A DNA stretch of 64,000 nt from Candidatus Caldarchaeum sp. GTDB taxonomy: Archaea > Thermoproteota > Nitrososphaeria_A > Caldarchaeales > Caldarchaeaceae. The position numbers and the translations under genes were made by a program. Positions 1 to 64,000 of the stretch are shown here, one piece after another. Numbering within the stretch: the first letter of the stretch is position 1; each line of letters opens with the position of its first letter. The notes under the pieces were generated by a model. That model saw only the letters and a list, made by a program, of their open reading frames with translations, searched no databases and had not been told where the DNA came from. The stretch covers positions 3,295 to 67,294 of the forward strand of contig JAWBRA010000009.1 of the NCBI GenBank assembly GCA_038844785.1. Direction: 5' to 3'.

Positions 1-34
1 GGTTGTTCCCATTTTTTCAGGCGGTGTTGTAACC

Positions 35-289
35 TTGGACATTGTCAACCTCGGAAACTCAACTCTCAGACGGACTGGAAACTGGCGTCTATACAAGCCG
101 GTTGTCGATTATCAGAGGTGCACTGGCTGCATGGTTTGCTACGTCTACTGTCCGGAGTCAGCGATAGCTCTAGACCCTGATAACAGGCCGTTGGTAGACT
201 ATGAAAACTGCAAGGGTTGTATGATTTGCTTGAAAGAGTGTCCTATGCGGGCTATATCGGCTGTCAGGGAGGTGAAGGTTTATGCGTGA
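35..289 (+). CDS. porD: Pyruvate/2-oxoacid:ferredoxin oxidoreductase delta subunit (2x[4Fe-4S] ferredoxin)
   Basis: 84 aa with two CxxCxxCxxxCP motifs (CTGCMVCYVYCP and CKGCMICLKECP). Sits immediately upstream of porA and overlaps it by 8 nt. Confidence 0.8.
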   Translation: MDIVNLGNSTLRRTGNWRLYKPVVDYQRCTGCMVCYVYCPESAIALDPDNRPLVDYENCKGCMICLKECPMRAISAVREVKVYA

Positions 290-1517
290 AGTGGAGATGA
301 TGACTGGAAACACTGCGGCAGCGTGGGCCGCTAGATTGGCAAATGTAGACTACATACCGGCATATCCGATAACACCCCAAACAGAGATTATCGAGACTCT
401 CGCCAAATGGATAAGAGAGGGTCTTATGAAGGCGAAGCTTGTCCAACTGGAGTCGGAGCACTCGATGCTCACCGCCGCGGGTACCGCCTCTTGCGCTGGG
501 GCGAGAGTTTTTACAGCAACCTCAAGTCAAGGTCTTCTTTACGGCTTTGAAATGCTCTACAACATATCGGGCTGGAGAGCTCCTCTGGTGTTGGTGAATG
601 TCTCTCGCGGAGTTGCTGCTCCGATAACCCTTGAGCCCGACCACAACGATGTGTTAGCGGCTAGGGACAGCGGTTTCCTCCAGCTGCATGCAGAAAGCTG
701 TCAAGATGTCTTTGACTTGGTTCTACTGGCTTACCGGGTTTCAGAGGACAAGAATGTGATGCTTCCCTCACTGGTTAACATGGACGGCTTCTACCTATCC
801 TTCACCCGCGAGCCTGTGCGTCTTCTGGACGAGGATGACGTCTCCTCCTTCCTACCACCCTATGAGCCGATAAACCCTTTCAGAGCAAGCCAGCCTGTCG
901 TCAAAGGTGCGGCTGTTATCGGCGGACACATATACACATACTTCAAACACAACATACACGAGTCTATGGATAGAGCTTTAGAGGTCTTCGAGAAAGCCGC
1001 GGCGGCTTTTGAAAAAATGACTGGAAGAAGGCACGGGCCCGTCGAAGGATACTTGCTAGACGATGCCGAGTATGTTCTGGTCATGAGCAACTCTTTCACA
1101 ACGATAGGGAGAAAGGCTGTGTTGAAGCTTAGGGAAAAAGGCGTGCCCGCGGGACTTGTCAAAGTTGTGATGCTGAGACCCTTCCCCAAGAAACAGGTCG
1201 TCGAGCTTCTTAAGGGGAGGAAAGCCGTGGCTGTCTTCGACCAAAACCTTTCCCCCGGGCTTGGTGGAATAATCCACAGCGAAGTGGCTTCATCACTGTA
1301 CCACGAGCGTAGGCGGCCGGAAACACTTCTGTCAGTTGTGGGTGGGCTTGGCGGAAAATACATATCACCCGAAGAGTTTGAACATGTCTTCAACCTTTTG
1401 CAGAATCCTGATGGATTGGACCTAACAAAGCCCGTGTTCCTTTTCAGAGAGGATGAGCTAAGCGACGTTAAGCGTGTGTTTAAGCTGGCAGGCTTGCAGG
1501 AGGTTGATGCACAGTGA
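282..1517 (+). CDS. porA: Pyruvate:ferredoxin oxidoreductase alpha subunit
   Basis: 411 aa. The N-terminus (TGNTAAAWAARLANVDYIPAYPITPQTEI) is typical of PFOR/VOR alpha subunits. Overlaps porB by 4 nt. Confidence 0.85.
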   Translation: MREVEMMTGNTAAAWAARLANVDYIPAYPITPQTEIIETLAKWIREGLMKAKLVQLESEHSMLTAAGTASCAGARVFTATSSQGLLYGFEMLYNISGWRAPLVLVNVSRGVAAPITLEPDHNDVLAARDSGFLQLHAESCQDVFDLVLLAYRVSEDKNVMLPSLVNMDGFYLSFTREPVRLLDEDDVSSFLPPYEPINPFRASQPVVKGAAVIGGHIYTYFKHNIHESMDRALEVFEKAAAAFEKMTGRRHGPVEGYLLDDAEYVLVMSNSFTTIGRKAVLKLREKGVPAGLVKVVMLRPFPKKQVVELLKGRKAVAVFDQNLSPGLGGIIHSEVASSLYHERRRPETLLSVVGGLGGKYISPEEFEHVFNLLQNPDGLDLTKPVFLFREDELSDVKRVFKLAGLQEVDAQ

Positions 1518-2497
1518 GTGTGACAAGGTTTAAGACGTTGAGGGATATTCCGTTAGAGGAGTTTTTAGCGGCAGGGTCTCCGATGTGCGCCGGCTGCGGC
1601 GGCCTGCTTGCCTTAAGGGTCTTCCACAAGGCCTTGGGCGGTAAAGCTGTCTTCGTAAACGCCGCCGGCTGCCTTACTCTTCTCCAAGTCTATCCCTACT
1701 CGCCGTTGAAGTCAAGTTGGATGTATACGGCTTTTGCGTCGGCTCCGGCTGGGGCCCAGGGCATAAGGGATGCTTTGGATGTTTTGCTCGAAAAAGGCCG
1801 AATCCCGGCTGAGGAGAACGTGAAAGTTGTTGCCCTTACAGGGGACGGCGCCGCCTACGACATCGGTCTTCAAGCTACTTCAGGAGCTATTGAGAGAGGT
1901 TTAGACTTCTACTACCTGGTTTATGATAACGAGGCTTATGGTAACACTGGTTTTCAGAAAAGCGGTGCAACTCCCTACGGCTCTGCGACGACAACCACTC
2001 CGCCAACAGAGCTAAACCCCGTCGGCTACACCGGGTTTAAGAAAGACCTTTTCGAGGTTTGGAGGAGTCATTCACCGCCTTACGTGGCAACGCTGGCGCC
2101 TTCCCATGTCGTCGACATGTTGAGAAAGATAGAGAAAGCGTCAAAGTACAAGGGTCCGAAGTTATTCATCTGTTTTTCGCCCTGTCCGACGGGGTGGGGT
2201 TTCGACCCTTCTGAGACGATAAGAATATCTAAGCTAGCTGTTGAATGCGGTGTATGGCCTTTGAAGGAGGCGGTGTTCGGCGAAGTCAAACACACAGTTG
2301 TCCCCCGGTTCCTAAAGCCTGTTGAGGAATATCTCTCAACTCAGGAGAGGTACAGACATTTGTTTCATCCTGTTAGGCTGGATGAAGCCATCGAAAAAAT
2401 ACAGGAGCAGGTCTATATTTACTGGAAAAAGGCTAAGGAAGCTGAGAACCTAGACATTATTCTGCCGTCGGAGATGCAGATACGTCTAAAACCCTGA
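1514..2497 (+). CDS. porB: Pyruvate:ferredoxin oxidoreductase beta subunit (TPP-binding)
   Basis: 327 aa with the TPP-binding GDGAAYDIG motif and conserved Cys residues near the N-terminus (CAGCG). Confidence 0.85.
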   Translation: MSVTRFKTLRDIPLEEFLAAGSPMCAGCGGLLALRVFHKALGGKAVFVNAAGCLTLLQVYPYSPLKSSWMYTAFASAPAGAQGIRDALDVLLEKGRIPAEENVKVVALTGDGAAYDIGLQATSGAIERGLDFYYLVYDNEAYGNTGFQKSGATPYGSATTTTPPTELNPVGYTGFKKDLFEVWRSHSPPYVATLAPSHVVDMLRKIEKASKYKGPKLFICFSPCPTGWGFDPSETIRISKLAVECGVWPLKEAVFGEVKHTVVPRFLKPVEEYLSTQERYRHLFHPVRLDEAIEKIQEQVYIYWKKAKEAENLDIILPSEMQIRLKP

Positions 2498-2774
2498 AAA
2501 AGTTTCGGCTCTAGCGGCTGGGTTATTAGAGGATGACGGATTGTTGTCGGTTACAGTGCCTTCGAAGATAACTTTGTTTCAGCTCATTTGTTGGATGTGG
2601 ACGAGAACTTTAGGGAAAAGTCAGCCCAACAGCTTTCTTCAATGCTTGAACAAAAAGAACCTCGGCTGCATATTGATAGCGTTATGTAAAAAACGGGGCA
2701 AGCAGTAAACACTATGCATTAGCGGTGCTGGAAAACTGTATGAACTATAGTGATAGTTCAAAAAGCTTTGAAAA

Positions 2775-3812
2775 TTACGCAGGCTTACGTTTCTTCAAAA
2801 CTTCGTATAGAGCTGTCTTGACTTGTTTTTCTGCTACCAAACCCATGGGTTTGAACAAAAGCATCACTATTATCAACGCTCCCATAAAGGCGTACCTTAG
2901 GTAGGAGATGTCAAAGCCGACAACTATGCCGAAGACGGCTAAAGTGCTTGCTTGAGAAAACCGTTCGAACAGCGAGAGGACAACAGCTCCAACGACAGCG
3001 CCTACGTTGTTCGCAACCCCACCCAGTATAATCATTGTTAGAATGAAGAACGTGATGGAGGGGACGAAATCGTCGGGGAAGATGGATTGGGAGTAAAATG
3101 TGTAAATCGAGCCGGCTGCGCCGGCGATCGCAGAGCCGATGAAAAGCACTTGACCACGGACCTGTGCGACATTCTTCCCAAACACGTAGCCCACGAGCTC
3201 GTCGTCTCTAACCGCCTTCATCACCCTGCCAAACGGAGAGTTAGAAACTCTTTCAACTAAGACGAATACAAGAGCTGTAACTAGGAAGGTTGTTGCTAGA
3301 TAAGCTGTTGTCACGAGGGTCGGCTGCTTCAAGAAGACGAATGGGTTAGCTATTCCCGAGATGCCGAACACGCCTCCAACCAAGGGCTCGTAGGTCCTTA
3401 CGAAAACTCTCGCCGCCTCACCGAATATCAACAGGGTTATCGCCAGCATGCTTTCCTTCAGAGCTAAAGCTGGATAGCTCGCCAAATATCCTATCACGCC
3501 AGCGACCCCCGCGCTGAGGACCAAGCTCAATATGAAAATCCCTATTGAAACAGCGGGGTTGTCTGCTGCATATGCAACCCTCAAAGACGCCGCCACAGCC
3601 GACAAAGGGTCCGCAACACCCAAAATGGAATCGTATATTTTGGTCGTTAGAGCAGCCGTCACGATGGATCCGATGAAGAAGAACAGGACTTTACCCAGGT
3701 TTGGTACGCCGGTGTACCCGTATTCGATGTTCGTGCTTAGGGCTAGCATTATGTAAATCAGTAGGTAGAACATGGAGCTGTAGAATAAGATGAGGAGGCT
3801 TTCGAGGTTCAA
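2775..3812 (-). CDS. livM: Branched-chain amino acid ABC transporter permease (LivM-like)
   Basis: 345 aa, polytopic and hydrophobic. Last gene of a liv-like operon. Overlaps livH by 4 nt. Confidence 0.75.
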   Translation of the reverse strand: MNLESLLILFYSSMFYLLIYIMLALSTNIEYGYTGVPNLGKVLFFFIGSIVTAALTTKIYDSILGVADPLSAVAASLRVAYAADNPAVSIGIFILSLVLSAGVAGVIGYLASYPALALKESMLAITLLIFGEAARVFVRTYEPLVGGVFGISGIANPFVFLKQPTLVTTAYLATTFLVTALVFVLVERVSNSPFGRVMKAVRDDELVGYVFGKNVAQVRGQVLFIGSAIAGAAGSIYTFYSQSIFPDDFVPSITFFILTMIILGGVANNVGAVVGAVVLSLFERFSQASTLAVFGIVVGFDISYLRYAFMGALIIVMLLFKPMGLVAEKQVKTALYEVLKKRKPA

Positions 3813-4708
3813 GCTTCAACCACCCTTCTGAGCCTTAAACGGTTGCGGTAAAGCAATGTGACGGCTATAGCCACGTATGGGATGAGCGGTTTATACGCCG
3901 TCTCGACGCCGAAGCCTCTGTTCAAAACCCACATACCCATGTTCTCCGCAAACCCTATGACAAACCCTCCGGCAAGCGTTAGGGGGAAGCTGGTTAGGCC
4001 GCCTATTATCGAGGCGGAGAAAACCCACAGCAGCATGCGCCATCCGGACTCGGGGTTTATTGCGGTATAGTATGCCCAAAGGGCTCCTGAAACACCGGCA
4101 AGGAAGCCTGTGAGCAGCCTAGTGAACTTTCTGACACGCCAGACCGGTATCCCGCTGCTGACTGCAAGGTCTCTGTTGCTGGCGACTGCCCGCATAGCTT
4201 TGCCGATTTTTGTTCTGAAGCTGGTGTATGTGAGGATGGTGACGCTGGCTAGAAGTGTCGCTAGGGCTAGGGCGTGGAGACGGGTCAGCGGCCTAGCTCC
4301 AAGATATATCAGGGGGAAGTCCTTGAAACCGGATGAGAGGAAGAGAAGGTCTTCTATGTCTGCGAAGATGGAGAAAGTGTAGCGGATTAGAAGGCTGGCT
4401 CCGATGCTTGCTATGAAGACCTGCAGCAAGGTGGCTCCCCTTAGCTCAAGCCTTTTGTAACCCAGCTCGTCCACTAGAATAGAGATAAGAGAAGCGCCCG
4501 CCCCAGCTAAGAACATCGAACCTATCGGGTCAAATCCCTGCAGTGTTGAAAGGGCTGCTATGTAACATCCTATGGTGATGTATTCGCCTACAGCGAAGTC
4601 GGCTATTTTCGTAACAGAGTAGTTCAGCGTCAGCCCAACCGCAGCCATGGCGTACAGCGATGAAGCCAGGAGTGATATAGGGAGCTGTGCCAAAGCCTCC
4701 TCTATCAT
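3809..4708 (-). CDS. livH: Branched-chain amino acid ABC transporter permease (LivH-like)
   Basis: 299 aa polytopic membrane protein in the position of livH within the operon. Confidence 0.75.
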   Translation of the reverse strand: MIEEALAQLPISLLASSLYAMAAVGLTLNYSVTKIADFAVGEYITIGCYIAALSTLQGFDPIGSMFLAGAGASLISILVDELGYKRLELRGATLLQVFIASIGASLLIRYTFSIFADIEDLLFLSSGFKDFPLIYLGARPLTRLHALALATLLASVTILTYTSFRTKIGKAMRAVASNRDLAVSSGIPVWRVRKFTRLLTGFLAGVSGALWAYYTAINPESGWRMLLWVFSASIIGGLTSFPLTLAGGFVIGFAENMGMWVLNRGFGVETAYKPLIPYVAIAVTLLYRNRLRLRRVVEA

Positions 4709-4721
4709 TCAGCCCCAGCCT

Positions 4722-5429
4722 TTAACCTCTTTGGAAGAAGATTGCGCCAAGGTCGACTCCGGCCATGTTCTCGCTGGGGGCTTCGAAAACGATTCTCCCA
4801 CCCACCATCACCACTGTCCTGTCAGAGTGCTGGATCGCTTTGAGGGCGTGCTGCTCTATTAAAGCCATAGTAATGCCCTCCCTCCGCAACAAATCAATTT
4901 TTTCATAGATTCTGTCAACAATTTTCGGTGCAAGGCCTGCAGAAGGCTCGTCGATAATTACAAGCTTGGGAGAGGTCATGAGAAGCCTTGCCATAGCTAG
5001 CATCTGACGTTCTCCGCCGCTCATGGTTCCAGCTTTTTGACTAACACGCTCTTCAAGCTCGGGAAACATTTCAAGAACTTGACGCAGTCTTGCTTTGAGC
5101 TCAGTCTTGCTTAGACTGTAACCTCCCATCTCTAGGTTTTCTAATACTGTGAGGTCTGGGAAAATGTTCTGGGTCTGAGGCAAGTATCCTATTCCCATAT
5201 GTATTCTTTTCTCGGGAGGAGTGTGGGTTATGTCTTTTCCCTCATAGTTTAACGAGCCTGAAAAGATCGTGGTGAACCCTATGATGGATTTGGCTAGGGT
5301 GCTTTTACCCGAGCCGTTAGGACCTATGACGGCTGCTGTCACCCCCTCCATGAGTCTGAGGTTTATGTCCCTGATGATTGGTAGTTTACCGTAGCCAGCA
5401 ACCAATCCTTGAATTTCTAAGACGTTCAT
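4722..5429 (-). CDS. livF: Branched-chain amino acid ABC transporter ATP-binding protein (LivF-like)
   Basis: 235 aa with Walker A (GPNGSGKST), the ABC signature LSGGERQ and Walker B (LVIIDEP). Confidence 0.85.
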   Translation of the reverse strand: MNVLEIQGLVAGYGKLPIIRDINLRLMEGVTAAVIGPNGSGKSTLAKSIIGFTTIFSGSLNYEGKDITHTPPEKRIHMGIGYLPQTQNIFPDLTVLENLEMGGYSLSKTELKARLRQVLEMFPELEERVSQKAGTMSGGERQMLAMARLLMTSPKLVIIDEPSAGLAPKIVDRIYEKIDLLRREGITMALIEQHALKAIQHSDRTVVMVGGRIVFEAPSENMAGVDLGAIFFQRG

Positions 5430-6187
5430 GGACCTCTGCCGCCAAGGTAAGCCTCTATCACTTTCTCGTCTCTGACAGCGCTTCCTGGATCGCCGTCGTA
5501 GATTATTTTTCCTTCATGCATGACAATGACCCTCTGCACATATTCAAGCAGCATATCTATTCGGTGTTCTATGATTATGAATGTGGTGTTCCTGATTTTG
5601 TTTAGCTCTTGGATTGTTTTGAAAATTTTGTGGGCTAAGGGGGTTGCGACTCCCGCAGCTGGTTCGTCTAGAAGAACTAGCTTACCCTCACCCATTACAG
5701 CTCTTCCGATCTCCGTTAGTTTCATCTGGCCTCCCGAAACCTCCGACCCCCAGCTTTGATGGACTTCTAAGAGATGGAGCCAGTCAAGGACCTCCGCAGC
5801 CTTCTCTGAAAGGCTTTTTTCCTGCTCAACCCACAGCCCTCTGAACGGCGCTTTTAAGGGTGACTCACCTTTTTGCCCGGCTGGCGCCAGCATGAAGTTC
5901 TCTGCAACCGTGAGATGCCAGAAGGTGCGTGGTATCTGGAAACTTCTCACTATTCCGCGTTTGAATAGTTCATGAGGCATAAGGCCGTCAACTCTCTCTC
6001 CCTCAAACCAAATCCCGCCCGCGTCAGGCTTCAAAACACCTGAGATGAGGTTGAAGAGCGTTGTCTTCCCCGAGCCGTTTGGACCGATCAACCCTATAAG
6101 CTCTCCCCTAGCCGCTGTGAACGAGACACCGTTGACAGCAACCAGTCCCCCAAACCGTTTTGTAAGCTCTCTGACCTGGAGGCTCAA
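5426..6187 (-). CDS. livG: Branched-chain amino acid ABC transporter ATP-binding protein (LivG-like)
   Basis: 253 aa with Walker A (GPNGSGKTT), signature VSGGQMK and Walker B (LVLLDEP). Overlaps livF by 4 nt. Confidence 0.85.
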   Translation of the reverse strand: MSLQVRELTKRFGGLVAVNGVSFTAARGELIGLIGPNGSGKTTLFNLISGVLKPDAGGIWFEGERVDGLMPHELFKRGIVRSFQIPRTFWHLTVAENFMLAPAGQKGESPLKAPFRGLWVEQEKSLSEKAAEVLDWLHLLEVHQSWGSEVSGGQMKLTEIGRAVMGEGKLVLLDEPAAGVATPLAHKIFKTIQELNKIRNTTFIIIEHRIDMLLEYVQRVIVMHEGKIIYDGDPGSAVRDEKVIEAYLGGRGP

Positions 6188-6191
6188 TCCT

Positions 6192-7571
6192 CTAACCTAG
6201 TAGCTCGATGACCTCTGCGGGATACCGCCATGTTCCGATGTCTTTAAAAACGTATTTCCCATCTACAAGCCTGTACCGCCATATAGTATAGTCGGAGCCT
6301 CTGGCGTCGCCGTATTCGTCGAAGGCTTTGTATCCCGTCACCCCTATGTATCTCTCGCCCGCTATGGGTAAAGCGTTTCTGACCGCGTCGGCATCGTATT
6401 TCCCTGCGTAGAGGATTGAAAGGGCTGCCAGCCAGACCGCGTCGTAGGTGAAGTAGGCGTATGGAGATGGGTCTCGGCCGAACCGGGCTTTGTAGTCGGC
6501 TTCAAACTTTGCGGCCAATGGACCTCCCCTAGGAGAGGCGAAAACACCGGTTAACTTGACTTTGTTGAGAAACTCCGCTATCTCTGCTGTGGCCCTTCCA
6601 TCGGGAGCTGGAAGGTATGCGGCAGGACGTCTCAACGTCTCAGAACCATACCATCTAACCTTGGAGAGCGTCGCGTCGAGCCTTGCATGACCAAGTATGT
6701 TGAGCCCATCGTCCTCGAAAGCGATTATAAAAACAGCTGTTTGCTGGTCTGCTCCAAGCTCGGACACCATCGAGCTGAGCCTGGAGACTTCAGCAGCGTA
6801 GTCAGGCTGTCCCACAGTGTAGAGAAGCTTTACAACTCTTCCGCCGTATTTTTCGACAAACACCTTTTCGAAAGCGTCCGCAAGCCCTTTACCGTAATCG
6901 TCGTTCCTTGCGATGATTGCAACCTTCATAGCCCCTTCTTTGTTCATCAGCTGGGCTAGGACGCGGGCTTGGAACAGGTCTGTCGGAACATCTCTGAATA
7001 CATAGTCTGAAGCCGCCAGCAGAGGGCTGGTTGAGGACGGGCTTATGACCACCATTTTGTTGGTGTTGACGAAGTCCATAACACCTCTTACTTCTCCAGA
7101 TGAGAACGGCCCAACCACCACCCTAATTCCAGCAGCATACATTGTCTGGATGACTTTCAAGGCGTCCGCGGCCGTTCCCTTGGTGTCGTCGTGAACGAAC
7201 TTGAACCTCACTGGCGAACCGATTGATTCTAGGTAGGCGTTTATATGGTCTATTGCTAGAATGCCGCCGTCTCTCCTGACTGGGCCGTCAACGGCGTAGG
7301 GGCCGCTCACAGCCATCGCAAACCCAATCGTGTACTCAACACGTGTGGGAACAGCAGTAATGGTTACAAACTGGGTAGCTGTTTGTGTTGTTAAAGCTGT
7401 TCTGACGACGGTTACTGTACCGGCTTCAACAGTTCTTATCAGGGTTAAGGTCTGAACCACAGCAGGCCCGGTTGTTACGAGATATCCGAGAATGCCCGCC
7501 AAAACCAGTATTATGATTATCAGAGCGGAAACCAACGGCGTTATACGAGCCTGAGCTTTTTCACCGCTCAT
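6192..7571 (-). CDS. livK: Branched-chain amino acid ABC transporter substrate-binding protein, membrane-anchored
   Basis: Periplasmic-binding-protein-like body, preceded by an N-terminal TM anchor and a Thr/Val-rich linker. The start is probably the internal Met at 7571 (MSGEKAQARI...), with an AT-rich TATA-like box about 25-30 nt upstream. The maximal ORF extends to 7733. Confidence 0.7.
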   Translation of the reverse strand: MSGEKAQARITPLVSALIIIILVLAGILGYLVTTGPAVVQTLTLIRTVEAGTVTVVRTALTTQTATQFVTITAVPTRVEYTIGFAMAVSGPYAVDGPVRRDGGILAIDHINAYLESIGSPVRFKFVHDDTKGTAADALKVIQTMYAAGIRVVVGPFSSGEVRGVMDFVNTNKMVVISPSSTSPLLAASDYVFRDVPTDLFQARVLAQLMNKEGAMKVAIIARNDDYGKGLADAFEKVFVEKYGGRVVKLLYTVGQPDYAAEVSRLSSMVSELGADQQTAVFIIAFEDDGLNILGHARLDATLSKVRWYGSETLRRPAAYLPAPDGRATAEIAEFLNKVKLTGVFASPRGGPLAAKFEADYKARFGRDPSPYAYFTYDAVWLAALSILYAGKYDADAVRNALPIAGERYIGVTGYKAFDEYGDARGSDYTIWRYRLVDGKYVFKDIGTWRYPAEVIELLG

Positions 7572-7593
7572 TTCACTTGTATTAAGTGGTGGG

Positions 7594-7603
7594 ATAATAT
7601 ATC
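7594..7603 (-). promoter_or_regulatory. TATA-like box (ATATATTAT) upstream of livK operon, leaderless arrangement
   Basis: AT-rich box about 25-30 nt upstream of the proposed livK ATG on the minus strand. Coordinates are approximate. Confidence 0.35.
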
Positions 7604-7896
7604 TTTTCACGGTTTTTGGTCCGAAAGTGTATTTGGCTGTCTGCGAGGTTTCGGAGACCTGTCGCCGGTCTTGATTCTGTCTCAGCGAGCTGCAGCACAA
7701 AATCTTCTTTAAATCAGCAACGGCGACCGGCAAAACGATAGCGTTCGCGTGGAAGCCTGCAGTTCAGTAAAACTATCGAAAAGTCTTTGATCCCCATGTT
7801 GTGTGAGGCTTTCGCTGTACTGATAGCAGGTCTTTCAATACTGTCGTGGATTTTTACCTTCGGAGCCCGTGCTACTTAAAATCGTTATTCAAAGCT

Positions 7897-8142
7897 TCAT
7901 TTTTTCGTGAGTCTGAGTAATGTGACGAAAGCTGCTGTCAGGAAGGTTATCACTGATGGGACGAAGTTTCCGATGGCGAACAGCTGTCCTGTCCAGTTTA
8001 AGTCTATCGAGCTTCCCTGATGGTTTAAGGCTGTCGGAGAGATGGCGATTTTTAATGTAGAGGCCTTGAAGCGCCAACCTATCATCTGGGTAAGGATGTC
8101 TTTTACGAGAGACCGCACACCTTGACCGATGTGGATGCCCAT
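7897..8142 (-). CDS. Hypothetical small protein with C-terminal hydrophobic segment
   Basis: 81 aa ORF with an apparent C-terminal TM stretch. It overlaps an alternative-frame ORF (7889..8197) and lies in an ORF-poor region, so the coding call is weak. Confidence 0.2.
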   Translation of the reverse strand: MGIHIGQGVRSLVKDILTQMIGWRFKASTLKIAISPTALNHQGSSIDLNWTGQLFAIGNFVPSVITFLTAAFVTLLRLTKK

Positions 8143-8368
8143 TATGAAGGCGACGGCGAGTCCTAGAACTTCTTACTTTGACACGAACTCGTTCCACAAA
8201 CCCTTTGGCGGCGGAGCGGGCTTAGACCCCCGAAAGCATCTTAATCTCCTTTTCATACTACGTCACATTTGGACATGAAATAATAGTTCAACTCATTTGT
8301 ATTAGGGCAAGATAGTTATTTTTGACTGACGAGGATAACAGCTAAATGAACGTTCGAACAGCAAAAAC

Positions 8369-8389
8369 TGGGCCCGTAGCTCAGCCAGG
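8369..8389 (+). repeat. 21-nt duplicate of the 5' end of the downstream tRNA-Lys gene (TGGGCCCGTAGCTCAGCCAGG); att-like partial tRNA
   Basis: Exact 21-nt identity with 10533..10553. No T-arm or 3' acceptor sequence follows, so it is not a complete tRNA. Confidence 0.6.
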
Positions 8390-8529
8390 ACCTTTAAAGA
8401 ATGTTTTCGCGTAGCTCTACACCCCTTAAAAACTTTATCCTCTACTCCACACTGATATACATGCGGCGCAAGTGGATGAAAGAAGAGCATATATCTCTGT
8501 CGAATTTTATGGTGTGTTGGATAATTCTT

Positions 8530-9540
8530 GCCCCCTTCCTCCTTTATAAGCTTTCACAGGTTTAGTGGTGGTAGCATTTCCATGAACCGGTTGTGTAGGT
8601 ATGCCTTCCACCCTATCTCCTGTACCATGTTATCCCATTTCCTTAACGTCCTCTTTATGGAGGAGAAGGTTGACTCGCCATCCATCTGTAGCCGTAACTC
8701 TTATCAGACCCCCACCTCCTATAGTCCATCTGCTCTATTACAGGGTTCTCCGGGTTTTGCCGCCGCTGGGTTCATTTCCCCATCAGGTTTAGGATGTTTA
8801 AAGCGTTTTCGGGACAGTATAGGAAACACCACCTATCCGCTTAAATCCATGCTTGTTTTATGTTGTTGTGATGAACGGGACGATGGTCCCGTGAAGGGGT
8901 TGAATTCCTGAGGCCATCCCCTCCAGGCGTGAGGGGGTGTGAAAACATAGAGTCGTCCCCGCGAACACGCATAGGAAAACTCCGCCAAAAACAAACCCTC
9001 ACCCAACCCGCCGTAGAAGGCGGCCACCCCTTTCTAAATGCTGTGGGGTGGCTGGGAGGGTTTGGCTGGAAACTGGGCCTTGGCGCGGCCACTGGGTTGG
9101 CGGACGTGCGGTAGGGAGACAGACGACGTATGAAGGCTGTCTGGACAATGCTGGACGACGTTCTCCACATCCATTCCACTTATGTTTCTCAGACACCATG
9201 GGGGTGTTTGAGAGGGTTTGTGGATGGATGCTGGAGACACGAAGACACAGGATAAGGTTCAGAGGCTTCCGAAGATATACCCTCACCCACGGTCTGGTGG
9301 CTTGCTTGAGGGGGTTTTCCACGGCCTCACAGGCCGCCCTCCCCAACCTCCACAAATGGGGAGGGGTATGAGCTGTTCCTCCCAAGCCAAGCCACCGGGC
9401 TTGCAGGTGGCTGAAGCCTGCTCCCCGGCGCGTAAAACGACAGGGGGGCGGGGGATGGTGTGGAAGGCCGCCAGCCCCCCGCAAGGCTTAGGCCTCCTGA
9501 AAAATGGTGGAAGGGGTTGGGATGACAGATAGCCCGAAAA
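8530..9540. other. ORF-poor, GC-rich, hairpin-dense segment (candidate structured ncRNA or decayed integrated element)
   Basis: About 1 kb where all six frames give only short, overlapping, Pro/Arg/Gly-rich pseudo-ORFs. There are many local inverted repeats (e.g. CCCCTC..GAGGGGG, GCCG..CGGC). Base composition is visibly more G+C rich than the flanks. Confidence 0.4.
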
Positions 9541-9744
9541 GAGGCTTATAAACCTCTCGGGAGAGAATTAAGAAGGTTCTACGTCGATGTTCACACGTCG
9601 GCAAACGGCAAACGTAGAGCGAGGCCGCATGTTGTCTTCGACGGACACCACTGTGTTAGGACGGCTCGTCTTGTTGACGTTCCTGCAGCCGAAGGCGATG
9701 AGGTTTAAGTCGACGTCATACCTTCAACCATTTATGACGATGTT

Positions 9745-18621: not shown

Positions 18622-19422
18622 TTACTCGGGGGATATTGTTTTGGGGACATCGGCGATGCTTTCAACAACTAGATCGGCTTGGCTGGAAAGATGTTCAAAG
18701 AGCTTGTAGGCACCGGTCTTGACAAGGATACTTCTACAGCCAACAGTTTTCGCCGCCCCCACGTCTGTGTCAACCCTGTCGCCGACAAACACGACCTCCT
18801 CTTTAGAAAGCCCCAGAAGTTCTAAGGCTTGTTTCGAGGTCTCGAGCTCGGGCTTTCCCACTGAAAGAGGCTTAACACCCGTTGCTGTTGAAAGCAGGGC
18901 CGCTATCGAGCCTGCTCCGGGAAGCAATCCTTCGACCGTCGGGTATACGTTGTCCAGGTTTGTGGCTAAGAAGAAAGCGCCCGCCCTTATGGCGAGGGAG
19001 GCTTTGGCCAGCTTTTCATAGCTAAGCCTTCTGTCAAGCCCAACAACGACATAGTCGGCTTTCCGCCAGTCATCCAGAGACAAGATATTCAAACCTAGCT
19101 CGGCGGCCTCGGCGGTGAAGCCGTCTTCGGCCACCGGCAGGATGTTCTTCCCCAAGCCTCTCTTTTTTATGAACCTGGCTGCTACGACGCCTGACGTAAG
19201 GACCTCGTTCTCAGAGGCTTGTATTCCCATTCTTGAGAGCTTTTCCACATACTGTTTACGTGTCAGGGTTGAGTTGTTGGTGAGAAAGACAACTTTAATC
19301 CCCATTTCCCTCAACCTTTTTACCGCCTCGGCAGCGCCGTCAACGGCTCTTTCGCCTACGTAAATGCACCCGTCCAGGTCTAGGATAAGGCCTTTAACTT
19401 TTTTGAGCATCATCTTCTTCAA
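18622..19422 (-). CDS. HAD-superfamily hydrolase, subfamily IIA (NagD-like phosphatase)
   Basis: 266 aa with HAD motif I DLDGCIY, motif II LTNNS and motif IV GDRVDTD. Confidence 0.8.
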   Translation of the reverse strand: MKKMMLKKVKGLILDLDGCIYVGERAVDGAAEAVKRLREMGIKVVFLTNNSTLTRKQYVEKLSRMGIQASENEVLTSGVVAARFIKKRGLGKNILPVAEDGFTAEAAELGLNILSLDDWRKADYVVVGLDRRLSYEKLAKASLAIRAGAFFLATNLDNVYPTVEGLLPGAGSIAALLSTATGVKPLSVGKPELETSKQALELLGLSKEEVVFVGDRVDTDVGAAKTVGCRSILVKTGAYKLFEHLSSQADLVVESIADVPKTISPE

Positions 19423-19874
19423 GCTGACTCTTTAACGGCCGAGAAGGAGACGCAGGTCATCGTTTTACCAACACCCTCCATCATCCGTAACTTGTCTACG
19501 ACCAGAGACCCTATTGACTGCATCGAGTCTGTCCTCACCTTAACTAGAATGTCCCACTCCCCTGTTATTAGATGTGCTTCAACAACCTCAGGCATCTTAG
19601 CTATCTCTTGCGCCAGCTTTTTCTGAGGCATAGTTCCCTGCTGGAAGGATATTAGAATGAAGGCCGTAGCTGGCTTACCCAGCTTCGAATAATCAACCTG
19701 GACCGTGTATTTCTTTATTACGCCAAGCTGCTTAAGCCTTTTAATCCTCTCCTGCACGGTTGTCCTAGGCATCTTAAGCTTTGCAGCAAGCTCTGTAATC
19801 GACTGCTCGGCGTTATCCATCAATTCCTCAATAATTCTGAGGTCTTTTTCGTCGAGTTCCGGGTTCATGCTCAC
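19419..19874 (-). CDS. lrp: Lrp/AsnC family transcriptional regulator
   Basis: 151 aa with an N-terminal HTH (DLRIIEELMDNAEQSITELAAKLKMPRTTVQERIKRL) and a C-terminal RAM domain. Overlaps the HAD gene by 4 nt. Confidence 0.85.
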   Translation of the reverse strand: MSMNPELDEKDLRIIEELMDNAEQSITELAAKLKMPRTTVQERIKRLKQLGVIKKYTVQVDYSKLGKPATAFILISFQQGTMPQKKLAQEIAKMPEVVEAHLITGEWDILVKVRTDSMQSIGSLVVDKLRMMEGVGKTMTCVSFSAVKESA

Positions 19875-19976
19875 TCTGTGTTTGTAGTTGTAGCCTAAAA
19901 TGTCTGCCTATTAGACAATTGTCGAAAACCATCTCTGCAAAAGACTTTTAATACAACCACTACCAAAAACACCTAG

Positions 19977-21023
19977 ATGCCCAAAATAAACAGCGCAGCC
20001 ATAATCGGCTACGGTCTCTACATACCTAGGTACCGAATAAGAGGGGAGGAGTTGGCTAGGGTTTGGGGGAAAAGCAAGTCAGACCTCCCTGTTAAAGAGA
20101 AAGCAGTAGCAGGTCCTGACGAGGACACGGTTACTATGTCGGTGGAGGCGGCGCGCTACGCTTTAAAGAGAGCTGGAGTAGACCCGTCGAAGATCTCGGC
20201 CGTACATGTGGGGACGGAGTCAAAGCCTTACGCCGTCAAGCCAAGCGGCACGCTTGTGGCTGAGATACTTGGCGCCTCTAGGAACACAACCTCAGCTGAC
20301 CTCGAGTTCGCATGCAAGGCAGGGACGGAGGCTGTTCAAATGGTGACAGCCCTTGTCGAGTCGGGAAGAATAGAATATGGCCTGGCGATTGGCGCTGACA
20401 CAGCTCAAGGAAGGCCTGGAGATGCTCTTGAATACACCGCTGCCAGCGGAGCCGCCGCCTTCGTCATCGGAAAAGCCGACAACAGCTGCATAGCTAAGTT
20501 TGAATACTCTGTCTCGGTCGTAACGGACACTCCTGACTTTTGGCGTAGGAGCTATGAGCGATATCCCGTCCACGCCTCCCGGTTCACAGGCGAGCCAGCT
20601 TACTTCCACCACACCCTTACAGCCGTTAACACAATACTGGAGGAGAACGGCTACTCAGTAGATGACATCGACTACTTCGTATTTCATCAGCCAAACGTAA
20701 AGTTTCCACTCACAGCAGCGAAGCTGCTCTCCATACCCAGCTCGAAGATAGCTCCGGGTATAGTTGCGGACGTTGTTGGCAACACATACGCAGCATGCTC
20801 TATGTTGGGCCTCGCTAAAGTGCTTGACATAGCCGTACCCGGCCAAAGAATTCTGATGACATCGTACGGCTCAGGCGCCGGCAGCGATTCCTTCATCATA
20901 ACCGTCTGCGACGGAATCGTTGAAAAAAGAGACAAGGCTCCCACGTTCCAGCAGCTGCTAAGCCGAAACAAGCAGGTTGACTACGCCACTTACTTAAAGT
21001 TCAGAGATAAGATAAGGGTGTAG
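19977..21023 (+). CDS. Hydroxymethylglutaryl-CoA synthase (archaeal type)
   Basis: 348 aa. N-terminus IIGYGLYIPRYRI with a catalytic Cys context (EFACKAGTEA). Followed by thiolase and DUF35 genes, the conserved archaeal trio. Confidence 0.85.
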   Translation: MPKINSAAIIGYGLYIPRYRIRGEELARVWGKSKSDLPVKEKAVAGPDEDTVTMSVEAARYALKRAGVDPSKISAVHVGTESKPYAVKPSGTLVAEILGASRNTTSADLEFACKAGTEAVQMVTALVESGRIEYGLAIGADTAQGRPGDALEYTAASGAAAFVIGKADNSCIAKFEYSVSVVTDTPDFWRRSYERYPVHASRFTGEPAYFHHTLTAVNTILEENGYSVDDIDYFVFHQPNVKFPLTAAKLLSIPSSKIAPGIVADVVGNTYAACSMLGLAKVLDIAVPGQRILMTSYGSGAGSDSFIITVCDGIVEKRDKAPTFQQLLSRNKQVDYATYLKFRDKIRV

Positions 21024-21026
21024 TGT

Positions 21027-22181
21027 TTGAGGGCCTACCTATGCGGAGGTGCTGTCTTAAAAGTTGACGAACACTGGGATAAAAGCCTAGCAAACCTTCT
21101 CGCCGAAGCAGGGTTGAGAGCTCTCGAATCCTCCGGCATCTCCTACGTGGACCATGTATTCATTGCAAACGTTTACGGGGAGGTTTTGCAGGAGCAAGCC
21201 AATCTAGGTACGTTGCTTGCTGAAGAGCTTGGGCTCAGAGGCGTTACGGCAGCACGTGTTGAGGCCGGCGGAGCTTCGGGCTTGTCAGCGATATACGCAG
21301 GATGTTTAGCCGTAAACTCTGGACTTGCCAACGCGGTCCTCGTGGTTGGCGCCGAGAAAATGTCTGACGGAACTGTTGAGGAAGCTGTATCTCTTTTGAC
21401 GATGGAAGAAAGACAAGATTACGTCGGCTTTTTAGGGGTTAGCCAGCTTGCGGAAGCGGCGTTGCTCTACAAGGAGTATCTGAAAAGATACAGAGTGGCC
21501 CCCGAAGACGTTGCTTACTTCACGGTTTTAAGCCATGAGAACTCTTCAACAGCGCCTCACGCCCAATACCAGTTTAAGGTAAGCCTCGAATCTGTTATCA
21601 GCTCGCCCTACGTCGCCGAGCCATTACACAGGCTTGAGACGACAGCACCAGCCGACGGTGCTGCCGCAATACTGGTCTTGTCGCAGGAGCTGGCAAAGCG
21701 GATGAAAGAGCCTAAATGCATTGTTACAGGGATTGGTTTCGCCGCCGATTTCATGACAGCCTTCGACAGAGAGGACCCGCTTGAGATGAGAAGTTTAGCC
21801 GACGCGGGGAGACGTGCTTTGGAGATGGCCGGCATACCGAAGTCAAAGGTGGATTTTATAGAACTCCACGATTCATACAGCATATTGGCGCCGCTATCAC
21901 TGGAGGCTTTGAGTCTTGCCGACAGGGGGCAGGCATGTCTGCAGGCTAGGAAAGGCCGTTTCAGTCTATCGGGTGAAATACCCATAAACACTTTCGGAGG
22001 CCTTAAGGGAAGAGGCTATCCCGTAGGAGCGTCCGGAGTCTACGCGGTGGTCGAGGCTTTTATGCAGCTTACTGACAGTGCTTCGAAAAATCAGGTAGCC
22101 AATGCCGACGTGGGCCTTGTAGAATCTCTGTCTGGCCTAGGGTCTTACGCAGGTGTTGCCGTTCTAGAGAGGGAGAGGTGA
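21027..22181 (+). CDS. Acetyl-CoA C-acetyltransferase (archaeal thiolase)
   Basis: 384 aa thiolase-like protein (SCP-x type) in the conserved position between HMGCS and DUF35. Confidence 0.8.
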   Translation: MRAYLCGGAVLKVDEHWDKSLANLLAEAGLRALESSGISYVDHVFIANVYGEVLQEQANLGTLLAEELGLRGVTAARVEAGGASGLSAIYAGCLAVNSGLANAVLVVGAEKMSDGTVEEAVSLLTMEERQDYVGFLGVSQLAEAALLYKEYLKRYRVAPEDVAYFTVLSHENSSTAPHAQYQFKVSLESVISSPYVAEPLHRLETTAPADGAAAILVLSQELAKRMKEPKCIVTGIGFAADFMTAFDREDPLEMRSLADAGRRALEMAGIPKSKVDFIELHDSYSILAPLSLEALSLADRGQACLQARKGRFSLSGEIPINTFGGLKGRGYPVGASGVYAVVEAFMQLTDSASKNQVANADVGLVESLSGLGSYAGVAVLERER

Positions 22182-22585
22182 GCGAAGTGTCGGTAAGACC
22201 TCCCGCATACTGGCGTTCTAGACCTTTCATATACAGGCTTGAGGGCAGCCGCTGCACCGTATGCGGTCACTTCCATCCATATAAGAGGCTTGTATGCAGG
22301 AGATGCAGGTCTAAACGTTTAGACGAAGACAGACTTCCCTCAAAGGGAAGATTGCTGTATTACACGGTTGTGACGCAGGCGCAGCATGGGTTTGAAAACA
22401 ACACGCCGTACATAGTTGGATTGGTGGAGATAGATGACGGCACCCAGCTTGTTGGCCAGCTGACCGACTGCGATCCAGAAGACCTGAAGCCCGGAACAGT
22501 TGTTGAACCTGTTGTCAGAAGAATAAGAGCCGACGGCGACTCTAGGCTTATTGTGTACGGGGCTAAGTTTAAACCCCTTGTTTAA
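22178..22585 (+). CDS. DUF35 OB-fold / zinc-ribbon protein (thiolase-HMGCS scaffold)
   Basis: 135 aa with a Zn ribbon (CTVCGHFHPYKRLVCRRC) followed by an OB-fold region. Overlaps the thiolase gene by 4 nt. Confidence 0.8.
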   Translation: MSEVSVRPPAYWRSRPFIYRLEGSRCTVCGHFHPYKRLVCRRCRSKRLDEDRLPSKGRLLYYTVVTQAQHGFENNTPYIVGLVEIDDGTQLVGQLTDCDPEDLKPGTVVEPVVRRIRADGDSRLIVYGAKFKPLV

Positions 22586-23361
22586 TGGCTCATAACGCTC
22601 TTCCATACGAGTAGCGTCGCATACTCTCGGGGGATGGCTTCCTGCTGCGCAACCCTTTCTATCTCTGCTCTCAACACGGACTCCGCCCTAGGGCCGTGTG
22701 TCAGCATATAACGTTTTTTAACATCTTCAAACAGCTTTGCTACTTCTTCCTTGCTTGAGGTTAGGTCCGTTATTGTGCGGGGTAGGTCCGACAGTTGTTT
22801 AATCATGTCGTCGACAGTCTTCAATCTGTTTCGGATGCTTGTTAGCTTCTTTCTGAGCTCTGGAATACGGGCTTCCAGCTCCTCCTTCAGTCCCACGTTT
22901 TTCGCGTTTGGTTTATCTCCTTCGAGCTGCATAGTGTTAAGCTCTATGCTGGACCATATTAGCTCCTCTTCGACCTCGGCGAACTCAGAGCCTAAAGCGT
23001 CCCTGGCCCTTTTGAGCTTCTCCAAAACATTTTCCGACTTCACAAGAACAGCTCTCCTTCTCTCTGCTAGACGGCTGAGAATGCTTCGTATAAGCTGTGG
23101 CCTTAATTCATCGAGCTTCATACAGTAGGCGATGAAATTTTTGTCAATGTTCCTAAGCCTCTCAACCTCCTTCATAACCTCGTCGTAGAGCTGGAGCGCT
23201 TCGTCAAGGTCTCCACCTTCCTGTTGCGGCTGAGGCTGAGCCTGCTCCTGCGGTGGCTCCTCTTTCACCACGGGTACCTCCACATCCTGCTGGACAGGCA
23301 AAGCCTCAACCTCAGGAGGCTCCGAAGCCTTTTTCACTTTCAAGACTATTTTTTTCACCAC
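22582..23361 (-). CDS. Hypothetical coiled-coil protein with N-terminal Pro/Gln/Glu-rich low-complexity region
   Basis: 259 aa. Residues about 10-50 are PEVEALPVQQDVEVPVVKEEPPQEQAQPQPQQE, and the remainder is heptad-rich. Same strand as, and immediately downstream of, the JAMM protease gene. Confidence 0.55.
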   Translation of the reverse strand: MVKKIVLKVKKASEPPEVEALPVQQDVEVPVVKEEPPQEQAQPQPQQEGGDLDEALQLYDEVMKEVERLRNIDKNFIAYCMKLDELRPQLIRSILSRLAERRRAVLVKSENVLEKLKRARDALGSEFAEVEEELIWSSIELNTMQLEGDKPNAKNVGLKEELEARIPELRKKLTSIRNRLKTVDDMIKQLSDLPRTITDLTSSKEEVAKLFEDVKKRYMLTHGPRAESVLRAEIERVAQQEAIPREYATLLVWKSVMSH

Positions 23362-23393
23362 AGTCTAACACCTTTAAACGCTGCCTCTAGTCT

Positions 23394-24002
23394 TCAAATG
23401 CCGAACAGCTTTTTAGCTTTTCCAAGCAGGCCTCCCCCCTCTCCCTCCGATGGATTGTTCGCGGTCTTACCCCCAGACTCTGCAACAATCTGGCGGATGT
23501 CAAACGTGGCCAACGCATGGAGAGTGCTTTCAAGCAGCTTTGTCCTATGTACTCCTATAGAAACTGGGAGGGAGACAACCTTGCCCTCTTTGGAGATTTG
23601 GAAAACCTTGAAATCTAGTGATGAAATTTCTCGGGTTCTTGCGTAGTTTACGGGGTCTATAACCAACGCAACCGCTTTCGGATACATGAGCTGATACCTT
23701 TTTTGAGTGTCTATGTCTGTAGGGGATAGGAAAACGTCCAGCCCAGGATGTGAATGGTACCAGCCAACTATGTAAAGTCCTTTGCCTTCTTGTGCCAACT
23801 GTTCAGCTACACGTGACATCACAGATTCATCGAGTTGGACGTAGGCAGGCGTCCCATACTGCTCGCCCGTCATAGCATCCCATATCTCTAAAACCTTGCC
23901 AGCCGACTTGCCGACCAAAAGGCCAGCCACCTCCTTGTTCAAATTTGCGGTTGAATGCTTAACTATCTTGGCGAGGGCTAGGGGGTATATCCTTACACGC
24001 AT
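23394..24002 (-). CDS. JAMM/MPN+ metalloprotease, Rpn11-like deubiquitinase / pro-ubiquitin processing peptidase
   Basis: 202 aa with the complete JAMM motif: a Glu in EVAGLLVGK, then GWYHSHPGLDVFLSPTD (H-x-H-x7-S-x2-D). Divergent from the Ub-E2-E1-RING operon. Confidence 0.85.
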   Translation of the reverse strand: MRVRIYPLALAKIVKHSTANLNKEVAGLLVGKSAGKVLEIWDAMTGEQYGTPAYVQLDESVMSRVAEQLAQEGKGLYIVGWYHSHPGLDVFLSPTDIDTQKRYQLMYPKAVALVIDPVNYARTREISSLDFKVFQISKEGKVVSLPVSIGVHRTKLLESTLHALATFDIRQIVAESGGKTANNPSEGEGGGLLGKAKKLFGI

Positions 24003-24119
24003 TGGGTAAACAATGGATAAAGGTCAATAATAAGAATGACTTGACATAGGTAGCCTACGCCTCTTTGAATGTTATCGAGATACCTCTCCGGCCGTTTCGG
24101 TGTTTTACACATGGTTAAA

Positions 24120-24129
24120 CCTTATATAC
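24120..24129 (+). promoter_or_regulatory. TATA box (CTTATATA) for Ub-E2-E1-RING operon, leaderless
   Basis: Lies about 25-30 nt upstream of the ATG at 24153, which supports the internal Met (MKIKIV..) as the true start. Confidence 0.45.
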
Positions 24130-24152
24130 GCTCAAAAGAAAAAAACTGCAGA

Positions 24153-24416
24153 ATGAAGATAAAGATTGTTCCCGCAGTTGGTGGAGGTACACCCTTGGAG
24201 CTTGAGGTTTCACCCAACGCGACAGTTGGTGCTGTCAGGACTAAGGTGTGTGCTATAAAGAAGCTTCCCCCCGACACTACTAGGTTGACATACAAAGGGA
24301 GGGCTTTGAAAGATACTGAAACCCTACAAAGCATAGGGGTGTCTGACGGTGATAAATTTGTGTTGATAACTAGGACGGTGGGGGGAGTTGGAAAACCTTT
24401 ACGTGGAGCTGCCTGA
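24153..24416 (+). CDS. Ubiquitin-like beta-grasp protein precursor (Gly-Gly followed by 9-aa C-terminal extension)
   Basis: 87 aa from MKIKIV. The mature 78 residues end ..LITRTVGG, and VGKPLRGAA follows. It carries a ubiquitin-like hydrophobic patch and LTYKGRALKD, comparable to ubiquitin's LIFAGKQLED. The maximal ORF starts at 24069, but the TATA position favours 24153. Confidence 0.8.
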   Translation: MKIKIVPAVGGGTPLELEVSPNATVGAVRTKVCAIKKLPPDTTRLTYKGRALKDTETLQSIGVSDGDKFVLITRTVGGVGKPLRGAA

Positions 24417-24894
24417 GACCGCGTGGTACAAACGTCTGGCGCTCGAGTATTCGTTGATGCAGGAGCATGAGCCTACGTTCAACCCTGTGGAAAACGACCT
24501 CACCCACTACGAGGGCGTAATAATAGGAACAAACATGTATGAAGGCGGGTACTTTAGGGTAGAGATACTTCTCCCACGGTCGTATCCTTTTTATCCACCT
24601 GACGTTGTTTGGCATACTCGTATCTGGCATCCTAACTTTTCCGACAGCGTGCCAGCCCGTGTGTGTGAGTCCGTGTTTAAAGACCATTGGTCGCCGTCTC
24701 TAAGGCTTGTAGCCGTGATAGAGTCTCTTCGAAACCTTTTGAACAACCCAAACCCGGAAGACCCCCTGAACCCTGTGGCGGCGTTCGAGTACAAGAACAG
24801 GCCGGACCTTTTCATGGCTAGAGTTAGACAGTTTATAGAAGAATATGCAACACCTGAGCAGGCGTTTAAACAAAGCAAGCGAAAGGGGCTCTAG
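24388..24894 (+). CDS. Ubiquitin-conjugating enzyme E2 (UBC fold)
   Basis: 168 aa with the HPN motif (WHPNF) and active-site context ARVCESVFKDHWSPSLRL (compare canonical C..L...W.P). The start overlaps the Ub precursor tail by 29 nt. Confidence 0.85.
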   Translation: MENLYVELPETAWYKRLALEYSLMQEHEPTFNPVENDLTHYEGVIIGTNMYEGGYFRVEILLPRSYPFYPPDVVWHTRIWHPNFSDSVPARVCESVFKDHWSPSLRLVAVIESLRNLLNNPNPEDPLNPVAAFEYKNRPDLFMARVRQFIEEYATPEQAFKQSKRKGL

Positions 24895-24896
24895 GT

Positions 24897-26087
24897 TTGG
24901 GTGAAAGCCCCACGCTAGCCAGATACGATAGACAGCTAAGGCTTGATGGATGGGACCAGTACAAGCTGATGTCCGCAAAAGTTGTGATCGCCGGAGTTGG
25001 TGCTCTTGGATGTGAGGCGGCTAAAAACCTGGCTCTGATGGGTGTTGGTGAACTTTTGCTTGTTGATAATGATGTGGTGGAACTGTCTAACCTAAGCCGT
25101 CAGATGTTGTACATGGATGAGGATGTTGGAAAGCCGAAGGCCTTGGTTGCTGAGGACCGCGTTAAAAAAATGAACCCGTCGATCAACGTTGTTGGCCTGC
25201 AGATGGATGTGCGTCAAATTCCCGAGGAGGTTTTCGCGAAGGCTGATGTTCTGGTAAGCTGTGTTGACAACTGGCCTACTAGGAGGTGGATAAACTCTAT
25301 GGCCGTTGAGGTGGGTAAACCGTTAGTAGACATTGCCACAGACGCATACTATGGAAATGTTCAAGTAGTCGTCCCAGGGAAGACGGCATGCATTGAATGT
25401 CATGCTGAGGCCTTGATTCCAACTGAGGTTCAGGCTGCAGAATGTTCTCTTAGGCGGAGAAAGCCGGAGGATTTGATTGCCGAACTCTATGAAAAGGGAA
25501 TATCTTTGGACCGACAGGAGGCTGAAGAGCTTTTCCGACATAATATTAAAACGCTTTATGACATCAAGTATGCTCCGCAAAGACTCGTAGACTCTCTGGA
25601 TGAAAATGTAAGAAGCCTTGTTTTAAGACTTCGTGGTCTTTTAAACCCTAAGATGCCTGCGCTCCAAAGCGTTTCCGCAACCATTGCAGGGTTGGGTGTT
25701 TTCGAAACAGTTAGGATACTGCATAAAGGGCTTCTTGGAAAGCCTTTCAGCGGTTTGTTTATGTACGACGGTCTCAGGGGAAGGTTGACGAAGGTGCAGC
25801 TTGACAGGAACATGTTATGTCACGTGTGCAGCGTGGACGAAGAACAGCCCATAGAGCTGGAGATATCAAACAAGGAAAAAGTTGCCGACATACGGGAGAG
25901 AATCGCCAACAAGTTCATGTTCCCCGACGCACGGATACAGTTTGGTGCGAAGCTTCTCGACGACTCTGCTGAGGTTAGGGAAATCGGCTTAACGGACCGG
26001 GACATCCTGTACGTACACTCGACGAGAAGGGCTACGCCTCTAGCTTTACGGGTGAAAATCCTTGAAGATAGTGATCAAAGAGGTTAA
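24897..26087 (+). CDS. Ubiquitin-activating enzyme E1-like (ThiF/MoeB/UBA fold) with C-terminal ubiquitin-fold domain
   Basis: 396 aa with a Rossmann motif (GVGALGCEAAKNL...LLVDND). Two CxxC pairs (CIEC and CHVC) are as in MoeB/ThiF zinc sites, and there is a candidate catalytic Cys in AAECS. The C-terminal roughly 90 aa are beta-grasp-like. It begins 2 nt after the E2 stop. Confidence 0.85.
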   Translation: MGESPTLARYDRQLRLDGWDQYKLMSAKVVIAGVGALGCEAAKNLALMGVGELLLVDNDVVELSNLSRQMLYMDEDVGKPKALVAEDRVKKMNPSINVVGLQMDVRQIPEEVFAKADVLVSCVDNWPTRRWINSMAVEVGKPLVDIATDAYYGNVQVVVPGKTACIECHAEALIPTEVQAAECSLRRRKPEDLIAELYEKGISLDRQEAEELFRHNIKTLYDIKYAPQRLVDSLDENVRSLVLRLRGLLNPKMPALQSVSATIAGLGVFETVRILHKGLLGKPFSGLFMYDGLRGRLTKVQLDRNMLCHVCSVDEEQPIELEISNKEKVADIRERIANKFMFPDARIQFGAKLLDDSAEVREIGLTDRDILYVHSTRRATPLALRVKILEDSDQRG

Positions 26088-26292
26088 CGCAGGGTTCTGG
26101 AACCCTTTCGAAGATGAGGATAGAACGAAGCAGAAGCTTAATTTCTGCGTTATCTGCGGGCTTGAAATTTCAAACGAAAAAACATATTCATGCCCCCACT
26201 GTGGTTCTGTGGGGCATATGTCATGTTTTGACGACTGGCTGCTGATAAGAAAGTCATGCCCGCTGTGCAGGAGGCCTATAGCGGAGGGATGA
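26062..26292 (+). CDS. Small RING-type (C4HC3) zinc finger protein, putative E3
   Basis: 76 aa with C-x2-C-x11-C-x2-C-x4-H-x2-C-x10-C-x2-C (CVIC..CPHC..H..C..CPLC), plus a Trp in the last loop as in RING E2-binding surfaces. Overlaps the E1 3' end by 26 nt. Confidence 0.8.
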   Translation: MKIVIKEVNAGFWNPFEDEDRTKQKLNFCVICGLEISNEKTYSCPHCGSVGHMSCFDDWLLIRKSCPLCRRPIAEG

Positions 26293-26298
26293 ACCAAT

Positions 26299-26610
26299 AT
26301 GGCTGAAGAAAAGAACGAAAAAGTCATAGAGCTCGACTTTTTGGAGACTCCAAAAGGCCCTGTAGCTCGTTTTGACGGAGTTAAACAGCTTGCCGAGTTG
26401 GTTGTAGAGGTTTTTCAAGAGTTGGAAAAGTTGAATGAAAAAATCAAATCCTTTGAGAAGGAGGAAAAAGCACCGGAGAGTATCGAAAGAAGGTTGAAGG
26501 ACATAGAGGACCAGCTTGCTGTCCTTTCGGACGACATGCGTGAGATACTGAACGCCCTGGGAGAGCTTTCTGCCACAGTAGCCCAGCTTAGGAAAGCCCT
26601 CAAATTATGA
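26299..26610 (+). CDS. Small coiled-coil protein, possible distal member of Ub operon
   Basis: 103 aa, highly charged and heptad-rich (ELEKLNEKIKSFEKEEK..., DIEDQLAVLSDDMREILNALGEL). Starts 7 nt after the RING gene stop. Confidence 0.5.
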   Translation: MAEEKNEKVIELDFLETPKGPVARFDGVKQLAELVVEVFQELEKLNEKIKSFEKEEKAPESIERRLKDIEDQLAVLSDDMREILNALGELSATVAQLRKALKL

Positions 26611-27438
26611 GGTTAGAAAAGCACGTCTCATCTCAGTTATCAGCTCGTTCAGCTCAGCCCTCCGTTTCTCCATCTGTGCAACCTCGTTCGAAAGAGATTC
26701 TTTATAGGCTTCGAGCTTGTTGATTTCTTCTTTAAGCTTGTTGGCTGTCGCTATCAATTTCTCAGCCTCAGCCTTGCTGTTTTCGAGAATAGCAAGCTTA
26801 TCCTCCAGCTCCTTCTCCCTACGTATCATCCGCTCCATTCTGATCTCTCTGAGCTTGAACATTTTGTCCATCTCTTTTCCAAAGCTTTCAAGCTTCTTCT
26901 GAGAATCTTCAAAGGCGGTCAAGTAACGCTCCTTAAGCATGTTTATCTCCTCCTCCAGACTCTCCTTTTTACGCATTAAGTCCTTTAGGGTTTCTTGGGC
27001 TTCGGCTATCTGCCGCTCTTTCTGCTCAAGCTCTGCTTTCCAGCGAGCCACCTCTTCTCTCAGCATCGCTAAGCTTTCTCTCTCAGTTTTGTATCGTTGA
27101 GCTTCCTTCATAAGGTTCTCCCTTTCCTTGAACAGCAAGTCAGCTGTTTCATGCAAGCTTTCACGCAAGGACTTAATCTCCTCCGTTACCGCTTTTAAAG
27201 AGTCTAGTGTGTAGTCCAACACGGCAGTCTTTTCAAGCAAGCCCTGCAAACGAGCCATAGACTTATGAGGTGTTGAAAACTGCTCAAGAACCAACCTTAC
27301 GTCCTCCTTGATTTTGGCCAACGCCTCCTCAACAAGCCCTATTCTCTCCTCCATCCGTTCAGTGAGCTGGACCCTTAGAGCAGCAACCTCTTTGCGGAGG
27401 TCTGCTATGCTGTCGGGCCTTTTGGAAAGCAGCCCCAT
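26605..27438 (-). CDS. Long coiled-coil protein
   Basis: 277 aa that is almost entirely heptad-repeat charged sequence (E/K/R/L rich). Convergent with, and overlapping, the 103-aa coiled-coil gene by 6 nt. Confidence 0.55.
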   Translation of the reverse strand: MGLLSKRPDSIADLRKEVAALRVQLTERMEERIGLVEEALAKIKEDVRLVLEQFSTPHKSMARLQGLLEKTAVLDYTLDSLKAVTEEIKSLRESLHETADLLFKERENLMKEAQRYKTERESLAMLREEVARWKAELEQKERQIAEAQETLKDLMRKKESLEEEINMLKERYLTAFEDSQKKLESFGKEMDKMFKLREIRMERMIRREKELEDKLAILENSKAEAEKLIATANKLKEEINKLEAYKESLSNEVAQMEKRRAELNELITEMRRAFLTS

Positions 27439-27570
27439 ACCTTACTTAACATAAACAACATCGTTATAAACCCTATCTGTATGAAAAAACCCGAAAACTC
27501 GTGGAAATCGGTTCCTCCTGTTTTAAAAACATGTTTTTATATGGTGCGGTATCCAGAGAATTAGACGGCC

Positions 27571-28260
27571 ATGGTGGTGTCTGAGCAGCGGCTTCTGATA
27601 AGGTTTTTTAAGCTAGGGTCGTTGCTTGCACTGGTAGGCAGCATACATATTCTCACGCTTCTTCTCCCGTGGTATGTGGTGAGGGCCGACACTGTTTCCA
27701 GAACTATTGTCAGCGGGTATCTCCTGCTTGAGACGCTTCTTCTGTCGGTCATGGGAGGGGTTTTGGCAGGCGTGTCCCTCCTTGCCACATCATTCTCGAC
27801 TAGGGCAGGGGTTGTCAGAATTGTGTTGTCGGTTCTAGCTATTCTGGGAGGGGTTTTAGCCTTGTTCTCCCCGATATACTTAAACCTCATCATAATACCG
27901 CGTCTCAACGTCGCAGGAGAGCCAGACCTTGGTTTTTTCGCATCTCTTTTCTCAGCAGTTGCTCTAATTGCGCTCGGCCTTATAGTGGTTTTAACAAGGC
28001 CTCAGAAAGTTGAGCTACCCTACCCCGGCTACTACGGGATGTCAGAGATCACAACACCTTCGGCGCCGGCTGAGCAGACAACGATGGAGCCTGTGGACAC
28101 GGTTGACGAGGGGGTTGTTTGTCCAATATGCTACACGACGGTTACGGCGGAAAACGCTGTCAAATGCTCCTCCTGCGGCGTAGTCTTCCACTCGGGCTGC
28201 GCCGACGCATACGTCAACATCAACGGAACATGTCCAAACTGCGGCCGAGCAGTTGTTTAA
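27571..28260 (+). CDS. Membrane-anchored (4 TM) protein with C-terminal C4HC3 RING-like zinc finger; paralog of the small RING E3
   Basis: 229 aa with four hydrophobic helices in the first about 150 aa, then a soluble linker. The C-terminus is C-x2-C-x11-C-x2-C-x4-H-x2-C-x9-C-x2-C (CPIC..CSSC..H..C..CPNC), the same spacing as the small RING protein at 26062. Confidence 0.7.
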   Translation: MVVSEQRLLIRFFKLGSLLALVGSIHILTLLLPWYVVRADTVSRTIVSGYLLLETLLLSVMGGVLAGVSLLATSFSTRAGVVRIVLSVLAILGGVLALFSPIYLNLIIIPRLNVAGEPDLGFFASLFSAVALIALGLIVVLTRPQKVELPYPGYYGMSEITTPSAPAEQTTMEPVDTVDEGVVCPICYTTVTAENAVKCSSCGVVFHSGCADAYVNINGTCPNCGRAVV

Positions 28261-28275
28261 CACGGTGCTTGGCTG

Positions 28276-29727
28276 ATGTCGCTTGAAAACATAGTAAAGC
28301 TAGGCCTAGAGAAAGGGTTTTTCTTTCCTTCGGCTGAGATCTACGCTAACGCGCCGGCTGGGTTCTGGGACTACGGTCACTTGGGCGTGTTGATGAAGCA
28401 GAAATACATTGCTGCGTGGCATAGGCTTCTAGTTCGCCGGGACGATATGATACTGGTTGACGGCTCTCAAATCCTACCCCGTGGAGTTTTCATAGCGTCG
28501 GGCCATATTGACACTTTTGCGGACCCTGTGAGCAAGTGCACGGCATGCGGCGCGGTTCACCGAATAGATAGGCTTCTTGAGGAGAGGCTGAATATTAAAG
28601 TGCCTGAGAGGACGCCGCCCGAGCAGATTGAAACCATCATAAGAAATTCGGGTTTCCGGTGTCCTCTCTGCGGTGGGGTGTTGGGTCCGGTTTCGCTTTT
28701 CAACATGATGTTTAAGGTTTCTGTGGGGGCTTCAGGTGAAGAAGCCTACCTAAGGCCTGAGACGTGCCAAAACATATTTGTAGACTTTCTGCGTCTGTAC
28801 AAGATCTCAAGACGGCGTCTGCCGATAGCGATGGCGCAAGTGGGAAAAAGTTTTAGAAACGAAATTTCCCCTCGTCAATCGCTCATCAGGCTCAGAGAGT
28901 TCACCCAAGCGGAGGTTGAGGTTTTCTACTCGCCGCACAAGGCCAACGAATTTCCCAAAATGGAGGCGGTAAAAGAATATCAGCTCAACATTTTGGTTGA
29001 CGACAAGCTGAAACAGTTTTCATGTTCCGACGCCGTAGCATCTGGTCTTGTGTCAAGCTGGCTGGCGGCTTATTATCTGGCTTTGGTGCAGGATTTTTAC
29101 CTGAGGGTCGGTGTGCCCAGGGAGAGGCTTAGGTTTAGAAGGCTGGGCGAAGATGAGAAGGCGTTCTATGCGGCTGAGGCATGGGATCTTGAGGTCTTGG
29201 TTGACGGTGAATGGATTGAGCTAGTCGCATGCAACAACAGAACCGACTACGACCTGACGGGCCATGCACGTGTGAGCGGGGTGGATTTAAAAGTTGTCGA
29301 AGACGGTATAGGGTTTGTTCCCCATGTATTCGAGCTTTCGATGGGTGTGGACAGAAGCATCCTCACCCTGCTTCAGCTCGCGTACACGGTTGAAGAAGGC
29401 AGGACTGTGCTAAAAATCCACCCGTCCCTAGCGCCTTACTCGGCCGCTGTATTTCCTCTGGTCGATAAGCCTGAGCTGTCTGAATTCGCTCAAAAACTTT
29501 ACGAGCGGCTGAAGCTTGACTTCGATGTCTTCTATGACGAAAGCGGCAGCATAGGAAGAAGATACAGACGGCAGGACGAAATCGGCACACCCTACTGCAT
29601 AACCGTGGACTACCAATCCTTGGAAGACAACACTGTGACCGTGAGGAACAGGGACACAATGAAGCAGGATAGAGTACACGTCACAGAGGTCAAAGAATAC
29701 TTGGACAAGGGATTGCGGCTGGTTTAA
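28276..29727 (+). CDS. glyS: Glycyl-tRNA synthetase (archaeal/eukaryotic-type alpha2 class II)
   Basis: 483 aa with class II aaRS motifs, including the motif 2 region FRNEISPRQSLIRLREFTQAE and motif 3 (GVDRS). C-terminal anticodon-binding domain. Confidence 0.85.
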   Translation: MSLENIVKLGLEKGFFFPSAEIYANAPAGFWDYGHLGVLMKQKYIAAWHRLLVRRDDMILVDGSQILPRGVFIASGHIDTFADPVSKCTACGAVHRIDRLLEERLNIKVPERTPPEQIETIIRNSGFRCPLCGGVLGPVSLFNMMFKVSVGASGEEAYLRPETCQNIFVDFLRLYKISRRRLPIAMAQVGKSFRNEISPRQSLIRLREFTQAEVEVFYSPHKANEFPKMEAVKEYQLNILVDDKLKQFSCSDAVASGLVSSWLAAYYLALVQDFYLRVGVPRERLRFRRLGEDEKAFYAAEAWDLEVLVDGEWIELVACNNRTDYDLTGHARVSGVDLKVVEDGIGFVPHVFELSMGVDRSILTLLQLAYTVEEGRTVLKIHPSLAPYSAAVFPLVDKPELSEFAQKLYERLKLDFDVFYDESGSIGRRYRRQDEIGTPYCITVDYQSLEDNTVTVRNRDTMKQDRVHVTEVKEYLDKGLRLV

Positions 29728-29763
29728 CGCAGATTTAAATAATCGTCGATAAACCTATCGACG

Positions 29764-30120
29764 ATGTCGCAGACTGACGCGCTCATCTACTATACGGTTC
29801 TCAGCGCGTTGCTTCCTGTCATCTTGTACGCCGCCAACAGGCTTCTAGCCCCTAAACGCAGCTCTCGAAGGAAAAGGCTTTCTTTTGAGAGCGGTCAGGT
29901 CCCGTTCGAATGGGCTGAGACATCTTTCCCTGTCGAGTATTTTCCATATGCGATAATATACATAGCTTACGCTGTTCTGTCGGTAGCTGTTTTCCTTTCG
30001 GCCGTGGCCATAATCGACAGGCCTGAAGCAGGCTTTAACCTAGTGCTTTTGCTAGCCGTATTGAGTGCTTCGTCGATTTATGCCGCTTTCAGCTTGAAGG
30101 AGCTTCCGCAGAGGCTGTAG
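29764..30120 (+). CDS. nuoA: NADH-quinone oxidoreductase subunit A
   Basis: 118 aa with 3 TM helices. Conserved NuoA core FESGQVPFE...PVEYFPYAIIYI. Confidence 0.8.
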   Translation: MSQTDALIYYTVLSALLPVILYAANRLLAPKRSSRRKRLSFESGQVPFEWAETSFPVEYFPYAIIYIAYAVLSVAVFLSAVAIIDRPEAGFNLVLLLAVLSASSIYAAFSLKELPQRL

Positions 30121-30123
30121 AAG

Positions 30124-31155
30124 ATGGCTGTGCCCATACCTCCACCACTAGATCAGGTTGTGAGGTTTGTAGCCAGCGAGGCTTTCGTGAAAGCCGCAAT
30201 CTTCCCCGGAGCCACGTTTGTGGCGGTTTTAGGCATACTCTCCGTTTGGTATGAGAGGAAACTTCTTGCGAGGGTTATGCTGAGGATAGGGCCTTTTCAT
30301 GTCGGAAAATATGGTGGATGGCTGCAGGTTGTCGCGGACGCTGTTAAGTTTCTTTCAAAAGAGTTCATAGTTCCCGCTCGAGCGAGGAAGAAGCTCTTCG
30401 TAACCATGCCTATGGCTGCTCTCCTGCTGGCTGCCATGCTTTTCGCTTTCATCCCGTTTAGCGGCTACTGGGTTATCTACAGGTCTGACATAGGCGTCCT
30501 TCTAGCATTCTTGTTCCTAGCGGTTTCACCAATACCTTTAATCGTAGCTGGTTGGGCGTCAGGCAGCAAGTACAGCTTCATAGGGATGATTCGTTTTGCT
30601 TTTCAGGTTTTCGCCTACGAAATTCCTTTGTTCCTTGCTTTGACCGGCGTGATCATAGCTGCGAGATCCTTCGACTTGGTTGAGATAGTTAACGCTCAAG
30701 CTGCTCTGCCGTTCATCGTAACCCAGGTTATCGGTTTTCTCGTATTCTTCATAGCTGCCGTCAGCGAAGCTGAACGGATTCCGTTCGACCTGCCTACAGC
30801 AGAGCAGGAGCTTGTCGAGGGTTGGATGGTGGAGTACGGCTCCGTTGGGTTCCTCACAATACAGCTGGCGATGTATACAAAGTTGGACGCTCTAGTATTT
30901 CTGGCCGTTGACCTTTATCTCGGCGGCTGGCACGGGCCAAGCATCCCCGGAGTACCTGAGACAATACTACATCCCTTCTGGGTCTTCGTGAAGTTTCTGA
31001 TAGTCCTGTCCGTAATCCTTCTCTTTAGAGGTGTTTACACACGTATAACGATAAAGAGGATACTTGACCTTGGCTGGAGGCTTCTGATACCTCTTGCCTT
31101 GATAAACCTTCTTCTCGTAAGCGTTAGTGTATACCTGCCGACCCTGGTGGCTTAA
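30124..31155 (+). CDS. nuoH: NADH-quinone oxidoreductase subunit H
   Basis: 343 aa polytopic protein. The NuoH/ND1 signature RIGPFHVGKYGGWLQVVADAVKF matches the canonical R.GPN..G..GLLQP.AD..K. Confidence 0.85.
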   Translation: MAVPIPPPLDQVVRFVASEAFVKAAIFPGATFVAVLGILSVWYERKLLARVMLRIGPFHVGKYGGWLQVVADAVKFLSKEFIVPARARKKLFVTMPMAALLLAAMLFAFIPFSGYWVIYRSDIGVLLAFLFLAVSPIPLIVAGWASGSKYSFIGMIRFAFQVFAYEIPLFLALTGVIIAARSFDLVEIVNAQAALPFIVTQVIGFLVFFIAAVSEAERIPFDLPTAEQELVEGWMVEYGSVGFLTIQLAMYTKLDALVFLAVDLYLGGWHGPSIPGVPETILHPFWVFVKFLIVLSVILLFRGVYTRITIKRILDLGWRLLIPLALINLLLVSVSVYLPTLVA

Positions 31156-31514
31156 CCCTTCCTCATCCTTTTCAGCTTAAACTCTAAGCCTGTGGAAATG
31201 ATGTTTGCCCTCACAATAGTGTAGACCACCTGGTCTAGAAGCCTGCCGTGCATGAAGTCATCCATTTTCTCCCCATATGTCCGGTAGATTTCATACATTG
31301 CTTTCAAGTTGTTCTCCAAGTCAAGCCTACCGGAGAGTGTGTGGTAGTGTTTGTTGGCTTTTATGCTTTCGAGGATGTTCACCGCTTTTTCGAGATGGTA
31401 GTAGTCCTCCGTGTCAAGGAATTCTCTCAAAACTGTCACAATGTTTCTGAGGCCTTGATGGAGGTTCAGCAGCTCAGGCCTTTCTTTCGGAGAGAGCTCG
31501 TGAGCCATCACCAC
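31152..31514 (-). CDS. Hypothetical alpha-helical protein co-transcribed downstream of nuoI
   Basis: 120 aa ORF overlapping the nuoI 3' end by 7 nt. No recognised motif. Confidence 0.4.
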   Translation of the reverse strand: MVMAHELSPKERPELLNLHQGLRNIVTVLREFLDTEDYYHLEKAVNILESIKANKHYHTLSGRLDLENNLKAMYEIYRTYGEKMDDFMHGRLLDQVVYTIVRANIISTGLEFKLKRMRKG

Positions 31515-32419
31515 CCCCTCAGAACCATCACAAGCTTGTCTATCCAGCCTATCTCAGCGGGCGGCGCGGTCAGTCCCTGCTTAGCGAGCTGCTTAGGAGT
31601 GTAGAGAAGCGACCGCCTATCCATGGCTGATAGCTCGTACTCGGGCATCATTTCCAAGGCGTAGAAAGGACATGCGTCCACGCACAGCCCGCAGAAAACG
31701 CATCTGCTGTAGTCAACGGATGGGAAGTAGGATTTCTTGTTGTGGGGTAGTTTTTCATCTATTTTCTTCACGGCGAGTAGTAGCTCATGCCTGCCGTTGG
31801 TGAGCCTATGGTATTCATCCTCTTTATCAGCGTCCTTCACCTCTATAACCTCGTCAACCCAGCCGTTTGATCTAGCCCAGTCGAGGAATGGGGTGAAGTA
31901 GTTTTCCAAGATGGCTTCAGACCTGTAGGCGTAGACGGGCTCGGCGTTGAGCATCCACTCAAAACCGGCGTCTACAAGCTTGATGGCCCTGAAATCTGTC
32001 CACGCTATTTGCGGCGTTGGATGGGAGTTATGATGCACGTTTTTAGGAGGGTTGTGCAAGCTGTCAACCAAAGTCTCGAAAAGCTGTACGGCTTCCTTCT
32101 CACCTTTTTTGAAAGACTCCATCAGCTCCTTACTGAACTTAAGGCTGACGTTAAAACCGTAGACCATTATTATAGCTTCTGCTATGTTTTGGCAAGCAAT
32201 GTCGCAGAGGCTGCAGCCTGTGCATTTGTCGAGGTAGAGGATGTGCCGGCCTTTGAAGCCTGGGTAGGCTATGCCTGCCTTCGGGTCGTAGCGATAGTTT
32301 TCACCTGTGGTATTCACTATTTTTTCAAAAGGATATTTTACGGTTACAGGGGTTGTGAATAAGTGTTTGAAAGCCACGAGCATCGGCTTAAGTATGCGTG
32401 CAAATGTCTCAAACACCAT
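31508..32419 (-). CDS. nuoI: NADH-quinone oxidoreductase subunit I homolog with ~150-aa insertion between the two [4Fe-4S] motifs
   Basis: 303 aa. NuoI-like N-terminus (VTVKYPFEK...KGRHILYLDKCTGCSLCDIACQ) and a second cluster motif CVFCGLCVDACP about 160 residues later. Typical NuoI is about 150-180 aa with adjacent motifs. Confidence 0.65.
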   Translation of the reverse strand: MVFETFARILKPMLVAFKHLFTTPVTVKYPFEKIVNTTGENYRYDPKAGIAYPGFKGRHILYLDKCTGCSLCDIACQNIAEAIIMVYGFNVSLKFSKELMESFKKGEKEAVQLFETLVDSLHNPPKNVHHNSHPTPQIAWTDFRAIKLVDAGFEWMLNAEPVYAYRSEAILENYFTPFLDWARSNGWVDEVIEVKDADKEDEYHRLTNGRHELLLAVKKIDEKLPHNKKSYFPSVDYSRCVFCGLCVDACPFYALEMMPEYELSAMDRRSLLYTPKQLAKQGLTAPPAEIGWIDKLVMVLRGW

Positions 32420-32462
32420 CCGGCGTTCACCGCCCGGGCTCTGTGCTAAAACTACAGAATCC

Positions 32463-32717
32463 TTATTTAATTAAGATGTTCTTCTCCAGCTTGGCTGTCA
32501 GGTATCTTCTGTAAAGCTTGTGTCCGAAGATTGCGTTTAGAATTGTGGCGGCTTGCAAGCCAGCGTGGGTCATGATGAAGACGCTGAGAGGCTGTTTTAA
32601 CACCACGATAACAACTATGGCCGTGATGAAGATGAAGAAGTGGACGAGGATAGCTGCAACAACCGCTGTCGTCTGGTATCTCTCGACGGCTTTGTCGATT
32701 GCTGTTTTAACCGCCAT
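32463..32717 (-). CDS. Small membrane protein, possible accessory subunit of the oxidase operon
   Basis: 84 aa with 1-2 TM helices. Overlaps the coxA stop by 11 nt. Confidence 0.4.
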   Translation of the reverse strand: MAVKTAIDKAVERYQTTAVVAAILVHFFIFITAIVVIVVLKQPLSVFIMTHAGLQAATILNAIFGHKLYRRYLTAKLEKNILIK

Positions 32718-34275
32718 CGCCGTCAGCCTTTGCCTTGACCGCGTCCAGTTTGTTGAGATATTCGCCGAGGAAGTCTGGCATGTTGTTTTTATTGGCTTCC
32801 CACGGGTCTTCGTCAGCTTTTGGCCCGAACTTCCAGCTCATAAGTATGTTTATCAGGAATATCGCTGTCCCTATGGCTATTATGACGGCGCCTACCGTGG
32901 CGGTTATGTGTAGCGGCTGAAACTCCTCGATATATGCATAGTATCGACGGGGCATGCCCATCAAGCCCAGCAACATCATAGACACGAACACGAGGTATTG
33001 CCCGATGTTCGCGGTGGCGAAATGGATTTTGCCGAGCGTCTCGCTGTACATTCTTTTAGTCAGGTAGGGGAAGTAATAGTATGTGGCTGCGAAAGCAGCC
33101 TGCGAGATTGCTCCGAAGAGTATGAAATGCATGTGACCCACAACCCAGTAAGTGTCTTGGAGATGCCAGTCAACGGGGATTGATGCTTGGAAGACTCCCG
33201 TGATTCCTCCGACGATGAAGGTTGCGATAAAGCTGAGGCTGAACAACGTGGGGGTGTTGAACCTTATTTTACCGCCCCACAGAGTCGCCTCCCAGTTTAC
33301 CACCTTTATCCCTGAAGGTATGGCTACAGACATGGTCATCAGCATGAAAGGTGCCAGCGTGAGGGGTGAGAGCCCAGTCGTGAACATGTGGTGAGCCCAT
33401 ACACCGAACCCGAGAACAGCTATCAAGACTGATGAAAGAGCTATCATCCTATAGCCAACTATAGGTTTTTTCACTAATCGCGGTATAAGTTCCGAGATGA
33501 CACCCATGGCGGGCAAAACGAGTATGTAAACCTCCGGGTGGCCGAAGAACCAGAACAGATGCTGCCATAAAATAGTGTCACCGCCTGAGCTGGGGAGGTA
33601 AAAACCTGTGCCAAGGTTCCTGTCCAACAGCAACAGTGTCAGGGCGAAAGCAATCACCGGCACAGCGAAAATAATGATGAAAGAGGTCACAACTATGGAC
33701 CAGACGAACAGCGGAAGCCTCCACAAACCTATGTCAGCGCGACGGAGCCTCCAAGTAGTTATTATAAAGTTTAGAGACCCTATCATGGAAGATGTTCCTG
33801 CGACATGGAGGCTGAGTATCCATAGATCTATCCCAGGGTTTGGCGTCACCACGGAAAGAGGAGTATAACCGGTCCATCCTATGTTCGCCCAGCTTGACAG
33901 CAGAAGAATACCTCCTGACAGGAAGAGCCAGAAACTCAGGGCATTGAGTTTGGGATAGTACATGTCTGGAGCGCCAATCATTTTTGGAAGAAGGTAGTTT
34001 GCGAAACCTGCGAAGACCGGCATTGCCCAGAAGAAGATCATAAGGGTGCCGTGGATGGTGAAAAGGCTTGCGTAAGTGTTGGGGTCTACAAAACCTCCTC
34101 TGGGTGTTGCGAGCTCCCAGCGCATTAGAAGAGCCAAAACCCCGCCAACAACCAGGAAGACGTAGGAGGCTGCGATATACATCAGACCTATGTGGGCGTG
34201 GTAGGTTGTTGACAATATCTTGTAGACATTCTTGTACCACGGTGCAGGTTTAACCTCAGCCCTCGTCACCGTCAT
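32707..34275 (-). CDS. coxA: Heme-copper oxidase subunit I (cytochrome c/quinol oxidase, aa3-type)
   Basis: His-ligand motifs WFFGHPEVY and HHMF, with 12 or more TM helices. The start is proposed at Met21 (MTVTR...), which overlaps the coxB stop in a TAATG arrangement. The maximal ORF starts at 34335. Confidence 0.85.
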   Translation of the reverse strand: MTVTRAEVKPAPWYKNVYKILSTTYHAHIGLMYIAASYVFLVVGGVLALLMRWELATPRGGFVDPNTYASLFTIHGTLMIFFWAMPVFAGFANYLLPKMIGAPDMYYPKLNALSFWLFLSGGILLLSSWANIGWTGYTPLSVVTPNPGIDLWILSLHVAGTSSMIGSLNFIITTWRLRRADIGLWRLPLFVWSIVVTSFIIIFAVPVIAFALTLLLLDRNLGTGFYLPSSGGDTILWQHLFWFFGHPEVYILVLPAMGVISELIPRLVKKPIVGYRMIALSSVLIAVLGFGVWAHHMFTTGLSPLTLAPFMLMTMSVAIPSGIKVVNWEATLWGGKIRFNTPTLFSLSFIATFIVGGITGVFQASIPVDWHLQDTYWVVGHMHFILFGAISQAAFAATYYYFPYLTKRMYSETLGKIHFATANIGQYLVFVSMMLLGLMGMPRRYYAYIEEFQPLHITATVGAVIIAIGTAIFLINILMSWKFGPKADEDPWEANKNNMPDFLGEYLNKLDAVKAKADGDGG

Positions 34276-34688
34276 TACTCCACCACCAGCCAAGCTATCA
34301 TGGAGTAATGGCCTTGGCCGCAGAACTCGGCACACTGAATTAAATACCTTCCGGGAACAGTGGGCGTGAAGTATAGAACGTTGGTTCTCCCGGGGACAAC
34401 GTCTTTCTTAAGACCTAGATCCCGGATGAAAATGCTGTGAATTACGTCAGCCGAGTGGAGCTCAAGCTTGACGGTCTGCCCCGCCTTCACCTTCAGCTCG
34501 CCGCTGACCCTGCCGTCCGGGTATATGAACTGCCATGCAAACTGCCTTGCCTCTACTCTTATAACCACGTCTGCCGGCTTAGGCTCCTCCAGAAAGTTGA
34601 GAACAATCCATGAATTATAACCTATAACTGCGAACAGGGCCAAAGCGCCGATGATGGTTAAGTTTTCAACAAGCTTAGACTTTTCCAT
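34275..34688 (-). CDS. coxB: Heme-copper oxidase subunit II (CuA domain)
   Basis: 137 aa with an N-terminal TM helix and a cupredoxin domain carrying the CuA motif CAEFCGQGHYSM. Confidence 0.8.
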   Translation of the reverse strand: MEKSKLVENLTIIGALALFAVIGYNSWIVLNFLEEPKPADVVIRVEARQFAWQFIYPDGRVSGELKVKAGQTVKLELHSADVIHSIFIRDLGLKKDVVPGRTNVLYFTPTVPGRYLIQCAEFCGQGHYSMIAWLVVE

Positions 34689-34693
34689 TTATC

Positions 34694-34924
34694 TCACCTC
34701 TTTTCCCTGAACCGGTAGATTATGAAGAAAAGAGCTCCGAGGAAGATGGCTCCAACGGCTGAGCCGGAGATATAGATGAACTGGTAAAGTTGGTTTATGG
34801 CTATCGTTTCAGGGGAAAGAGGTTTGAAAAGATTTCCGAAGTTTCCGACAACTAGCAAGGCCGCGAAAATGGTGAATATGATTCCTGCCAGCAAGATGTA
34901 ATCAGAGGGCTTCAACTCAGCCAT
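34694..34924 (-). CDS. Small 2-TM membrane protein in oxidase operon
   Basis: 76 aa with two hydrophobic helices. Sits between ctaA and coxB. Confidence 0.45.
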   Translation of the reverse strand: MAELKPSDYILLAGIIFTIFAALLVVGNFGNLFKPLSPETIAINQLYQFIYISGSAVGAIFLGALFFIIYRFREKR

Positions 34925-35423
34925 GCGAAAACACCTCTTCAGCCCTATTTTTGGTTTTTCCTACTACGACATAGGCAGCGGTTGCTGCAGCATATAAGGC
35001 CACTACCGTAGCTGCCACAGCTTGATGGATTGCCACAACGATGGGCGGTAGCGCCGTGAAGATGACTAGAGCGCCCACTATGAAGACCTGTAGAAATAGG
35101 GTTGCAAAACCGGTGTAAACAAGCCTTCTTCCACCGTGAACGGCTGTTTTGCGGGCTGAGAGGAAGGCAGCCAGGCCGAGGACGAACGTCATAAAGGCTA
35201 CTACTCTGTGACTGAATTCAAGAACTATAAACAAATCCGATTCTAACGGGCAAAGCGGCCAGTCGGGGCAAGCCAGCCCAGCGCCGACCTTGCTCACGTA
35301 GCTCCCCAAACCCATCGTCACCACAGCTAAAACAGCCGTCAGAAAAGTAAGGCTTGAAACAGCCGGCGGACGCATTGGTAAGCGTTTTCGTTTCGATAAT
35401 TTATACATAGCTTGAAGCGACAT
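34917..35423 (-). CDS. ctaA: Heme A synthase, short 4-TM archaeal type
   Basis: 168 aa. The conserved Cys pair in the TM1-2 loop (GAGLACPDWPLC) matches the CtaA GxGCPDWPxC motif, and His residues in the TM helices are candidate heme ligands. Confidence 0.7.
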   Translation of the reverse strand: MSLQAMYKLSKRKRLPMRPPAVSSLTFLTAVLAVVTMGLGSYVSKVGAGLACPDWPLCPLESDLFIVLEFSHRVVAFMTFVLGLAAFLSARKTAVHGGRRLVYTGFATLFLQVFIVGALVIFTALPPIVVAIHQAVAATVVALYAAATAAYVVVGKTKNRAEEVFSHG

Positions 35424-36288
35424 CCCTCATGAACGTTTCCATATCGTTGACATACTGGTCTACTGACTTGTCGCCGAAATAGAGTACAAAGTAGGAGACT
35501 CCCAGATCGTGATAATCTTCCAGAACCTCGGATACATAGTCTACGTTGCCTGAAAGGATTGCTCTCTCCTCGCCTAGCCTTGACTTAGTCAACCTTGGTG
35601 ACTTTCCTGTGAAATCCACTGTAAGCCGTCCGGATATGACGAAACCGTCCTTGACCCTGACTTCATGAAGCCGTTGGGCCAGTTTATCTAACGGCATCCC
35701 TGTAAAATGCCATCCTTCAGCCAAAGATAAAGCCCTGCTGAATGCTTTCTCGCTGTTTCCGCCAACCCATACAGGGGGGCCGCCGGCCTGGACCGGCTTG
35801 GGTTCGAAAACTCCCGCCTCGACGTTGTAGTAACGGCCTTTGAACGATACATCCCCTCCACGCCATAGAGTTTTGACAAGCTTGAGCGCTTCATCAAACC
35901 TTTTCCCCCTGTTGTTGAACCTCATGCTCAGGTTTTCGAACTCCTCCACACACCATCCGGCGCCGAAACCGGCTATGACCCTTCCACCGCTTAAAACATC
36001 GATAGACGCCAGAGCTTTTGCCACCTGAACAGGCTCTCTCATCGGCAGTATGATGACCGAAGAACCTATCTTCACTTCTTCCGTCAAAGACGCGGCATAC
36101 GCCATCGTCGTCAACGCCTCCAATATGTTTCCGTAGGGATATCTCTGGGATGGGGGTAGCAAAAGATGGTCTGTAGCCCATACAGAGTCGTACTCCATCT
36201 CCTCAGCCTCCTCCGCAACTCTTTTGACGGCTTCGCGTGAAAGATGTTTTCCGAAGTTAGGAAGGCAGACGCCGAAAACAGGCTTCAA
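35401..36288 (-). CDS. Luciferase-like monooxygenase family (F420/flavin-dependent) oxidoreductase
   Basis: 295 aa TIM-barrel LLM-like protein (..GFGAGW.., ..VWVGG..). The 3' end overlaps the ctaA start by 23 nt. Confidence 0.6.
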   Translation of the reverse strand: MKPVFGVCLPNFGKHLSREAVKRVAEEAEEMEYDSVWATDHLLLPPSQRYPYGNILEALTTMAYAASLTEEVKIGSSVIILPMREPVQVAKALASIDVLSGGRVIAGFGAGWCVEEFENLSMRFNNRGKRFDEALKLVKTLWRGGDVSFKGRYYNVEAGVFEPKPVQAGGPPVWVGGNSEKAFSRALSLAEGWHFTGMPLDKLAQRLHEVRVKDGFVISGRLTVDFTGKSPRLTKSRLGEERAILSGNVDYVSEVLEDYHDLGVSYFVLYFGDKSVDQYVNDMETFMRDVASSYV

Positions 36289-36290
36289 CC

Positions 36291-37640
36291 CTAACCACCC
36301 GCTGCTTTTTTCGCTATTGTGATGGCTTTACGTACCACTTCAACCGGGTCTTGGCCTAAAATAAGCGCCATCGGCTCCTTGCCAACGTCGCCGAGATGGT
36401 ATATGATGTCCGTGATGCCGCCTGCGTTTTTCACAGCCTCCTCCACACCCCAAGGAATAGTCATGCCCTCGACTCTCTTAATTTCTTCAGGTTCCTTTGC
36501 CCTATCGTAAAACGAGACGGAGAAGTTAGCGGCCTCAAAAGTTTTAAGAAGATTTTCATCAACCCGGATGTTCATTGCGCTTCTGATCGTCGGGTCGTGT
36601 TTCATCACGGTTAAAACAGCTTTCGCAACATGTTTTGAGCCTCCGAACCACGGTTCCGAAACAGGCTTGAACCCGTCGCCCACTCTGACTATCCTGCCCG
36701 GTATCGAAGCAACATCTTCCACATCCGCGGCGTCCTCGAGAGCCATCACAAGGTTTGAACCTGATTCAGGTATTAGGCTGGCGAACTCGTCTACATCTTT
36801 AAGCATTTCCAAGGCCCGCTTCAAGCTCTTCAAAGCCATCATCCTACATCCTTGCTCGTAAATCCATCCAGTAGGGTGTATTGGCCCGTATCCCTTTCCT
36901 AACGCCAACCCTCGTTTCACCGCCTCCACGACGAAACGCTGTGCCATCCTCACCGCATGTGGAATTTTGTGGCCTTTAGCCAAGTTGGCGGCTATGGCTG
37001 AGGCGAAGGAGCAGCCCGTGCCGTGTGTGTTTCTGGTCACTACCTTGTCCGACTCGAACATGTATGTGTTTCCGGCGTATAATAGAACGTCTACGGAGTT
37101 CGCCCCCATTAGGTGGCCTCCTTTCACAACCACTGCTTCAGGGCCTTTAGCTGCCAGTTTCTCAGCGGCGTAAACCATGTCCTCCGTCGACGATATCTCA
37201 ACGCCTGTTAACAATGATGCCTCGTAAATGTTGGGTGTGACTACAGTGGCAAGCGGTAGCAGCTTCTCTACAAGCGTTTGGACAGCCTCGTCTCTCAGCA
37301 GCCTAGCTCCGCTCTTAGCCACCGCCACCGGGTCGACGACTATTGGAACGTTGGTTTTCGACAGCTCGTCCGACACTGCCTCGATTATCTCGCTGCTGAA
37401 AAGCATGCCTGTTTTGACGGCGTCAACCCCTATGTCCTCAACCACAACCTTTATCTGCTCTCTGACGATCTCCGCGGGTATTGGCTGGATGGCGGTAACT
37501 TTCTCGGTGTTTTGAGCTGTTATGCAGGTTATGGCGGACATGCCGTGTACCCCGTGGGCTGCGAATGTTTTGAGGTCGGCTTGTATGCCCGCCCCGCCCC
37601 CGGAATCCGAGCCGGCTACCGTTAAAACTCGTTTAACCAT
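36291..37640 (-). CDS. thiDN: Bifunctional hydroxymethylpyrimidine/phosphomethylpyrimidine kinase ThiD fused to ThiN thiamine-phosphate synthase (ThiDN)
   Basis: 449 aa. N-terminal ThiD region ([21 protein letters not shown]) and a C-terminal roughly 180-aa ThiN-like domain. Confidence 0.8.
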
Positions 37641-37642
37641 GT

Positions 37643-38902
37643 TTAAGGATGTTGCGAGGTGTTATAAAAGGTGGTCTTTCCCTGTCTGACACCGAGGGAA
37701 GACCTTTCGCCGGCCGTGGTGTGGAAAAGGTGTTCAAGCATTTTCACGTAGGCCTCGGAAGGGGTTATACCTCTTCTAGCCATCATCCGCTTAGCTGTTG
37801 CTAACGCAGACTCGAGAAGAAGCTCGTTTTTCATGTTGGGCGAGTAGATGGTAAACGCTGGGACGTCTTCGGATACATGTCTGTAGAGATGGCTGGAAAC
37901 CCCGATGTTTAACCCGCCTGAAACCAAGCATCCGATGCTGGTTTTGACGTGGTCGCCGAAGAACGAGCCCACAAACTGTCTCCCAGTATCGACTTTTTTC
38001 CCGCAAACATTCACCCTGACTGTTCCGTAGGTGTTTTTCAGGTTAGAGACTGTGGTCCCAGCACCCATGTTTACCCATTCACCTACTATGCTATGGCCGA
38101 GGTATCCGTAATGCCGCTTGTTGGAGTACCCTATGAATACTGAGCTTTCTACCTCTCCCCCAAGCCTGCATACCGGACCTACGCTGCATTCCGAGATTAT
38201 TGAATGGGTGAAAACCATGGTTCCAGGCCCAATGTATGCAGGGCCCACGATTTTTGAGAAAGCCTGTACCACGACGTTTTCGCCAAGGACAACTGGGCCT
38301 TTGCCGCCGTCTATCAGAACGTGTTCTTCCAGCTCGACGTCTTTTCTACAGTATACTTTTCCCGAAACGCCTCTTCGCTTAAGCCGTTTCCCCGCAGCTT
38401 CTGCAGCGATGAGCTTTGGGCTCAGCTCCAGCAAATCCCACGGATAGGTTACTAGCTTGAGAGGTGTTTGTTTCTTTGTAGGGCATGCGGAGTTTATGAT
38501 CTGCGTCGGGTCCCCTCCAGCAAGGCTATCAACCCATTCAGGATGGAGGGTTTTTCCGTCAAGCCGTGCAGCCGCAATCCTACCGTCCACAATTAAAGCT
38601 TCCCCTTTTCTCAAGCGGTTAACATATTTACTGGCTTCTAGGTCAAGAACCAGACATCCGTTAACGAAGATCAAATCCTCCTCCACAGGCTGCCTGTTGA
38701 CAAGCGTTTTGGGATTTCTTTCACGGACAACTTCTCCGAGATACCTTCTTGTGAATAGGTAAACCGCTCGATTTTCCGATAGGTGTTTTAACATTTTATG
38801 GAGTAGTGTTGAGGTTCCGCAGAAGAGCTCGTAAACCGCCCTCGTATCGGTGAGAGGACCGAAGTTTTTAGCTGCCTGGTCTTCAAAAACGCAGAGGGCC
38901 AC
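37643..38902 (-). CDS. Nucleotidyltransferase-like / left-handed beta-helix (hexapeptide repeat) protein
   Basis: 419 aa. The N-terminus resembles a sugar-phosphate nucleotidyltransferase but has a degenerate G-loop (AAKNFGPLT). The C-terminal half is rich in hexapeptide repeats ([LIV]G..). Confidence 0.45.
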
Positions 38903-38907
38903 GACCT

Positions 38908-39486
38908 TTAAAAGAGTTGCTCGGAATTAAGCCTAACTTTAATGTCCATCAAAGTCAGCAAGCGTTCAACTCTCTCCCTTTCCTTTGACGACAGCCCGGT
39001 ACCATAGTCTTCGGCAAGTTTTCTACCGTAGTAGGCGGTTGCGACGAAAGTCTCTGATTTACCCACGTACTCCATTAGTTCTTCAACCTCGGCTCCATGG
39101 AGAAATATGGTTAAGTCGTTGACAGCCAGAAACGCGGTCGGGTTTGCTGCGTACGTTTTAAAACATTTCCGAGCCTCCGCCACATTATGACTCACATACC
39201 TGAGCACATCACCGGCGTTGCAGGCCATCAGCCTCGGCGCGTAGACTTTTGACGGCCTGCAATATCTAAAGATTCCAACGTCGATGTACTGTGTTATGGG
39301 GCCGCCAACGTCGCCTAGTTTCTGGGGCGCCAAGTCGATCACAGTTATTTCGGCAGGGTTGAGGTGTTTTGACAGGTCGTTCAACAGGGTTGCCAGCAGC
39401 CGTGTCTTCCCGGTTCCTGCCTCGCCGTAGATGATTGTCCGTTTAAAGAGGAGGTTTTTGACGTCAATACTCAAGCCTTCTGCCAA
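38908..39486 (-). CDS. P-loop NTPase, uncharacterized
   Basis: 192 aa with Walker A (GEAGTGKT). No further family assignment is possible by eye. Confidence 0.5.
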   Translation of the reverse strand: MAEGLSIDVKNLLFKRTIIYGEAGTGKTRLLATLLNDLSKHLNPAEITVIDLAPQKLGDVGGPITQYIDVGIFRYCRPSKVYAPRLMACNAGDVLRYVSHNVAEARKCFKTYAANPTAFLAVNDLTIFLHGAEVEELMEYVGKSETFVATAYYGRKLAEDYGTGLSSKERERVERLLTLMDIKVRLNSEQLF

Positions 39487-40094
39487 ACCTTCGTCTTAGC
39501 GGGAAGTAGACGTTCAAGAACCCCGTATCTCTCCGCGGCAACAAGGAACAGGAATCCTGCGAAAGCTCCTGTCAAAGAGCTTATCGCCCATCCGCCCCAG
39601 AGGATGAGCAGCGCGGGGAAGAAACCAAAATTCTGTACGCTGCGAAGCATCGCCGCCGCCGGCCCGACTGCCGGGCCCACTGCTGGCGCGACAACAGTGA
39701 GGGCTAACGTTCCCCCGATCAAAACTGTTCCGATGGGTTCTGCGAGTGCTGCGGCGTATCTAATTTTGGATGTGGTGAGACGTGAAACCAACATGTAGGC
39801 TAACCCTACGAGTATGGCTCCAGGTATGCCGCCAGGATAAGCGAATATCGTACCGGTTCCCAGCATAATCCTCACCGTGCCTATGATTGTTGCTATCACA
39901 GCGCCCCAGAAGGGGCCGAGCAGGATGCCTGAAAGAACGTTTATGAAGTGTTGTCCGGGAAAGGCTCTCGACCCCAGCCATTCAAACATCATTGGGGATA
40001 TTACGATGCCTAAGGCGCTTAAGGCTGATGCGAGCGCAACTTTCTTCGTTGTCTCTGTTCGTGACATTTCGATGTTATTAGACGCCGTCATCAT
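39471..40094 (-). CDS. ECF-transporter S-component-like membrane protein (ThiW-like)
   Basis: 207 aa with 5-6 TM helices, Gly-rich. Located 2.4 kb from thiDN, separated by two intervening genes. The family call is tentative. Confidence 0.4.
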   Translation of the reverse strand: MMTASNNIEMSRTETTKKVALASALSALGIVISPMMFEWLGSRAFPGQHFINVLSGILLGPFWGAVIATIIGTVRIMLGTGTIFAYPGGIPGAILVGLAYMLVSRLTTSKIRYAAALAEPIGTVLIGGTLALTVVAPAVGPAVGPAAAMLRSVQNFGFFPALLILWGGWAISSLTGAFAGFLFLVAAERYGVLERLLPAKTKVWQKA

Positions 40095-40118
40095 ATAAGC
40101 ATAGTGATAAGTCGCTTA

Positions 40119-40532
40119 TTACCACACCCAGAAGCGGCTCGTCAAATAGTTAACAACCGTTCCCACAACAACCGCTATCAGGTTTGATACTAGGTAATAT
40201 AGTCCGGCAAAGTCCGTCAAAAGGTAGAGGGTCAAGAGGCTTGTGGCCGCGCCCAAAAGCCTCGAGCCGTGGAACTTAAGCATCCTTTTTAAAAAGCCGC
40301 TCTTGCCTGCTCTGTCACGGAACGTCCAGTACTCGTTGAGCATGAAGTTGTTTATTATCGCGGCCTCCATAGCGAAGACCGCTGAAACCATGTAAAGCTT
40401 TTCGCCGAAGACGTACGTCGTCAGCAAGTAAAGCATTGCTGTGTTGATTAAGAGTCCTACACCCCCCACGACCGCGAACTTGAAGAACCTCACAGGCTCG
40501 AAAAGGTTGAGAAGGTTTCTTAACATTCCCAT
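40119..40532 (-). CDS. GtrA-family membrane protein
   Basis: 137 aa with 4 TM helices. Typical GtrA N-terminus (FKFAVVGGVGLLINTAMLYLLT). Confidence 0.7.
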   Translation of the reverse strand: MGMLRNLLNLFEPVRFFKFAVVGGVGLLINTAMLYLLTTYVFGEKLYMVSAVFAMEAAIINNFMLNEYWTFRDRAGKSGFLKRMLKFHGSRLLGAATSLLTLYLLTDFAGLYYLVSNLIAVVVGTVVNYLTSRFWVW

Positions 40533-40538
40533 TTGTTT

Positions 40539-41627
40539 TCACTCCAAGTAGCTGGACAGCTTACTCTGCCCTAGACGCTTTTTAAGTCCTGAAAACCTCA
40601 CACCAGCCCTTCGAAGGACCATCCCCCCATCCTCCTGCAAAAGTTCTTCGAAAAGTTGTTTAACAGCCTTCATTGTCTCCTCAAAATGTGCTCCGGGCCT
40701 TATTTGTGTTTGCCTAGTGACCGTTCTGAGGTCGGCTGTGATGGCTACAATCCCAACTTTCGTTGCCTCGAGGCTGTATGTTTCAAGCCTTGCTAAGACG
40801 ACGTTCACAACAGGAGCTAGCGCAGAAACTATTTCCTCTAGGTCTTTGGTGTTCCTCTTTAAAGTTATAATCTTGCTCACCTGCTTCACGGTTCCCTTCT
40901 CTTGTATGGGTTCGTCGAACTCGCCGCGGGATGCAAGATAGATGTAGCGGGCCTTCTTGGGGCCGAAAAGCTTTTCCAAGACTTCTATGGGCTGGGCGGC
41001 TAGGTCGCCTATTGTTTTAACCCCCATGTCCTCCAGTAAAGCCTCGGCTTTAACGCCTATGCCGGGAAGGGCTGAGACTGGCAACGGCTTGAGAAAATCT
41101 AACACCTCCTCCGGCCTAACAGTTTTCAAGCCGTCGGGCTTGGCTGAATCGGCTGCAATCTTAGCAACCACTCTGTTGGGTGCTATACCTATACTGCATT
41201 TCAAACCCATTTTGTCCCTTAGCTCTTTCTTCAGCTCTATGGCCAGCTCCTCCGCTTTTTTGAAATCCTTCCCTACAACCTCTGTGATATCCATGACGGC
41301 TTCGTCAATGCTTTCAACACGCACTCTGTCGGTGTACTTTTCAAGCATTGCCATCACCTGCCTCGAGACCGCTGCATAGTGTTCCAGCCTGACGGGAAGG
41401 TAGACCGCGTCGCTTGGGAGAAGATGTTTTGCCCTTTTTATCGGCATCCCGGCCTTAACCCCGTATTTTCTTGCTAGGTAGTTGGCTGAGCTGACGACAC
41501 CGCTGTCCTCAGTTCTTCCAGAATAAACGCATACAACTAGAGGCCTGATTCTGTAGGAAGGGTTTTCAACCTCCTCTACCTGTGCGAAAAAGTAGTCGAG
41601 GTCCATGAACAAAACTATTTTGCTCAA
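40539..41627 (-). CDS. dinB: DNA polymerase IV (Y-family, Dpo4/DinB)
   Basis: 362 aa. N-terminus FMDLDYFFAQVE, with SIDEA and a little-finger domain. Confidence 0.85.
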   Translation of the reverse strand: MSKIVLFMDLDYFFAQVEEVENPSYRIRPLVVCVYSGRTEDSGVVSSANYLARKYGVKAGMPIKRAKHLLPSDAVYLPVRLEHYAAVSRQVMAMLEKYTDRVRVESIDEAVMDITEVVGKDFKKAEELAIELKKELRDKMGLKCSIGIAPNRVVAKIAADSAKPDGLKTVRPEEVLDFLKPLPVSALPGIGVKAEALLEDMGVKTIGDLAAQPIEVLEKLFGPKKARYIYLASRGEFDEPIQEKGTVKQVSKIITLKRNTKDLEEIVSALAPVVNVVLARLETYSLEATKVGIVAITADLRTVTRQTQIRPGAHFEETMKAVKQLFEELLQEDGGMVLRRAGVRFSGLKKRLGQSKLSSYLE

Positions 41628-41687
41628 CCCCTACAAACCACGTTAAAGACGTATAAATTCATGTTTCTAGTATTGTTCTGTGTAAAA

Positions 41688-42647
41688 ATGGCTAGGGTTG
41701 CTGTTGCTAAGGGAAAGGAGCTTATGATGTACAGCTTCCCAGAACCTCATCCGCTCAACAAGATAAGGCTTGAACGGTTTTATGAGCTGCTGGGCAGGGA
41801 AGAATCGGTTGTTAAAAACGTCGGCTTCGTAAAACCCGTCAAAGCCGGTTACGATGAGATTGTTCTTTTCCACACCGAGAAGTATGTTAGGTTTGTGGAG
41901 GAGAAGTGTAGACAGGGCTATGGCTATTTGGACTACGGTGACACTCCGGCCTTTCCCGGCTGTTTTGAAGCAGCGTCATACGTTGTTGGAACAACTCTGG
42001 ACGTTTTGAAGAGGATACTGAGAGGGGAGTTTGCAGCCGGCTTCAATCCTATGGGCGGGCTTCATCACGCCCGACGTGATAGGGCAGGTGGTTTCTGCAT
42101 TTTTAACGACGCAGCCGTTGCAATCGAATACCTGCTGAAGGTCGAGCGGGTCAACAACGTAGCCTACGTAGACATAGACGCCCATCACGGCGATGGTGTC
42201 TGCTACGACTTCTACAGCGATGAACGCGTTATATACGCCGACATCCATCAGGATGGGAGAACACTTTACCCGGGAACAGGTTTTAGGCATGAGACCGGCG
42301 AGGGAAGGGCTAAAGGTAGAAAGCTAAACATACCTCTACTGCCTTTCTCGGGGGACGGCGAGTTCTTCAAAGCATTCGAGGAGGTTGAAAACTTTCTCAG
42401 ACAGTTTGAGTTTGATTTTCTCTTGCTTCAATGTGGTGCTGACGGACTTTTAGGCGACCCTCTGACAAACCTACAGTACTCTCCAGAGACACATCTTCAC
42501 GCCGCCACGTTTCTGAAGAAAATCGCCGAGGAAAAATGTGATGGTAAAATCTTAGCCATGGGGGGAGGCGGCTACAATCCAGACAATGTCGCGAGAGCGT
42601 GGACAGCGGTCGTGAAAGCCCTTGCCCATGAGAGTGAACATAGGTAA
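41688..42647 (+). CDS. Histone deacetylase / acetoin utilization AcuC family
   Basis: Has DIDAHHGDG and other HDAC Zn-ligand contexts. The start is proposed at the internal Met (MARVAV..), because TATAAAT lies about 30 nt upstream. The maximal ORF starts at 41661. Confidence 0.75.
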   Translation: MARVAVAKGKELMMYSFPEPHPLNKIRLERFYELLGREESVVKNVGFVKPVKAGYDEIVLFHTEKYVRFVEEKCRQGYGYLDYGDTPAFPGCFEAASYVVGTTLDVLKRILRGEFAAGFNPMGGLHHARRDRAGGFCIFNDAAVAIEYLLKVERVNNVAYVDIDAHHGDGVCYDFYSDERVIYADIHQDGRTLYPGTGFRHETGEGRAKGRKLNIPLLPFSGDGEFFKAFEEVENFLRQFEFDFLLLQCGADGLLGDPLTNLQYSPETHLHAATFLKKIAEEKCDGKILAMGGGGYNPDNVARAWTAVVKALAHESEHR

Positions 42648-43206
42648 GAAGGGCGTAAGATGCTTAGGGATAGCTGAAAGCTTCAGGAAGGAAATCGGAA
42701 GCAAAGCCATGCTAGCCGGCGTAGTTATGCGCTCAGACCTACTGGTAGACGGGCTGGTGCTCAACAGCTGCACCGTCGGCGGCATGGACTCAACAGACTC
42801 GATAATATCGATGTGGAAAACCTTGGACAGAGACGACATAAACTTCATTCTCCTGGGGGGGAGTGTGATAAGCTGGTTCAACGTTGTAAACCTACGGCAG
42901 CTATACGAAGCAACCTCAACACCCCTCATCTGCATAACCTACAGGGAGTCCGACGGGTTGGATGAGGTGTTTAAAAAAAGGTTTCCCGATGACTGGATGC
43001 AAAGGCTTGAAATCCACAGAGGAAACGGCGAAAGGCTCCCTGTTATCCTGAAGACAGGATACAAACTTTTTGTACGATGCTTTGGGATTGATGTCGATGA
43101 TGCTAAGAAACTGCTTGATAAATTTACTCTCGAAGGCCGGTATCCTGAGCCCGTGCGTTTAGCGAAAATGTTGGCGCGGAGTGTTTTGAGGCTCAAACAA
43201 TTTTAA
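42622..43206 (+). CDS. DUF99/UPF0215 family protein
   Basis: 194 aa. The N-terminal pattern (VRCLGIAESF...LAGVV) resembles archaeal UPF0215 proteins. Confidence 0.5.
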   Translation: MPMRVNIGKKGVRCLGIAESFRKEIGSKAMLAGVVMRSDLLVDGLVLNSCTVGGMDSTDSIISMWKTLDRDDINFILLGGSVISWFNVVNLRQLYEATSTPLICITYRESDGLDEVFKKRFPDDWMQRLEIHRGNGERLPVILKTGYKLFVRCFGIDVDDAKKLLDKFTLEGRYPEPVRLAKMLARSVLRLKQF

Positions 43207-44251
43207 GCCTCTCCTTGACCGTAGTCGCGGGCGTGCTCACGAATGCTGGAAAACCATCTGCAGTCACTTCAACGCCTTTCTCAAGCACTGTTTTCTCGCA
43301 TAAAATCGAGTTATGAAGCTTTGAGCCGGGACCTACGTAGCAGTCCTCTAAAATCACGCTGGTTTTAACAACGCTCCCGGCAGCTATTTTCACACCCCCG
43401 CAGATCATTGTCGGCCCCTCGACCACACAATTGTCTTCGATCACGGTTCCTTCGCCTATTATGAGAGGGCCTTTTAGCGAAACCTTGTCTCCAAAGTAGG
43501 CTTTTTGTTCAACCATCACTCCGCTGCCTAAAAGCTTGCCGATGTAGGCTTGGTTGGCCGCGAGGTAGTCAGCCGGTCTACCTATGTCAAACCACCATCC
43601 CTTCTCCAAAAACATCACACCTATCCTCACCCCCCTAGCCACAAGGCTGTTCAGAGCGTCTGTAAGCTCTATTTCACCCCTTACGGAGGGTGTTGTTTTA
43701 TCCAGCTCTTCGAAGACGGCGCCGCCGAGTATGTATATTCCAGCGTTGACTGGGCCGGGGAGTTTTCTTTTTTCCACAACCCTATTCAGCAACCCATCTC
43801 TTGTTTCAACCACGCCGTAGGCTCCGGTTTCGTCAACTTCAACAGCCGCCAACACGCCATCAAGTTTACTTTGTTTAAAGAAATCTAGAAGCGCGGTCAA
43901 AACCTCTGGAGTGAGGGTTATGTCGCCGTAAACAACGAGAAAATGGTCTTCCCCAGCTAGAAAACCCATGCATTCTCTAAGGGCCGCTCCCGTGCCCATG
44001 ATTTTCTCCTGGTATATGTACTCCAGCTTAACATCGTCAAACTTTTTCAACGCCCTCACGATTTCCTCGGAGCGGTATCCAAGCAGGATACCTATCTCGG
44101 CTATACCGGCTTTAACTAAGGCTTCTACGGTGTGGCTGATGAGAGGTTTACCAGCCAACGGCAGGACGTGCTTAGGCCTGCCGGCCGTGAGAGGCATCAA
44201 CCTCTTTCCATAACCAGCGGCCAGGATTACCGCCTTCAACCCAGAATCCAT
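43193..44251 (-). CDS. Sugar-1-phosphate nucleotidyltransferase with C-terminal LbH domain (GlmU/RmlA-like)
   Basis: G-loop AVILAAGYGKRLMPLT, with C-terminal hexapeptide repeats. The start is proposed at Met40 (MDSGLK..). The maximal ORF reaches 44368. Confidence 0.75.
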   Translation of the reverse strand: MDSGLKAVILAAGYGKRLMPLTAGRPKHVLPLAGKPLISHTVEALVKAGIAEIGILLGYRSEEIVRALKKFDDVKLEYIYQEKIMGTGAALRECMGFLAGEDHFLVVYGDITLTPEVLTALLDFFKQSKLDGVLAAVEVDETGAYGVVETRDGLLNRVVEKRKLPGPVNAGIYILGGAVFEELDKTTPSVRGEIELTDALNSLVARGVRIGVMFLEKGWWFDIGRPADYLAANQAYIGKLLGSGVMVEQKAYFGDKVSLKGPLIIGEGTVIEDNCVVEGPTMICGGVKIAAGSVVKTSVILEDCYVGPGSKLHNSILCEKTVLEKGVEVTADGFPAFVSTPATTVKERLKIV

Positions 44252-44282
44252 TATAACCAGCTCAATATAACAATAGCAGGAC

Positions 44283-45302
44283 ATGGTGCTGTACCTGATT
44301 GGCGGAGGTCTTGGGGGGAAAGGCTCCCTGACCAACGACGCCGAGGAAGCGTTAAGAGAGTGCGACATAGTGTACGTAGATACTTACACGAGCATGTGGA
44401 GTGAAGACTTCCTTCAATATGTGAAAGATATCGTTAAGAAGATGGTGGTAGCTGATCGCAAGATTCTTGAGGATGGGGCTAACAGTATTGTAAACGAGGC
44501 GTGCAGCAAACTTGTTGGGGTGCTTACCCCTGGCGACCCGTTGATAGCTACGACGCACGCAGCCCTGTGGGCGCTGGCCGTCCGCAAAAACGTGGGTGTG
44601 AAGATAATTAACGGCGTCTCGATAATTTCGGCTGCAATCAGCGTCTCAGGCCTTCACGTCTACAAATTCGGAAAGATAGCGACAGTACCGAAGGCTGACG
44701 AGGTCGAAATGTATGTTCAGCCTTTGCTGACACTCGAGGAAAACCTGTCAAGGGGGCTGCATACTCTGTTTCTTCTGGACACAGCAGAAGGTGGGCTTAC
44801 TGCATGCGCAGCTGTTGAAAACCTGCTGCAAGCAGCCAGGCGGATGGGGCGAGAAGTATTTAGAGACGATATGCTGTCGATTGTAGTCGCTAAGCTTGGT
44901 TCGGAAGATGCTTTGGTAAAAGCATGCTTGGCCAAGGATATAGTGGGTCTGAGCCTCCCACCGCCTCCACACTGTCTTATAATACCCTCAAGCCTACATT
45001 TCTCTGAGCGTGAAATAGTGAAAACATATGCGGTGAGCCCTGAGGTTTTGGACAAAGCCGCGGCCGTGAACCCGTTCGTCGGCAGGGTAAGCAAGTACGT
45101 CGAAAAATGCAGGACAGTCTTAAAATACGTATCCAGGCGCAAGAGTTTAGAGGAATATGTTAATTACGTAAGAAGTTACGTTGATGATGCGGAGAAATTC
45201 ATGCAGTCGGGCGACATGATGAATTCGCTGCTTTCCATAGGATATGCCGAAGGGCTGCTGGACGCGTTGAGGCTTATGAAGGAGGTGGATTTTAAGTGGT
45301 GA
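44283..45302 (+). CDS. dph5: Diphthine synthase (Dph5) with C-terminal extension
   Basis: 339 aa with a tetrapyrrole-methylase fold. Motifs YLIGGGLG, GDPLIATTH, GLHVYKFGK and LHTLFLLD are present. The extra roughly 80 aa at the C-terminus are unusual. Confidence 0.75.
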   Translation: MVLYLIGGGLGGKGSLTNDAEEALRECDIVYVDTYTSMWSEDFLQYVKDIVKKMVVADRKILEDGANSIVNEACSKLVGVLTPGDPLIATTHAALWALAVRKNVGVKIINGVSIISAAISVSGLHVYKFGKIATVPKADEVEMYVQPLLTLEENLSRGLHTLFLLDTAEGGLTACAAVENLLQAARRMGREVFRDDMLSIVVAKLGSEDALVKACLAKDIVGLSLPPPPHCLIIPSSLHFSEREIVKTYAVSPEVLDKAAAVNPFVGRVSKYVEKCRTVLKYVSRRKSLEEYVNYVRSYVDDAEKFMQSGDMMNSLLSIGYAEGLLDALRLMKEVDFKW

Positions 45303-45745
45303 AGCAAAAAGTTGTCCTTACCACAGGAGCCTTCGACATACTTCACCTAGGACATATGAAGATGTTTTCCGACGCGAAGAAGATCGGCGGACCTAGGTCA
45401 AAGCTCGTCGTCCTGGTTGCGTCTGACAAGACGGTTTTGAAGAATAAGCGGAGGCCGCCTGTGTTCGCGGCCAGAGAGCGTAAGAAAATGGTAGAGTTCT
45501 TGAAGCCTGTCGACGAGGCGATTGTGGGCTACGACCCGCTGTCCTTCGAGAAGGTGCTGAAAAAAGTTAAACCTGACATCGTGGCTTTCGGCTACGACCA
45601 GACAAGAATAAAGAAAGCATTCTTGAAATTCTGCAGAGAACGAGGGCTGAAGATAAAGGTTGTTACTCTGAGAAAGCATAAAGTCAACCCTATGAGCAGC
45701 AGCGACGTGCTAAGACGTATCCTGCGTAGAAGATTGAGAAGTTAA
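45296..45745 (+). CDS. ribL: Cytidylyltransferase-like FAD synthase (RibL-like)
   Basis: 149 aa with the nucleotidyltransferase HxGH motif (GAFDILHLGH), about the same size as archaeal RibL. Confidence 0.65.
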   Translation: MVKQKVVLTTGAFDILHLGHMKMFSDAKKIGGPRSKLVVLVASDKTVLKNKRRPPVFAARERKKMVEFLKPVDEAIVGYDPLSFEKVLKKVKPDIVAFGYDQTRIKKAFLKFCRERGLKIKVVTLRKHKVNPMSSSDVLRRILRRRLRS

Positions 45746-46462
45746 GCCGCCTGGTTTAAATCCTTCGTAGAAAAGCGTGGGTGGAAGGGTGGCTGAGATT
45801 TTTATCAGAGAGCCGTCTTTCAAGCCAAGCTTTTCCCTTAGGTTCTCCTCGGCCACGAGCTCGGCTACAGAGCTGTCGTAAAGCGTTCTCTCAGGGAAAA
45901 CCATAACAGCTGGCTGAGTATCGTTAACCAGCACTTTTATGGCTTTCACAGATCCGTAGGTTCGTTTCTCGTCACGGAAGCCGCTTATCTCGATGTCGGC
46001 ATGCTTCTGAAGAAACAGCTTATTCTCGATCGAGTCCTTGGATAGCAGAGATACGTTTAACGTGCCTGGATACGGGATGAAGCCGAATTTTTCCTTCATC
46101 TGTTTTACGTAGCCGGGCAGGCTCATGTAGTAAGCCCCTTCACCATAGCCTGAGAAAACACGCCCCCCCATAACAATCTTGACTGGTCTTTCGAAAACCA
46201 TCTTCAACGAAAGATAGAGGTCCAGTAGAAGCGCCACCCCTTTCTTTGTCAGTTTAACGTAGCTGGTCCTTCCAACTACACGTCTTTCAATCAACCCATC
46301 CCGCTCCAGGATTATCAAAAGCCTAGAGGCTGATTGCTGGGACGTTCCGAAATGTTTTGACAGGATTGGGGTGGTGATTTTGAGGCTGTTGGTTATAGCG
46401 CCTGTTTCAGCCAAGTAAATCAATACTTTCTCCCTCAGAGAGAGGTTCCGCAACCTCGTCAA
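45710..46462 (-). CDS. ribK: CTP-dependent riboflavin kinase fused to N-terminal winged-helix regulator domain (RbkR-like)
   Basis: 250 aa. The C-terminus has archaeal RibK motifs (GYGEGAYYMSLPGYVKQ, PYPGTLNVSL). The N-terminal roughly 90 aa are wHTH. Convergent with ribL. Confidence 0.75.
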   Translation of the reverse strand: MTRLRNLSLREKVLIYLAETGAITNSLKITTPILSKHFGTSQQSASRLLIILERDGLIERRVVGRTSYVKLTKKGVALLLDLYLSLKMVFERPVKIVMGGRVFSGYGEGAYYMSLPGYVKQMKEKFGFIPYPGTLNVSLLSKDSIENKLFLQKHADIEISGFRDEKRTYGSVKAIKVLVNDTQPAVMVFPERTLYDSSVAELVAEENLREKLGLKDGSLIKISATLPPTLFYEGFKPGGLTSQSSTQDTS

Positions 46463-46503
46463 GCTTTTCCACGGGCGCCATTTAAATATTAGGTCTGAAA
46501 ATG

Positions 46504-47109
46504 TTAAAGGCTTATCGTGTCATCGGCTTTTAGGCCGTTTGACGTGTAAAGCAAAATGTCTATCCCGTTGCCGCTTCCCGCGTCCCTAGATATGGATGCT
46601 TTTATGGATTTTGCGGCAAGTTCGTAAACCTCGGCCGGCCCCATGTCGCGTTTGTACAGGTTTTCAATAACACCTACCGCTATCTCGGCACCAGTTCCGA
46701 CGACCGCGTAATCGTCCTCTATCATTGAGCCTAGTGGGTCGAGGACTATTACGTGAGGCCCCTCTCGGTCTACGCCGCCTACGATAGTTTCCATGAAGTA
46801 TGGAAAAAACCTGTTGCCGAAAAGGTTCCATGACAGGATTTTAGCCACTGTTCTAACGCTGGGCTCTATATTCTGCTCGAGCCTGTACAGGTTTGTAACC
46901 GCTGTCACTTCCTTTATAAGGTTTTGCATGTCTGCCACCACCCCTGCGCACGCCGCCCCTACGTAGTTTGTTATTTTGAAGACTTTACGGGCCTGTTTAG
47001 ACATGACAAAATATCCATAGGCAAACCTCTTCTCCGCCGCGATCGCGACGCAGTCACGTCCCCTTATCCCTACCGTTGTAGCTCCAGGGTAGTATAATGG
47101 TGTAGCCAA
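46504..47109 (-). CDS. psmB: Proteasome beta subunit
   Basis: 201 aa. A short propeptide is followed by the catalytic Thr context (TTVGIRGRDCV). Ntn-hydrolase fold. Confidence 0.85.
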   Translation of the reverse strand: MATPLYYPGATTVGIRGRDCVAIAAEKRFAYGYFVMSKQARKVFKITNYVGAACAGVVADMQNLIKEVTAVTNLYRLEQNIEPSVRTVAKILSWNLFGNRFFPYFMETIVGGVDREGPHVIVLDPLGSMIEDDYAVVGTGAEIAVGVIENLYKRDMGPAEVYELAAKSIKASISRDAGSGNGIDILLYTSNGLKADDTISL

Positions 47110-47186
47110 CTCTGAGACCCAGCCAGTTATTTGTATCGCCTCTAATTAACTCTTAACACGTCAATCCATAAAAACAATCGATCCCT

Positions 47187-48296
47187 TTGTCTGATTGGAT
47201 GGAGGATTACGTTCAGCTAGACGGCTCAATAGGCGAGGGTGGTGGACAGGTTTTACGGGTGGCTTTGGCAATCTCAGCCGTTCTAGGAAAGCCGCTTCAC
47301 ATAACCAACATCAGGCGAAAAAGACAGAACCCAGGTCTTCGCAACCAGCATCTTACAGCTGTTACCGCCGTGCAGAAAGCGTGTTCCGCGCAGGTGAAGG
47401 GGGCGTTCATAGGCTCAACCGAACTTTACTTTAGTCCAGGCAGGATTTCAACATCGAGACTTGAGCTTGACACAGGTACGGCAGGAAGCACGACGCTCGT
47501 CCTCCAATCTCTGCTGCCGGTTTTGTGCTTTGGACCCAGGTTAACAAGCTTCAGCGTCAGGGGTGGGACAAACAACCCTAACGCCCCCACATACGAGTAT
47601 TTCGAGCAAGTTTTTCTTCCATCGGTTGCGCCCATGGGCTTGGATGTGGAGCTGAGGCTTTTGAAGAGAGGGTTCTACCCACGCGGGAACGGTATAGTCA
47701 GCGGGCTGTGCAGGCCTGTCAGAAAGCTTAGCCCGATAAATCTGACAGGAGAGCCTAAAGTGGTTAAGGTGGTGGGGATAGCCTATACCTCCCGTCTTCC
47801 ATCCCATGTCGCTGAGCGGATGGCAAAAACATGTGAGAAACACTTGGTTGAAAAAGGCTATGAAAACGTATTCATTGAAAAAGAGGTTTTGACGGAGGTT
47901 GATGCAAAGTGCGCTTTGGACGCCGGCGCTGGGATATGCCTTGTTGCCGTTTGCGAGAACGGGGTTCGCATAGGTGTTGACAGGCTTGGCGAGAAGGGTG
48001 TGCCAGCCGAAAAGGTTGGGCAGGCAGCCGCTGAGGACCTTGTCTCCGAGCTGCAGCAAAAAGCACCTGTTGACAGACACTTAGGCGACATGCTCTCAAT
48101 CTACGCCGCCTTAGCAGACGGCCGCTCAGTCTATGAGGTGACGAAGCTGACAAACCACACTCTGACCAGCGTTCAGCTATGCCAGATTTTGGCTGGCTGC
48201 AAAGCAAGAGTGCATGGGTCTTTGAACGAAAGAGGTATGATTGAGATAGATGGAATAGGTTTCGTCAACAAAAACCTCGCCGACGCTAACGCCTAA
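47187..48296 (+). CDS. rtcA: RNA 3'-terminal phosphate cyclase
   Basis: 369 aa with the RtcA N-terminus (DGSIGEGGGQVLRVALAISAV) and catalytic His context. Confidence 0.8.
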   Translation: MSDWMEDYVQLDGSIGEGGGQVLRVALAISAVLGKPLHITNIRRKRQNPGLRNQHLTAVTAVQKACSAQVKGAFIGSTELYFSPGRISTSRLELDTGTAGSTTLVLQSLLPVLCFGPRLTSFSVRGGTNNPNAPTYEYFEQVFLPSVAPMGLDVELRLLKRGFYPRGNGIVSGLCRPVRKLSPINLTGEPKVVKVVGIAYTSRLPSHVAERMAKTCEKHLVEKGYENVFIEKEVLTEVDAKCALDAGAGICLVAVCENGVRIGVDRLGEKGVPAEKVGQAAAEDLVSELQQKAPVDRHLGDMLSIYAALADGRSVYEVTKLTNHTLTSVQLCQILAGCKARVHGSLNERGMIEIDGIGFVNKNLADANA

Positions 48297-48323
48297 TATA
48301 CAACCAAACCGTGATGAGTCGGG

Positions 48324-48842
48324 ATGAGAAGGGGGCTTTTCATCGGAAGGTTCCAGCCTTTTCATTTAGGACACTTGGAAGCCGTCAAATACATTCTTGA
48401 AAGAGAAGATGAATGTATAATAGGTGTTGGAAGCGCCCAGTTCAGCCACACGGTTGAAAACCCTTTCACAGCGGGCGAGAGGGTTGAAATAATATATCGT
48501 ACGCTTAAGCCTTCGGGGGTTGATCTGAGCAGGTGCTACGTCATCCCGGTGCCCGACATCGGCGAGCATAAGCTTTGGGTTTCACGTGTGATCTCCTTCT
48601 GTCCATCCTTCCAAACAGTCTACAGCAACAACAGCCTTGTAAAAATCTTGTTCGAGGAATGGGGTTACAGGGTTGAAGGCGTTCCATTCTTTGACCGCAA
48701 CAGGCTGATGGGTACGGAGATTAGAAAGCTGATAGCACAGTCAGGGGATTGGCGGAGCAGGCTCCACCCAGAAGCCGTTAAATATCTTGAAAGCATCAAA
48801 TGCGAGGAAAGGTTAGCAGCCCTCTTTAAAAACGACTTTTAG
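48324..48842 (+). CDS. nadM: Nicotinamide-nucleotide adenylyltransferase (archaeal NadM type)
   Basis: 172 aa with the HxGH motif (GRFQPFHLGH). Confidence 0.8.
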   Translation: MRRGLFIGRFQPFHLGHLEAVKYILEREDECIIGVGSAQFSHTVENPFTAGERVEIIYRTLKPSGVDLSRCYVIPVPDIGEHKLWVSRVISFCPSFQTVYSNNSLVKILFEEWGYRVEGVPFFDRNRLMGTEIRKLIAQSGDWRSRLHPEAVKYLESIKCEERLAALFKNDF

Positions 48843-49644
48843 ATATCAACAGCCTTTCGCCAGGCCGTATTGCGAGGGCTTTCGCCGCGTTTCCCCTGTT
48901 TACAGCTATCTCCAAGTAGCCTGTCCCCCCGACCAGCAGAACAAGCTCTCCTTCAGATGCCTGTGAATAGTAGCTCACGACCTTAACTTTGTCGAAAGAG
49001 CTGTCGGCAGCCTTTATGTCAACGGTTTTCCAGCTTTCGGGGAGCGTGCCTTGGATGTTCAGTATGATGTTTCCAAACCTGTCGACGTGTAAGGCCGTGG
49101 CTTCCACCGAATTCTCCCCCAACTTCGGCTTCGGAATCCCAAGCTCATTCATTTGTTTTTTCTCCTCCACAAACCTCAGCCAATTTTTCCCCGCGATAAA
49201 AAGACCCGCGAACTCTGCGAAAACATCTCGCCCATGGAAGGTCGGAGAGACCGAGGGAATTTTCTCGACAACAATCCTGTAAATTTTCGAAATACCCTCT
49301 GCTGATACTGCTGGATAAAGCAATCCCGTGTCAGGGCCTATAAACATTTTTCCCCTCGCTGTCTTCACGGCTATTGCGTCCCGGTGACCACCCACGGTGG
49401 GGTCTACAACAGCTAAAAAGACTGTGTTATCCGGGAAAGATTTTGCCGCAAGCATGAGGAGAAAAGCCCCCTCCAAAACGTTAAAGGGATCGATTTCGTG
49501 GGTGATGTCAACTATTACTGCATCAGCCCTGTGTTTGAGGATGACGGCCTTAACCTCGGCTACGTACGTGTCCCGTGTCCCATAATCGGTCAGCAAAGCC
49601 ACAACTGGCTTTTTCAAGTTTTTAACCAAGCTCGGGAAAAACAT
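48826..49644 (-). CDS. SAM hydroxide adenosyltransferase (DUF62 family)
   Basis: N-terminal motif LLTDYGTRDTYVAEVKAVI. The start is proposed at Met22 (49644), which is 5 nt from the divergent pth2 start. The maximal ORF starts at 49707. Confidence 0.7.
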   Translation of the reverse strand: MFFPSLVKNLKKPVVALLTDYGTRDTYVAEVKAVILKHRADAVIVDITHEIDPFNVLEGAFLLMLAAKSFPDNTVFLAVVDPTVGGHRDAIAVKTARGKMFIGPDTGLLYPAVSAEGISKIYRIVVEKIPSVSPTFHGRDVFAEFAGLFIAGKNWLRFVEEKKQMNELGIPKPKLGENSVEATALHVDRFGNIILNIQGTLPESWKTVDIKAADSSFDKVKVVSYYSQASEGELVLLVGGTGYLEIAVNRGNAAKALAIRPGERLLISKSRF

Positions 49645-49648
49645 ATCG

Positions 49649-50005
49649 ATGCGCAAATATAAACAAGTCATCGTTATTCGCTCAGACCTCAGGATGAGCG
49701 TCGGCAAGACGGCCTCTCAAGCATCCCATGCAGCCGTGCTTGCATTGGAGAACGCCAGGAAAAGAAACCCCGACTGGGTTGAGGAATGGTTTGCGTCTGG
49801 CCAGAAAAAAGTAGTTCTTAAAGTCGTCTCTGAACAGGAGTTGAGAAGGCTTGCAGAACTCTGTGCCTTCAGGGGTCTTCCGTATGAAGTCGTTGAGGAC
49901 GCTGGCTTAACTGAGCTTCCTCCGGGCACGGCTACCGCCCTCGGCATTGGCCCCGCCCCTGAGGAAGAGGTTGATAGGATAACGGGAAGCCTTCCGTTGC
50001 TCTAA
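49649..50005 (+). CDS. pth2: Peptidyl-tRNA hydrolase, archaeal PTH2 type
   Basis: 118 aa with VIVIRSDLRMSVGKTASQASHA, typical of Pth2. Confidence 0.85.
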   Translation: MRKYKQVIVIRSDLRMSVGKTASQASHAAVLALENARKRNPDWVEEWFASGQKKVVLKVVSEQELRRLAELCAFRGLPYEVVEDAGLTELPPGTATALGIGPAPEEEVDRITGSLPLL

Positions 50006-50033
50006 ACTTATGAGATAGCCGTGAGGAACTAGT

Positions 50034-50711
50034 TTGATGTATGAGAGGGGGACGACGGTTACATATGGCTTGATCGCCGTAAACTTCGCCGTTTGGCTTC
50101 TGATAAACCTTGTATTCAGAAGCCAAACGCTGCTCTCAGCCTTCCTTTTAACGTTTGGAGCTGTTCCCATATTCATACTTAACGGACAAAACTTCTTCTC
50201 GCTCGTCACCTACATGTTTGTACACGTTGACCTGATCCACATACTTCTCAACATGTACAGCCTTTTCCTATTCGGAAGGGATGTGGAAAACTATGTCGGG
50301 TCTGGAAAGTTTTTAGCTGTATATCTGTTGGGCGGGGTTGCAGCCGCACTCTTCCACATCTTTTACTTTGCCTGGTTTCTGGCGCTTGAGTGTTCACCGT
50401 TCATTAGGCCTATACCGTCAGCATGTTTAACACCTTCCATAGGAGCCTCGGGAGCTATTTTCGGAATCATGGGCAGTTATCTGGTCTTCTTCCCGCATAG
50501 ACGTCTTTACGCCTTTATGTGGTTTATACCGATGGTTGCTCCAGCTTACGTTGTTATCCTAGGGTTTATTCTGATTCAAACCGTCTTCATGCTCACCACC
50601 CCTTTCAGCACAATAGCCTACACAGCCCACGTTGGAGGTTTCATAGCAGGCCTGCTCCTCTCGCTGCCGCTGCGTAGACGCTGGACGCCAGAATGGTACT
50701 ATTACGGCTGA
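50034..50711 (+). CDS. Rhomboid family intramembrane serine protease
   Basis: 225 aa with 6 TM helices, catalytic GASGAIFG and a downstream AHVGG His motif. Confidence 0.8.
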   Translation: MMYERGTTVTYGLIAVNFAVWLLINLVFRSQTLLSAFLLTFGAVPIFILNGQNFFSLVTYMFVHVDLIHILLNMYSLFLFGRDVENYVGSGKFLAVYLLGGVAAALFHIFYFAWFLALECSPFIRPIPSACLTPSIGASGAIFGIMGSYLVFFPHRRLYAFMWFIPMVAPAYVVILGFILIQTVFMLTTPFSTIAYTAHVGGFIAGLLLSLPLRRRWTPEWYYYG

Positions 50712-50845
50712 ATTCTATATCTATAAAAATCAGCAACCCGTTAAATGGCTAAGTCATGTGGACCCCTGCTAGGTCTGTCTTCCCGGGATACTATAGGACG
50801 GGAATATTCGGCTATAGGTACGCTGACTCAAAGTCGATTTTGGAG

Positions 50846-51412
50846 ATGGTTGAGGAGACTGAGGTGCCTGCCAAAAAAGTGAATGAGACAATCGCAAGGT
50901 ATGGTGTTGAAAAAGTCCATAAAGTAGAAGGCCCTCGCGGCGTTGAGTATTTGCTGTACAGGTTCCGGAACTTCAGGCTCATCCGCTACCTCCTCAACTG
51001 GGGTAGGATGGCCTCTCTTTTTCCAGCCCATATAACAACTGCATGCTGTTCCGTGGAATTTGCTGCAACACACTCTCCACGATACGATCCGGAGAGGTTT
51101 GGATGGCTGCCTGCGACGGGAAGCCTGCGACAGTCCGACGTTTTGGTTGTTGAAGGAACAGTCTCGTCGAAGATGGCCATGCGGCTGAGGCTAATCTACG
51201 ACCAAATGCCTGACCCAAAATGGGTCATAGCGATGGGCGCCTGTGCTATAAGCGGGGGACTGTACGCGAAAGATTCATACAACGTTGTGCAAGGAATAGA
51301 CGATATTCTACCAGTTGACGTCTACGTTCCCGGCTGCCCGCCGCGGCCTGAAACACTTTTCCAAGCTATCCTGCTTCTCCGCGAGAAAATCCTTTACGGG
51401 AGGGTGGTTTGA
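50846..51412 (+). CDS. nuoB: NADH-quinone oxidoreductase subunit B (20 kDa)
   Basis: N2-cluster Cys ligands in CCSVEF, GACAISGG and PGCPP contexts. The start is proposed at the internal Met (MVEET..). The maximal ORF starts at 50756. Confidence 0.8.
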   Translation: MVEETEVPAKKVNETIARYGVEKVHKVEGPRGVEYLLYRFRNFRLIRYLLNWGRMASLFPAHITTACCSVEFAATHSPRYDPERFGWLPATGSLRQSDVLVVEGTVSSKMAMRLRLIYDQMPDPKWVIAMGACAISGGLYAKDSYNVVQGIDDILPVDVYVPGCPPRPETLFQAILLLREKILYGRVV

Positions 51413-51897
51413 TGTCAGCATCTCCCCACCAAGCTGTTTTGGAATCGGTTGAAAAAAGGTTCGGGAAAGCCTTGGAGAAAGTCGTTGACGAGAAAAAATT
51501 GGTTAAGATGGTTGTAGAAGTTGACGTTCTGAAGAAAGCTGCTGCCTACTTACGGGACAATCATGGATTCGACCACGTGAAGGCAGTCACGGCTGTTGAC
51601 TTAAGCAGGCTTCTCAAGAAGGAAAACAAGATAGAAGTAATTTATCACTTGGGTTCCTACAGTAGGCAGGAGCTTTTCAGAGCCGATTTGGCTCTTTCGG
51701 TAAAGCTCGACAAAAACAACCCACGCATGCCCTCTTTGACGGACATATGGCCGAGCTGCGAATACCATGAAAGAGAGGTTTACGAGATGTTCGGAGTGTT
51801 TTTCGAAGGCCATCCCGACCTCAGGAGGCTTCTCCTTCCTGAGTACTGGAGTGATATTCCACCCATGCTCAAGGAGTACGAACCACCAGGCAGGTGA
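51409..51897 (+). CDS. nuoC: NADH-quinone oxidoreductase subunit C (30 kDa)
   Basis: 162 aa with C-terminal EREVYEMFGVFFEGHPDLRRLLL, typical of NuoC. Overlaps nuoB and nuoD by 4 nt each. Confidence 0.8.
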   Translation: MMSASPHQAVLESVEKRFGKALEKVVDEKKLVKMVVEVDVLKKAAAYLRDNHGFDHVKAVTAVDLSRLLKKENKIEVIYHLGSYSRQELFRADLALSVKLDKNNPRMPSLTDIWPSCEYHEREVYEMFGVFFEGHPDLRRLLLPEYWSDIPPMLKEYEPPGR

Positions 51898-53129
51898 TTG
51901 CGATGACTGTGATGGAGAAGGGTGAGGAAGTCAAACGTATGGAGTTTTATGACGTCGGTGAAGCCGTTTTAAAGGTTAGCTACGGTCCCCAGCATCCAGG
52001 AACAGGCCACTTCAGGCTCATCGTCACCGTTTCAGGCGACACAGTTGTCGAAGCAGACCCCGACCCAGGCTTCGTACATAGAGGCGAGGAAAAGCTTGCG
52101 GAATACAAAACATGGATAACAAACATCCCCCACTTGGAAAGGCCTGTTATCCTAGACTCCGCCGGCATACAGTACCCTTATGTTCTGGCTGTAGAAAAGC
52201 TGATGGGTGTCGAACCTCCTGAGAGGGCAAAGTATCTAAGAGTCATAATGGCTGAGCTTCAGAGGATTGCAAGCCATCTTTACTGGTTCGCCCTCTACGG
52301 CGTCTTCCTAGGCCATTCAACAATGTTTCTCTGGTGTTTCGGAGACCGGGAATACCTGGTTGACTTGACATCCCTGATAGGGGGGCAGCGTATCACACAC
52401 GCATACTTCGAGCCAGGAGGGGTTAGGAATGACATTCCAAAGAATGTGCCGAGAGAGCTGGTGAAAGAGTTTTCACGCTACTACAGAATGGTTACGGGCA
52501 AGGAGCTCCCGTCAGACAGTACCGACTTCAAAAAATACACGCTGGCCGTGTGTGAGTTCTTTGACGGAAGGCTGGACGACTACTGGGACATGTTCTTCAA
52601 CAACGAGCTGTTCATCAGCAGGACGAAGGACGTGGGGGTCTTAAGCCAGGGAGACGCCGTAAGGCTTGGAGCCGTAGGCACAACACTCAGGGCTTCAGGC
52701 ATAAAATACGACAACAGAGTAAACAACCCCTACGACGCCTATCCCCAGCTCAAGTTCGACGTCCCAGCGGGATCAAGGGGAGACTGCTACGACAGGGCGA
52801 TAGTGGGCTTTAAGGAGATGCGTGAAAGCGTGAGGATAATCAGCCAAGCAGTTGAGATGATGCCCGACGGCCCCGTCAAGCTCAAGCAGCATCCGATAAA
52901 CATACGTGTGCCAGCCGGCGAAGCCGTCGCAAGAACGGAAGCAGCACGCGGAGAGATGATGTACTACATAAGAAGCGAGGGAGGGGACAAGCCGTACAGA
53001 GTTAAAATAAGCCCACCTTCGTTCAGGCTTCTGCCAGTCATGAAATATCTGTTAAGAGGAGAGCAGATAGCCAACATACCTCCGATTTACTGGTCGCTTA
53101 ACTACTGGCCGGTTGAGGCCGACCGCTAG
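51894..53129 (+). CDS. nuoD: NADH-quinone oxidoreductase subunit D (49 kDa)
   Basis: 411 aa with GPQHPGTGHFRL and the C-terminal region typical of NuoD. Confidence 0.85.
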   Translation: MIAMTVMEKGEEVKRMEFYDVGEAVLKVSYGPQHPGTGHFRLIVTVSGDTVVEADPDPGFVHRGEEKLAEYKTWITNIPHLERPVILDSAGIQYPYVLAVEKLMGVEPPERAKYLRVIMAELQRIASHLYWFALYGVFLGHSTMFLWCFGDREYLVDLTSLIGGQRITHAYFEPGGVRNDIPKNVPRELVKEFSRYYRMVTGKELPSDSTDFKKYTLAVCEFFDGRLDDYWDMFFNNELFISRTKDVGVLSQGDAVRLGAVGTTLRASGIKYDNRVNNPYDAYPQLKFDVPAGSRGDCYDRAIVGFKEMRESVRIISQAVEMMPDGPVKLKQHPINIRVPAGEAVARTEAARGEMMYYIRSEGGDKPYRVKISPPSFRLLPVMKYLLRGEQIANIPPIYWSLNYWPVEADR

Positions 53130-53130
53130 C

Positions 53131-55614
53131 CTACATGAAGCTTTCCAAGCTCGTCAAGCCGACAACGCTGTCGAAATCTATCTCCAGAGGGTCGAGAACC
53201 TGCTCGAAGGTTGAACGCATGTACTCGATGTACTTGTCTACGTCCACGGCTTCCTTCCTAGCCAGCTGAAGCGGCGTCACCCCCTCCCTATCCTTTGTTT
53301 TGACAAAGCTTATTATGTCTCCAGGCCCAACTTTAACCCCCAAGGCCTGAAGCTTTTTAGCCGCCTTAACATGCTGCGGCGTCGTCTTCTCATACCTCTC
53401 AATCGTCTTCGACATCATGACCCTGAACGCAAGCTGGTCGATCTCGAAGGTTCTGTTCTTGAGCTTCGAATACCATGCCGCTATGACTTCCCGGATGTTT
53501 TTCTTAACTCTTTCAAGGTCTTCGGCCGTCTTTACCTCCGCCAGCTGCCTCAGCATCTCGTCGAAAGCTTCCTTGATGAATACGGGGATGTTTCTCTTCT
53601 TGCCCGTCAGCCCCTTGACATCCACTATTCCTCTGTCGGTAACGCCCAGGTAGTTCTTTTTCCTCCGGCTGAAAACCACATATCTATAGACTTTGTCAAA
53701 CTCAAGCTCCAGCCTGAACTTTTCCCTAGCCCATCTGATCAGCTCATTAACCTGCGCTGGGTCTGTTGTCTTCAGGAAGATAGAGTCCGTGTCGCCGTAC
53801 ACGACGAGTATGTTAAGCGACCTGGCTTTATCGATAGCCGACTGAAAAACATACCGGCCTATTGCCGTAGTGCTTTCGGCAAGAGGCGGGCAGTACAGAG
53901 GAAACTCCTCAAAACCTAGGACGCCGTAGCTTGCGTTAAGGAATACCTTTAAAGCCCTTTGAACAACCTCGTACCAGCTTCTCTGGACAGCTGTTAACGA
54001 CTTGTCGGACGCCATCGGCTTATACCATTTAACCCGAATGTCTCTTATCGCGCCTATTATGCCGCTTTGGAGCCCTTGTCTTTTCGAGCAGACCCAGTGG
54101 GTTGTCTCAGGGATTTTGTTGCTTCTGCATTCTTGATGGGGGCAGTTGATTGTTTCGAAGCTCAGGTTGTATTCCTTGAGAACGCTTGGATACAGTGAGG
54201 CGAAATCCAACACAGTTACGTTGAAATGAACGCCGGGAACAGGTTCGACAACCAGCCCACCCCTGTATTTTTTCCCTTCTATGATGGCTTTTGTACTGGT
54301 TTCTCCCTTGGCTGATATTAGGTCTTCTTTCAAGGGTATCAACCAGTTAAGCCCCCGTAGCTCCCAGTACAGAAGGTTTTTGATCCATCCGCTTACGCCG
54401 TGTCTGCAAACGTCTTCCAAGGGCATTCTGCTTATGCGTGAAATAACAGCCATCAGCCTCAGAAGGAGGCGGTCACCAACCTCAACCATGTCTCTTAAAA
54501 GCCTCGAGTCTCTATAGCTATAGCTCGCCAGCTCTTGGAGGCTGAGCTCGCCCAAAGGCTTCTCAATCTGAACCTTCCCAACGCCGAGCAAAGCCTTAGC
54601 CACGCCGTCAAGCGTGTATTCCCTGTAGCGGTTGTCGAAGGCGTAGACCTGCACCGACTTGTTGTTGAAGAAACGGTAAAGGTCGAGATGCACCCCCTTT
54701 CTAAGGGTTGCACCATCTCTCCCAATGTTTATCGGTATTTTGTTCCTTGGGATGTTGAGCTTTTCAGCCCTGTTTTTTAGGTAGGGTAGGTCGAATTCGT
54801 CACCGTTGAATGACACAACAATCGGATAGTCTTCCATTATCTCGAAACATCTTAACAGCAGCGCTGCCTCATCGTCAAATACTTCCAAAGCGAACTCACC
54901 GCCCTCAAAATGCATTTCAATATTATCTCTCTTTAACACTAGCACTTTGTTCATGTTCTTTGTTCCAGAGAAGGATACAGCTACAACTCTGTCCTCCGGG
55001 TTGGAGGGGGATGGCACACGGGTCGGCGACTCGCCCAGAATCTCAATATCTAGAGCGGTGAAATCGATGGGAGGATGCTCCGACTCGAGAATATCAAGCC
55101 ATTTTTTTATCTCTCTCTTCTCGTTGTCGGAAAGATCCTTAAAAAACTTCTCAAGGATTTGCTGGACTTTCTCCGCGTCTCCCAGTAAGGGTGTGAATTT
55201 ACCGTTTTCAACCGTGTAAACCAGGCTTGGAACAAGCCTGTTATCGTAGATGTAGTTTAGATGGTAGGGTATGTCGGCTTCCCAGCTTCTCACCATCTCT
55301 CGTATAGACTTTTTTGTTCCACCTACTGCGAGCGGGTCCGTAGCCTTTATTAAAGTCATGGTTATGTTTCGGTCGTTGATGCTGTCGTATTTCTCAACCT
55401 CGACAAACTCTACCGCTCCAGCCTCTTTAAGCCTTGGGTCGTTAGCCAGCTCGGCTGCGGGTTTGTCGCTCAAGCAGTATGGTTTATGTCCTGTATTATC
55501 CATGTGTATTGTGACTCTCTTGGTTTCGAGGTCAAGCAGCTTGAGGTAAGCCTTCCTCTCCTGCCCGTCATACCCAACGCCCAGAAGGAAATACTTAGAC
55601 ATCTTCCGAAACAT
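53131..55614 (-). CDS. polB: Family B DNA polymerase
   Basis: 827 aa. Exo I (FTALDIEIL), polymerase motif A (DFASLYPS), motif C (VVYGDTDSIFL) and the KKRY-like motif are present. Confidence 0.85.
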   Translation of the reverse strand: MFRKMSKYFLLGVGYDGQERKAYLKLLDLETKRVTIHMDNTGHKPYCLSDKPAAELANDPRLKEAGAVEFVEVEKYDSINDRNITMTLIKATDPLAVGGTKKSIREMVRSWEADIPYHLNYIYDNRLVPSLVYTVENGKFTPLLGDAEKVQQILEKFFKDLSDNEKREIKKWLDILESEHPPIDFTALDIEILGESPTRVPSPSNPEDRVVAVSFSGTKNMNKVLVLKRDNIEMHFEGGEFALEVFDDEAALLLRCFEIMEDYPIVVSFNGDEFDLPYLKNRAEKLNIPRNKIPINIGRDGATLRKGVHLDLYRFFNNKSVQVYAFDNRYREYTLDGVAKALLGVGKVQIEKPLGELSLQELASYSYRDSRLLRDMVEVGDRLLLRLMAVISRISRMPLEDVCRHGVSGWIKNLLYWELRGLNWLIPLKEDLISAKGETSTKAIIEGKKYRGGLVVEPVPGVHFNVTVLDFASLYPSVLKEYNLSFETINCPHQECRSNKIPETTHWVCSKRQGLQSGIIGAIRDIRVKWYKPMASDKSLTAVQRSWYEVVQRALKVFLNASYGVLGFEEFPLYCPPLAESTTAIGRYVFQSAIDKARSLNILVVYGDTDSIFLKTTDPAQVNELIRWAREKFRLELEFDKVYRYVVFSRRKKNYLGVTDRGIVDVKGLTGKKRNIPVFIKEAFDEMLRQLAEVKTAEDLERVKKNIREVIAAWYSKLKNRTFEIDQLAFRVMMSKTIERYEKTTPQHVKAAKKLQALGVKVGPGDIISFVKTKDREGVTPLQLARKEAVDVDKYIEYMRSTFEQVLDPLEIDFDSVVGLTSLESFM

Positions 55615-55632
55615 TCAGTCAACGATGGCTTT

Positions 55633-56517
55633 TTAGCTTTCCGCTGTGGAGGCCAGAAACTCTATCAACAGCTTGGAAGCAACCGCCGCTGTAGAGCCGT
55701 TGTCGTAAAGCGGGTTTACTTCCATCAGGTCGAAGGCCAAAGGACCATGTTTCCCGATAAAGTGGATCAGGTCGAATAGCTGTTCAGGGGTTATCCCGCC
55801 AGGCTCCGGGTTACCCACACCGGGAGCGTAGCATGGGTCTAAGACATCCAGATCTACGGAGACGTAGAAAGGCCTGTTCTCCGTAATTTCCTTCAGTATC
55901 CTAACAGTCCTAGAAACATCCTTAAGCTCAGAAGACTTGATGAAGATTATGTTTTTCTCCTGAGCGAATTTCATCTCGCTAAGGTCGTATGCCCTGACAC
56001 CTAAGACCACAACTTTTTTGTCGGGCTTTTTCTCAACTAGACGTCTTAGGTATGTTGCATGGTTAAGCTTAAGGCCGCAGTATTCGTCTCTCAGGTCGAA
56101 GTGGGCATCTATGACTATAAGCGCTGATGCCTTCTGTGAAACGGCTAGGAACGCCGCATATGTGAACGTATGCTCGCCGCCCACCATGACAGGGATCTTG
56201 CCTGACTGAGACACGTTTTTGACAACCCTGAAAACACGTTTCAGCATCGTCGACAGCTTGTAGCTGAAGACTATGTCTCCTCCGTCGAAAACCTTCGCGG
56301 CGGCAGCGTCATACGCCACCCTGTAGCTGTTAGACTCGATGTTAGCGCTGAATTTTCTCACGGCTTCGGGACCATACCGAGAGCCTGGTCTGAAAGAGCT
56401 TGTCAAATCATATGGCACGCCGAAGATGAAGTATTTTGCGGCGGTAAAATCGCCGTCAACGCCTAGGAATGTCTCCCTTTGACGAAGGCTCAACCGCATA
56501 TCGTCTTCCAGACTCAT
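55633..56517 (-). CDS. speB: Agmatinase / arginase family (ureohydrolase)
   Basis: 294 aa with Mn-binding motifs GGEHT, DAHFDLRDE and SVDLDVLDP. Confidence 0.8.
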   Translation of the reverse strand: MSLEDDMRLSLRQRETFLGVDGDFTAAKYFIFGVPYDLTSSFRPGSRYGPEAVRKFSANIESNSYRVAYDAAAAKVFDGGDIVFSYKLSTMLKRVFRVVKNVSQSGKIPVMVGGEHTFTYAAFLAVSQKASALIVIDAHFDLRDEYCGLKLNHATYLRRLVEKKPDKKVVVLGVRAYDLSEMKFAQEKNIIFIKSSELKDVSRTVRILKEITENRPFYVSVDLDVLDPCYAPGVGNPEPGGITPEQLFDLIHFIGKHGPLAFDLMEVNPLYDNGSTAAVASKLLIEFLASTAES

Positions 56518-56571
56518 GCGATGTTCTACGAAATATCACTTAAATAGGGTTTATGGCTGCACCATCTAGGG

Positions 56572-58794
56572 ATGCCCTCGGCTAAAACGGCCGCAGTTTT
56601 CTTGTCTGCGGCTGCCGTTCGCCTAGCTTTAGCCCCGTTTTTCGGCCACTCGTGGGATGTTTACGTCTGGCTTAAGAGCGGGGAGCTTTTCTACAATGGG
56701 GTAAACGTGTATGAGATCAAAAGCTTAACCGATTTTCCCTGGGGTTTCTACGCCTACCCGCCTGTATGGCTTTACTGGGTTGGGCTGGTACATTACCTTA
56801 CAACGTCATTGAACAACCTCAACCTACACCTCATGCTGATCAAAACACCGATAATAGCCGCGGACCTAATAGTCGCCGTACTGATCGCCAAGCTCGCAGT
56901 TGAGCTTGGCATGTTGAAGGACGCTGGACGGGCTTCACTTCTCTGGTTGTTCAACCCTCTCGTCATATCCATATCAGCCGTCTGGGGAATGTTCGACTCT
57001 ATTGCGGTGGCGTTCTGCCTAGCCGGAGTTTTGGCTGCTCTCAGAGGAAGTAATTTTCTGGCCGGGGTATTGCTAGGTCTAGGCGGCGCCGTGAAAATCT
57101 ACCCTCTACTAATCCTTGTCCCAACAGCTTTGTTCTTGAGATATGTGAGAAAAAGAAGCTTAAACGAGGTTTTCAAAACAGTTTTGGGTACGGCTGTAGC
57201 GTTCGCGTTACCGATGCTGCCTTTTCTTCAAAACCCACTGCCTATCCTCGACAAGCTGCTTTATCATTTCGGTAACGTTGGCAGCTTCACCTACTGGACT
57301 GTTCTTTCAGTAATCTCACCACCTCCAGCTGTTCCGCTGCTGTCACAGGGGCTTTTCATAATTCTGCTCTACATAACGTTGAGGAAACAGTTGAAAAACA
57401 ACGCTGGGTTGGCTGAGCTCTCCCAAGCCTCTCTGCTTGCCTTCCTAGCTACTTCAGCGAAGGTAAACGTTCAATATGTTCTCTGGGTTCTCCCGTTCCT
57501 GATTCTTTATGCTTTAAGAAAGAACAGCAGAGAATTCAGAATAAACGTTTTGGTACTTATCGTGGGAGGGCTGCTGTTTGTAGTAGCGGCTCAAGCTGCT
57601 TTGGCCATTTTCGACCTGCGGAACCTCGGAAAAATAGTTGTTTCGAAAGAGGTCGAGTCCGCAACCCTCGGAGGCATGGCGCTCATAGTATCAGCTGTCA
57701 TCGGAGGCACTAGGTTCATTACACTTTTCTTAAACATTTTGAGAGAGGGGGGTAAAGCACTATGGAGCATCCAGAGAATAGCCATCATATCTATACTGCT
57801 GATGTTCGTCTTCGTGGTAGGCCTTTTCCCAGCTGGACAAGGTGTTGTAGCCCCTAGAACAAGCGTCCGGGTAGGCGTGATGGAAGGTGTGGAAGCACTC
57901 TACAGCAAATCAGATGAATACGACTCGGGTTTTCTTGTAAGCAAATACAACCTAACCCACATAGTTATTCCTATCGGCCCTGACGGAATTCTTTACGACG
58001 GAGACTATTCGAAAAGTTTCAGGTTTAAGCTCACTAACGATGAGTGGCGGCAGAATGACCTTAGGAAGCTCGCCGACTCGATGAGAAGAGCTGGCGTCAA
58101 ACCCTTGTTGGGCGTTTACCTGAAAGCGTATCACACCACAATACACTATGGCTACCATGGATACAACTCATCCCATTTGATCGAGAACTTTCCAGAATGT
58201 ATTGACGGCTACGGCAACATCAATTTCCAATGTACCCCGTCTAAGATATTGGATTTTGCAGATTATTTCTCTCAGAGAATTGTTGACTCAGCTATTTCCA
58301 TGGGTTTCGAAGGAGTCTACATCATGGGAGTTGGCTGGGACAGAGGAGTGGCTGCTTTAGACAGCCTTCTCATACTTTTGAAAAATCTAATTGTTAAATC
58401 AAGACCATATGGTTTACATGTTTTCTTAGAGTTCGACCCTATGAGCTATAAAAACCCCCTTACTTTCATGAATTCGGCTGAGGAGTTGCTTAACTACGTC
58501 GACTACGTTGTTTTAGTAACCAATCCGTTTTTAAGGTCGGTGAAGGGCCCGGCTATAGGAAATTACACTACCGCTGATTTTAAGAGGCTTTTGGAGAAAG
58601 CCGTGGAGATGTCGTCTGCGAAAAGAGCTAGAGTGCTCTTTACGATAAACGTGATGGACATAGCCGAGGGATGGATGACCCCCGCCATTCAACTACAGAC
58701 TGAAATCAACGAGTTTTCAACTGTCAAGGGAGTGGCTGGCTATGCGGTATATCATGTAAGCAGGTATCTACCTGTTAAGATATCTGTCAAATGA
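56572..58794 (+). CDS. GT-C-like polytopic membrane glycosyltransferase-like protein with large C-terminal soluble domain
   Basis: 740 aa. The first about 420 aa have 10 or more TM helices, with an acidic residue in the first loop (SWDVYVW). The C-terminal roughly 300 aa are soluble and TIM-barrel-like. Assignment to GT-C is by overall architecture only. Confidence 0.4.
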   Translation: MPSAKTAAVFLSAAAVRLALAPFFGHSWDVYVWLKSGELFYNGVNVYEIKSLTDFPWGFYAYPPVWLYWVGLVHYLTTSLNNLNLHLMLIKTPIIAADLIVAVLIAKLAVELGMLKDAGRASLLWLFNPLVISISAVWGMFDSIAVAFCLAGVLAALRGSNFLAGVLLGLGGAVKIYPLLILVPTALFLRYVRKRSLNEVFKTVLGTAVAFALPMLPFLQNPLPILDKLLYHFGNVGSFTYWTVLSVISPPPAVPLLSQGLFIILLYITLRKQLKNNAGLAELSQASLLAFLATSAKVNVQYVLWVLPFLILYALRKNSREFRINVLVLIVGGLLFVVAAQAALAIFDLRNLGKIVVSKEVESATLGGMALIVSAVIGGTRFITLFLNILREGGKALWSIQRIAIISILLMFVFVVGLFPAGQGVVAPRTSVRVGVMEGVEALYSKSDEYDSGFLVSKYNLTHIVIPIGPDGILYDGDYSKSFRFKLTNDEWRQNDLRKLADSMRRAGVKPLLGVYLKAYHTTIHYGYHGYNSSHLIENFPECIDGYGNINFQCTPSKILDFADYFSQRIVDSAISMGFEGVYIMGVGWDRGVAALDSLLILLKNLIVKSRPYGLHVFLEFDPMSYKNPLTFMNSAEELLNYVDYVVLVTNPFLRSVKGPAIGNYTTADFKRLLEKAVEMSSAKRARVLFTINVMDIAEGWMTPAIQLQTEINEFSTVKGVAGYAVYHVSRYLPVKISVK

Positions 58795-59250
58795 CTAAAT
58801 GGTTTCCGGCGGGATTCGCCGCCAAACGGGAATTTGGGGGTAGGCGTTTCCTAAACGGTCAACAACCGCCGAGCCTATGTAGAAGCGTTTGTATCTTCCC
58901 AGCAGAACTTTTTCTTTCTTGCCGACTTTCACCGGCCCCCCTTTCATCCACATGAGAGCTTGCTCCCTGCTCAGGTCCACAACCACTGATTCGTCTACTT
59001 TTGATAGAAACATGCATCCTTCCACCGTCAAGGTTGTGAAATCTTTTCTTCTTTTCGCGATGTAGAGCCCAACATTCTGGACGCCCGGCATCCTTAACGC
59101 AGTTTCATAAGTTTCTTTGGTCGTGGCTCTGATTTTGTTTTCGCCCATCTGGACAAGCACTAGGTTGTTTATGTTCAGCCGGCATTTCAGCGAGCTGTAT
59201 ACATCTTCCAAGAACCTGCTCCTGTTATTGTTGTCGAGTGTCTTTAGCAT
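58795..59250 (-). CDS. Hypothetical protein, possibly PUA/NIP7-like RNA-binding
   Basis: 151 aa. Sits directly downstream of the Nop2/Sun methyltransferase gene, 1 nt from it. The PUA-like assignment is tentative. Confidence 0.35.
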   Translation of the reverse strand: MLKTLDNNNRSRFLEDVYSSLKCRLNINNLVLVQMGENKIRATTKETYETALRMPGVQNVGLYIAKRRKDFTTLTVEGCMFLSKVDESVVVDLSREQALMWMKGGPVKVGKKEKVLLGRYKRFYIGSAVVDRLGNAYPQIPVWRRIPPETI

Positions 59251-59251
59251 G

Positions 59252-60217
59252 TTAGTCAGCTTTTTTCGTTATTTTAGCTATGAAAAAACCTTCCGCACCG
59301 CTTTGGAATGTGTGTATTCTGACGGCTTTCTTTACCTCGTCTCTGAAGCTTAGCTCCTTCCAGCTTTCCACACCATGGCTAAAACTTATGCCATCAATCT
59401 TTATGTCTAGCAAGGACGCGTTTTCAAACTTGTCTAAGAGTGATGAAACCACAGCCTCGTTCTCCAAGGGATGGTAGGTGCAGGTGGCGTAAATCAGTTC
59501 TCCCCCGGGCTTCAGGGCTCTGAACCCTGAAAACAGTAGGGCTTTCTGAAGCTTGCCCATCCTTTCAGAGAGCTTACTGCTCCAGTTCTTCAAAACACGC
59601 CAATCTTTTGCACCCACTCCCAGCGAGCTGCATGGCGCGTCAACAAGCACCTTATCAAAATACTCTTGCATCTTGAAGCCTATGTATCTGCCGTCCGACA
59701 ACGTGACGACGCAATTTAGCACACCACAGCGTTGAAGGTTTGAGGTGAGCGCTTTAATCCTTGTTCTTGAAACATCGTTAGCGACCAGAACGCCTTCTCC
59801 GGCTAGGTTTTGTCCTATCTGGGTGGATTTGCTTCCGGGGGCTGCGCAGAGGTCAAGGACGCGTTCCCCAGGCTTGACGTCAAGCAAGTCTGCTACAAGC
59901 ATTGACACGGGGCCTTGGATGTACACCAGTCCCAGCATGTGCCAGAGAGAGGTTGATAGACGTCCGGGCGGCTCGGCGTAGAATCCTAGCTTAGTCCACG
60001 GAACATGTTTAGCTTCCACACCGTCCTCAGCCAGCAAGCTCAAACACTCCCTCACAGTTGTCTTCAAAGTGTTGACTCTAAACGTCTCAGGAAGTGGTTT
60101 CGAATATGTTTCAATCAGCTCGTCGAAATGCTCGGGTATAAACTCGTTTATGAAGAGCTTTAGTTCCTCGCTCAAGCCGGGTTTCATTTTAAGACCTCCC
60201 CGGTGTAGACAGCCCAC
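59252..60217 (-). CDS. NOL1/NOP2/Sun family RNA m5C methyltransferase
   Basis: 321 aa with the SAM motif VLDLCAAPGSKSTQI and catalytic Cys motifs DAPCSSLG and TCT. Confidence 0.85.
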   Translation of the reverse strand: MGCLHRGGLKMKPGLSEELKLFINEFIPEHFDELIETYSKPLPETFRVNTLKTTVRECLSLLAEDGVEAKHVPWTKLGFYAEPPGRLSTSLWHMLGLVYIQGPVSMLVADLLDVKPGERVLDLCAAPGSKSTQIGQNLAGEGVLVANDVSRTRIKALTSNLQRCGVLNCVVTLSDGRYIGFKMQEYFDKVLVDAPCSSLGVGAKDWRVLKNWSSKLSERMGKLQKALLFSGFRALKPGGELIYATCTYHPLENEAVVSSLLDKFENASLLDIKIDGISFSHGVESWKELSFRDEVKKAVRIHTFQSGAEGFFIAKITKKAD

Positions 60218-60813
60218 ACAAGAAGGTCCAGCTCAGCTGGGCTTAATCCATATTTTCCCGCCTGTTCGATAAATTTTTTCTCCAGCTGAAGATACTGTTT
60301 TTTGGTTATGTTTCTGACCTTTCTTTTGACAATTCCTTGGGTCTGAAGGAATTTCAAGATATGTCTGTCGATAATTGCCACATTTTCGTAGCCTATGTTT
60401 CTCAGGAAGTGGCTTGCTTCTTTCATCCCAAGTCCTTTGACGTTTTCAACGAGAAAATCCCTTAACATATCCGGCTTTTGATTTTGGCTTTCGTTTATTT
60501 TATCGATTATTGCCGGGAAAATTTTAAAAACAGACATTATATTTTCCGCCTTTTTTCTATGAAAACGTACTCCAGACCTTCGTAAGATTTCGGATATTCG
60601 TGGCAAGTCTGGTTTTGTCAGAAGACCCTTGTCCCTCATCTCTTCCACGGCTTTTAAAGCATTTCGTGCTTTAGTCTGGGGTGTGCACAAACAGAAGACC
60701 AGCTCCTCCAAAATTGTTTGAGGATTTTTACGGGTTTCCCTAAAGCTTTGCAGAGCGTTTAAAATAGACTGCTTAAATTTTTCATATTCTTTGGCAAGCC
60801 AGCTCGTTTTCAA
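60184..60813 (-). CDS. ogg: 8-oxoguanine DNA glycosylase / AP lyase (archaeal Ogg2-type, HhH-GPD)
   Basis: 209 aa with an HhH-GPD element carrying the catalytic Lys and Asp (GLGMKEASHFLRNIGYENVAIIDRH). Confidence 0.75.
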   Translation of the reverse strand: MKTSWLAKEYEKFKQSILNALQSFRETRKNPQTILEELVFCLCTPQTKARNALKAVEEMRDKGLLTKPDLPRISEILRRSGVRFHRKKAENIMSVFKIFPAIIDKINESQNQKPDMLRDFLVENVKGLGMKEASHFLRNIGYENVAIIDRHILKFLQTQGIVKRKVRNITKKQYLQLEKKFIEQAGKYGLSPAELDLLVWAVYTGEVLK

Positions 60814-62275
60814 GCCTATGGTATTTCGACTGCCGGTTTTTAAAAAATCGTTTTGTCACTCCCATCGTTTGAAGTGTGCTGGCCCTGACTTTAACCATCA
60901 AAGGTATGTCTGACACCATCTTCCCCATCAGGAGACAATGGCGTGCAGGCATTTTTTTGACAAGAGTTTTAACCGTTTCGGCGTCTATTTTTGAAACCCT
61001 TGCTATTTTCTCAAGGTCTCCATCGTTGGTGAAGTTGAAGAGGAAAATGTTGTCCGACTGTCTGTAGACGAGCTCAGGTATTGTGTCGGGCTGGTTGGTG
61101 ACGAAAATTGGGAAGAGGCCAATGTGTCTCATTCTGGTGACTATGTCCTCCCAGTAGGTTTCACGGAGATAGAGATGGGCTTCTTCAGCCAGCAGAAATA
61201 AGGGCTCCAGCCTGTTTTGACCCAGGAGCGTTGATAGATGGCTAAGCAGATATTCCACGACAAGCCTCCTAACGCTTGGTAGTAGGTTTGAAAGGTTGAC
61301 CACGGCAACGTTTCCGCATGGCCTAGACGACAAAACCTCTTCCAAGTCAGTCGAACAATCCTCGTCTATAAACCCCGATGACCTGATGCTTTGAAGCCTA
61401 GATAAGAGAGCGTCTCTAACAGCCTCGTTAATCTGCTCTCGTTCAACGGCATCCATCAACGCATCTACAGTAATATTTACCCCTCTCTTTTCCACTCTTC
61501 GCCATAATCTTGCAAGCTCTCTCAAACTCGTGGAAGGAGTTCCGTAAACATGCTCTAAAACATCTAGAAACGTCTTCAACCCCATAGCCTGCAAAGATGT
61601 CTTGAAGTTCACGCCGGGCTGCAAGACTTGGATGGATGAAGCAAGTTGGCTAGGGTTGCCGTCAACTGTCCTGTCTAAGCACAAGTACTCACCGTTCACG
61701 TCAAGCACGAGTACGGTTCCGCCGTTGGCGGCGATGCCTTCAACAAGAATCTTTGCCAAATGTGATTTTCCACTCTCTTTCTTCCCAGTGATTATGGTTA
61801 GACAGCCGTCTAGGCTGGTTAAAGAGATGGAGTATGGTAGGCCGCCCACCATGCCTATCTCGACTTTGAGCCCATGGTCTTCGTTTGAAGTAATGTTTTG
61901 GAGAAAATCTGTCGAGGCTTTCTCGAATGTAGCTGAAAAGCGGCTTGGAAGCCAGGGGGAGTTTTGCTTCAACGATTGTTTACTGAGTATCGCTCTTATT
62001 TTCGCGGTGACGAGCCTCATCTCCTTCATCAGCATAGCTATGGAGGCTGTGTTGTAGAGGTCGAGAACGTTTGCTCCATCAACCTCTTGCATGACAAGGT
62101 CGCGGAGAAGCTCCTCCAGTGTTCCTGGAAGATCAGGATACGAGACGTCGATAACCTGCAGAAGCAATGAGCGGTCGTCTTGGCTGACCTTTAGATAATC
62201 TCCTATCTCGAAATCCAGCTCGGTTGGAACGCAGAGTATCTCCAAAGTGTCGCCTTTCTTCTGAAGGATTCTCAT
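60782..62275 (-). CDS. herA: HerA-like (DUF87/FtsK-HerA superfamily) ATPase
   Basis: 497 aa with Walker A (ITGKKESGKSH) and a Walker B of the hhhhEEAH type (FLLAEEAHLY). An N-terminal beta-barrel-like region is present. The nurA-like gene lies directly upstream. Confidence 0.55.
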   Translation of the reverse strand: MRILQKKGDTLEILCVPTELDFEIGDYLKVSQDDRSLLLQVIDVSYPDLPGTLEELLRDLVMQEVDGANVLDLYNTASIAMLMKEMRLVTAKIRAILSKQSLKQNSPWLPSRFSATFEKASTDFLQNITSNEDHGLKVEIGMVGGLPYSISLTSLDGCLTIITGKKESGKSHLAKILVEGIAANGGTVLVLDVNGEYLCLDRTVDGNPSQLASSIQVLQPGVNFKTSLQAMGLKTFLDVLEHVYGTPSTSLRELARLWRRVEKRGVNITVDALMDAVEREQINEAVRDALLSRLQSIRSSGFIDEDCSTDLEEVLSSRPCGNVAVVNLSNLLPSVRRLVVEYLLSHLSTLLGQNRLEPLFLLAEEAHLYLRETYWEDIVTRMRHIGLFPIFVTNQPDTIPELVYRQSDNIFLFNFTNDGDLEKIARVSKIDAETVKTLVKKMPARHCLLMGKMVSDIPLMVKVRASTLQTMGVTKRFFKNRQSKYHRLENELACQRI

Positions 62276-62281
62276 AGCGCA

Positions 62282-63313
62282 TCACCCCTCTAACGGGGCA
62301 AAGATCGTTGACCTGACATCAACGCTTGAAGAAAATTTTAGCTTAACAAGAGACTCTAGGCTTGCGCGGATGCCTAGCACGTCCATCCACCTGAGTTTCG
62401 CAAGCTGGTGGGCTATGATAAGTGATTCTGGATAGCCGTGGATTACGTTTTCGCTGGAGAGGATATGTCGGAAGACATCCTCATCGCTTGTTTTGGACGC
62501 CACGTCAACACGGAATGGGAAAAGAGAGTGTGACAGATGCGAGACGTAAACGGAGCCGTTCACCCCCCATGCTCTAGAGCTGGACAAAGGAAGCCTTATG
62601 ACATATGGTGGTCTGCATTTACCTGCGAAATAGGTTATCCTCCGCCCGAGAAACATGAGCGTTGTTGACTTCGAGAAAGCCGCAATGCCGATCCCGAAAG
62701 TTTTTGCGGACTCAACTATTTTCTCAACAGCAGCCGGTGGGCTGTCCAAAGGACCTGAGGTGAGTGCGCCGTCGAGCAGGAGGACTCCTCCCTTAAGACA
62801 TGTAGCGGCGTAAACCTGCAACACTTTCTCAAAGAGATTGCTAATAACTTTCGGGGCGGCCGACAGCTCTACGAACCTCCGCCCCCTCTCAAGCCCCAAA
62901 TACATGAACAAAACATCGATTATTTTCTCCACCGTGGTTTTTGATACTGTGTAGACAAAGGGGCCGACGACAGCTGCTTTCACCAATCCTTCCTCCCTTA
63001 CCACAATGCTTCCCCTCACAGCCCACACGCTTCCACGGGACGTGTCGGCTATCTTGACCGTCGACATGTCGCAGGCGACGACGGGCAGGCTCTTTTCAGC
63101 GGGGGTTAAAATAATTGTCTCAAGGCCATCCGCTAAGGGGTTGTCTAACAACATGTCAATTGGTTCTTCGTTTTCAGGCATGGGGTGGTATGCCTCGATG
63201 TTGCGTAGGACTGTGACCGTGTCCAAGGTGACTGAAGAAAATGTTTTTAGAAGGTTTGTCAGCTCATCATAAGGAGGTAATTGGTGAAGGGTTTGGTTGT
63301 TCATCTTGAACAC
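62282..63313 (-). CDS. nurA: NurA-like nuclease
   Basis: 343 aa with acidic motifs compatible with the RNase-H-like NurA fold (VVACDMS and VLLLDGALT). Tightly linked to the HerA-like gene, 6 nt apart. Confidence 0.45.
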   Translation of the reverse strand: MFKMNNQTLHQLPPYDELTNLLKTFSSVTLDTVTVLRNIEAYHPMPENEEPIDMLLDNPLADGLETIILTPAEKSLPVVACDMSTVKIADTSRGSVWAVRGSIVVREEGLVKAAVVGPFVYTVSKTTVEKIIDVLFMYLGLERGRRFVELSAAPKVISNLFEKVLQVYAATCLKGGVLLLDGALTSGPLDSPPAAVEKIVESAKTFGIGIAAFSKSTTLMFLGRRITYFAGKCRPPYVIRLPLSSSRAWGVNGSVYVSHLSHSLFPFRVDVASKTSDEDVFRHILSSENVIHGYPESLIIAHQLAKLRWMDVLGIRASLESLVKLKFSSSVDVRSTIFAPLEG

Positions 63314-63384
63314 CAGCTCCTACAAAACGCGTCAATATGCTTGAATATAAATGTTGCTCAACATGACCAAATTGGTGAAACAAA

Positions 63385-63798
63385 TTGAGTCAAGCAAAAA
63401 TAAAAATAACAATAGGAAACACAACCGTAGAAGTAGAAGCACCCATCGAAAAACTGGAAGAGGCAGTTCGGAACGTGCTCAACGCGTTGAAGGCATCCGA
63501 CCAAGCGCAGCAGCCAAAGCCTGCCCAGCAGAGAAAGGCGATAACCTGCAGGAAAGCTGTGGAGGAACTGGTGAAGGCGGGATGGATGAAAACAGGGCGA
63601 ACCCTCTCCGAGGTGGTGGCAGAGCTGGAAAGGCGGGGCTTCTTTTACGACACGACGGCAGTCGCCCACGTTCTGCTGGACCTTGTAAGGTCTGGAGTTC
63701 TCGAGAGGGTGGGTGAGACAAGAAGATACGTTTACACCGAGGCCTCTAAAGCGGTCTTGGAGAAAACTCAAACAGAGGCCGACGACTCTGCTAAATAG
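63385..63798 (+). CDS. Hypothetical protein with C-terminal winged-helix domain
   Basis: 137 aa with a TTG start. The C-terminal half is wHTH-like (RTLSEVVAELERRGFFYDTTAVAHVLLDLVRSGVLERVGETRRYVYT). Confidence 0.5.
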   Translation: MSQAKIKITIGNTTVEVEAPIEKLEEAVRNVLNALKASDQAQQPKPAQQRKAITCRKAVEELVKAGWMKTGRTLSEVVAELERRGFFYDTTAVAHVLLDLVRSGVLERVGETRRYVYTEASKAVLEKTQTEADDSAK

Positions 63799-64000
63799 TT
63801 TAGGCCCAAGACAGTGATTACGTAACCGCCTCTTCCAACCCTTTTCAGAAAGTTTTTTTGAACAAGCTCGGTCAGCCTGCCCGATATTGTTTTTTCGGGC
63901 TTCGCCATTACGTCCGCAAACTCTGAAGACGTGCATTCTGGCTTCTCGACAAACCCGAGGAGATGGCTGAGGTAGCGTGCGCTGGCATAAAGGAGAATAG
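63768..64000 (-). CDS. Partial gene (3' end) for a winged-helix protein, continues beyond window
   Basis: The open frame entering from the window end is ...EFADVMAKPEKTISGRLTELVQKNFLKRVGRGGYVITVLGLNYLAESSASV*. This has a wHTH-like pattern and overlaps the convergent upstream gene by about 30 nt. Confidence 0.35.
   Translation of the reverse strand, partial: ILLYASARYLSHLLGFVEKPECTSSEFADVMAKPEKTISGRLTELVQKNFLKRVGRGGYVITVLGLNYLAESSASV

Follow-up and report, generated by a model that had tools for sequence, protein, structure and literature searches.

Conserved coiled-coil proteins beside the RING and JAMM genes of an Aigarchaeota ubiquitin operon

Introduction

The ubiquitin operon of the Aigarchaeota is a reference model for the origin of eukaryotic ubiquitylation. 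To our knowledge, the system has been reconstituted in vitro with an artificial substrate only. The closest described example is that of Candidatus Caldiarchaeum subterraneum, in which the Ub, E2, E1 and srfp (small RING finger protein) genes form an operon with a divergent Rpn11 gene (PMC3082918). Its cascade has been reconstituted (PMC5654768), and its Rpn11 (CsRpn11) has been biochemically characterised (PMC6043591, PMC5654768). A “second E3 protein” is also mentioned (PMC6043591). In Nunoura 2011, Hennell James 2017 and Fuchs 2018, the flanking ORFs stand as unannotated hypotheticals, and the three helical proteins considered here were not analysed. These accessory genes appear to be undescribed so far.

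Results

Gene layout around the operon

We analysed a window of 64,000 nucleotides from a Candidatus Caldarchaeum MAG (contig JAWBRA010000009.1, positions 3,295 to 67,294). It carries the same locus as C. subterraneum, a close relative; the five known genes, their order, their overlaps and the 87-aa Ub precursor are alike. The features are listed below by position in the window.

22582-23361, minus strand: cc259, 259 aa, GTG start, 32 nt downstream of the JAMM gene on the same strand
23394-24002, minus strand: JAMM/Rpn11-like deubiquitinase (Pfam JAB, 2.6e-21), upstream partner gene of cc259
24153-24416, plus strand: Ub precursor, 87 aa (Pfam ubiquitin, 1.5e-12), start read from sequence
24388-24894, plus strand: E2 (Pfam UQ_con, 2.6e-30)
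24897-26087, plus strand: E1 (Pfam ThiF, 6.3e-59)
26062-26292, plus strand: srfp (Pfam zf-RING_2, 2.3e-9)
26299-26610, plus strand: cc103, 103 aa, ATG 6 nt past the srfp stop codon
26605-27438, minus strand: cc277, 277 aa, convergent with cc103, 6-nt overlap
27439-27570, no strand: divergent intergenic region between cc277 and the membrane RING gene, TATA-like boxes both ways, read from sequence
27571-28260, plus strand: membrane-anchored RING-H2 protein (Pfam zf-RING_2, 1.4e-8, residues 184-224), divergent from cc277

The initial annotation had placed three coiled-coil proteins without enzymatic motifs around the ubiquitin cassette, and both points hold. In a crude scan of a/d positions, strong heptad windows cover 47% of the residues of cc259, 79% of cc103 and 84% of cc277, against 2-11% in shuffles and 0% in five neighbouring enzymes. 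The heptad threshold was passed by 4 of the 72 putative genes in the window, three of which are cc259, cc103 and cc277; for at least three of the four heptad-rich genes to fall among the four flanking genes of the cassette, the hypergeometric p is about 3e-4. Homologues in many MAGs and low dN/dS show all three to be real genes. Against two orthologous loci, dN/dS was 0.08 and 0.10 for cc259, 0.07 and 0.03 for cc103, and 0.21 and 0.11 for cc277, with similar values for their neighbours, so that all three are under purifying selection (0.03-0.21). Their homologues are found throughout in a single archaeal order. None of the three reached a curated cut-off in Pfam, NCBIfam or PADLOC, and no enzymatic family was matched. 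Nor do they form one class, as between-family hhalign probabilities were below 5%.

The membrane RING gene had been overlooked by the initial annotation. Hydropathy and Pfam give its product about four TM helices and a C-terminal RING, and it corresponds to the second E3 protein of Fuchs 2018 (PMC6043591). Accessories of anti-phage Ubl systems (Bil or CBASS-associated E1-E2-JAB) were considered and rejected as an identity for the coiled-coil proteins, which gave SMC-arm-type noise only in PADLOC (LmuB, JetC; at most 25 bits). The membrane RING protein had no PADLOC match.

The convergent pair, cc103 and cc277

The proposal that cc103 is a fifth operon gene is supported. It is co-directional with srfp, follows it after a 6-nt spacer and has a ribosome-binding site, a Shine-Dalgarno-like GGAGG lying within the srfp 3' end, 11-15 nt before the cc103 ATG. 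In relatives, srfp precedes the cc103 homologue in seven of eight architectures, at a spacing of 1-126 nt. The protein has an N-terminal motif, [IV][DE]TPxG (residues about 9-25), followed by two heptad helices parted near Pro59, and the motif is kept in all clades, at 28-99% identity. Homologues are named “prefoldin subunit 5” by JGI, an identity that we rejected: cc103 scored 17.2 bits against the Pfam Prefoldin cut-off of 23.2 (PF02996) and 14.1 against 53.9 for TIGR00293. The PDB prefoldin 1fxk matched at E 0.022, amid generic coiled-coil matches.

For cc277, AlphaFold (AF2) predicts a helix at residues 9-54 and then a single helix at 57-276, about 220 residues long (pLDDT 88). The modelled rod is roughly 33 nm in length; this model and that of cc259 are of monomers. 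Conserved blocks comprise an N-terminal MGLLSK..D, a central W133/ELEQKERQ, LREIRMER and, at the C-terminus, an invariant RRAFLTS. Column identity averages 77%, length is steady at 273-288 aa in most clades, and divergence is no faster than that of E1 (55% versus 56% between the window and locus L003). The family has 15 representatives at E<=1e-10 among 1.84e9 proteins, and every named member is from Aigarchaeota. Archaeal promoter geometry suggests putative promoters for both divergent genes: a TATA-like TTTATAA at 27463-27469 on the minus strand, about 27 nt upstream of cc277, and a TATA-like box for the membrane RING gene at 27534-27542.

Two identities were tried for cc277 and set aside. 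JGI and NCBI name its homologues “chromosome segregation ATPase”, as for SMC/Rad50 proteins, but the score for TIGR02168 was 28 bits against 567 and that for ASRP 30 against 300. No SMC-type ATPase head was found in cc277, whose matches are to coiled-coil arms only and whose 277 aa are almost pure helix. For CdvA, there was no PRC or CdvA Pfam match at E<=1, and neither cc277 nor cc259 has a predicted beta domain. The prefoldin and SMC families had been put forward for comparison by the initial annotation, and both fell below cut-offs when tested directly.

Nested linkage in relatives

All loci that span the region, some 55 in eight architectures, keep the convergent cc277/cc103 pair. Its stop codons interlock, with 3' overlaps of 4, 6 or 11 nt; in two loci (L021 and L063) there are gaps of 13-14 nt instead. 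Around this pair, linkage is nested: srfp is the most faithful neighbour (all but one architecture), followed by the membrane RING gene (most), E1, E2 and Ub, and last JAMM. For example, in Calditenuaceae HR02 (L058) and in L061 the pair stands with srfp and the membrane RING gene, and E1, E2, Ub and JAMM are not adjacent. In the L044 type, it lies beside E1-srfp, and Ub, E2 and JAMM are absent. In L060, the coiled-coil pair is alone, with no RING gene within 8 kb, and its function may therefore not strictly require a RING neighbour. The E2-based scan of genomes went no further than E2 proteins with 67% identity or more.

Gene order outside this core is variable. The operon has at least four upstream contexts (JAMM-cc259-DUF35, JAMM-rpL21e, rpL11/L1/L10 and archaellum genes), and in six architectures or more the flanking housekeeping genes have been rearranged, yet the pair stays with the RING genes; the adjacency of cc103 and cc277 persists under rearrangement across all eight. 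The membrane RING gene adjoins cc277 in most clades and remains there in loci where the tRNA synthetase gene beside it is inverted or separated. In most loci the synthetase gene itself lies close to the module, and some of the synteny downstream could accordingly reflect inherited gene order. The nested linkage places cc103 and cc277 with the RING E3 genes, not with the cassette as a whole.

The tight linkage of all three proteins to the cassette is supported as a functional linkage but is not uniform, cc103 and cc277 being tied to the RING genes and cc259 to JAMM. Conservation of synteny, which the initial annotation had named as a check on its reading, was likewise divided: cc103 and cc277 are kept in the roughly 55 loci, and cc259 is missing from several clades.

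cc259 and the JAMM gene

cc259 is a separate partner of JAMM, unrelated to cc103 and cc277. The two genes are co-directional and spaced for co-transcription, with a ribosome-binding site for cc259, whose GTG start is preceded by aGGTG. JAMM directly precedes cc259 in 32 of 32 loci, at spacings of -50 to +32 nt, the negative values stemming partly from longest-ORF start calls. cc259 is absent from AUK008-type, Pelearchaeum, L044-type and HR02-type loci. Some lineages keep JAMM beside Ub without it, and its distribution is narrower than that of JAMM. Its adjacency under rearrangement is upheld only in part: JAMM is always its neighbour, but the DUF35-thiolase genes that flank it on the far side are conserved too, and several clades lack cc259.

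The acidic Pro/Gln-rich N-terminal region noted at first reading is present. A short basic motif, MxKKIVLK, leads into an acidic, Pro/Gln/Glu-rich linker (about residues 13-47), and the acidic region (about residues 13-50) is modelled as disordered (pLDDT <50). A helical bundle follows, with AF2 helices at 48-82, 88-146, 153-191, 193-201, 204-241 and 245-258; pLDDT is 82 overall and >90 for the bundle. The family comprises 22 clusters, all from Caldarchaeum or Nitrososphaerota MAGs, and its alignment has 40 invariant residues, including W136, N142, Y247 and W253. No PDB match for cc259 reached E<=0.001.

Discussion

An adaptor or scaffold role, as the initial annotation suggested, is still the best reading of these proteins on gene context only. 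On that basis, cc103 and cc277 are likely undescribed ligase subunits. Gene geometry, conservation, nested synteny, predicted folds and the absence of known domains are observations; from these we infer every physical interaction and every ligase or deubiquitinase role in the model that follows. In it, cc103 and cc277 are structural subunits of RING E3s and cc259 is the partner of the Rpn11-like deubiquitinase, a proposal to which we give about an even chance. The Aigarchaeota-specific pair would be the invariant core of a four-gene module, in which srfp-cc103 is convergent with cc277 and cc277 is divergent from the membrane RING gene. cc103 and srfp would be made from one mRNA, and cc103 might dock through its helical hairpin and the conserved ETPxG peptide at its N-terminus. 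cc277 may oligomerise into a coiled-coil rod of about 30 nm, and its conserved ends and central block could connect the soluble srfp-cc103 with the membrane RING protein, with substrates, or with both. The rod would supply the oligomerisation, spacing and substrate recruitment that are wanting in bare RING domains of 70-90 residues. Since the C. subterraneum cascade works in vitro without these proteins (PMC5654768) and CsRpn11 is likewise active without them (PMC6043591), they are not required for basic catalysis.

In function, such an arrangement would resemble the coiled coils of TRIM- or Bre1-type ligases, but on separate genes. In eukaryotic coiled-coil RING E3s (TRIM, Bre1/RNF20-40, TRAF), the RING is combined with a long coiled coil that dimerises and spaces the RINGs and carries substrate-binding elements. 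Here, the RING and the coiled coil sit on different polypeptides, a B-box is lacking, and sequence similarity of the coiled-coil proteins to TRIM, Bre1 or TRAF was not detectable, so the analogy is one of function only. The Hrd1-Hrd3-Usa1 ERAD ligases offer another likeness, namely a polytopic membrane protein whose C-terminal RING-H2 is cytosolic, encoded beside candidates for non-enzymatic partners. However, the archaeal protein has about four TM helices against eight in Hrd1, the partner candidates are coiled coils and not Sel1 repeats, and the comparison was made at the RING only. Archaea have no ER.

For cc259, the nearest parallels are the partners of JAMM enzymes (Rpn8 and the lid helical bundle, Abraxas/BRCC45-BRCC36, STAM-AMSH). 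It is likewise all-helical, non-enzymatic and in an operon with the JAMM enzyme, but it has no MPN, PCI, VHS or UIM domain. In one sub-lineage, cc259 is presumably co-transcribed with the Rpn11-like deubiquitinase, and its acidic disordered linker, together with its conserved helical bundle, points to an adaptor that would localise or regulate the enzyme. CsRpn11 is active alone and its C-terminal helices are dispensable for catalysis (PMC6043591), which could leave them free as a docking site.

As a conserved non-catalytic pair that stays with the two RING genes more consistently than E1, E2 or ubiquitin, cc103 and cc277 are specific candidates for the adaptor or scaffold layer that has been missing from the system. 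The link with the membrane RING gene suggests that the ubiquitin system may act at the membrane. A bolder version would have srfp, cc103, cc277 and the membrane RING protein form one membrane-associated multi-subunit E3 machine, with the rod linking soluble and membrane RING. It would be an archaeal forerunner of multi-subunit and coiled-coil RING ligases and the missing specificity module of the “minimal” archaeal Ub system, with cc259 as the first dedicated archaeal Rpn11 partner. We hold this version only tentatively and think it rather doubtful.

Other readings have to be set against the subunit model. The coiled-coil proteins, and cc277 especially, could instead be substrates or regulated targets. 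They would build a structure specific to the lineage, cytoskeletal or membrane-remodelling, with its assembly or turnover controlled by the neighbouring RING ligases, and it could take the place of CdvA, which is missing from Aigarchaeota. cc277 is rod-shaped and rich in lysine, with 31 Lys; lysines in the Rad50 coiled coil were ubiquitylated in vitro by the C. subterraneum cascade (PMC5654768), and C. subterraneum has CdvB and CdvC, CdvA being absent (PMC3082918). Three other clades have a Vps4/CdvC gene at a distance of 2-5 kb from the cluster, and the pair without a nearby RING in one genome (L060) also fits a substrate. We nevertheless consider this reading unlikely: Vps4 is not in this window, the coiled-coil proteins have no Pfam match to CdvA, the PRC barrel or a cytoskeletal family, and translational coupling such as that of cc103 to srfp is commoner for a subunit than for a substrate. 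The resemblance to ESCRT-III/Snf7 raised by the initial annotation, under which cc259 and cc277 would be divergent membrane-remodelling polymers, fared far worse. Asgard archaea show linkage of ubiquitin with ESCRT genes, and cc259 and cc277 are like ESCRT-III/Snf7 and CdvA/CdvB proteins in size (259 and 277 aa), all-helical character, archaeal origin and the proximity of Vps4 to the cluster in some relatives; the defining features that were tested all failed. Snf7 (PF03357) was not matched in Pfam at E<=1 by cc259, cc103, cc277 or distant homologues, and hhalign gave a probability of 0.1% (A1 and A6) against a yeast Snf7 sequence that was Pfam-validated at 3e-52. There is no basic-N/acidic-C asymmetry, the halves being mildly acidic (pI 5.3/6.2 for cc259 and 5.6/5.9 for cc277). 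The one continuous 220-residue helix of cc277 departs from the core of ESCRT-III, a long alpha1-alpha2 hairpin onto which shorter helices pack, and no ESCRT-III structure was among the top 50 Foldseek PDB matches of cc259. We find this identity extremely improbable.

The proteins might also be lineage-specific coiled-coil proteins of an ordinary kind, with tasks such as chromosome organisation and no role in ubiquitylation, sharing the locus through inherited gene order only. Homologues all fall within one archaeal order, and a block of about 12 genes, housekeeping genes among them, is syntenic as a whole in the Caldarchaeum and HR01 clades. This explanation seems improbable to us, as the pair's association with the RING genes survives the housekeeping reshuffling, and the interlocked stop codons and the srfp spacing of 1-7 nt point to co-regulated units. 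The names that JGI gives to several members, “chromosome segregation ATPase” or “prefoldin subunit 5”, would suit it, but there is no ATPase head, and scores are short of both families (NCBIfam SMC, 28 bits versus 567; prefoldin, 17 versus 23). These automatic names, together with “Smc”, are misleading and are corrected here.

Helical proteins beside the ubiquitin cassette

The well-known eukaryote-like ubiquitin locus of Aigarchaeota is present in the window, where Pfam confirms the cassette genes: a Ub-E2-E1-srfp operon (srfp, small RING finger protein) and a divergent JAMM/Rpn11-like deubiquitinase gene. Three helical proteins, named cc259, cc103 and cc277 by their lengths in residues, flank this cassette, and a gene for a membrane-anchored RING-H2 protein lies next to cc277.

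Genes of the locus (window coordinates, strand, product, basis)
22582-23361, minus, cc259 (open reading frame)
23394-24002, minus, JAMM/Rpn11-like protein (Pfam)
24153-24416, plus, ubiquitin precursor of 87 aa (Pfam; ATG start at 24153 read from the sequence)
24388-24894, plus, E2 (Pfam)
24897-26087, plus, E1 (Pfam)
26062-26292, plus, srfp, small RING protein (Pfam)
26299-26610, plus, cc103 (open reading frame)
26605-27438, minus, cc277 (open reading frame)
27571-28260, plus, membrane RING-H2 protein (zf-RING_2, 1.4e-8; hydropathy)

The ATG at 24153 opens the 87-aa precursor MKIKIVPAVGGG..., which matches CsUb of Candidatus Caldiarchaeum subterraneum (PMC6043591), with a TATA-like ttatata some 25-32 nt ahead of that ATG. 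The longest ubiquitin reading frame (24069-24416, plus strand, 115 aa from 24069) is probably not the real gene.

The initial annotation had bracketed the cassette with three coiled-coil reading frames, and these were found exactly where it placed them. A crude scan for strong a/d-periodic windows confirms the periodicity, with such windows holding 47% of the residues of cc259, 79% of cc103 and 84% of cc277, against 2-11% in shuffled sequences and 0% in five neighbouring enzymes. Only 4 of the 72 putative genes of the window pass the heptad threshold, and three of these are cc259, cc103 and cc277; by our own arithmetic, the chance of finding at least three of four heptad-rich genes among the four that flank the cassette is about 3e-4. 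The fourth heptad-rich frame (9745-10308, plus strand, 187 aa) has no Pfam match at E<=1.

All three are real genes, with homologues in many MAGs and low dN/dS. Measured against two orthologous loci, dN/dS is 0.08 and 0.10 for cc259, 0.07 and 0.03 for cc103, and 0.21 and 0.11 for cc277, which is where the neighbouring enzymes fall as well. They are not paralogues: hhalign probability between the families is below 5%, and the three are unrelated.

Each protein is more distinctive than its heptads. A conserved basic peptide (consensus MPKKIVLKIK) opens cc259 and is followed by a variable acidic Pro/Gln/Glu linker, disordered in the model, and by a helical bundle with pLDDT >90 (helices 48-82, 88-146, 153-191, 193-201, 204-241 and 245-258). 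Invariant positions number forty in cc259, and among them are Trp, Asn, Tyr and Pro residues whose conservation would not be expected in a generic coiled coil. The model of cc277 (pLDDT 88) consists of a helix at 9-54 and a single uninterrupted helix at 57-276; at 0.15 nm per residue this makes a rod some 33 nm long, presumably oligomeric. Its mean column identity of 77% is unusually high for a coiled coil, and the conserved segments comprise the N-terminal peptide, which is fixed, two blocks (W133/ELEQKERQ and LREIRMER) and an invariant C-terminal RRAFLTS. In cc103, a conserved N-terminal [IV][DE]TPxG motif precedes two heptad helices.

Transcription units

The start of cc103 lies 6 nt past the srfp stop codon, and a GGAGG read from the sequence sits within the 3' end of srfp. 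With this spacer and ribosome-binding-like GGAGG, cc103 is therefore the fifth gene of the Ub-E2-E1-srfp operon, as had been proposed. On the other side, 32 nt separate the JAMM gene from the start of cc259, which is preceded by aGGTG; the gap is 1-30 nt in relatives.

The genes for cc103 and cc277 are convergent, and their stop codons interlock on opposite strands at TTATGA (26605-26610), which reads Leu-stop for cc103 on the plus strand and Ser-stop for cc277 on the minus strand. In nearly all clades the two genes overlap at their 3' ends, by 6, 11 or 4 nt, so the ends of the two transcripts must do so in antisense. The membrane RING gene, which the initial annotation did not list, is divergent from cc277, an adjacency conserved in most clades. 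In the 132-nt spacer between these two genes, each start codon has a TATA-like box some 27-35 nt ahead of it, and archaeal promoter geometry suggests that these boxes are the promoters of the two genes.

Linkage in related genomes

Homologous loci were gathered by exact look-ups, an E2-seeded genome scan and a cc277-seeded metagenome scan, with further loci taken from the matches of the cc277 profile in a full HMMER search; gene content was scored by tblastn and reading of open frames. The peptide patterns of the E2-seeded scan were very specific and retrieved only E2 proteins at 67% identity or above, short of the more distant ubiquitin operons (Asgard, bacterial). The cc277 family is very small, with 15 representatives at E<=1e-10 among 1.84 billion, and its named members (Caldarchaeum, Calditenuaceae HR02 and "Nitrososphaerota") are all Aigarchaeota. 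A search for domain fusions among the 1.84e9 representatives gave none that was informative: the N-terminal extension of P0117 appears to be an over-extended reading frame, and P0127 is itself a weak, longer coiled coil.

Eight architectures were seen among the sampled loci.

Architectures of the locus (gene order; where found)
A: aaRS, membrane RING / cc277 convergent with cc103-srfp-E1-E2-Ub / JAMM-cc259 / DUF35-thiolase-HMGCS; Caldarchaeum, HR01, L062
B: like A, with rpL21e after the JAMM gene and without cc259; AUK008 type
C: rpL11/L1/L10 ahead of Ub, without JAMM gene and cc259; Pelearchaeum
D: E1-srfp-cc103 convergent with cc277, then membrane RING gene; Ub, E2 and JAMM not adjacent; L044 type
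E: membrane RING / cc277 convergent with cc103-srfp, no other system gene; Calditenuaceae HR02, L061
F: cc277 convergent with cc103-srfp, without membrane RING gene; L063, also L065 (whose contig begins just upstream of cc277, too close for scoring the membrane RING gene)
G: cc277/cc103 pair alone; L060
H: like A, with an extra 190-aa helical frame and a LAGLIDADG frame between srfp and cc103; contig ends in E1; L064

Within D, L044 has an inserted oxidoreductase gene and five loci have an inverted tRNA synthetase gene; Vps4 lies nearby. From these eight architectures it follows that the linkage is nested. All of them retain the cc277-cc103 pair; next in order of retention come srfp, the membrane RING gene, E1, E2/Ub and the JAMM gene, and cc259 is the least retained. 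It was seen only directly after the JAMM gene (32/32 loci) and is missing from architectures B-H. The initial annotation had named absence from synteny in related genomes as evidence against its reading; cc103 and cc277 pass that check, whereas the result weakens cc259 as a general component.

Resemblance to known families

In Pfam, NCBIfam and PADLOC all three proteins stay below every curated cut-off, which agrees with the earlier statement that they lack an enzymatic motif; these scans returned only sub-threshold coiled-coil noise (SMC and Rad50 arms; prefoldin). Likewise, profile searches against PDB sequences found generic coiled coils only, and a match of cc103 to MCP at 2e-7 is a compositional hairpin match amid designed coiled coils and keratins.

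The larger proteins had been likened to ESCRT-III/Snf7, a resemblance we abandon: there is no Pfam match at E<=1, hhalign probability against a Pfam-validated Snf7 sequence is 0.1%, the charge asymmetry is absent, and the predicted folds are incompatible or unmatched. Homologues are labelled prefoldin or SMC by the JGI and NCBI pipelines. The prefoldin score of 17 bits is below the cut-off of 23, and SMC scores far below its cut-off, in proteins without ATPase heads.

Possible roles

Nunoura 2011 (PMC3082918) drew the flanking reading frames as hypothetical proteins, and Fuchs 2018 (PMC6043591) mentions the membrane RING gene only as "a second E3 protein" adjoining the operon. Searching the literature with the locus tags that the flanking genes carry in C. 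subterraneum, and for RING partners of coiled-coil or transmembrane type, turned up nothing on the three helical proteins. The cascade and Rpn11 were reconstituted without cc259, cc103 and cc277 (Hennell James 2017, PMC5654768; Fuchs 2018, PMC6043591). As the cascade works in vitro without them, their contribution would be at most modulation, localisation or specificity. CsRpn11, the C. subterraneum enzyme, is a monomer that is active by itself, and catalysis does not require its C-terminal helices (Fuchs 2018, PMC6043591).

An adaptor or scaffold role had been proposed for all three. For cc103 and cc277 it stands as the best-supported reading, in which they are non-catalytic scaffold or adaptor subunits of RING ligases with which we infer a physical interaction. 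The proposal is weaker for cc259 as a general component; it is best read as a lineage-restricted partner of the Rpn11-like deubiquitinase, with which it would interact. Any likeness of cc103 and cc277 to TRIM- or Bre1-type coiled-coil RING ligases, or of the locus proteins to membrane RING complexes, would be functional only; the searches gave no homology. In the main rival reading, cc277 would be a structural target under regulation and not a subunit. Purely inherited synteny is unlikely because the gene contexts around the pair are reshuffled. The initial observation is thus confirmed and its interpretation partly supported. We read the three proteins as an undescribed Aigarchaeota-specific accessory layer of the known ubiquitin system, and they offer candidates, open to direct test, for what gives this archaeal system its specificity and location.

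Other features of the cassette proteins and neighbouring genes

The C-terminus of the JAMM protein is a basic amphipathic helix, GLL[GE]KAKKL[FL] (window 23394-23430), conserved in every clade and reading SVIKKFKEKL in clades without cc259; its sequence may bear a vague likeness to the MIT-interacting motif. The helix is no correlate of cc259, as it is kept in genomes with and without that gene. At the N-terminus of srfp (26062-26130), a G-F-W-[ND]-P-[FWY] motif ahead of the RING domain is conserved in all clades and is a candidate docking site. The membrane RING-H2 protein has about four transmembrane helices (15-33, 46-73, 81-108 and 120-145) and a C-terminal RING at residues 184-226.

A gene trio for HMG-CoA synthase, thiolase and a DUF35/OB-fold protein (19977-22585, plus strand) adjoins cc259, with the 3' ends of the convergent DUF35 and cc259 genes overlapping by 4 nt. 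In L064, in one clade, the 190-aa helical frame and the LAGLIDADG-like frame (7221-8511) separate srfp from the cc103 homologue. A Vps4/CdvC gene (MIT and AAA) is absent from the window; three other clades have one at a distance of 2-5 kb from their ubiquitin cluster, in two arrangements.

Vps4/CdvC genes (locus coordinates)
L003, 12141-13250
L009, 14078-15187
L062, from 16271
L044, 12747-13859
L049, 11937-13058

In L003 and L009 the gene after Vps4/CdvC encodes a 253-aa protein, possibly CdvB-like, that has a winged helix at its C-terminus; Pfam gave this protein no Snf7 match, only the winged helix, and we rejected it as an in-lineage CdvB reference. Upstream of E1 in L044, at a gap of about 0.7 kb, a gene (10550-11278, minus strand) encodes an acylphosphatase domain fused to a tandem array of about eight EFRDFRx repeats of 7 residues each, and the same position in L049 holds a plain 87-aa acylphosphatase.

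Follow-up and report, generated by a model that had tools for sequence, protein, structure and literature searches.

Positions 23394-26292 of the window, the whole stretch of 64,000 nucleotides analysed here, contain an intact copy of a eukaryote-like gene cluster for ubiquitin, E2, E1, a RING E3 and an Rpn11-like protease. With a probability of about 0.93, the cluster is a chromosomal orthologue of the ubiquitylation system of Ca. Caldiarchaeum subterraneum (Cs), carried by a Candidatus Caldarchaeum species. The initial annotation had claimed this five-component set and its resemblance to the Cs operon; the identification was correct, while the cluster itself was already known and is not new. 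It was first described in 2011 in Cs (Nunoura 2011, PMC3082918), the Cs cascade was reconstituted in vitro in 2017 (Hennell James 2017, PMC5654768) and structures of the system were solved in 2018 (Fuchs 2018, PMC6043591). A survey from 2018 found the ubiquitin system in all 6 Aigarchaeota genome bins (PMC6053391). The source of the window is a Candidatus Caldarchaeum sp. MAG of the order Caldarchaeales, formerly Aigarchaeota, which agrees with the Aigarchaeota-like lineage guessed earlier. A deposited "Candidatus Caldarchaeum sp." MAG protein shows 100% identity to the E1, and the gene calls on public records are in agreement. The ORF coordinates were exactly those annotated initially, and all five products passed the curated Pfam cut-offs in the profile searches that had been proposed (JAB, ubiquitin, UQ_con, ThiF and zf-RING_2). 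Motif checks by script and PDB homology also supported the set.

Table 1. Features of the ubiquitin locus and its neighbourhood (positions in the window)
Feature	Position	Strand	Evidence or remark
Coiled-coil protein cc259, 259 aa	22582..23361	-	32 nt downstream of JAMM gene, same strand
Rpn11-like JAMM metalloprotease, 202 aa	23394..24002	-	Pfam JAB 2.6e-21
Divergent control region, 150 nt	24003..24152		Intergenic alignment of window and eight relatives
Second TATA-like box, AATAATAA as read on + strand	24026-24033		24-31 nt before JAMM ATG
Two further conserved blocks in control region	24064-24082 and 24097-24108
TATA-like box TTATATA, upstream of ubiquitin	24122-24128		25-31 nt before ubiquitin ATG
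Pro-ubiquitin, 87 aa	24153..24416	+	Pfam ubiquitin 1.5e-12
E2 ubiquitin-conjugating enzyme, 168 aa, TTG start	24388..24894	+	Pfam UQ_con 2.6e-30
E1 ubiquitin-activating enzyme, 396 aa	24897..26087	+	Pfam ThiF 6.3e-59
Small RING finger protein (srfp), E3, 76 aa	26062..26292	+	Pfam zf-RING_2 2.3e-9
Conserved protein p103, 103 aa	26299..26610	+	6 nt after srfp stop, SD-like GGAGGGATGA upstream
Coiled-coil protein cc277, 277 aa	26605..27438	-	Only sub-threshold SMC/Rad50-type coiled-coil matches
Membrane-anchored RING protein, 229 aa	27571..28260	+	Pfam zf-RING_2 1.4e-8

The protease possesses the annotated H-x-H-x7-S-x2-D signature within a complete JAMM motif (E24...H83-x-H85-x7-S93-x2-D96). Its best PDB match was CsRpn11 (6FJU, E 1.2e-101, residues 1-201 aligned, 78% identity), followed by eukaryotic Rpn11 (1.7e-20) and CSN5 (1e-15). 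This identity marks it as near-orthologous to the crystallised CsRpn11, and it is predicted to act both as the pro-ubiquitin processing enzyme and as a deubiquitylase. Within the ubiquitin ORF (24069-24416), the coding sequence proper begins with the ATG at 24153, a start that matches the public gene call and Cs ubiquitin (CsUb). The Gly-Gly reported for the ubiquitin-like protein was found at residues 77-78, closing a mature protein of 78 residues with a TVGG C-terminus and followed by the 9-residue propeptide VGKPLRGAA (24387-24413). The protein matched CsUb (PDB 2MQJ) at 9.4e-48 with 72 of the 78 mature residues identical, which by sequence makes it a near-orthologue. The sites of chain linkage in Cs ubiquitin are K4, K53 and K68 (PMC5654768), and all three lysines are present in the window protein.

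The 168-aa protein belongs to the UBC family, with eukaryotic enzymes as best PDB matches (UBC8, UBC4, UbcH5 and E2-K, about 1e-25). The UBC fold and HPN motif noted earlier were found (HPN at 81-83), while the active site has the spacing C-x7-W-S-P (C93, WSP 101-103) and not C-x-W-S-P. Loop 4 carries P67 and loop 7 carries P103-S104, all three residues matching CsE2. The TTG start is supported because the N-terminus MENLYVELPE matches MESQYVELPE of CsE2. The last gene of the cluster encodes, as annotated, a small C4HC3 RING finger, with the pattern C-x2-C-x11-C-x2-C-x4-H-x2-C-x10-C-x2-C at residues 29-69 and a Cys/His spacing identical to the published CSUB_C1477 motif. Its best PDB matches were Arkadia, RNF38 and EL5 RING-H2 (about 1e-6). 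The functionally tested Cs residues I30, W58 and R69 (PMC5654768) would correspond to I31, W59 and R70 here, with a numbering offset of +1. The protein is 73 aa long if started at 26071, and public records carry both the 76-aa and the 73-aa call.

The E1 has an adenylation domain, a crossover-loop Cys183 that is followed by a helical insert, a zinc site and, at its C-terminus, a ubiquitin-fold domain (about 319-389). Both CxxC pairs claimed for it were located by script (CIEC 165-168 and CHVC 308-311), and they form the zinc site; the motif GVGALG lies at 33-38. The ubiquitin-fold domain was sub-threshold by Pfam (1.3e-3) and is nevertheless supported by the AlphaFold model (pLDDT 88.9), whose best Foldseek match was UBA3 (3GZN_B, TM 0.71) over the full length including this domain. 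The same template, UBA3, was reported for CsE1. No variation was seen at C165, C168, C183, C308 and C311 across 52 homologues. HMMER aligns C183 with the CTLK Cys of UBA1-type E1s, and its assignment as catalytic also draws on the PROSITE E1 active-site pattern. Cys183 is thus most probably the thioester site.

In the adenylation domain, eukaryotic UBA1, UBA7 and UBA3 were the closest PDB relatives (1e-37 to 1e-32), with ThiF and MoeB ranking lower. The domain also matched the NCBIfam ThiF, MoeB and UbaA models (1e-41 to 1e-31), as would a sulfur-carrier or SAMP-type cluster, in which a ThiS/MoaD-like protein and a ThiF/MoeB/UbaA-type E1 serve cofactor biosynthesis or E1-only protein tagging and form no true E2/E3 cascade. 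This is very improbable in both roles, as the scores lie far under the curated cut-offs (ThiF 142 vs 275, MoeB 138 vs 449, UbaA 109 vs 450) and the ThiF and MoeB structures span the adenylation domain only, whereas UBA3 matches the full length. Moreover, the modifier is in the Pfam ubiquitin family and needs propeptide removal, and the cluster also encodes a true UBC E2, a RING and an Rpn11-type JAMM, in line with the earlier statement of a full E1/E2/E3/DUB set as opposed to a SAMP/E1-only system. A horizontally acquired anti-virus operon of bacterial type with Ubl conjugation (CBASS Cap2/Cap3, Bil or 6A-MBL) is likewise highly unlikely. PADLOC E1-E2 (Cap2) models did match the Rossmann region of the E1 (best 1.7e-21, 74 bits) and JAB models weakly matched the protease (1.2e-7); however, what they match is confined to the shared Rossmann and JAB cores, and eukaryotic E1 and Rpn11 give far stronger matches. 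In the same search the E2 was barely matched (8e-3) and ubiquitin and RING were unmatched. E1 and E2 are separate genes and not a fusion, and the housekeeping surroundings (citrate synthase, DNA polymerase B and aminoacyl-tRNA synthetase) and the fixed position across genera are unlike a mobile defence island.

Synteny was counted in 61 Caldarchaeales species representatives, with eligible loci as denominators. The gene order is kept for ubiquitin in 53/57, E2 in 52/57, JAMM in 41/55 and srfp in 45/58 loci, and the place of the cluster on the chromosome is the same from genus to genus. Such order-wide synteny makes eukaryotic contamination or recent transfer from a eukaryote, for which the eukaryotic identity of the best solved relatives of E2, E1 and RING could speak, extremely improbable. 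The genes also lack introns, overlap and use TTG starts, as part of a prokaryotic operon that has archaeal TATA-like boxes. The GC content is uniform with the flanks, and eukaryotic proteins are no more than about 20-35% identical.

The junction distances quoted earlier were reproduced by script: ubiquitin and E2 overlap by 29 nt, E2 and E1 are 2 nt apart, and E1 and srfp overlap by 26 or 17 nt depending on whether the 76-aa or 73-aa start is called. Overlap thus occurs at only two of the three junctions of the "four overlapping genes". E2, E1 and srfp all start with TTG. The stoichiometric co-expression suggested before is deduced from gene packing; a 2-kb insertion separates E2 and E1 in Terraquivivens, and therefore tight coupling is not obligatory. 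Ubiquitin, E2, E1 and srfp, probably along with the downstream 103-aa gene, would form one tightly packed operon, with putative Shine-Dalgarno-like motifs at the internal cistrons and expression from the TATA box about 25-31 nt upstream of the ubiquitin ATG. The distance of 150 nt to the divergent JAMM gene was as annotated. In this region GTTAAaCCTTATATAyGC is kept in 9/9 aligned intergenic regions (window and eight relatives), and TAATAAgAATGAC is well conserved over the nine with some substitutions. The elements suggest promoter function and leaderless transcripts, and the operon boundaries given here are likewise putative.

The mechanism proposed is drawn by orthology from the reconstituted Cs system, to which the present analysis adds homology, motifs, predicted fold, synteny and promoter elements. 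The divergently transcribed JAMM protease would remove VGKPLRGAA from pro-ubiquitin, exposing Gly77-Gly78. The C-terminal Gly would then be adenylated by E1 and ubiquitin taken as a thioester, most probably on Cys183. The E1 ubiquitin-fold domain would recruit E2, and ubiquitin would pass to E2 Cys93. Binding of srfp to loops 4 and 7 of E2 would stimulate discharge onto substrate lysines and K4, K53 and K68 of ubiquitin, and the JAMM protease may also reverse the modification. Ubiquitylation activity in this species is expected by analogy with a relative showing 52-67% E1 identity.

The conserved block in Caldarchaeales is wider than these five genes, which adds to earlier descriptions; in the literature on the Cs system, as far as searched, no discussion of p103, cc277 or the membrane RING was found, nor any description of cc259. 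p103 is probably the fifth cistron of the operon. It was found in 32/56 loci, and its position is kept in relatives (3-nt gap in locus L002, 4-nt overlap in L004). It matched no Pfam family in profile search, and its AlphaFold model (beta-hairpin and helical hairpin, pLDDT 81) gave no significant match in fold search. cc277 is syntenic in 40/52 loci. cc259 is probably co-transcribed with the JAMM gene and lies at the equivalent place in loci of Caldarchaeum and Terraquivivens; it showed no family above threshold in profile searches and was detected in 24/53 loci, probably an undercount because it is weakly conserved. The membrane RING protein (35/46 loci) has about four hydrophobic segments by hydropathy, between residues 12 and 147. 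Its C-terminal RING (184-224) shares the C4HC3 spacing of srfp and is 36% identical to the srfp RING (4e-10), making the protein a candidate second E3.

These neighbours could serve the ubiquitin system as adaptors or substrates. It is possible, though rather doubtful, that the functional unit is a conserved nine-gene module with the membrane RING as second E3 and p103, cc277 and cc259 as adaptors, regulators or physiological substrates. The synteny over several genera, the p103 gene with its SD-like motif adjoining the srfp stop and the common RING spacing are consistent with it. In most genera the membrane RING also retains the counterparts of three residues on which E2 stimulation by Cs srfp depends (Ile, Trp and the basic one following the last Cys), and the Cs cascade modified lysines in the Rad50 coiled coil in vitro. 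However, function does not follow from synteny alone. A class II aminoacyl-tRNA synthetase shows the same degree of synteny (34/46), and simple chromosomal collinearity may therefore account for part of the conservation. cc277 is encoded on the opposite strand, the coiled-coil proteins lack a family assignment, as p103 lacks a fold match, and the genus of the window itself departs from the pattern, with Tyr in place of Trp in the membrane RING and no basic residue directly after the last Cys.

The cluster was compared with known systems. The Haloferax SAMP/UbaA/HvJAMM1 system likewise has a beta-grasp modifier with C-terminal GG, an E1-like activator and a JAMM isopeptidase, but it has neither E2 nor RING, and the NCBIfam desampylase model, like that of UbaA, scored far under its cut-off (28 vs 130). 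Asgard Ub/E1/E2/RING clusters have the same component set, with an E1 often carrying a C-terminal UBL domain, and fall in the same 'Cluster I/II' E1/E2 groupings (PMC5654768). However, Asgard E1s are only 29-39% identical to the window E1. Among 11 Asgard-labelled loci fetched, an E2-like match was found in 5, with gene order differing from the window locus, a JAMM or RING match in L074 only and a ubiquitin match in none. ESCRT genes, to which Asgard clusters are frequently linked (PMC11188069), were not seen next to the window locus. The eukaryotic NEDD8/ubiquitin cascade has the same folds, catalytic motifs and reaction order, with UBA3 as best E1 structural template and UBC4 and UbcH5 as best E2 sequence relatives. 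In contrast to eukaryotes, the window genes form an operon, the RING ligands are C4HC3 and not C3H2C3, the archaeal Rpn11 acts as a free enzyme (PMC5654768), and the probable catalytic Cys of the E1 opens a small helical insert instead of a large Cys domain. The E1 is a single short chain without a separate inactive adenylation subunit, and therefore presumably works as a homodimer. The closest system is that of Cs, although the window represents a different species and its E1 is 52-67% identical to those of MAGs labelled C. subterraneum or Caldarchaeum sp. Among the solved Cs proteins, Rpn11 is 78% and mature ubiquitin 92% identical to the window proteins. The Cs operon CSUB_C1473-C1477 has the same arrangement, Rpn11 on the opposite strand followed by Ub-E2-E1-srfp, and both systems share a nine-residue propeptide after TVGG (CGEPIRRAA in Cs), an E2 with loop-4, loop-7 and HPN motifs, and an E1 with a UBA3-like fold and a C-terminal ubiquitin-fold domain.

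The cassette at 23394-26292 was found to encode a full E1/E2/E3/DUB set and not a SAMP-type system, as all five Pfam families are present and the SAMP models stay below cut-off. This agrees with the initial annotation, which had read the locus from sequence alone as a complete eukaryote-style ubiquitin cassette. Its guess of an Aigarchaeota-like lineage was also right, since an NCBI MAG named Candidatus Caldarchaeum sp. encodes a protein with 100% identity to E1. The same E1 is 47-95% identical to hundreds of E1s of Caldarchaeales (formerly Aigarchaeota). For the occurrence of the individual genes, 61 species-representative Caldarchaeales loci were analyzed, and a locus was taken as eligible for a gene when it had enough flanking sequence to show it.

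Features of the ubiquitylation cassette and its neighbours, with their occurrence at eligible Caldarchaeales loci
Feature	Length	Position	Strand	Evidence or remark	Occurrence
cc259 (coiled-coil protein behind JAMM)	259 aa	22582-23361	-	32 nt downstream of JAMM, same strand	24/53
JAMM (Rpn11-like protease)	202 aa	23394-24002	-	Pfam JAB 2.6e-21, above curated cut-off	41/55
Pro-ubiquitin (Ub)	87 aa	ORF 24069-24416, sensible start ATG 24153	+	Pfam ubiquitin 1.5e-12	53/57
E2	168 aa	24388-24894	+	Pfam UQ_con 2.6e-30, above curated cut-off	52/57
E1	396 aa	24897-26087	+	Pfam ThiF 6.3e-59, above curated cut-off	
srfp (small RING finger protein, E3)	76 aa	26062-26292	+	Pfam zf-RING_2 2.3e-9, above curated cut-off	45/58
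p103	103 aa	26299-26610	+	6 nt after srfp stop, Shine-Dalgarno-like motif upstream	32/56
cc277 (coiled-coil protein)	277 aa	26605-27438	-	flanks cassette, syntenic across genera	40/52 (opposite strand)
Membrane RING	229 aa (~230 aa in general)	27571-28260	+	about four hydrophobic segments, C-terminal RING	35/46
Class II aminoacyl-tRNA synthetase					34/46

The ThiF family match of E1 reached 199 bits (PF00899). The motif script located GVGALG at 33-38 and the two expected CxxC pairs as CIEC (165-168) and CHVC (308-311). Along with the GxGxxG domain and the four-cysteine zinc site, E1 possesses a crossover-loop cysteine, a eukaryote-type helical insert and a ubiquitin-fold domain (UFD). Its cysteines, including Cys183 in AECSLRR, are invariant in 52/52 homologues, and Cys183 was aligned by HMMER to the CTLK cysteine of UBA1-type enzymes. 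On the basis of the PROSITE E1 active-site pattern, Cys183 is presumably the catalytic cysteine. Among solved structures, E1 comes closest to the active adenylation domains of UBA1, UBA7 and UBA3, with ThiF and MoeB behind, which together with the Pfam match establishes adenylation-domain homology for this protein. The AlphaFold model, for which 52 homologues were used (pLDDT 88.9), has helices within 190-248 and a beta-grasp at 319-389. The best fold match of the model was UBA3 (3GZN_B, TM 0.71), which covers the whole length including the C-terminal beta-grasp, and supports the C-terminal ubiquitin-fold domain proposed earlier. The template reported in the literature for the E1 of Candidatus Caldiarchaeum subterraneum (Cs) is likewise 3GZN. 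A sulfur-carrier system of ThiF/MoeB type or a SAMP system was weighed as another identity of the cassette, and both fail. ThiF and MoeB structures match only the adenylation core of the model and lack the extra insert and the UFD. In the NCBIfam scans, the ThiF model TIGR02356 gave 142 bits against a cut-off of 275 and the MoeB model NF006444 138 bits against 449. Similarly, the UbaA model NF047750 (109 bits, cut-off 450) and the desampylase model NF041370 (28 bits, cut-off 130) stayed far below threshold. The SAMP system has no E2 or E3, whereas the cassette possesses both E2 and RING.

E2, encoded as a stand-alone protein, scored 105 bits against a cut-off of 27 for PF00179, which places it in the UBC family. 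HPN (81-83) and the active-site Cys93 were confirmed by script, along with PFYPP at 67-71 and HWSPS at 100-104 (WSP 101-103); the active site written in the initial annotation as C-x-W-S-P is really C-x7-WSP. The corresponding loop-4 and loop-7 E2 motifs, PxxPP and D/ExWSP, were defined in PMC5654768. The closest solved relatives of E2 are the eukaryotic UBC4, UbcH5 and E2-K. Its N-terminus agrees with the published CsE2 sequence, which favours the TTG start and, with it, the overlap of 29 nt with Ub. The residues P67, P103 and S104, mutated in the Cs studies, are kept, while position 68 is phenylalanine in the window and tyrosine in Cs.

Pro-ubiquitin (PF00240, 47.5 bits against a cut-off of 25.4) and the protease were both recovered above the Pfam curated cut-offs in the profile searches. 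The claimed Gly-Gly end of ubiquitin was identified by script as G77-G78, followed by the 9-residue propeptide VGKPLRGAA; the propeptide of Cs, CGEPIRRAA, is also of 9 residues. The window ubiquitin matched the solved CsUb structures 2MQJ, 6FJ7 and 5ZEW, and its mature part is identical to 2MQJ in 72/78 residues. K4, K53 and K68 are all present. The JAMM motif was found as E24...H83-x-H85-x7-S93-x2-D96, in line with the predicted H-x-H-x7-S-x2-D. The protease aligned end to end with the crystallised Cs Rpn11 (PDB 6FJU, E 1.2e-101, 78% identity), and its best matches after CsRpn11 were eukaryotic Rpn11 and CSN5. Its gene lies on the opposite strand, 150 nt from the Ub start, as was described for the shared region.

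The srfp, encoded directly 3' of E1, scored 37.8 bits against a cut-off of 27.3 for PF13639. Its residues 29-69 are an exact regex match to C-X2-C-X11-C-X2-C-X4-H-X2-C-X10-C-X2-C, so that the assignment of the last gene as a C4HC3 RING holds. This spacing is letter for letter that of CSUB_C1477, the srfp of the Cs operon, in Nunoura et al. (PMC3082918). The functionally tested residues of Cs srfp are kept in the window as I31, W59 and R70, with a presumed numbering offset of +1. Public records place the start at one or the other of two TTG/GTG codons, giving 76 or 73 aa, and the E1/RING overlap is therefore 26 or 17 nt.

A bacterial defence operon for Ubl conjugation (CBASS Cap2/Cap3 or Bil) also has Rossmann and JAB cores, and PADLOC gave partial matches to these shared cores only, with at most 74 bits for the E1 Rossmann. 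E2 reached just 8e-3, and Ub and RING had no match. Cap2 is a fused E1-E2, whereas E1 and E2 of the window are separate genes. The surroundings are those of a housekeeping chromosome, with an HMG-CoA synthase/thiolase/DUF35 trio, class II aminoacyl-tRNA synthetase, citrate synthase, haem-copper oxidase and DNA polymerase B, and no defence-island context; all this argues against a defence operon. GC content is uniform.

Three tightly packed genes at 19977-22585 (+), for an HMG-CoA synthase-like protein, a thiolase and a DUF35/OB-fold protein of ChsH2 type, correspond to the thiolase/HMGCS/DUF35 trio known from the mevalonate pathway of archaea. Caldarchaeum, HR01 and a Nitrososphaerota MAG (L017) all have this conserved trio upstream of the cassette. 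Elsewhere, Rfam called a tRNA at 10568-10631 (+) (33.2 bits, gathering score 29), and ARAGORN found no tRNA anywhere in the window; the call may be a marginal match, or reflect an archaeal tRNA that is atypical or contains an intron.

The ORF coordinates and the junction distances of the initial annotation were reproduced. Of its tight overlaps, only two are true overlaps (Ub/E2 and E1/RING), as E2 and E1 are separated by a 2-nt gap. The JAMM-Ub intergenic region was aligned for the window and eight relatives, and GTTAAaCCTTATATAyGC was kept in 9/9 sequences. The Ub-side TATA (24122-24128) precedes the Ub ATG by 25-31 nt. On the JAMM side TAATAAgAATGAC is well conserved with some substitutions, and AATAATAA at 24026-24033 sits 24-31 nt before the JAMM ATG (minus strand). 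The alignment points to a pair of divergent archaeal promoters whose leaders would be very short or missing, a geometry which speaks against the longer Ub ORF. The 115-aa form from 24069 was rejected, as its extension would cross the conserved TATA box and both CsUb and the public gene calls begin at MKIKIV. GGAG/GGTG-type Shine-Dalgarno-like motifs precede E2, E1, srfp and p103, and none was found upstream of the Ub and JAMM starts. The presence of such motifs at internal cistrons and their absence at first cistrons is the usual pattern. Two blocks between the TATA-like boxes, 24064-24082 (TTTGAATGTTATCGAGATA) and 24097-24108 (TCGGTGTTTTAC), are conserved in the Caldarchaeum relatives and may form a putative regulator binding site.

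The operon structure and the synteny across the order exclude eukaryotic contamination as the source of the cassette. Seven loci from Calditenuaceae and relatives (L055, L057-L059, L062, L065 and L066) keep Ub-E2-E1 and have no RING and no JAMM within the 8-kb flank. Four others (L033, L035, L044 and L046) also keep Ub-E2-E1 with no RING genes within the 8-kb flank, and retain JAMM and cc259 upstream. These lineages may have lost the RING or JAMM components, or may encode them at other sites of the genome. In Ca. Terraquivivens tikiterensis (L004 and L052) about 2 kb lie between E2 and E1 (about 4000-6000 in L004), containing two fragments of CitMHS transporter genes on the opposite strand and a small ORF for a TnpB/Cas12f-like zinc ribbon, with the remainder of the block intact. 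E2 and E1 thus need not be tightly coupled. In a MAG labelled Ca. Caldarchaeum subterraneum SZUA-1515 (L001 and L063), whose contig stops just past E1, archaellum genes for flagellin, a KaiC-like ATPase and a FlaI-type T2SSE ATPase occupy the usual place of JAMM upstream of Ub.

Among the conserved neighbours, the membrane RING has exactly the C4HC3 spacing of srfp (36% identity, 4e-10). In most genera it keeps the E2-binding isoleucine and tryptophan and the basic linchpin residue (lysine) after the last cysteine, matching the residues which Cs srfp needs for E2 stimulation. In the genus Caldarchaeum, including the window, the tryptophan is replaced by tyrosine, and the lysine is lost from its place, with the basic residue displaced by one position. 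According to the supplement of PMC5654768, the RING proteins known from archaea were all small. The literature searched on a membrane RING of Aigarchaeota contained no account of this protein, and a search of post-2018 Caldiarchaeum work gave only reviews and Asgard ESCRT papers. The next neighbour, p103, is probably the fifth cistron of the operon. It has strongly conserved motifs at the N-terminus (LETPKGPVARF) and the C-terminus (LNALGELSATVAQ). Its AlphaFold model (pLDDT 81) is composed of a beta-hairpin and a helical hairpin, and comparison with PDB gave no match below E = 0.5, only generic helical hairpins. No Pfam family was found for p103, and the homologue search returned only unannotated Caldarchaeum-type proteins; the JGI labels 'prefoldin subunit 5' and 'FlaC' on its homologues are spurious. 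Pfam and NCBIfam scans of p103, cc277 and cc259 gave only sub-threshold coiled-coil noise (SMC, Rad50, prefoldin, arcadin-4).

The synteny of these four neighbours in Caldarchaeales hints at an extended module, in which the ubiquitin system is joined by a multi-pass membrane-anchored RING E3 paralogous to srfp, with p103 and the two coiled-coil proteins as native adaptors or substrates. The class II aminoacyl-tRNA synthetase is equally syntenic, so plain chromosomal collinearity stays a serious alternative, and the extended module is given about one chance in three. If true, it would be an archaeal forerunner of membrane-bound RING ligases (Hrd1, MARCH) and would offer a first way to approach what archaeal ubiquitylation targets in the cell; in PMC5654768 the substrate was a heterologous Rad50. 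The remaining value of the locus is in these conserved neighbours, with the membrane RING and the coiled-coil proteins as candidate substrates or recognition factors, a modest, testable lead.

Among prokaryotic models of how eukaryotic ubiquitin signalling arose, the five-gene system is the best studied. The cluster was first described in 2011 (PMC3082918), and the cascade was rebuilt in vitro in 2017 (PMC5654768), with cleavage of the nine-residue propeptide by Rpn11, auto-modification of E1 and E2, srfp-dependent substrate ubiquitylation and chain sites at K4, K53 and K68. In 2018 the structures of CsUb and CsRpn11, and of the complex of both, were published (PMC6043591), and the complete set was reported in 6/6 Aigarchaeota bins surveyed (PMC6053391). 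It is for the C. subterraneum proteins only that the ATP-dependent thioester relay from E1 to E2, RING-dependent isopeptide formation and propeptide cleavage by Rpn11 have been demonstrated (PMC5654768, PMC6043591). The residues mutated in those studies are present in the window, in support of the reading of the initial annotation. As this evolutionary argument dates from 2011 and was backed by experiments in 2017-2018, another orthologue from the same genus adds little. The initial annotation is correct and not novel: the cassette is an orthologue of the type system of C. subterraneum, from the same genus and with its sequence already deposited.

Follow-up and report, generated by a model that had tools for sequence, protein, structure and literature searches.

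INTRODUCTION

The archaeal ubiquitylation operon was first described in Caldiarchaeum subterraneum by Nunoura et al. (2011; PMC3082918), who noted nine residues past the Gly-Gly of ubiquitin (Ub) and described the genes as 'partially overlapped'. The C. subterraneum locus consists of the genes for CsRpn11 (CSUB_C1473), CsUb (CSUB_C1474), E2 (C1475), E1 (C1476) and the small RING finger protein srfp (C1477), with PDB entries 2MQJ, 6FJ7, 6FJU and 6FNN. Hennell James et al. (2017; PMC5654768) demonstrated that recombinant Rpn11 takes off the nine-residue pro-peptide CGEPIRRAA, as confirmed by MS/MS, the peptide VLITRTVGG being detected only once the precursor had been cut. In that study E1 did not act on full-length pro-Ub, but it activated Ub that had been cleaved or truncated at GG, which then passed along E1, E2 and RING (PMC5654768). 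Fuchs et al. (2018; PMC6043591) showed by MS that CsRpn11 cuts precisely after Gly-Gly (Gly78), that the EDTA-treated apo-enzyme is inactive and that cleavage of conjugates is blocked by EDTA. The same authors solved the structures of CsUb, CsRpn11 and their complex, in which Gly78 lies at the active site (6FNN), and scanned residues 77–81: C79E and G80W block cleavage, C79G and E81W speed it, and Gly80 of the tail has to remain small (PMC6043591). The evidence for CsUb cleavage consists of SDS-PAGE and MS (PMC5654768; PMC6043591). Established between 2011 and 2018, this system is the best-studied prokaryotic model for the ancestor of eukaryotic ubiquitylation.

Two other groups of modifiers are comparable. 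The eukaryotic precursors of Ub and ubiquitin-like proteins (UBLs) include polyubiquitin with its terminal extra residue, Ub–ribosomal protein fusions, and NEDD8 and SUMO with their C-terminal propeptides; in these, too, the Gly-Gly is internal and has to be exposed by a protease ahead of activation by E1. The eukaryotic proteases are mostly cysteine-protease deubiquitinases (DUBs) or ULPs and the genes are monocistronic, whereas at the locus studied here the protease is a free JAMM metalloprotease and the extension is an out-of-frame read-through of the next cistron. Modifiers of the SAMP/MoaD/ThiS type share the beta-grasp fold, the C-terminal Gly-Gly, some precursors and processing by a JAMM protease, but SAMPs are without an E2 or RING partner, whereas the Ub gene studied here is adjoined by E2 and RING genes. 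CsRpn11 leaves SAMP precursors uncut and CsJAMM leaves the CsUb precursor uncut (PMC6043591).

RESULTS

The locus is orthologous to the C. subterraneum operon

The window, which is the whole 64-kb stretch of DNA analysed in this study, belongs to a species of Caldarchaeum (order Caldarchaeales, formerly Aigarchaeota) and carries a ubiquitylation operon of eukaryote-like type. On the reverse strand, positions 23394–24002 encode an Rpn11-like JAMM metalloprotease of 202 aa (Pfam JAB, PF01398, 2.6e-21). Its ORF contains the motif HSHPGLDVFLSPTD and the upstream Glu of EVAG, and the metal site E...HxH...S..D is intact. Its top match among solved structures is PDB 6FJU (1.2e-101, residues 1–201 aligned), the entry title of which is '26S proteasome regulatory subunit N11-like protein'. 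The JAMM gene is divergent from the Ub operon, with an intergenic region of 150 nt.

On the forward strand, mature Ub of 78 aa (MKIKIVPAVGGG...LITRTVGG) is encoded at 24153–24386, an assignment that draws on the translation, the Pfam match (PF00240, 1.5e-12, above the gathering score), identity to CsUb and the conserved N-terminus. The Ub protein matched the solved structures 2MQJ (88 aa; residues 1–87), 6FJ7, 6FNN/6FNO and 5ZEW with E values of 1e-43 to 1e-48; the PDB matches of both the Ub and the JAMM proteins are C. subterraneum proteins, and mature Ub is 92% identical to the CsUb constructs (PDB 6FJ7/6FNN/2MQJ). When Ub was compared with Pfam at E ≤ 0.01, the matches were ubiquitin, Rad60-SLD and, weakly, the UBAC1 UBL, with no ThiS or MoaD family.

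Immediately 3' of Ub lies the E2 (UBC) gene (24388–24894, forward strand; 168 aa, TTG start; UQ_con, PF00179, 2.6e-30), in the translation of which the HPN motif (IWHPNF) and the catalytic Cys (RVCES) are visible. The E1 (ThiF/UBA-type) gene follows at 24897–26087 on the same strand (396 aa; ThiF, PF00899, 6.3e-59). The C-terminus of E1 (aa 318–375; 25848–26021) gave a weak Pfam ubiquitin match (E 1.3e-3, below the gathering score), in keeping with the report by Hennell James et al. (2017) of a UBL domain at the C-terminus of the C. subterraneum enzyme. An E3-like protein of 76 aa, the small RING finger protein srfp (zf-RING_2, PF13639, 2.3e-9), is encoded at 26062–26292, forward strand; if its start is TTG 26062, the first 26 nt of its ORF (26062–26087) also belong, in another frame, to the 3' end of the E1 gene, and the operon would hold a second overlap of this kind. 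For all five genes, the Pfam families (JAB, ubiquitin, UQ_con, ThiF and RING) scored above the gathering thresholds. Positions 27571–28260 on the forward strand encode another RING protein, hydrophobic in its N-terminal half and with the RING at its C-terminus (zf-RING_2, 1.4e-8, aa 184–224), which corresponds to the 'second E3' mentioned as adjoining the operon in the introduction of Fuchs et al. (2018; PMC6043591).

The window and C. subterraneum have in common the gene order and orientation, the 87-aa precursor, the 78-aa mature form ending in TVGG, a 9-aa propeptide, an E2 start one base past the Gly78 codon and a near-full-length JAMM match. The propeptide is VGKPLRGAA in the window and CGEPIRRAA in C. 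subterraneum, placing Val rather than Cys at P1'; the window is thus not the reference genome. It comes from another species and its E2 start codon is TTG, but there is no difference in kind. Among the 59 species-level GTDB loci compared below, the closest representative was Candidatus Caldarchaeum sp. MAG QQ_201709_bins_146, with identities of 98% for Ub, 98% for E2, 95% for E1 and 96% for JAMM.

The finding is a rediscovery of a published system that has been characterised structurally and biochemically. The original prediction named the divergent JAMM protein as the enzyme cutting after Gly-Gly, which the experiments on the orthologues CsUb and CsRpn11 support by analogy, given the 92% identity of mature Ub. 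Cleavage exactly after Gly78 and activation of the product by E1 hold for the C. subterraneum orthologue and are applied to the window on that basis. Likewise, the MS of the termini and the JAMM incubations with and without EDTA that had been proposed have already been carried out on the 92%-identical orthologue.

Precursor, tail and overlap with E2

The Ub reading frame runs from ATG 24153 to TGA 24414–24416 and encodes 87 aa. Gly77-Gly78 end at 24386, the mature C-terminus TVGG occupying aa 75–78, and are followed by the nine-codon propeptide VGKPLRGAA and the TGA stop (24387–24416, forward strand; tail codons 24387–24413). The E2 ORF opens in the +1 frame at TTG 24388, one base past the Gly78 codon. 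Ub and E2 consequently share 24388–24416, that is, 29 nt made up of 26 nt of tail codons and the Ub stop, the latter being an out-of-frame CC-TGA-G within the Pro9-Glu10 codons of E2. The precursor with a nine-residue tail past an internal Gly-Gly had thus been placed accurately to the base. Published work likewise takes an 87-aa precursor as the product, in support of a start at the internal Met.

Ub start codon and promoter

An upstream in-frame ATG occurs at 24069, and the ORF is open from there. Translation from this codon would give a 115-aa product from a leadered transcript, with the TATA match upstream of 24153 being fortuitous. Some gene callers do extend homologues upstream (P0001, P0015 and P0019), and the TATA octamer alone had one match in the window against 0.75 expected by chance, which is not significant in a single sequence. 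However, in an alignment of 27 homologues the N-terminus MKI[KR][IV][VI]PAVGGG was common to all sequences, whereas the upstream extensions made by gene callers were unrelated in both sequence and length. Moreover, the stretch that would encode the extension contains the TATA box, whose sequence and distance from the ATG are the same in 14 Caldarchaeum-group loci, and the 87-aa form folds and functions (PMC6043591; PMC5654768). The long N-terminal form was rejected on account of the unrelated extensions and the conserved TATA box within them, and we regard it as very improbable.

The promoter of the preferred start, ATG 24153, consists of a BRE-like TTAAACC and the TATA box CTTATATA (24115–24128, forward strand), the latter at 24121–24128, corresponding to −32 to −25 from the Ub ATG. 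As its occurrence in one sequence could be due to chance, the case for the TATA box rests on conservation: TTAAACCTTATATA is invariant at an equal distance from the ATG in the 14 Caldarchaeum-group loci, with variable flanks, and TTAA(A/T)CCTTATATA is likewise invariant upstream of the Ub ATG in these loci, with variable neighbouring bases. In archaeal promoters, the TATA box is centred about 26–27 nt ahead of the transcription start site, and about 26–29 nt ahead of a leaderless start codon. The TATA box in the window is centred about 26–29 nt 5' of the Ub ATG, with no Shine–Dalgarno (SD) sequence between them, and by the usual archaeal TATA geometry the Ub transcript would carry no leader or one of up to about 3 nt. 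The TATA box about 30 nt upstream of the internal Met, one of the points in the original prediction, was thus confirmed and found to be kept in 14 loci; the start at this Met on a leaderless transcript agrees with the conservation of both the N-terminus and the TATA distance, and we infer it on those grounds.

When the starts of the 56 ORFs of at least 150 aa in the window were scanned for TATA-like octamers at −36 to −26, only four starts qualified, too few to show leaderless transcription as the rule in this genome. Outside the genus Caldarchaeum (L014, L020, L022, L033 and others), a TATA-like element lies 40–52 nt 5' of the Ub ATG, and SD-like GGAGG or GGGG motifs precede the ATG. The leaderless arrangement seems to be specific to the genus Caldarchaeum, and the same gene appears to switch between leaderless and leadered transcription between genera.

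Two further conserved elements were found in the intergenic region. The motif TTCGnTGTTTTAC (24096–24108, forward strand) lies about 7 nt 5' of the Ub promoter's BRE/TATA and does not vary across the 14 Caldarchaeum-group loci (columns 95–106 of alignment A3), although its flanks do; it may be a binding site for a regulator. An A/T-rich block with the plus-strand consensus GTAATAAAAATGAC (24026–24040, reverse strand) lies about 24–34 nt 5' of the JAMM ATG; in the intergenic alignment of the 14 loci, its columns T26, T29–A31, A33 and T35 are invariant. This block is a putative TATA box; given its distance from the JAMM ATG, the JAMM transcript is probably leaderless too, and the 150-nt region would hold two back-to-back promoters.

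E2 start codon and a putative embedded ribosome-binding site

The extent of the overlap depends on the start codon of E2. A start at the downstream GTG 24403 would reduce it to 14 nt and leave most of the tail free of constraint by E2; this codon is in frame in the window, and GTG also stands at the homologous position in L001, L002, L004 and L010. However, the codon at that position (GG+17) is GTC, GTA or GCT in L003, L005–L009 and L011. In contrast, the position homologous to TTG 24388 (GG+2) is ATG in seven close relatives (L004–L006 and L008–L011) and TTG or GTG in the others, and it is the only nearby in-frame candidate in L005, L007, L008 and L013. The published primer for functional recombinant CsE2 (ATG-GAG-AGC-CAA-TAC-GT...) likewise begins at the GG+2 equivalent and yields MESQYVELPE (PMC5654768). 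In addition, a GGTG is placed 7 nt ahead of GG+2. GTG 24403 was rejected as the start on these comparative grounds and on the published construct, and we consider it very improbable. Relatives and the published primer keep the GG+2 start, whereas conservation is lacking at GTG 24403; the 29-nt overlap of the tail region with the E2 ORF in another frame is therefore real, as had been claimed.

The GGTG (24377–24380, forward strand) is an SD-like core formed by the Thr75 and Val76 codons (ACG GTG), exactly 7 nt 5' of the E2 start at TTG 24388. The SD assignment relies on a generic archaeal anti-SD: GGTG falls within the sequence complementary to the 16S 3' end (GGAGGTGATC). An Rfam scan of the whole window at the gathering threshold returned a single tRNA (10568–10631) and no 16S gene. 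The codons ACG GTG are frozen in the Caldarchaeum-group loci L001–L013, L015, L016, L018 and L021, whereas six neighbouring codons vary synonymously. In Calditenuaceae, E2 starts at GG+6 and the Gly77-Gly78 codons are GGT GGN, which places a GGTG again 7 nt ahead of the start. The pattern of GGTG at 7 nt was read post hoc from printed sequences, and automatic scoring of the longest SD match did not settle on one motif, choosing GGAG at spacing 0 in the window, for example. The GGTG inside the Ub Thr-Val codons is a putative embedded ribosome-binding site of E2, and as such offers a possible reason for E2 hugging the Gly-Gly codons of Ub.

In two Terraquivivens loci (L017 and L019, tikiterensis/ruidianensis; 4234–4300), the E2 frame is intact, but from the in-frame stop upstream of it as far as GG+63 it offers none of the codons ATG, GTG and TTG. 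All six Terraquivivens loci (L017, L019, L025, L030, L032 and L042) have an in-frame CTG-GAR where Caldarchaeum has ATG-GAR, with GGTG 6–7 nt upstream (GGAGGTG in L017). Because this CTG-GAR lies in frame behind GGTG, and the usual start codons are missing from L017 and L019, CUG is a candidate initiation codon for E2 in Terraquivivens; the alternatives are a +1 shift past an out-of-frame GTG, or a Ub–E2 fusion through frameshifting.

The tail across Caldarchaeales

The genes for Ub, E2, E1, JAMM and RING were placed by tblastn in 59 species-level Caldarchaeales loci, and the junctions were read. The order Ub-E2-E1-RING holds in the loci carrying all genes. The tail could be an adaptive regulatory propeptide that keeps Ub inert until Rpn11 licenses it, the overlap with E2 being secondary. 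Such a role would accord with the finding that pro-Ub cannot be activated by E1 (PMC5654768), with the effect of tail residues on the cleavage rate (PMC6043591), with the retention of a tail of 6–9 aa throughout the Caldarchaeum clade and with the fact that eukaryotic Ub and UBLs are likewise made as precursors. However, across the 59 loci the tail ranged from 0 to 20 aa and neither its sequence nor its length was conserved. The stop directly follows GG in 24 of the 59 loci, in which the JAMM neighbour is retained, and four loci have 1–4 extra residues. The tail has 5–20 residues in 30 loci, in all of which the Ub frame enters E2-homologous codons; in the remaining locus, L020, 13 residues are followed by a spacer of roughly 420 nt before E2.

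Tails are essentially absent where Ub and E2 do not overlap. Loci with E2 set apart from Ub, by 2–5 nt in Calditenuaceae or by 56–140 nt in Wolframiiraptor, among others, have tails of 0–4 aa, with L020 as the sole exception. In a neighbour-joining tree of E2 and E1, the tail/overlap and no-tail/no-overlap states switch together in at least four places (clades). Furthermore, tailed genes take their Ub stop from E2 codons, as a TGA read out of frame: CC-TGA-R, from the Pro-Glu of the conserved ELPE, or, in the variants with a 6-residue tail, GC-TGA-G, from Ala-Glu of E2. Terraquivivens uses CCC for the Pro, and with the TGA thereby lost its tail extends to 10–20 residues. Synonymous codon choice in E2 thus alters tail length, which also speaks against a regulatory propeptide.

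The substitution pattern tracks the E2 frame as well. In a small sample of 27 nt from 12 related Caldarchaeum sequences, the variable sites of the overlap were 7 of 9 E2 third positions (tail first positions), 4 of 9 tail third positions and 2 of 9 in the remaining class. The E2-only region downstream shows a matching pattern (8 of 11 at third positions), and in the Ub-only region upstream, 18 of 20 third positions of the Ub frame were variable. Most of the constraint appears to be imposed by E2 on the tail. The tail Gly80 is dictated by ATG-GAR of E2, and L010 has a natural Asp at P1'.

The original prediction held that the two gene ends cannot evolve independently; across the 59 species, the presence and length of the tail and its stop codon all follow the 5' coding sequence of E2. 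The further claim that the Gly-Gly must be exposed by proteolysis applies to this genus but does not extend to the whole system, as about 40% of the related species do without the tail.

In L020 (4235–4690), about 420 nt are inserted between Ub and E2, and the 13-aa Ub tail is unrelated. Insertions of about 2 kb and 0.9 kb separate E2 from E1 in L017 (4740–6760) and L019 (4740–5620), respectively. In L048 (3321–4240; Aigarchaeota archaeon SKYB10), a Ub ending in GG-R adjoins the JAMM gene, and no E2 or E1 was found within 4 kb downstream of Ub.

DISCUSSION

We propose a scenario for the locus that combines the promoter, pro-Ub, JAMM cleavage, the embedded E2 start and the tail as a by-product, and that as a whole is highly likely to be the best explanation. 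A BRE/TATA promoter about 28 nt 5' of ATG 24153 would drive transcription of Ub as the first cistron, leaderless or nearly so, and the transcript would yield the 87-aa pro-ubiquitin. By analogy with the orthologue, the divergent Rpn11-like JAMM protease would cut exactly after Gly78 and free the nonapeptide, and the exposed Gly-Gly carboxylate would then undergo adenylation by E1, thioester formation with E2 and RING-stimulated conjugation. E2 would be translated from TTG 24388 by means of the GGTG inside the Ub Thr-Val codons. The E2 start may have been pulled against the Gly-Gly codons of Ub, possibly as these G-rich codons give E2 an SD at a fixed spacing of 7 nt. With no stop between the genes, Ub would read on to the out-of-frame TGA in the Glu-Leu-Pro-Glu (ELPE) codons of E2, so that the nine tail codons are the Ub frame through the first nine codons of E2. 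The comparative data suggest that the tail is a by-product of gene compaction, tolerated since the DUB strips anything small on Gly78.

Because tails of at least 5 aa overlap E2, the stop comes from E2 codons and the substitutions follow the E2 frame, the propeptide is probably a tolerated by-product of overprinting rather than a conserved regulatory device. We hold this reading with some preference, and consider a propeptide selected for regulation doubtful. Nevertheless, the tail is not fully neutral but is under at least steric selection, as C79E and G80W block cleavage (Fuchs et al., 2018).

The window itself adds only another orthologue to the known system. What is new here is the comparative by-product argument. 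This argument was not found in the literature searched, the coverage of which was incomplete, and the word 'overlap' is absent from the main texts of the 2017 and 2018 papers (PMC5654768; PMC6043591).

As the tail is tied to the Ub/E2 overlap, owes its length to the codons of E2 and is missing from about 40% of species, it seems to have come and gone repeatedly within Caldarchaeales as a consequence of operon compaction. The conserved job of the JAMM protein is more likely deubiquitylation. The comparative result is of modest value where pro-Ub processing is cited as an ancestral 'eukaryotic' trait: if it is true, precursor processing by Rpn11 in archaea would be a secondary use of a deubiquitinase, which arose and was lost several times within one order.

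What the first reader, a model, noticed from the sequence alone, without database searches (positions are those of the whole stretch)
27571..28260. Second, membrane-anchored RING-like zinc finger with identical ligand spacing to the operon's small RING E3
A 229-aa protein has four predicted TM helices and ends in C-x2-C-x11-C-x2-C-x4-H-x2-C-x9-C-x2-C. The 76-aa RING protein at 26062 has C-x2-C-x11-C-x2-C-x4-H-x2-C-x10-C-x2-C. The identical C4HC3 architecture (RING-variant or PHD-like) implies a paralogous E3. This one is tethered to the membrane, analogous to eukaryotic MARCH/RING-CH membrane ligases. It sits 1.3 kb downstream of the Ub operon. A membrane-targeted branch of an archaeal ubiquitylation system has, to my knowledge, not been characterised.
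Basis: seen in the sequence. Interest (0 to 1): 0.8.

Follow-up and report, generated by a model that had tools for sequence, protein, structure and literature searches.

The report
Membrane-anchored RING finger beside archaeal ubiquitin genes
A hot-spring archaeon encodes, next to its eukaryote-like ubiquitin genes, a second RING-finger protein fixed in the membrane by four helices, which suggests that ubiquitin tagging at membranes may predate eukaryotes, although its activity is untested.

Summary

- **RING domain.** It scores above Pfam's zf-RING_2 cut-off. An AlphaFold model (pLDDT 94.8) has only RING E3 domains among its top 50 PDB neighbours. The positions equivalent to two of the three srfp residues shown by mutagenesis to matter are kept; the third, the "linchpin" Arg, is not.
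- **Topology.** Charge distribution puts the RING in the cytoplasm. The membrane part is predicted to resemble claudin/PMP22-type tetraspans, in fold only.
- **Distribution.** The family is confined to Aigarchaeota (Caldarchaeales).
- **Gene order.** TM-RING follows E1-srfp and two coiled-coil genes in 14 of 16 E1 loci examined. Where the cluster is split, TM-RING stays with glycyl-tRNA synthetase (30 of 30 loci) and usually with srfp and the coiled-coil genes.

Most likely it is a membrane-resident RING E3, or a membrane anchor for an srfp-containing E3 complex. It is not a MARCH/RING-CH or PHD type. I found no published description. Databases only call it "RING finger protein". I rate it a new variant of a known kind.

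The parts
27571..28260 (+). TM-RING gene (229 aa): four-helix membrane domain, acidic linker and C-terminal RING
   Evidence: ORF. Exact sequence is NCBI MEM2580105.1, 'RING finger protein', Ca. Caldarchaeum sp.. Conserved full length in 22 clusters.
27583..27993 (+). Tetraspan membrane domain. TM helices are residues 5-31 (27583-27663), 53-73 (27727-27789), 79-112 (27805-27906) and 120-141 (27928-27993). An outer beta-hairpin spans residues 33-48 (27667-27714), with a further strand at 115-118.
27994..28119 (+). Cytoplasmic linker (residues 142-183). It is disordered at 149-166. An acidic conserved stretch before the RING forms a short strand.
   Evidence: pLDDT is below 50 for residues 149-166. 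Length varies among homologues.
28120..28242 (+). RING domain, C4HC3 variant: C184, C187, C199, C202, H207, C210, C221, C224
27534..27542 (+). TATA-like TTTTTATAT about 30 nt upstream of the ATG; candidate own promoter (leaderless or short leader)
   Evidence: Read directly from the sequence. Promoter function is inferred from general archaeal promoter geometry.
26605..27438 (-). cc277: 277-aa coiled-coil protein, divergently transcribed from TM-RING across a 132-bp gap. A TATA-like TTTATAA lies on the minus strand at 27464-27470.
   Evidence: Conserved next to TM-RING in group A and B loci. Only coiled-coil noise against Pfam, NCBIfam and PDB.
26299..26610 (+). cc103: 103-aa coiled-coil protein following srfp
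26062..26292 (+). srfp: 76-aa soluble RING protein, orthologue of the experimentally validated C. subterraneum E3 (CSUB_C1477). It overlaps the end of E1 by 26 nt.
   Evidence: PMC3082918 and PMC5654768.
24897..26087 (+). E1 (ThiF family, with a weak C-terminal ubiquitin-like domain hit)
24388..24894 (+). E2 (UQ_con). HPN motif at residue 81, and loop residues P67-F68 and P103-S104.
24069..24416 (+). Ubiquitin precursor. The likely true start is the Met at 24153. GG is followed by a 9-aa propeptide.
   Evidence: Homologous gene calls are about 86 aa. The propeptide is described in PMC5654768.
23394..24002 (-). Rpn11-like JAB/MPN deubiquitylase
22582..23361 (-). cc259: coiled-coil protein next to JAB, conserved in most but not all clusters
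28276..29727 (+). Glycine-tRNA ligase. It starts 15 nt after the TM-RING stop and is the invariable downstream neighbour of TM-RING.
   Evidence: NCBIfam PRK04173, 510 bits. Adjacency in 30 of 30 loci.

Best explanation
The gene encodes a membrane-resident RING-type ubiquitin ligase subunit of the Aigarchaeota ubiquitin system.

Proposed mechanism:
1. A four-helix tetraspan domain has both termini in the cytoplasm and carries a small conserved beta-sheet on the outer face. It anchors the protein in the cell membrane.
2. A roughly 40-residue acidic, partly disordered linker tethers a C-terminal RING to the cytoplasmic face.
3. The RING binds two zinc ions in cross-brace fashion. Site 1 would be C184, C187, H207 and C210. 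Site 2 would be C199, C202, C221 and C224.
4. It docks the cluster's E2~Ub through the surface formed by I186, Y214 and P222.
5. It promotes ubiquitin transfer onto membrane or membrane-proximal proteins, possibly clients recognised laterally by the tetraspan domain. The Rpn11-like JAB enzyme reverses the modification.
6. It probably acts within a conserved four-gene module with the soluble RING srfp and two coiled-coil proteins.

Shown here: the motif, the family assignment, the predicted fold, the predicted topology, the residue conservation and the gene-order conservation.

Inferred: zinc binding, E2 binding, ligase activity, substrates and complex formation.
For: - Pfam zf-RING_2 scores 35.3 bits, above the 27.3 cut-off, over residues 184-224.
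- A family profile against PDB sequences hits Arkadia (9.6e-12), then RLIM, ZNRF1, EL5, RNF165, RNF4, RNF38, RNF13, Hrd1 and gp78.
- The AF2 model of residues 166-229 has pLDDT 94.8 with a beta-beta-alpha core. All of its 50 best Foldseek PDB hits are RING E3 domains, several of them in complex with E2 or E2~Ub.
- All eight ligands and the Pro after Cys7 are invariant in both the srfp and TM-RING families. Position 186 is Ile or Leu, and position 214 is Tyr or Trp in all but one member. The srfp equivalents of the last two, I30 and W58, were shown by mutagenesis to be needed for ubiquitylation (PMC5654768).
- The E2 keeps its RING-binding loops.
- Topology: loop 2 has net charge +2.4, against -1.0 for loop 1 and -0.3 for loop 3.
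- Synteny: TM-RING sits behind E1-srfp-cc-cc in 14 of 16 E1 loci with enough flank. These span Caldarchaeum, Pelearchaeum-like, HR01, Terraquivivens and Wolframiiraptor, with E1 identity down to 47%.
- The srfp-cc103-cc277-TM-RING module stays together even where E1/E2/Ub lie elsewhere.
- The family is restricted to Aigarchaeota lineages, about 13 clusters at 50% identity among 1.84 billion proteins.
Against: - No biochemical data exist for this protein.
- The linchpin position after the last Cys is Gly here and G/N/Q/K across the family. In srfp it is always R/K (R69), and R69A impaired ubiquitylation.
- The RING is not measurably closer to srfp than to generic RINGs.
- The gene has its own promoter-like region and is not in the Ub-E2-E1-srfp transcription unit.
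- Its most constant neighbour is glyS, not the ubiquitin genes.
- In two kinds of lineage E1 loci lack it nearby. I could not prove that the genomes with the detached TM-RING loci also carry E1/E2/Ub.
Confidence: 0.6

Rival explanations
1. TM-RING is a non-catalytic or weakly catalytic RING partner. It recruits the active soluble RING srfp, and with it E2~Ub, to the membrane, together with the two coiled-coil proteins. This would resemble inactive partners in eukaryotic RING pairs such as BARD1, MDMX or BMI1.
For: - srfp, cc103, cc277 and TM-RING form a module that moves as a unit, independent of E1/E2/Ub.
- The linchpin residue is not conserved in TM-RING but is always R/K in srfp.
- The N- and C-terminal flanks of the RING are predicted as short strands, as seen in dimeric RINGs. 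That comparison is from my own knowledge and was not tested.
Against: - The E2-contact positions (Ile, aromatic, Pro) are conserved, which an inert partner would not need.
- Group C loci and the L039 type show TM-RING and srfp can be separated in the genome.
- No interaction prediction could be run.
Confidence: 0.2
2. TM-RING is a ubiquitin-independent membrane zinc-finger protein whose real functional partner is glycyl-tRNA synthetase or another process. On this view its closeness to the Ub operon is inherited gene order.
For: - TM-RING lies immediately upstream of glyS in 30 of 30 loci, with a gap of 9-124 nt in 28 of them. This holds even where everything else around differs.
- Two E1 locus types lack it nearby.
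- Prokaryotic RINGs are not all Ub-related (my own knowledge).
Against: - The family occurs only in the archaeal group that has this eukaryote-like Ub system.
- It is linked to the validated E3 srfp in most lineages.
- It keeps the E2-binding residues, and its best sequence and structure matches are E3 ligases.
- No other biochemical role is known for this RING type.
Confidence: 0.12
3. The C-terminal domain is a PHD-like reader, or a pair of simple zinc ribbons, rather than a cross-brace RING.
For: - The C4HC3 composition with C-x2-C ... x4-H-x2-C formally fits the PHD consensus.
- There are weak Pfam hits to PHD (17.3 bits), C1_1, Zn_ribbon_3 and DZR.
Against: - All those hits are below their cut-offs, while zf-RING_2 is above its own.
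- No PHD or zinc ribbon appears among the top 50 structural neighbours.
- A PHD finger scores 20 bits against 48 bits for Arkadia.
- There is no Trp two residues before Cys7. The aromatic residue is at the RING-H2 position.
Confidence: 0.03

Closest known systems
srfp, the small RING finger protein of Caldiarchaeum subterraneum (CSUB_C1477; Nunoura 2011, Hennell James 2017)
   Same: It is in the same gene cluster and has the same eight-ligand spacing. It shares the Ile, aromatic and Pro E2-contact positions and the same Pfam family.
   Different: - srfp is a 76-aa soluble protein with a conserved N-terminal GFW(N/D)P motif and an invariant R/K linchpin.
- TM-RING has a 4-TM domain and a long linker, and its linchpin varies (Gly here).
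- Identity outside the ligands is only 19%.
Eukaryotic transmembrane RING-H2 ligases (RNF13/RNF167 PA-TM-RING, plant ATL/EL5, Hrd1/synoviolin, gp78/AMFR, ZNRF3)
   Same: They have a membrane anchor followed by a cytosolic RING. They are among the best sequence and structure matches to this RING.
   Different: - The canonical C-x-H for ligands 3 and 4 is replaced by C-x2-C. V204 sits at the usual His position and C199 is the substitute ligand.
- The anchor is a claudin-like tetraspan, not a single TM or an Hrd1-type bundle.
- There is no PA or GLD domain.
- No homology is detectable in the membrane part.
MARCH / RING-CH (RINGv) membrane ligases, e.g. KSHV K3
   Different: - K3 scores only 20.8 bits against 47.7 for Arkadia.
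- No RINGv hit appears among the listed Pfam matches.
- From my own knowledge, MARCH RINGs lie N-terminal to their TM helices, whereas here the RING is C-terminal.
Prok-RING_1 (PF14446; Burroughs, Iyer & Aravind 2011)
   Same: These are prokaryotic RING fingers found in neighbourhoods with Ub, E1, E2 and JAB. From my recollection of the Pfam description, bacterial members carry TM helices.
   Different: The window protein scores 13.9 bits against a cut-off of 29.1. A divergent family member reaches 28.9. The source paper could not be read here.
Claudin / PMP22 / LHFPL / TARP / Cav-gamma / MP20 tetraspan superfamily
   Different: - Sequence identity is 4-16%.
- There is no Pfam claudin-family hit.
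- Loop 1 has no Cys, so there is no W-GLW-C-C signature.
- The sheet has three strands rather than five.

Membership tests
RING finger (zf-RING_2 type E3 domain) | Eight Cys/His zinc ligands with spacing compatible with a cross-brace | tested here: met
   C184, C187, C199, C202, H207, C210, C221 and C224. They are invariant in all aligned full-length members.
RING finger (zf-RING_2 type E3 domain) | Profile score above the curated threshold | tested here: met
   35.3 bits against a gathering score of 27.3, E=1.4e-8. PDB profile hits to RING E3s reach 9.6e-12.
RING finger (zf-RING_2 type E3 domain) | Beta-beta-alpha cross-brace fold | tested here: met
   This is prediction only. AF2 pLDDT is 94.8, with strands at 196-199 and 205-207 and a helix at 208-218. 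The top 50 Foldseek PDB hits are all RING domains. Zn-ligand distances could not be measured.
RING finger (zf-RING_2 type E3 domain) | E2-contact residues: hydrophobic between Cys1 and Cys2, aromatic on the helix, Pro after Cys7 | tested here: met
   I186 (I or L in the family), Y214 (Y or W, L once) and P222 (invariant). The srfp equivalents I30 and W58 are functionally required.
RING finger (zf-RING_2 type E3 domain) | Linchpin Arg/Lys directly after the last Cys, which stabilises closed E2~Ub | tested here: not met
   G225 here. The family shows G/N/Q/K at this position. An Arg or Lys follows one position later in Caldarchaeum members.
RING finger (zf-RING_2 type E3 domain) | E2 binding and stimulation of ubiquitin transfer | not testable with these tools
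   This needs the reconstituted E1/E2/Ub assay of PMC5654768.
RING-H2 (C3H2C3) subclass | His at ligand positions 4 and 5 (C-x-H-x2-H) | tested here: not met
   V204 aligns with the canonical His4, and C199 supplies the ligand instead. The pattern is C4HC3. 120 of the 137 best RING-only hits to the family profile have C-x-H-x2-H.
RING-CH / MARCH (RINGv) | RINGv profile match and a RING N-terminal to the TM helices | tested here: not met
   No RINGv among the listed Pfam hits. K3 scores 20.8 bits, E=2.5e-3. Here the RING is C-terminal to the TM helices.
PHD finger | PHD profile above threshold and PHD-like structural neighbours | tested here: not met
   17.3 bits against a cut-off of 24. No PHD in the top 50 fold hits. 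PHF21A is at E=3.7e-3 only.
Prok-RING_1 (PF14446) | Profile score above threshold | tested here: not met
   13.9 bits against 29.1 for the window protein. The L014 homologue scores 28.9.
Claudin/PMP22 tetraspan superfamily | Four TM helices with N and C termini inside and an extracellular beta-sheet | tested here: met
   Predicted only. The sheet has three strands rather than five.
Claudin/PMP22 tetraspan superfamily | Sequence signature (W-GLW-C-C in loop 1) or a Pfam PMP22_Claudin, Claudin_2 or LHFPL match | tested here: not met
Aigarchaeota extended ubiquitin gene cluster | Conserved position behind E1-srfp-cc-cc in other genomes | tested here: met
   14 of 16 E1 loci with sufficient flank. 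The exceptions are L038 and L039.
Aigarchaeota extended ubiquitin gene cluster | Genome-level co-occurrence with Ub, E1 and E2 where the genes are not adjacent | tested here: inconclusive
   Detached TM-RING loci (groups B and C) and E1 operons without RING genes both exist. One pair, L026 and L052, comes from the same metagenome, Ga0105163. No same-genome proof was obtained.

The most novel reading that the evidence does not exclude
Aigarchaeota may possess a dedicated membrane arm of a eukaryote-like ubiquitin system. On this reading a four-gene module assembles at the cytoplasmic face of the membrane: the soluble RING srfp, two coiled-coil proteins and a tetraspan-anchored RING. It ubiquitylates membrane proteins for extraction, degradation or sorting, as a prokaryotic forerunner of ERAD or MARCH-like surveillance. 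Two further features would add to this. The anchor could be a genuine prokaryotic representative of the claudin/PMP22 fold. The invariant pairing with glycyl-tRNA synthetase could reflect an ancient functional link like the human GlyRS-NEDD8 E2 chaperone relationship.
Probability: 0.2. Interest if true: 0.85.

Novelty: new variant of a known kind. Interest (0 to 1): 0.6.

Why it matters
The Caldiarchaeum system is the best-characterised prokaryotic E1/E2/RING-E3 cascade, but its physiological substrates are unknown. Only the soluble srfp has been studied.

A conserved second RING, fixed in the membrane and genetically coupled to srfp and two coiled-coil proteins, gives a concrete, testable lead. 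The place to look would be the membrane. The four-gene module would be a candidate complex. The assay needed already exists.

If the protein is active, membrane-directed ubiquitylation would be older than the eukaryotic endomembrane system. A predicted claudin-like fold in an archaeon would also be of interest to people studying the origin of tetraspan membrane proteins.

Tried and rejected
- Foldseek against AFDB50 was not available on the machine. No search for predicted-structure relatives of the membrane domain could be made.
- Model coordinates are not exposed to scripts, so Zn-ligand distances and the proximity of the conserved H26, S59 and S100 could not be checked.
A3 was used instead.
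- The broad family alignment A4 was too divergent for the metagenome scan. The divergent-clade alignment A5 was used.
- The cc277 profile against PDB gave only generic coiled-coil matches such as spike HR, SMC and designed bundles. Pfam and NCBIfam likewise. I assign no function.
- PADLOC gave no hit for TM-RING, srfp or E2. E1 and JAB gave only generic E1 and JAB similarity. I rejected the idea of a known anti-phage Ubl system.
- I tested whether TM-RING is specifically closest to srfp using cross-family HMMs. Scores of about 30 bits are no better than the generic Pfam RING profile, so paralogy by local duplication remains plausible but unproven.
- I tried to show that genomes with detached TM-RING loci still have E1/E2/Ub, by matching contig lengths and assembly accessions. 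Only a same-metagenome match was found.
- Burroughs et al. 2011 and the 2012 review, the most likely places for an earlier mention, are not held.
- The other papers checked do not mention this protein.
Full report
**Source and observation**

The window comes from a Candidatus Caldarchaeum MAG. The 229-aa product of 27571-28260 is identical to NCBI MEM2580105.1, named only 'RING finger protein'. The E1 and srfp of the cluster are MEM2580101 and MEM2580102.

The ORF map shows this order:
- a coiled-coil gene (22582-23361, minus strand);
- an Rpn11-like JAB gene (23394-24002, minus strand);
- ubiquitin, E2 and E1;
- the 76-aa srfp (26062-26292);
- a 103-aa coiled-coil gene;
- a 277-aa coiled-coil gene on the minus strand;
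- the gene in question;
- glycine-tRNA ligase, 15 nt further on.

The Cys/His positions are C184, C187, C199, C202, H207, C210, C221 and C224. The pattern is C-x2-C-x11-C-x2-C-x4-H-x2-C-x10-C-x2-C, identical to srfp. A relaxed eight-ligand pattern over all six frames of the window finds only these two sites. Hydropathy gives four hydrophobic segments.

**The zinc finger**

Pfam places residues 184-224 in zf-RING_2 at 35.3 bits, above the 27.3 cut-off. PHD (17.3), C1, zinc-ribbon models and Prok-RING_1 (13.9) all fall below their cut-offs.

A profile of the family's C-terminal domains, searched against all PDB sequences, hits RING-H2 ligases first: Arkadia at 9.6e-12, then RLIM, ZNRF1, EL5, RNF165, RNF4, RNF38, RNF13, Hrd1 and gp78. 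The RING-CH protein K3 and a PHD finger appear only at E about 3e-3.

AlphaFold2 on residues 166-229 with a 17-sequence alignment gives pLDDT 94.8 and a beta-beta-alpha core. All 50 best Foldseek matches in the PDB are RING E3 domains, many of them crystallised with E2 or E2~Ub. None is a PHD finger or a zinc ribbon. I could not inspect coordinates, so the cross-brace is inferred from these neighbours rather than measured.

The HMMER alignment to Arkadia shows what is unusual. V204 occupies the canonical His4 position of RING-H2. A cysteine three residues upstream of Cys3 (C199) supplies the missing ligand. The domain is therefore a C4HC3 variant of a RING-H2-like finger.

The same holds for srfp. 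In one lineage its C-P-H-C is C-P-Y-C (L005), so the His that Hennell James et al. counted as ligand 4 is not conserved, while the cysteine they called C3B is.

Among the 137 best RING-only hits to the family profile in 1.84 billion proteins, 120 have the canonical C-x-H-x2-H. About ten share the C-x2-C-x4-H arrangement.

**Residues that matter for ligase function**

In an alignment of both families, the eight ligands and the Pro after Cys7 are invariant and the Ile between Cys1 and Cys2 is nearly so. The aromatic residue four positions after Cys6 is Tyr or Trp in every sequence of that alignment. Across the wider TM-RING family, position 186 is I or L, position 214 is Y or W (L once), and P222 is invariant.

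The srfp equivalents were tested experimentally. I30Q abolished ubiquitylation, W58A impaired it, and R69A (the linchpin) also impaired it (PMC5654768).

The linchpin is the weak point. TM-RING has Gly225 here and G/N/Q/K across the family, whereas srfp always has R or K. The window's E2 keeps the loop-4 and loop-7 residues that contact RINGs.

**The membrane part**

The full-length AlphaFold2 model (23 sequences, mean pLDDT 83.3) has:
- four long helices at residues 5-31, 53-73, 79-112 and 120-141;
- a beta-hairpin in the first loop (33-38 and 44-48);
- a strand in the third loop (115-118);
- a disordered linker at 149-166.

Across 17 family members the second loop carries a net charge of +2.4, against -1.0 for the first loop and -0.3 for the third. 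By the positive-inside rule both termini, and hence the RING, are cytoplasmic.

This is a fold resemblance only. Sequence identity is 4-16%, no claudin-type Pfam family is hit, and loop 1 has no cysteines.

The domain is more than a greasy anchor. W34, G49, S59, S100 and G121 are invariant, and R11, H26 and G67 nearly so, down to about 29% overall identity. The profile search found no homologue of this domain outside the family.

**Distribution**

A word-indexed search found 22 clusters. An exhaustive profile search found about 13 full-length clusters at 50% identity. Every named member is from Aigarchaeota-type lineages: Caldarchaeum, Pelearchaeum, HR01, Calditenuaceae, or records labelled only 'Nitrososphaerota', 'Thaumarchaeota' or 'Aigarchaeota archaeon'. 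One divergent cluster is labelled 'candidate division WOR-3 bacterium'. I did not follow that up.

The C. subterraneum reference genome has the protein (UniRef 'RING-type domain-containing protein', 79% identical). All members keep the same ligand spacing, with one C-x4-C variant at the last pair.

**Gene order**

Starting from E1, I examined 16 distinct E1 loci with enough downstream sequence. In 14 of them TM-RING sits behind E1-srfp-cc-cc(minus strand). These are the window, L001, L003, L005, L007-L010 and L032-L037. They include Terraquivivens and Wolframiiraptor, with E1 identity down to 47%. Three further loci end before that point.

The two exceptions are informative:
- L038 has JAB|Ub-E2-E1 followed by unrelated genes. 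Ten near-identical copies from different samples show the same.
- L039 has the cluster through srfp-cc-cc and then a malic enzyme gene.

Starting from divergent TM-RING sequences, an iterative HMM search of all ORFs shows the complementary halves:
- Group B loci (L014, L017-L022, L040-L042) have srfp-cc103-cc277(minus strand)-TM-RING-glyS with no E1, E2, Ub or JAB within 8-10 kb.
- Group C loci (L015, L023-L026) have TM-RING-glyS alone.
- In L016 the srfp-cc-cc block has moved 6.7 kb downstream and is inverted.

So the cluster has been broken at two different points in different lineages. The two RING genes and the two coiled-coil genes usually stay together.

TM-RING is followed by glyS in all 30 loci where both could be scored. 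The gap is 9-124 nt in 28 of them. This holds even where the genes beyond glyS differ: NADH dehydrogenase in this window, PhoU_div-EndA in most group A loci, and NTPase-Trm1 in group B.

I could not prove that the genomes with detached TM-RING loci also carry E1/E2/Ub. The nearest evidence is that an E1-only operon (L052) and a group C locus (L026) come from the same metagenome.

**Transcription**

TM-RING and cc277 diverge from a 132-bp spacer. Each has a TATA-like element about 30 nt upstream of its start codon: TTTTTATAT at 27534-27542, and TTTATAA on the minus strand at 27464-27470. On general knowledge of archaeal promoters, TM-RING thus has its own promoter. It may be co-transcribed with glyS rather than with the Ub-E2-E1-srfp unit.

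**Explanation**

The most economical reading is a membrane-resident RING E3, or E3 subunit, that brings E2~Ub to the cytoplasmic face of the membrane. The tetraspan domain would provide localisation and perhaps lateral recognition of membrane clients, as claudin-fold proteins such as TARPs and LHFPL4 do for channels. That comparison is from my own knowledge.

The variable linchpin and the tight genetic coupling to srfp and two coiled-coil proteins keep a second model alive, in which TM-RING is mainly the membrane anchor of an srfp-containing complex.

A ubiquitin-independent role tied to glyS cannot be excluded. However, it does not explain the conserved E2-contact residues or the restriction of the family to the archaeal group that has this ubiquitin system. 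A PHD or zinc-ribbon reading is effectively excluded. No known anti-phage system is matched.

**Comparison with the known, and novelty**

Several things are new:
- the setting, an archaeal cluster whose soluble E3 has been reconstituted;
- the C-x2-C replacement of C-x-H, shared with srfp;
- the predicted claudin-like tetraspan anchor;
- the four-gene module;
- the fixed pairing with glyS.

Nunoura 2011, Hennell James 2017, Hua 2018, a 2023 Asgard study and a 2024 review do not mention the protein. Grau-Bove 2015 only counted several zf-RING_2 genes in aigarchaeotes. Burroughs et al. 2011, who catalogued prokaryotic RINGs, could not be consulted. Databases already label the protein a RING finger.

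I therefore rate it a new variant of a known kind, of moderate to good interest. Its main value is as a directly testable lead to the unknown substrates and cellular site of archaeal ubiquitylation.

Noticed in passing
window 26062-26292; L005 7961-8221: srfp is C4HC3, not C3H2C3. The His inside C-P-H-C that Hennell James et al. counted as ligand 4 is Tyr in one lineage (C-P-Y-C), while the flanking Cys pair is invariant. In L003 and L005 the first loop of srfp is x12 instead of x11.
   Followed up: partly
window 28260-28276; 30 loci (L001-L037): TM-RING is always immediately upstream of, and co-oriented with, glycine-tRNA ligase. The gap is 9-124 nt in 28 of 30 loci, even where all other neighbours differ. 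Human GlyRS is reported to bind the NEDD8 E1 and protect charged E2 (Mo et al. 2016, as cited in PMC10995212). Whether that is related is unknown.
   Followed up: partly
window 26062-28260; L014 8423-10771; L040 8472-10747: srfp, cc103, cc277 and TM-RING form a four-gene module. It persists as a unit in lineages where Ub, E2, E1 and JAB are not within 8-10 kb. The two coiled-coil proteins have no recognisable family. Faint coiled-coil hits to CC_Bre1, HmpF and Mod_r are not significant.
   Followed up: partly
L038 and L043-L052; L039: The ubiquitin cluster is split at two different points in different Aigarchaeota lineages. One break is after E1 (JAB|Ub-E2-E1 alone). The other is after cc277 (the cluster without TM-RING).
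   Followed up: partly
L005 5389-7875; L035 8023-9591; L037 4472-5202: There are local rearrangements of the cluster. In L005, E1 is preceded by HypD instead of Ub and E2. In Terraquivivens (L035), CitMHS fragments and a TnpB-like piece are inserted between E2 and E1. In Wolframiiraptor (L037), the JAB gene appears fragmented into two small ORFs.
   Followed up: no
L001 569-1678; L005 3910-5022; L032 3190-4317: A Vps4-like MIT-AAA ATPase lies 2-4 kb upstream of the ubiquitin cluster in several relatives, but not in this window. Proteasome subunit genes lie 5-7 kb downstream of TM-RING in L014, L032, L033 and L040.
   Followed up: no
window 24069-24416: The ubiquitin ORF as listed (115 aa) probably starts at the internal Met at 24153, giving about 87 aa. 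It ends ...GG followed by VGKPLRGAA, matching the 9-residue propeptide that Rpn11 removes in C. subterraneum.
   Followed up: partly
window 26062-26150: srfp has a strongly conserved N-terminal motif, G-F-W-(N/D)-P-(F/W/Y), ahead of the RING. TM-RING lacks it. It could be a substrate- or partner-binding element, by analogy with the N-loop of an Asgard RING E3.
   Followed up: no
P0028 (188 aa); P0115 (244 aa): Two database members of the TM-RING family keep the membrane domain but lose the RING through an apparent frameshift. This is either assembly error or pseudogenisation.
   Followed up: no
window 27646, 27745, 27868 (codons of H26, S59, S100): Three invariant or nearly invariant polar residues sit inside TM helices 1, 2 and 3 of the tetraspan domain. 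This hints at a specific intramembrane site. Their spatial proximity could not be checked without model coordinates.
   Followed up: no
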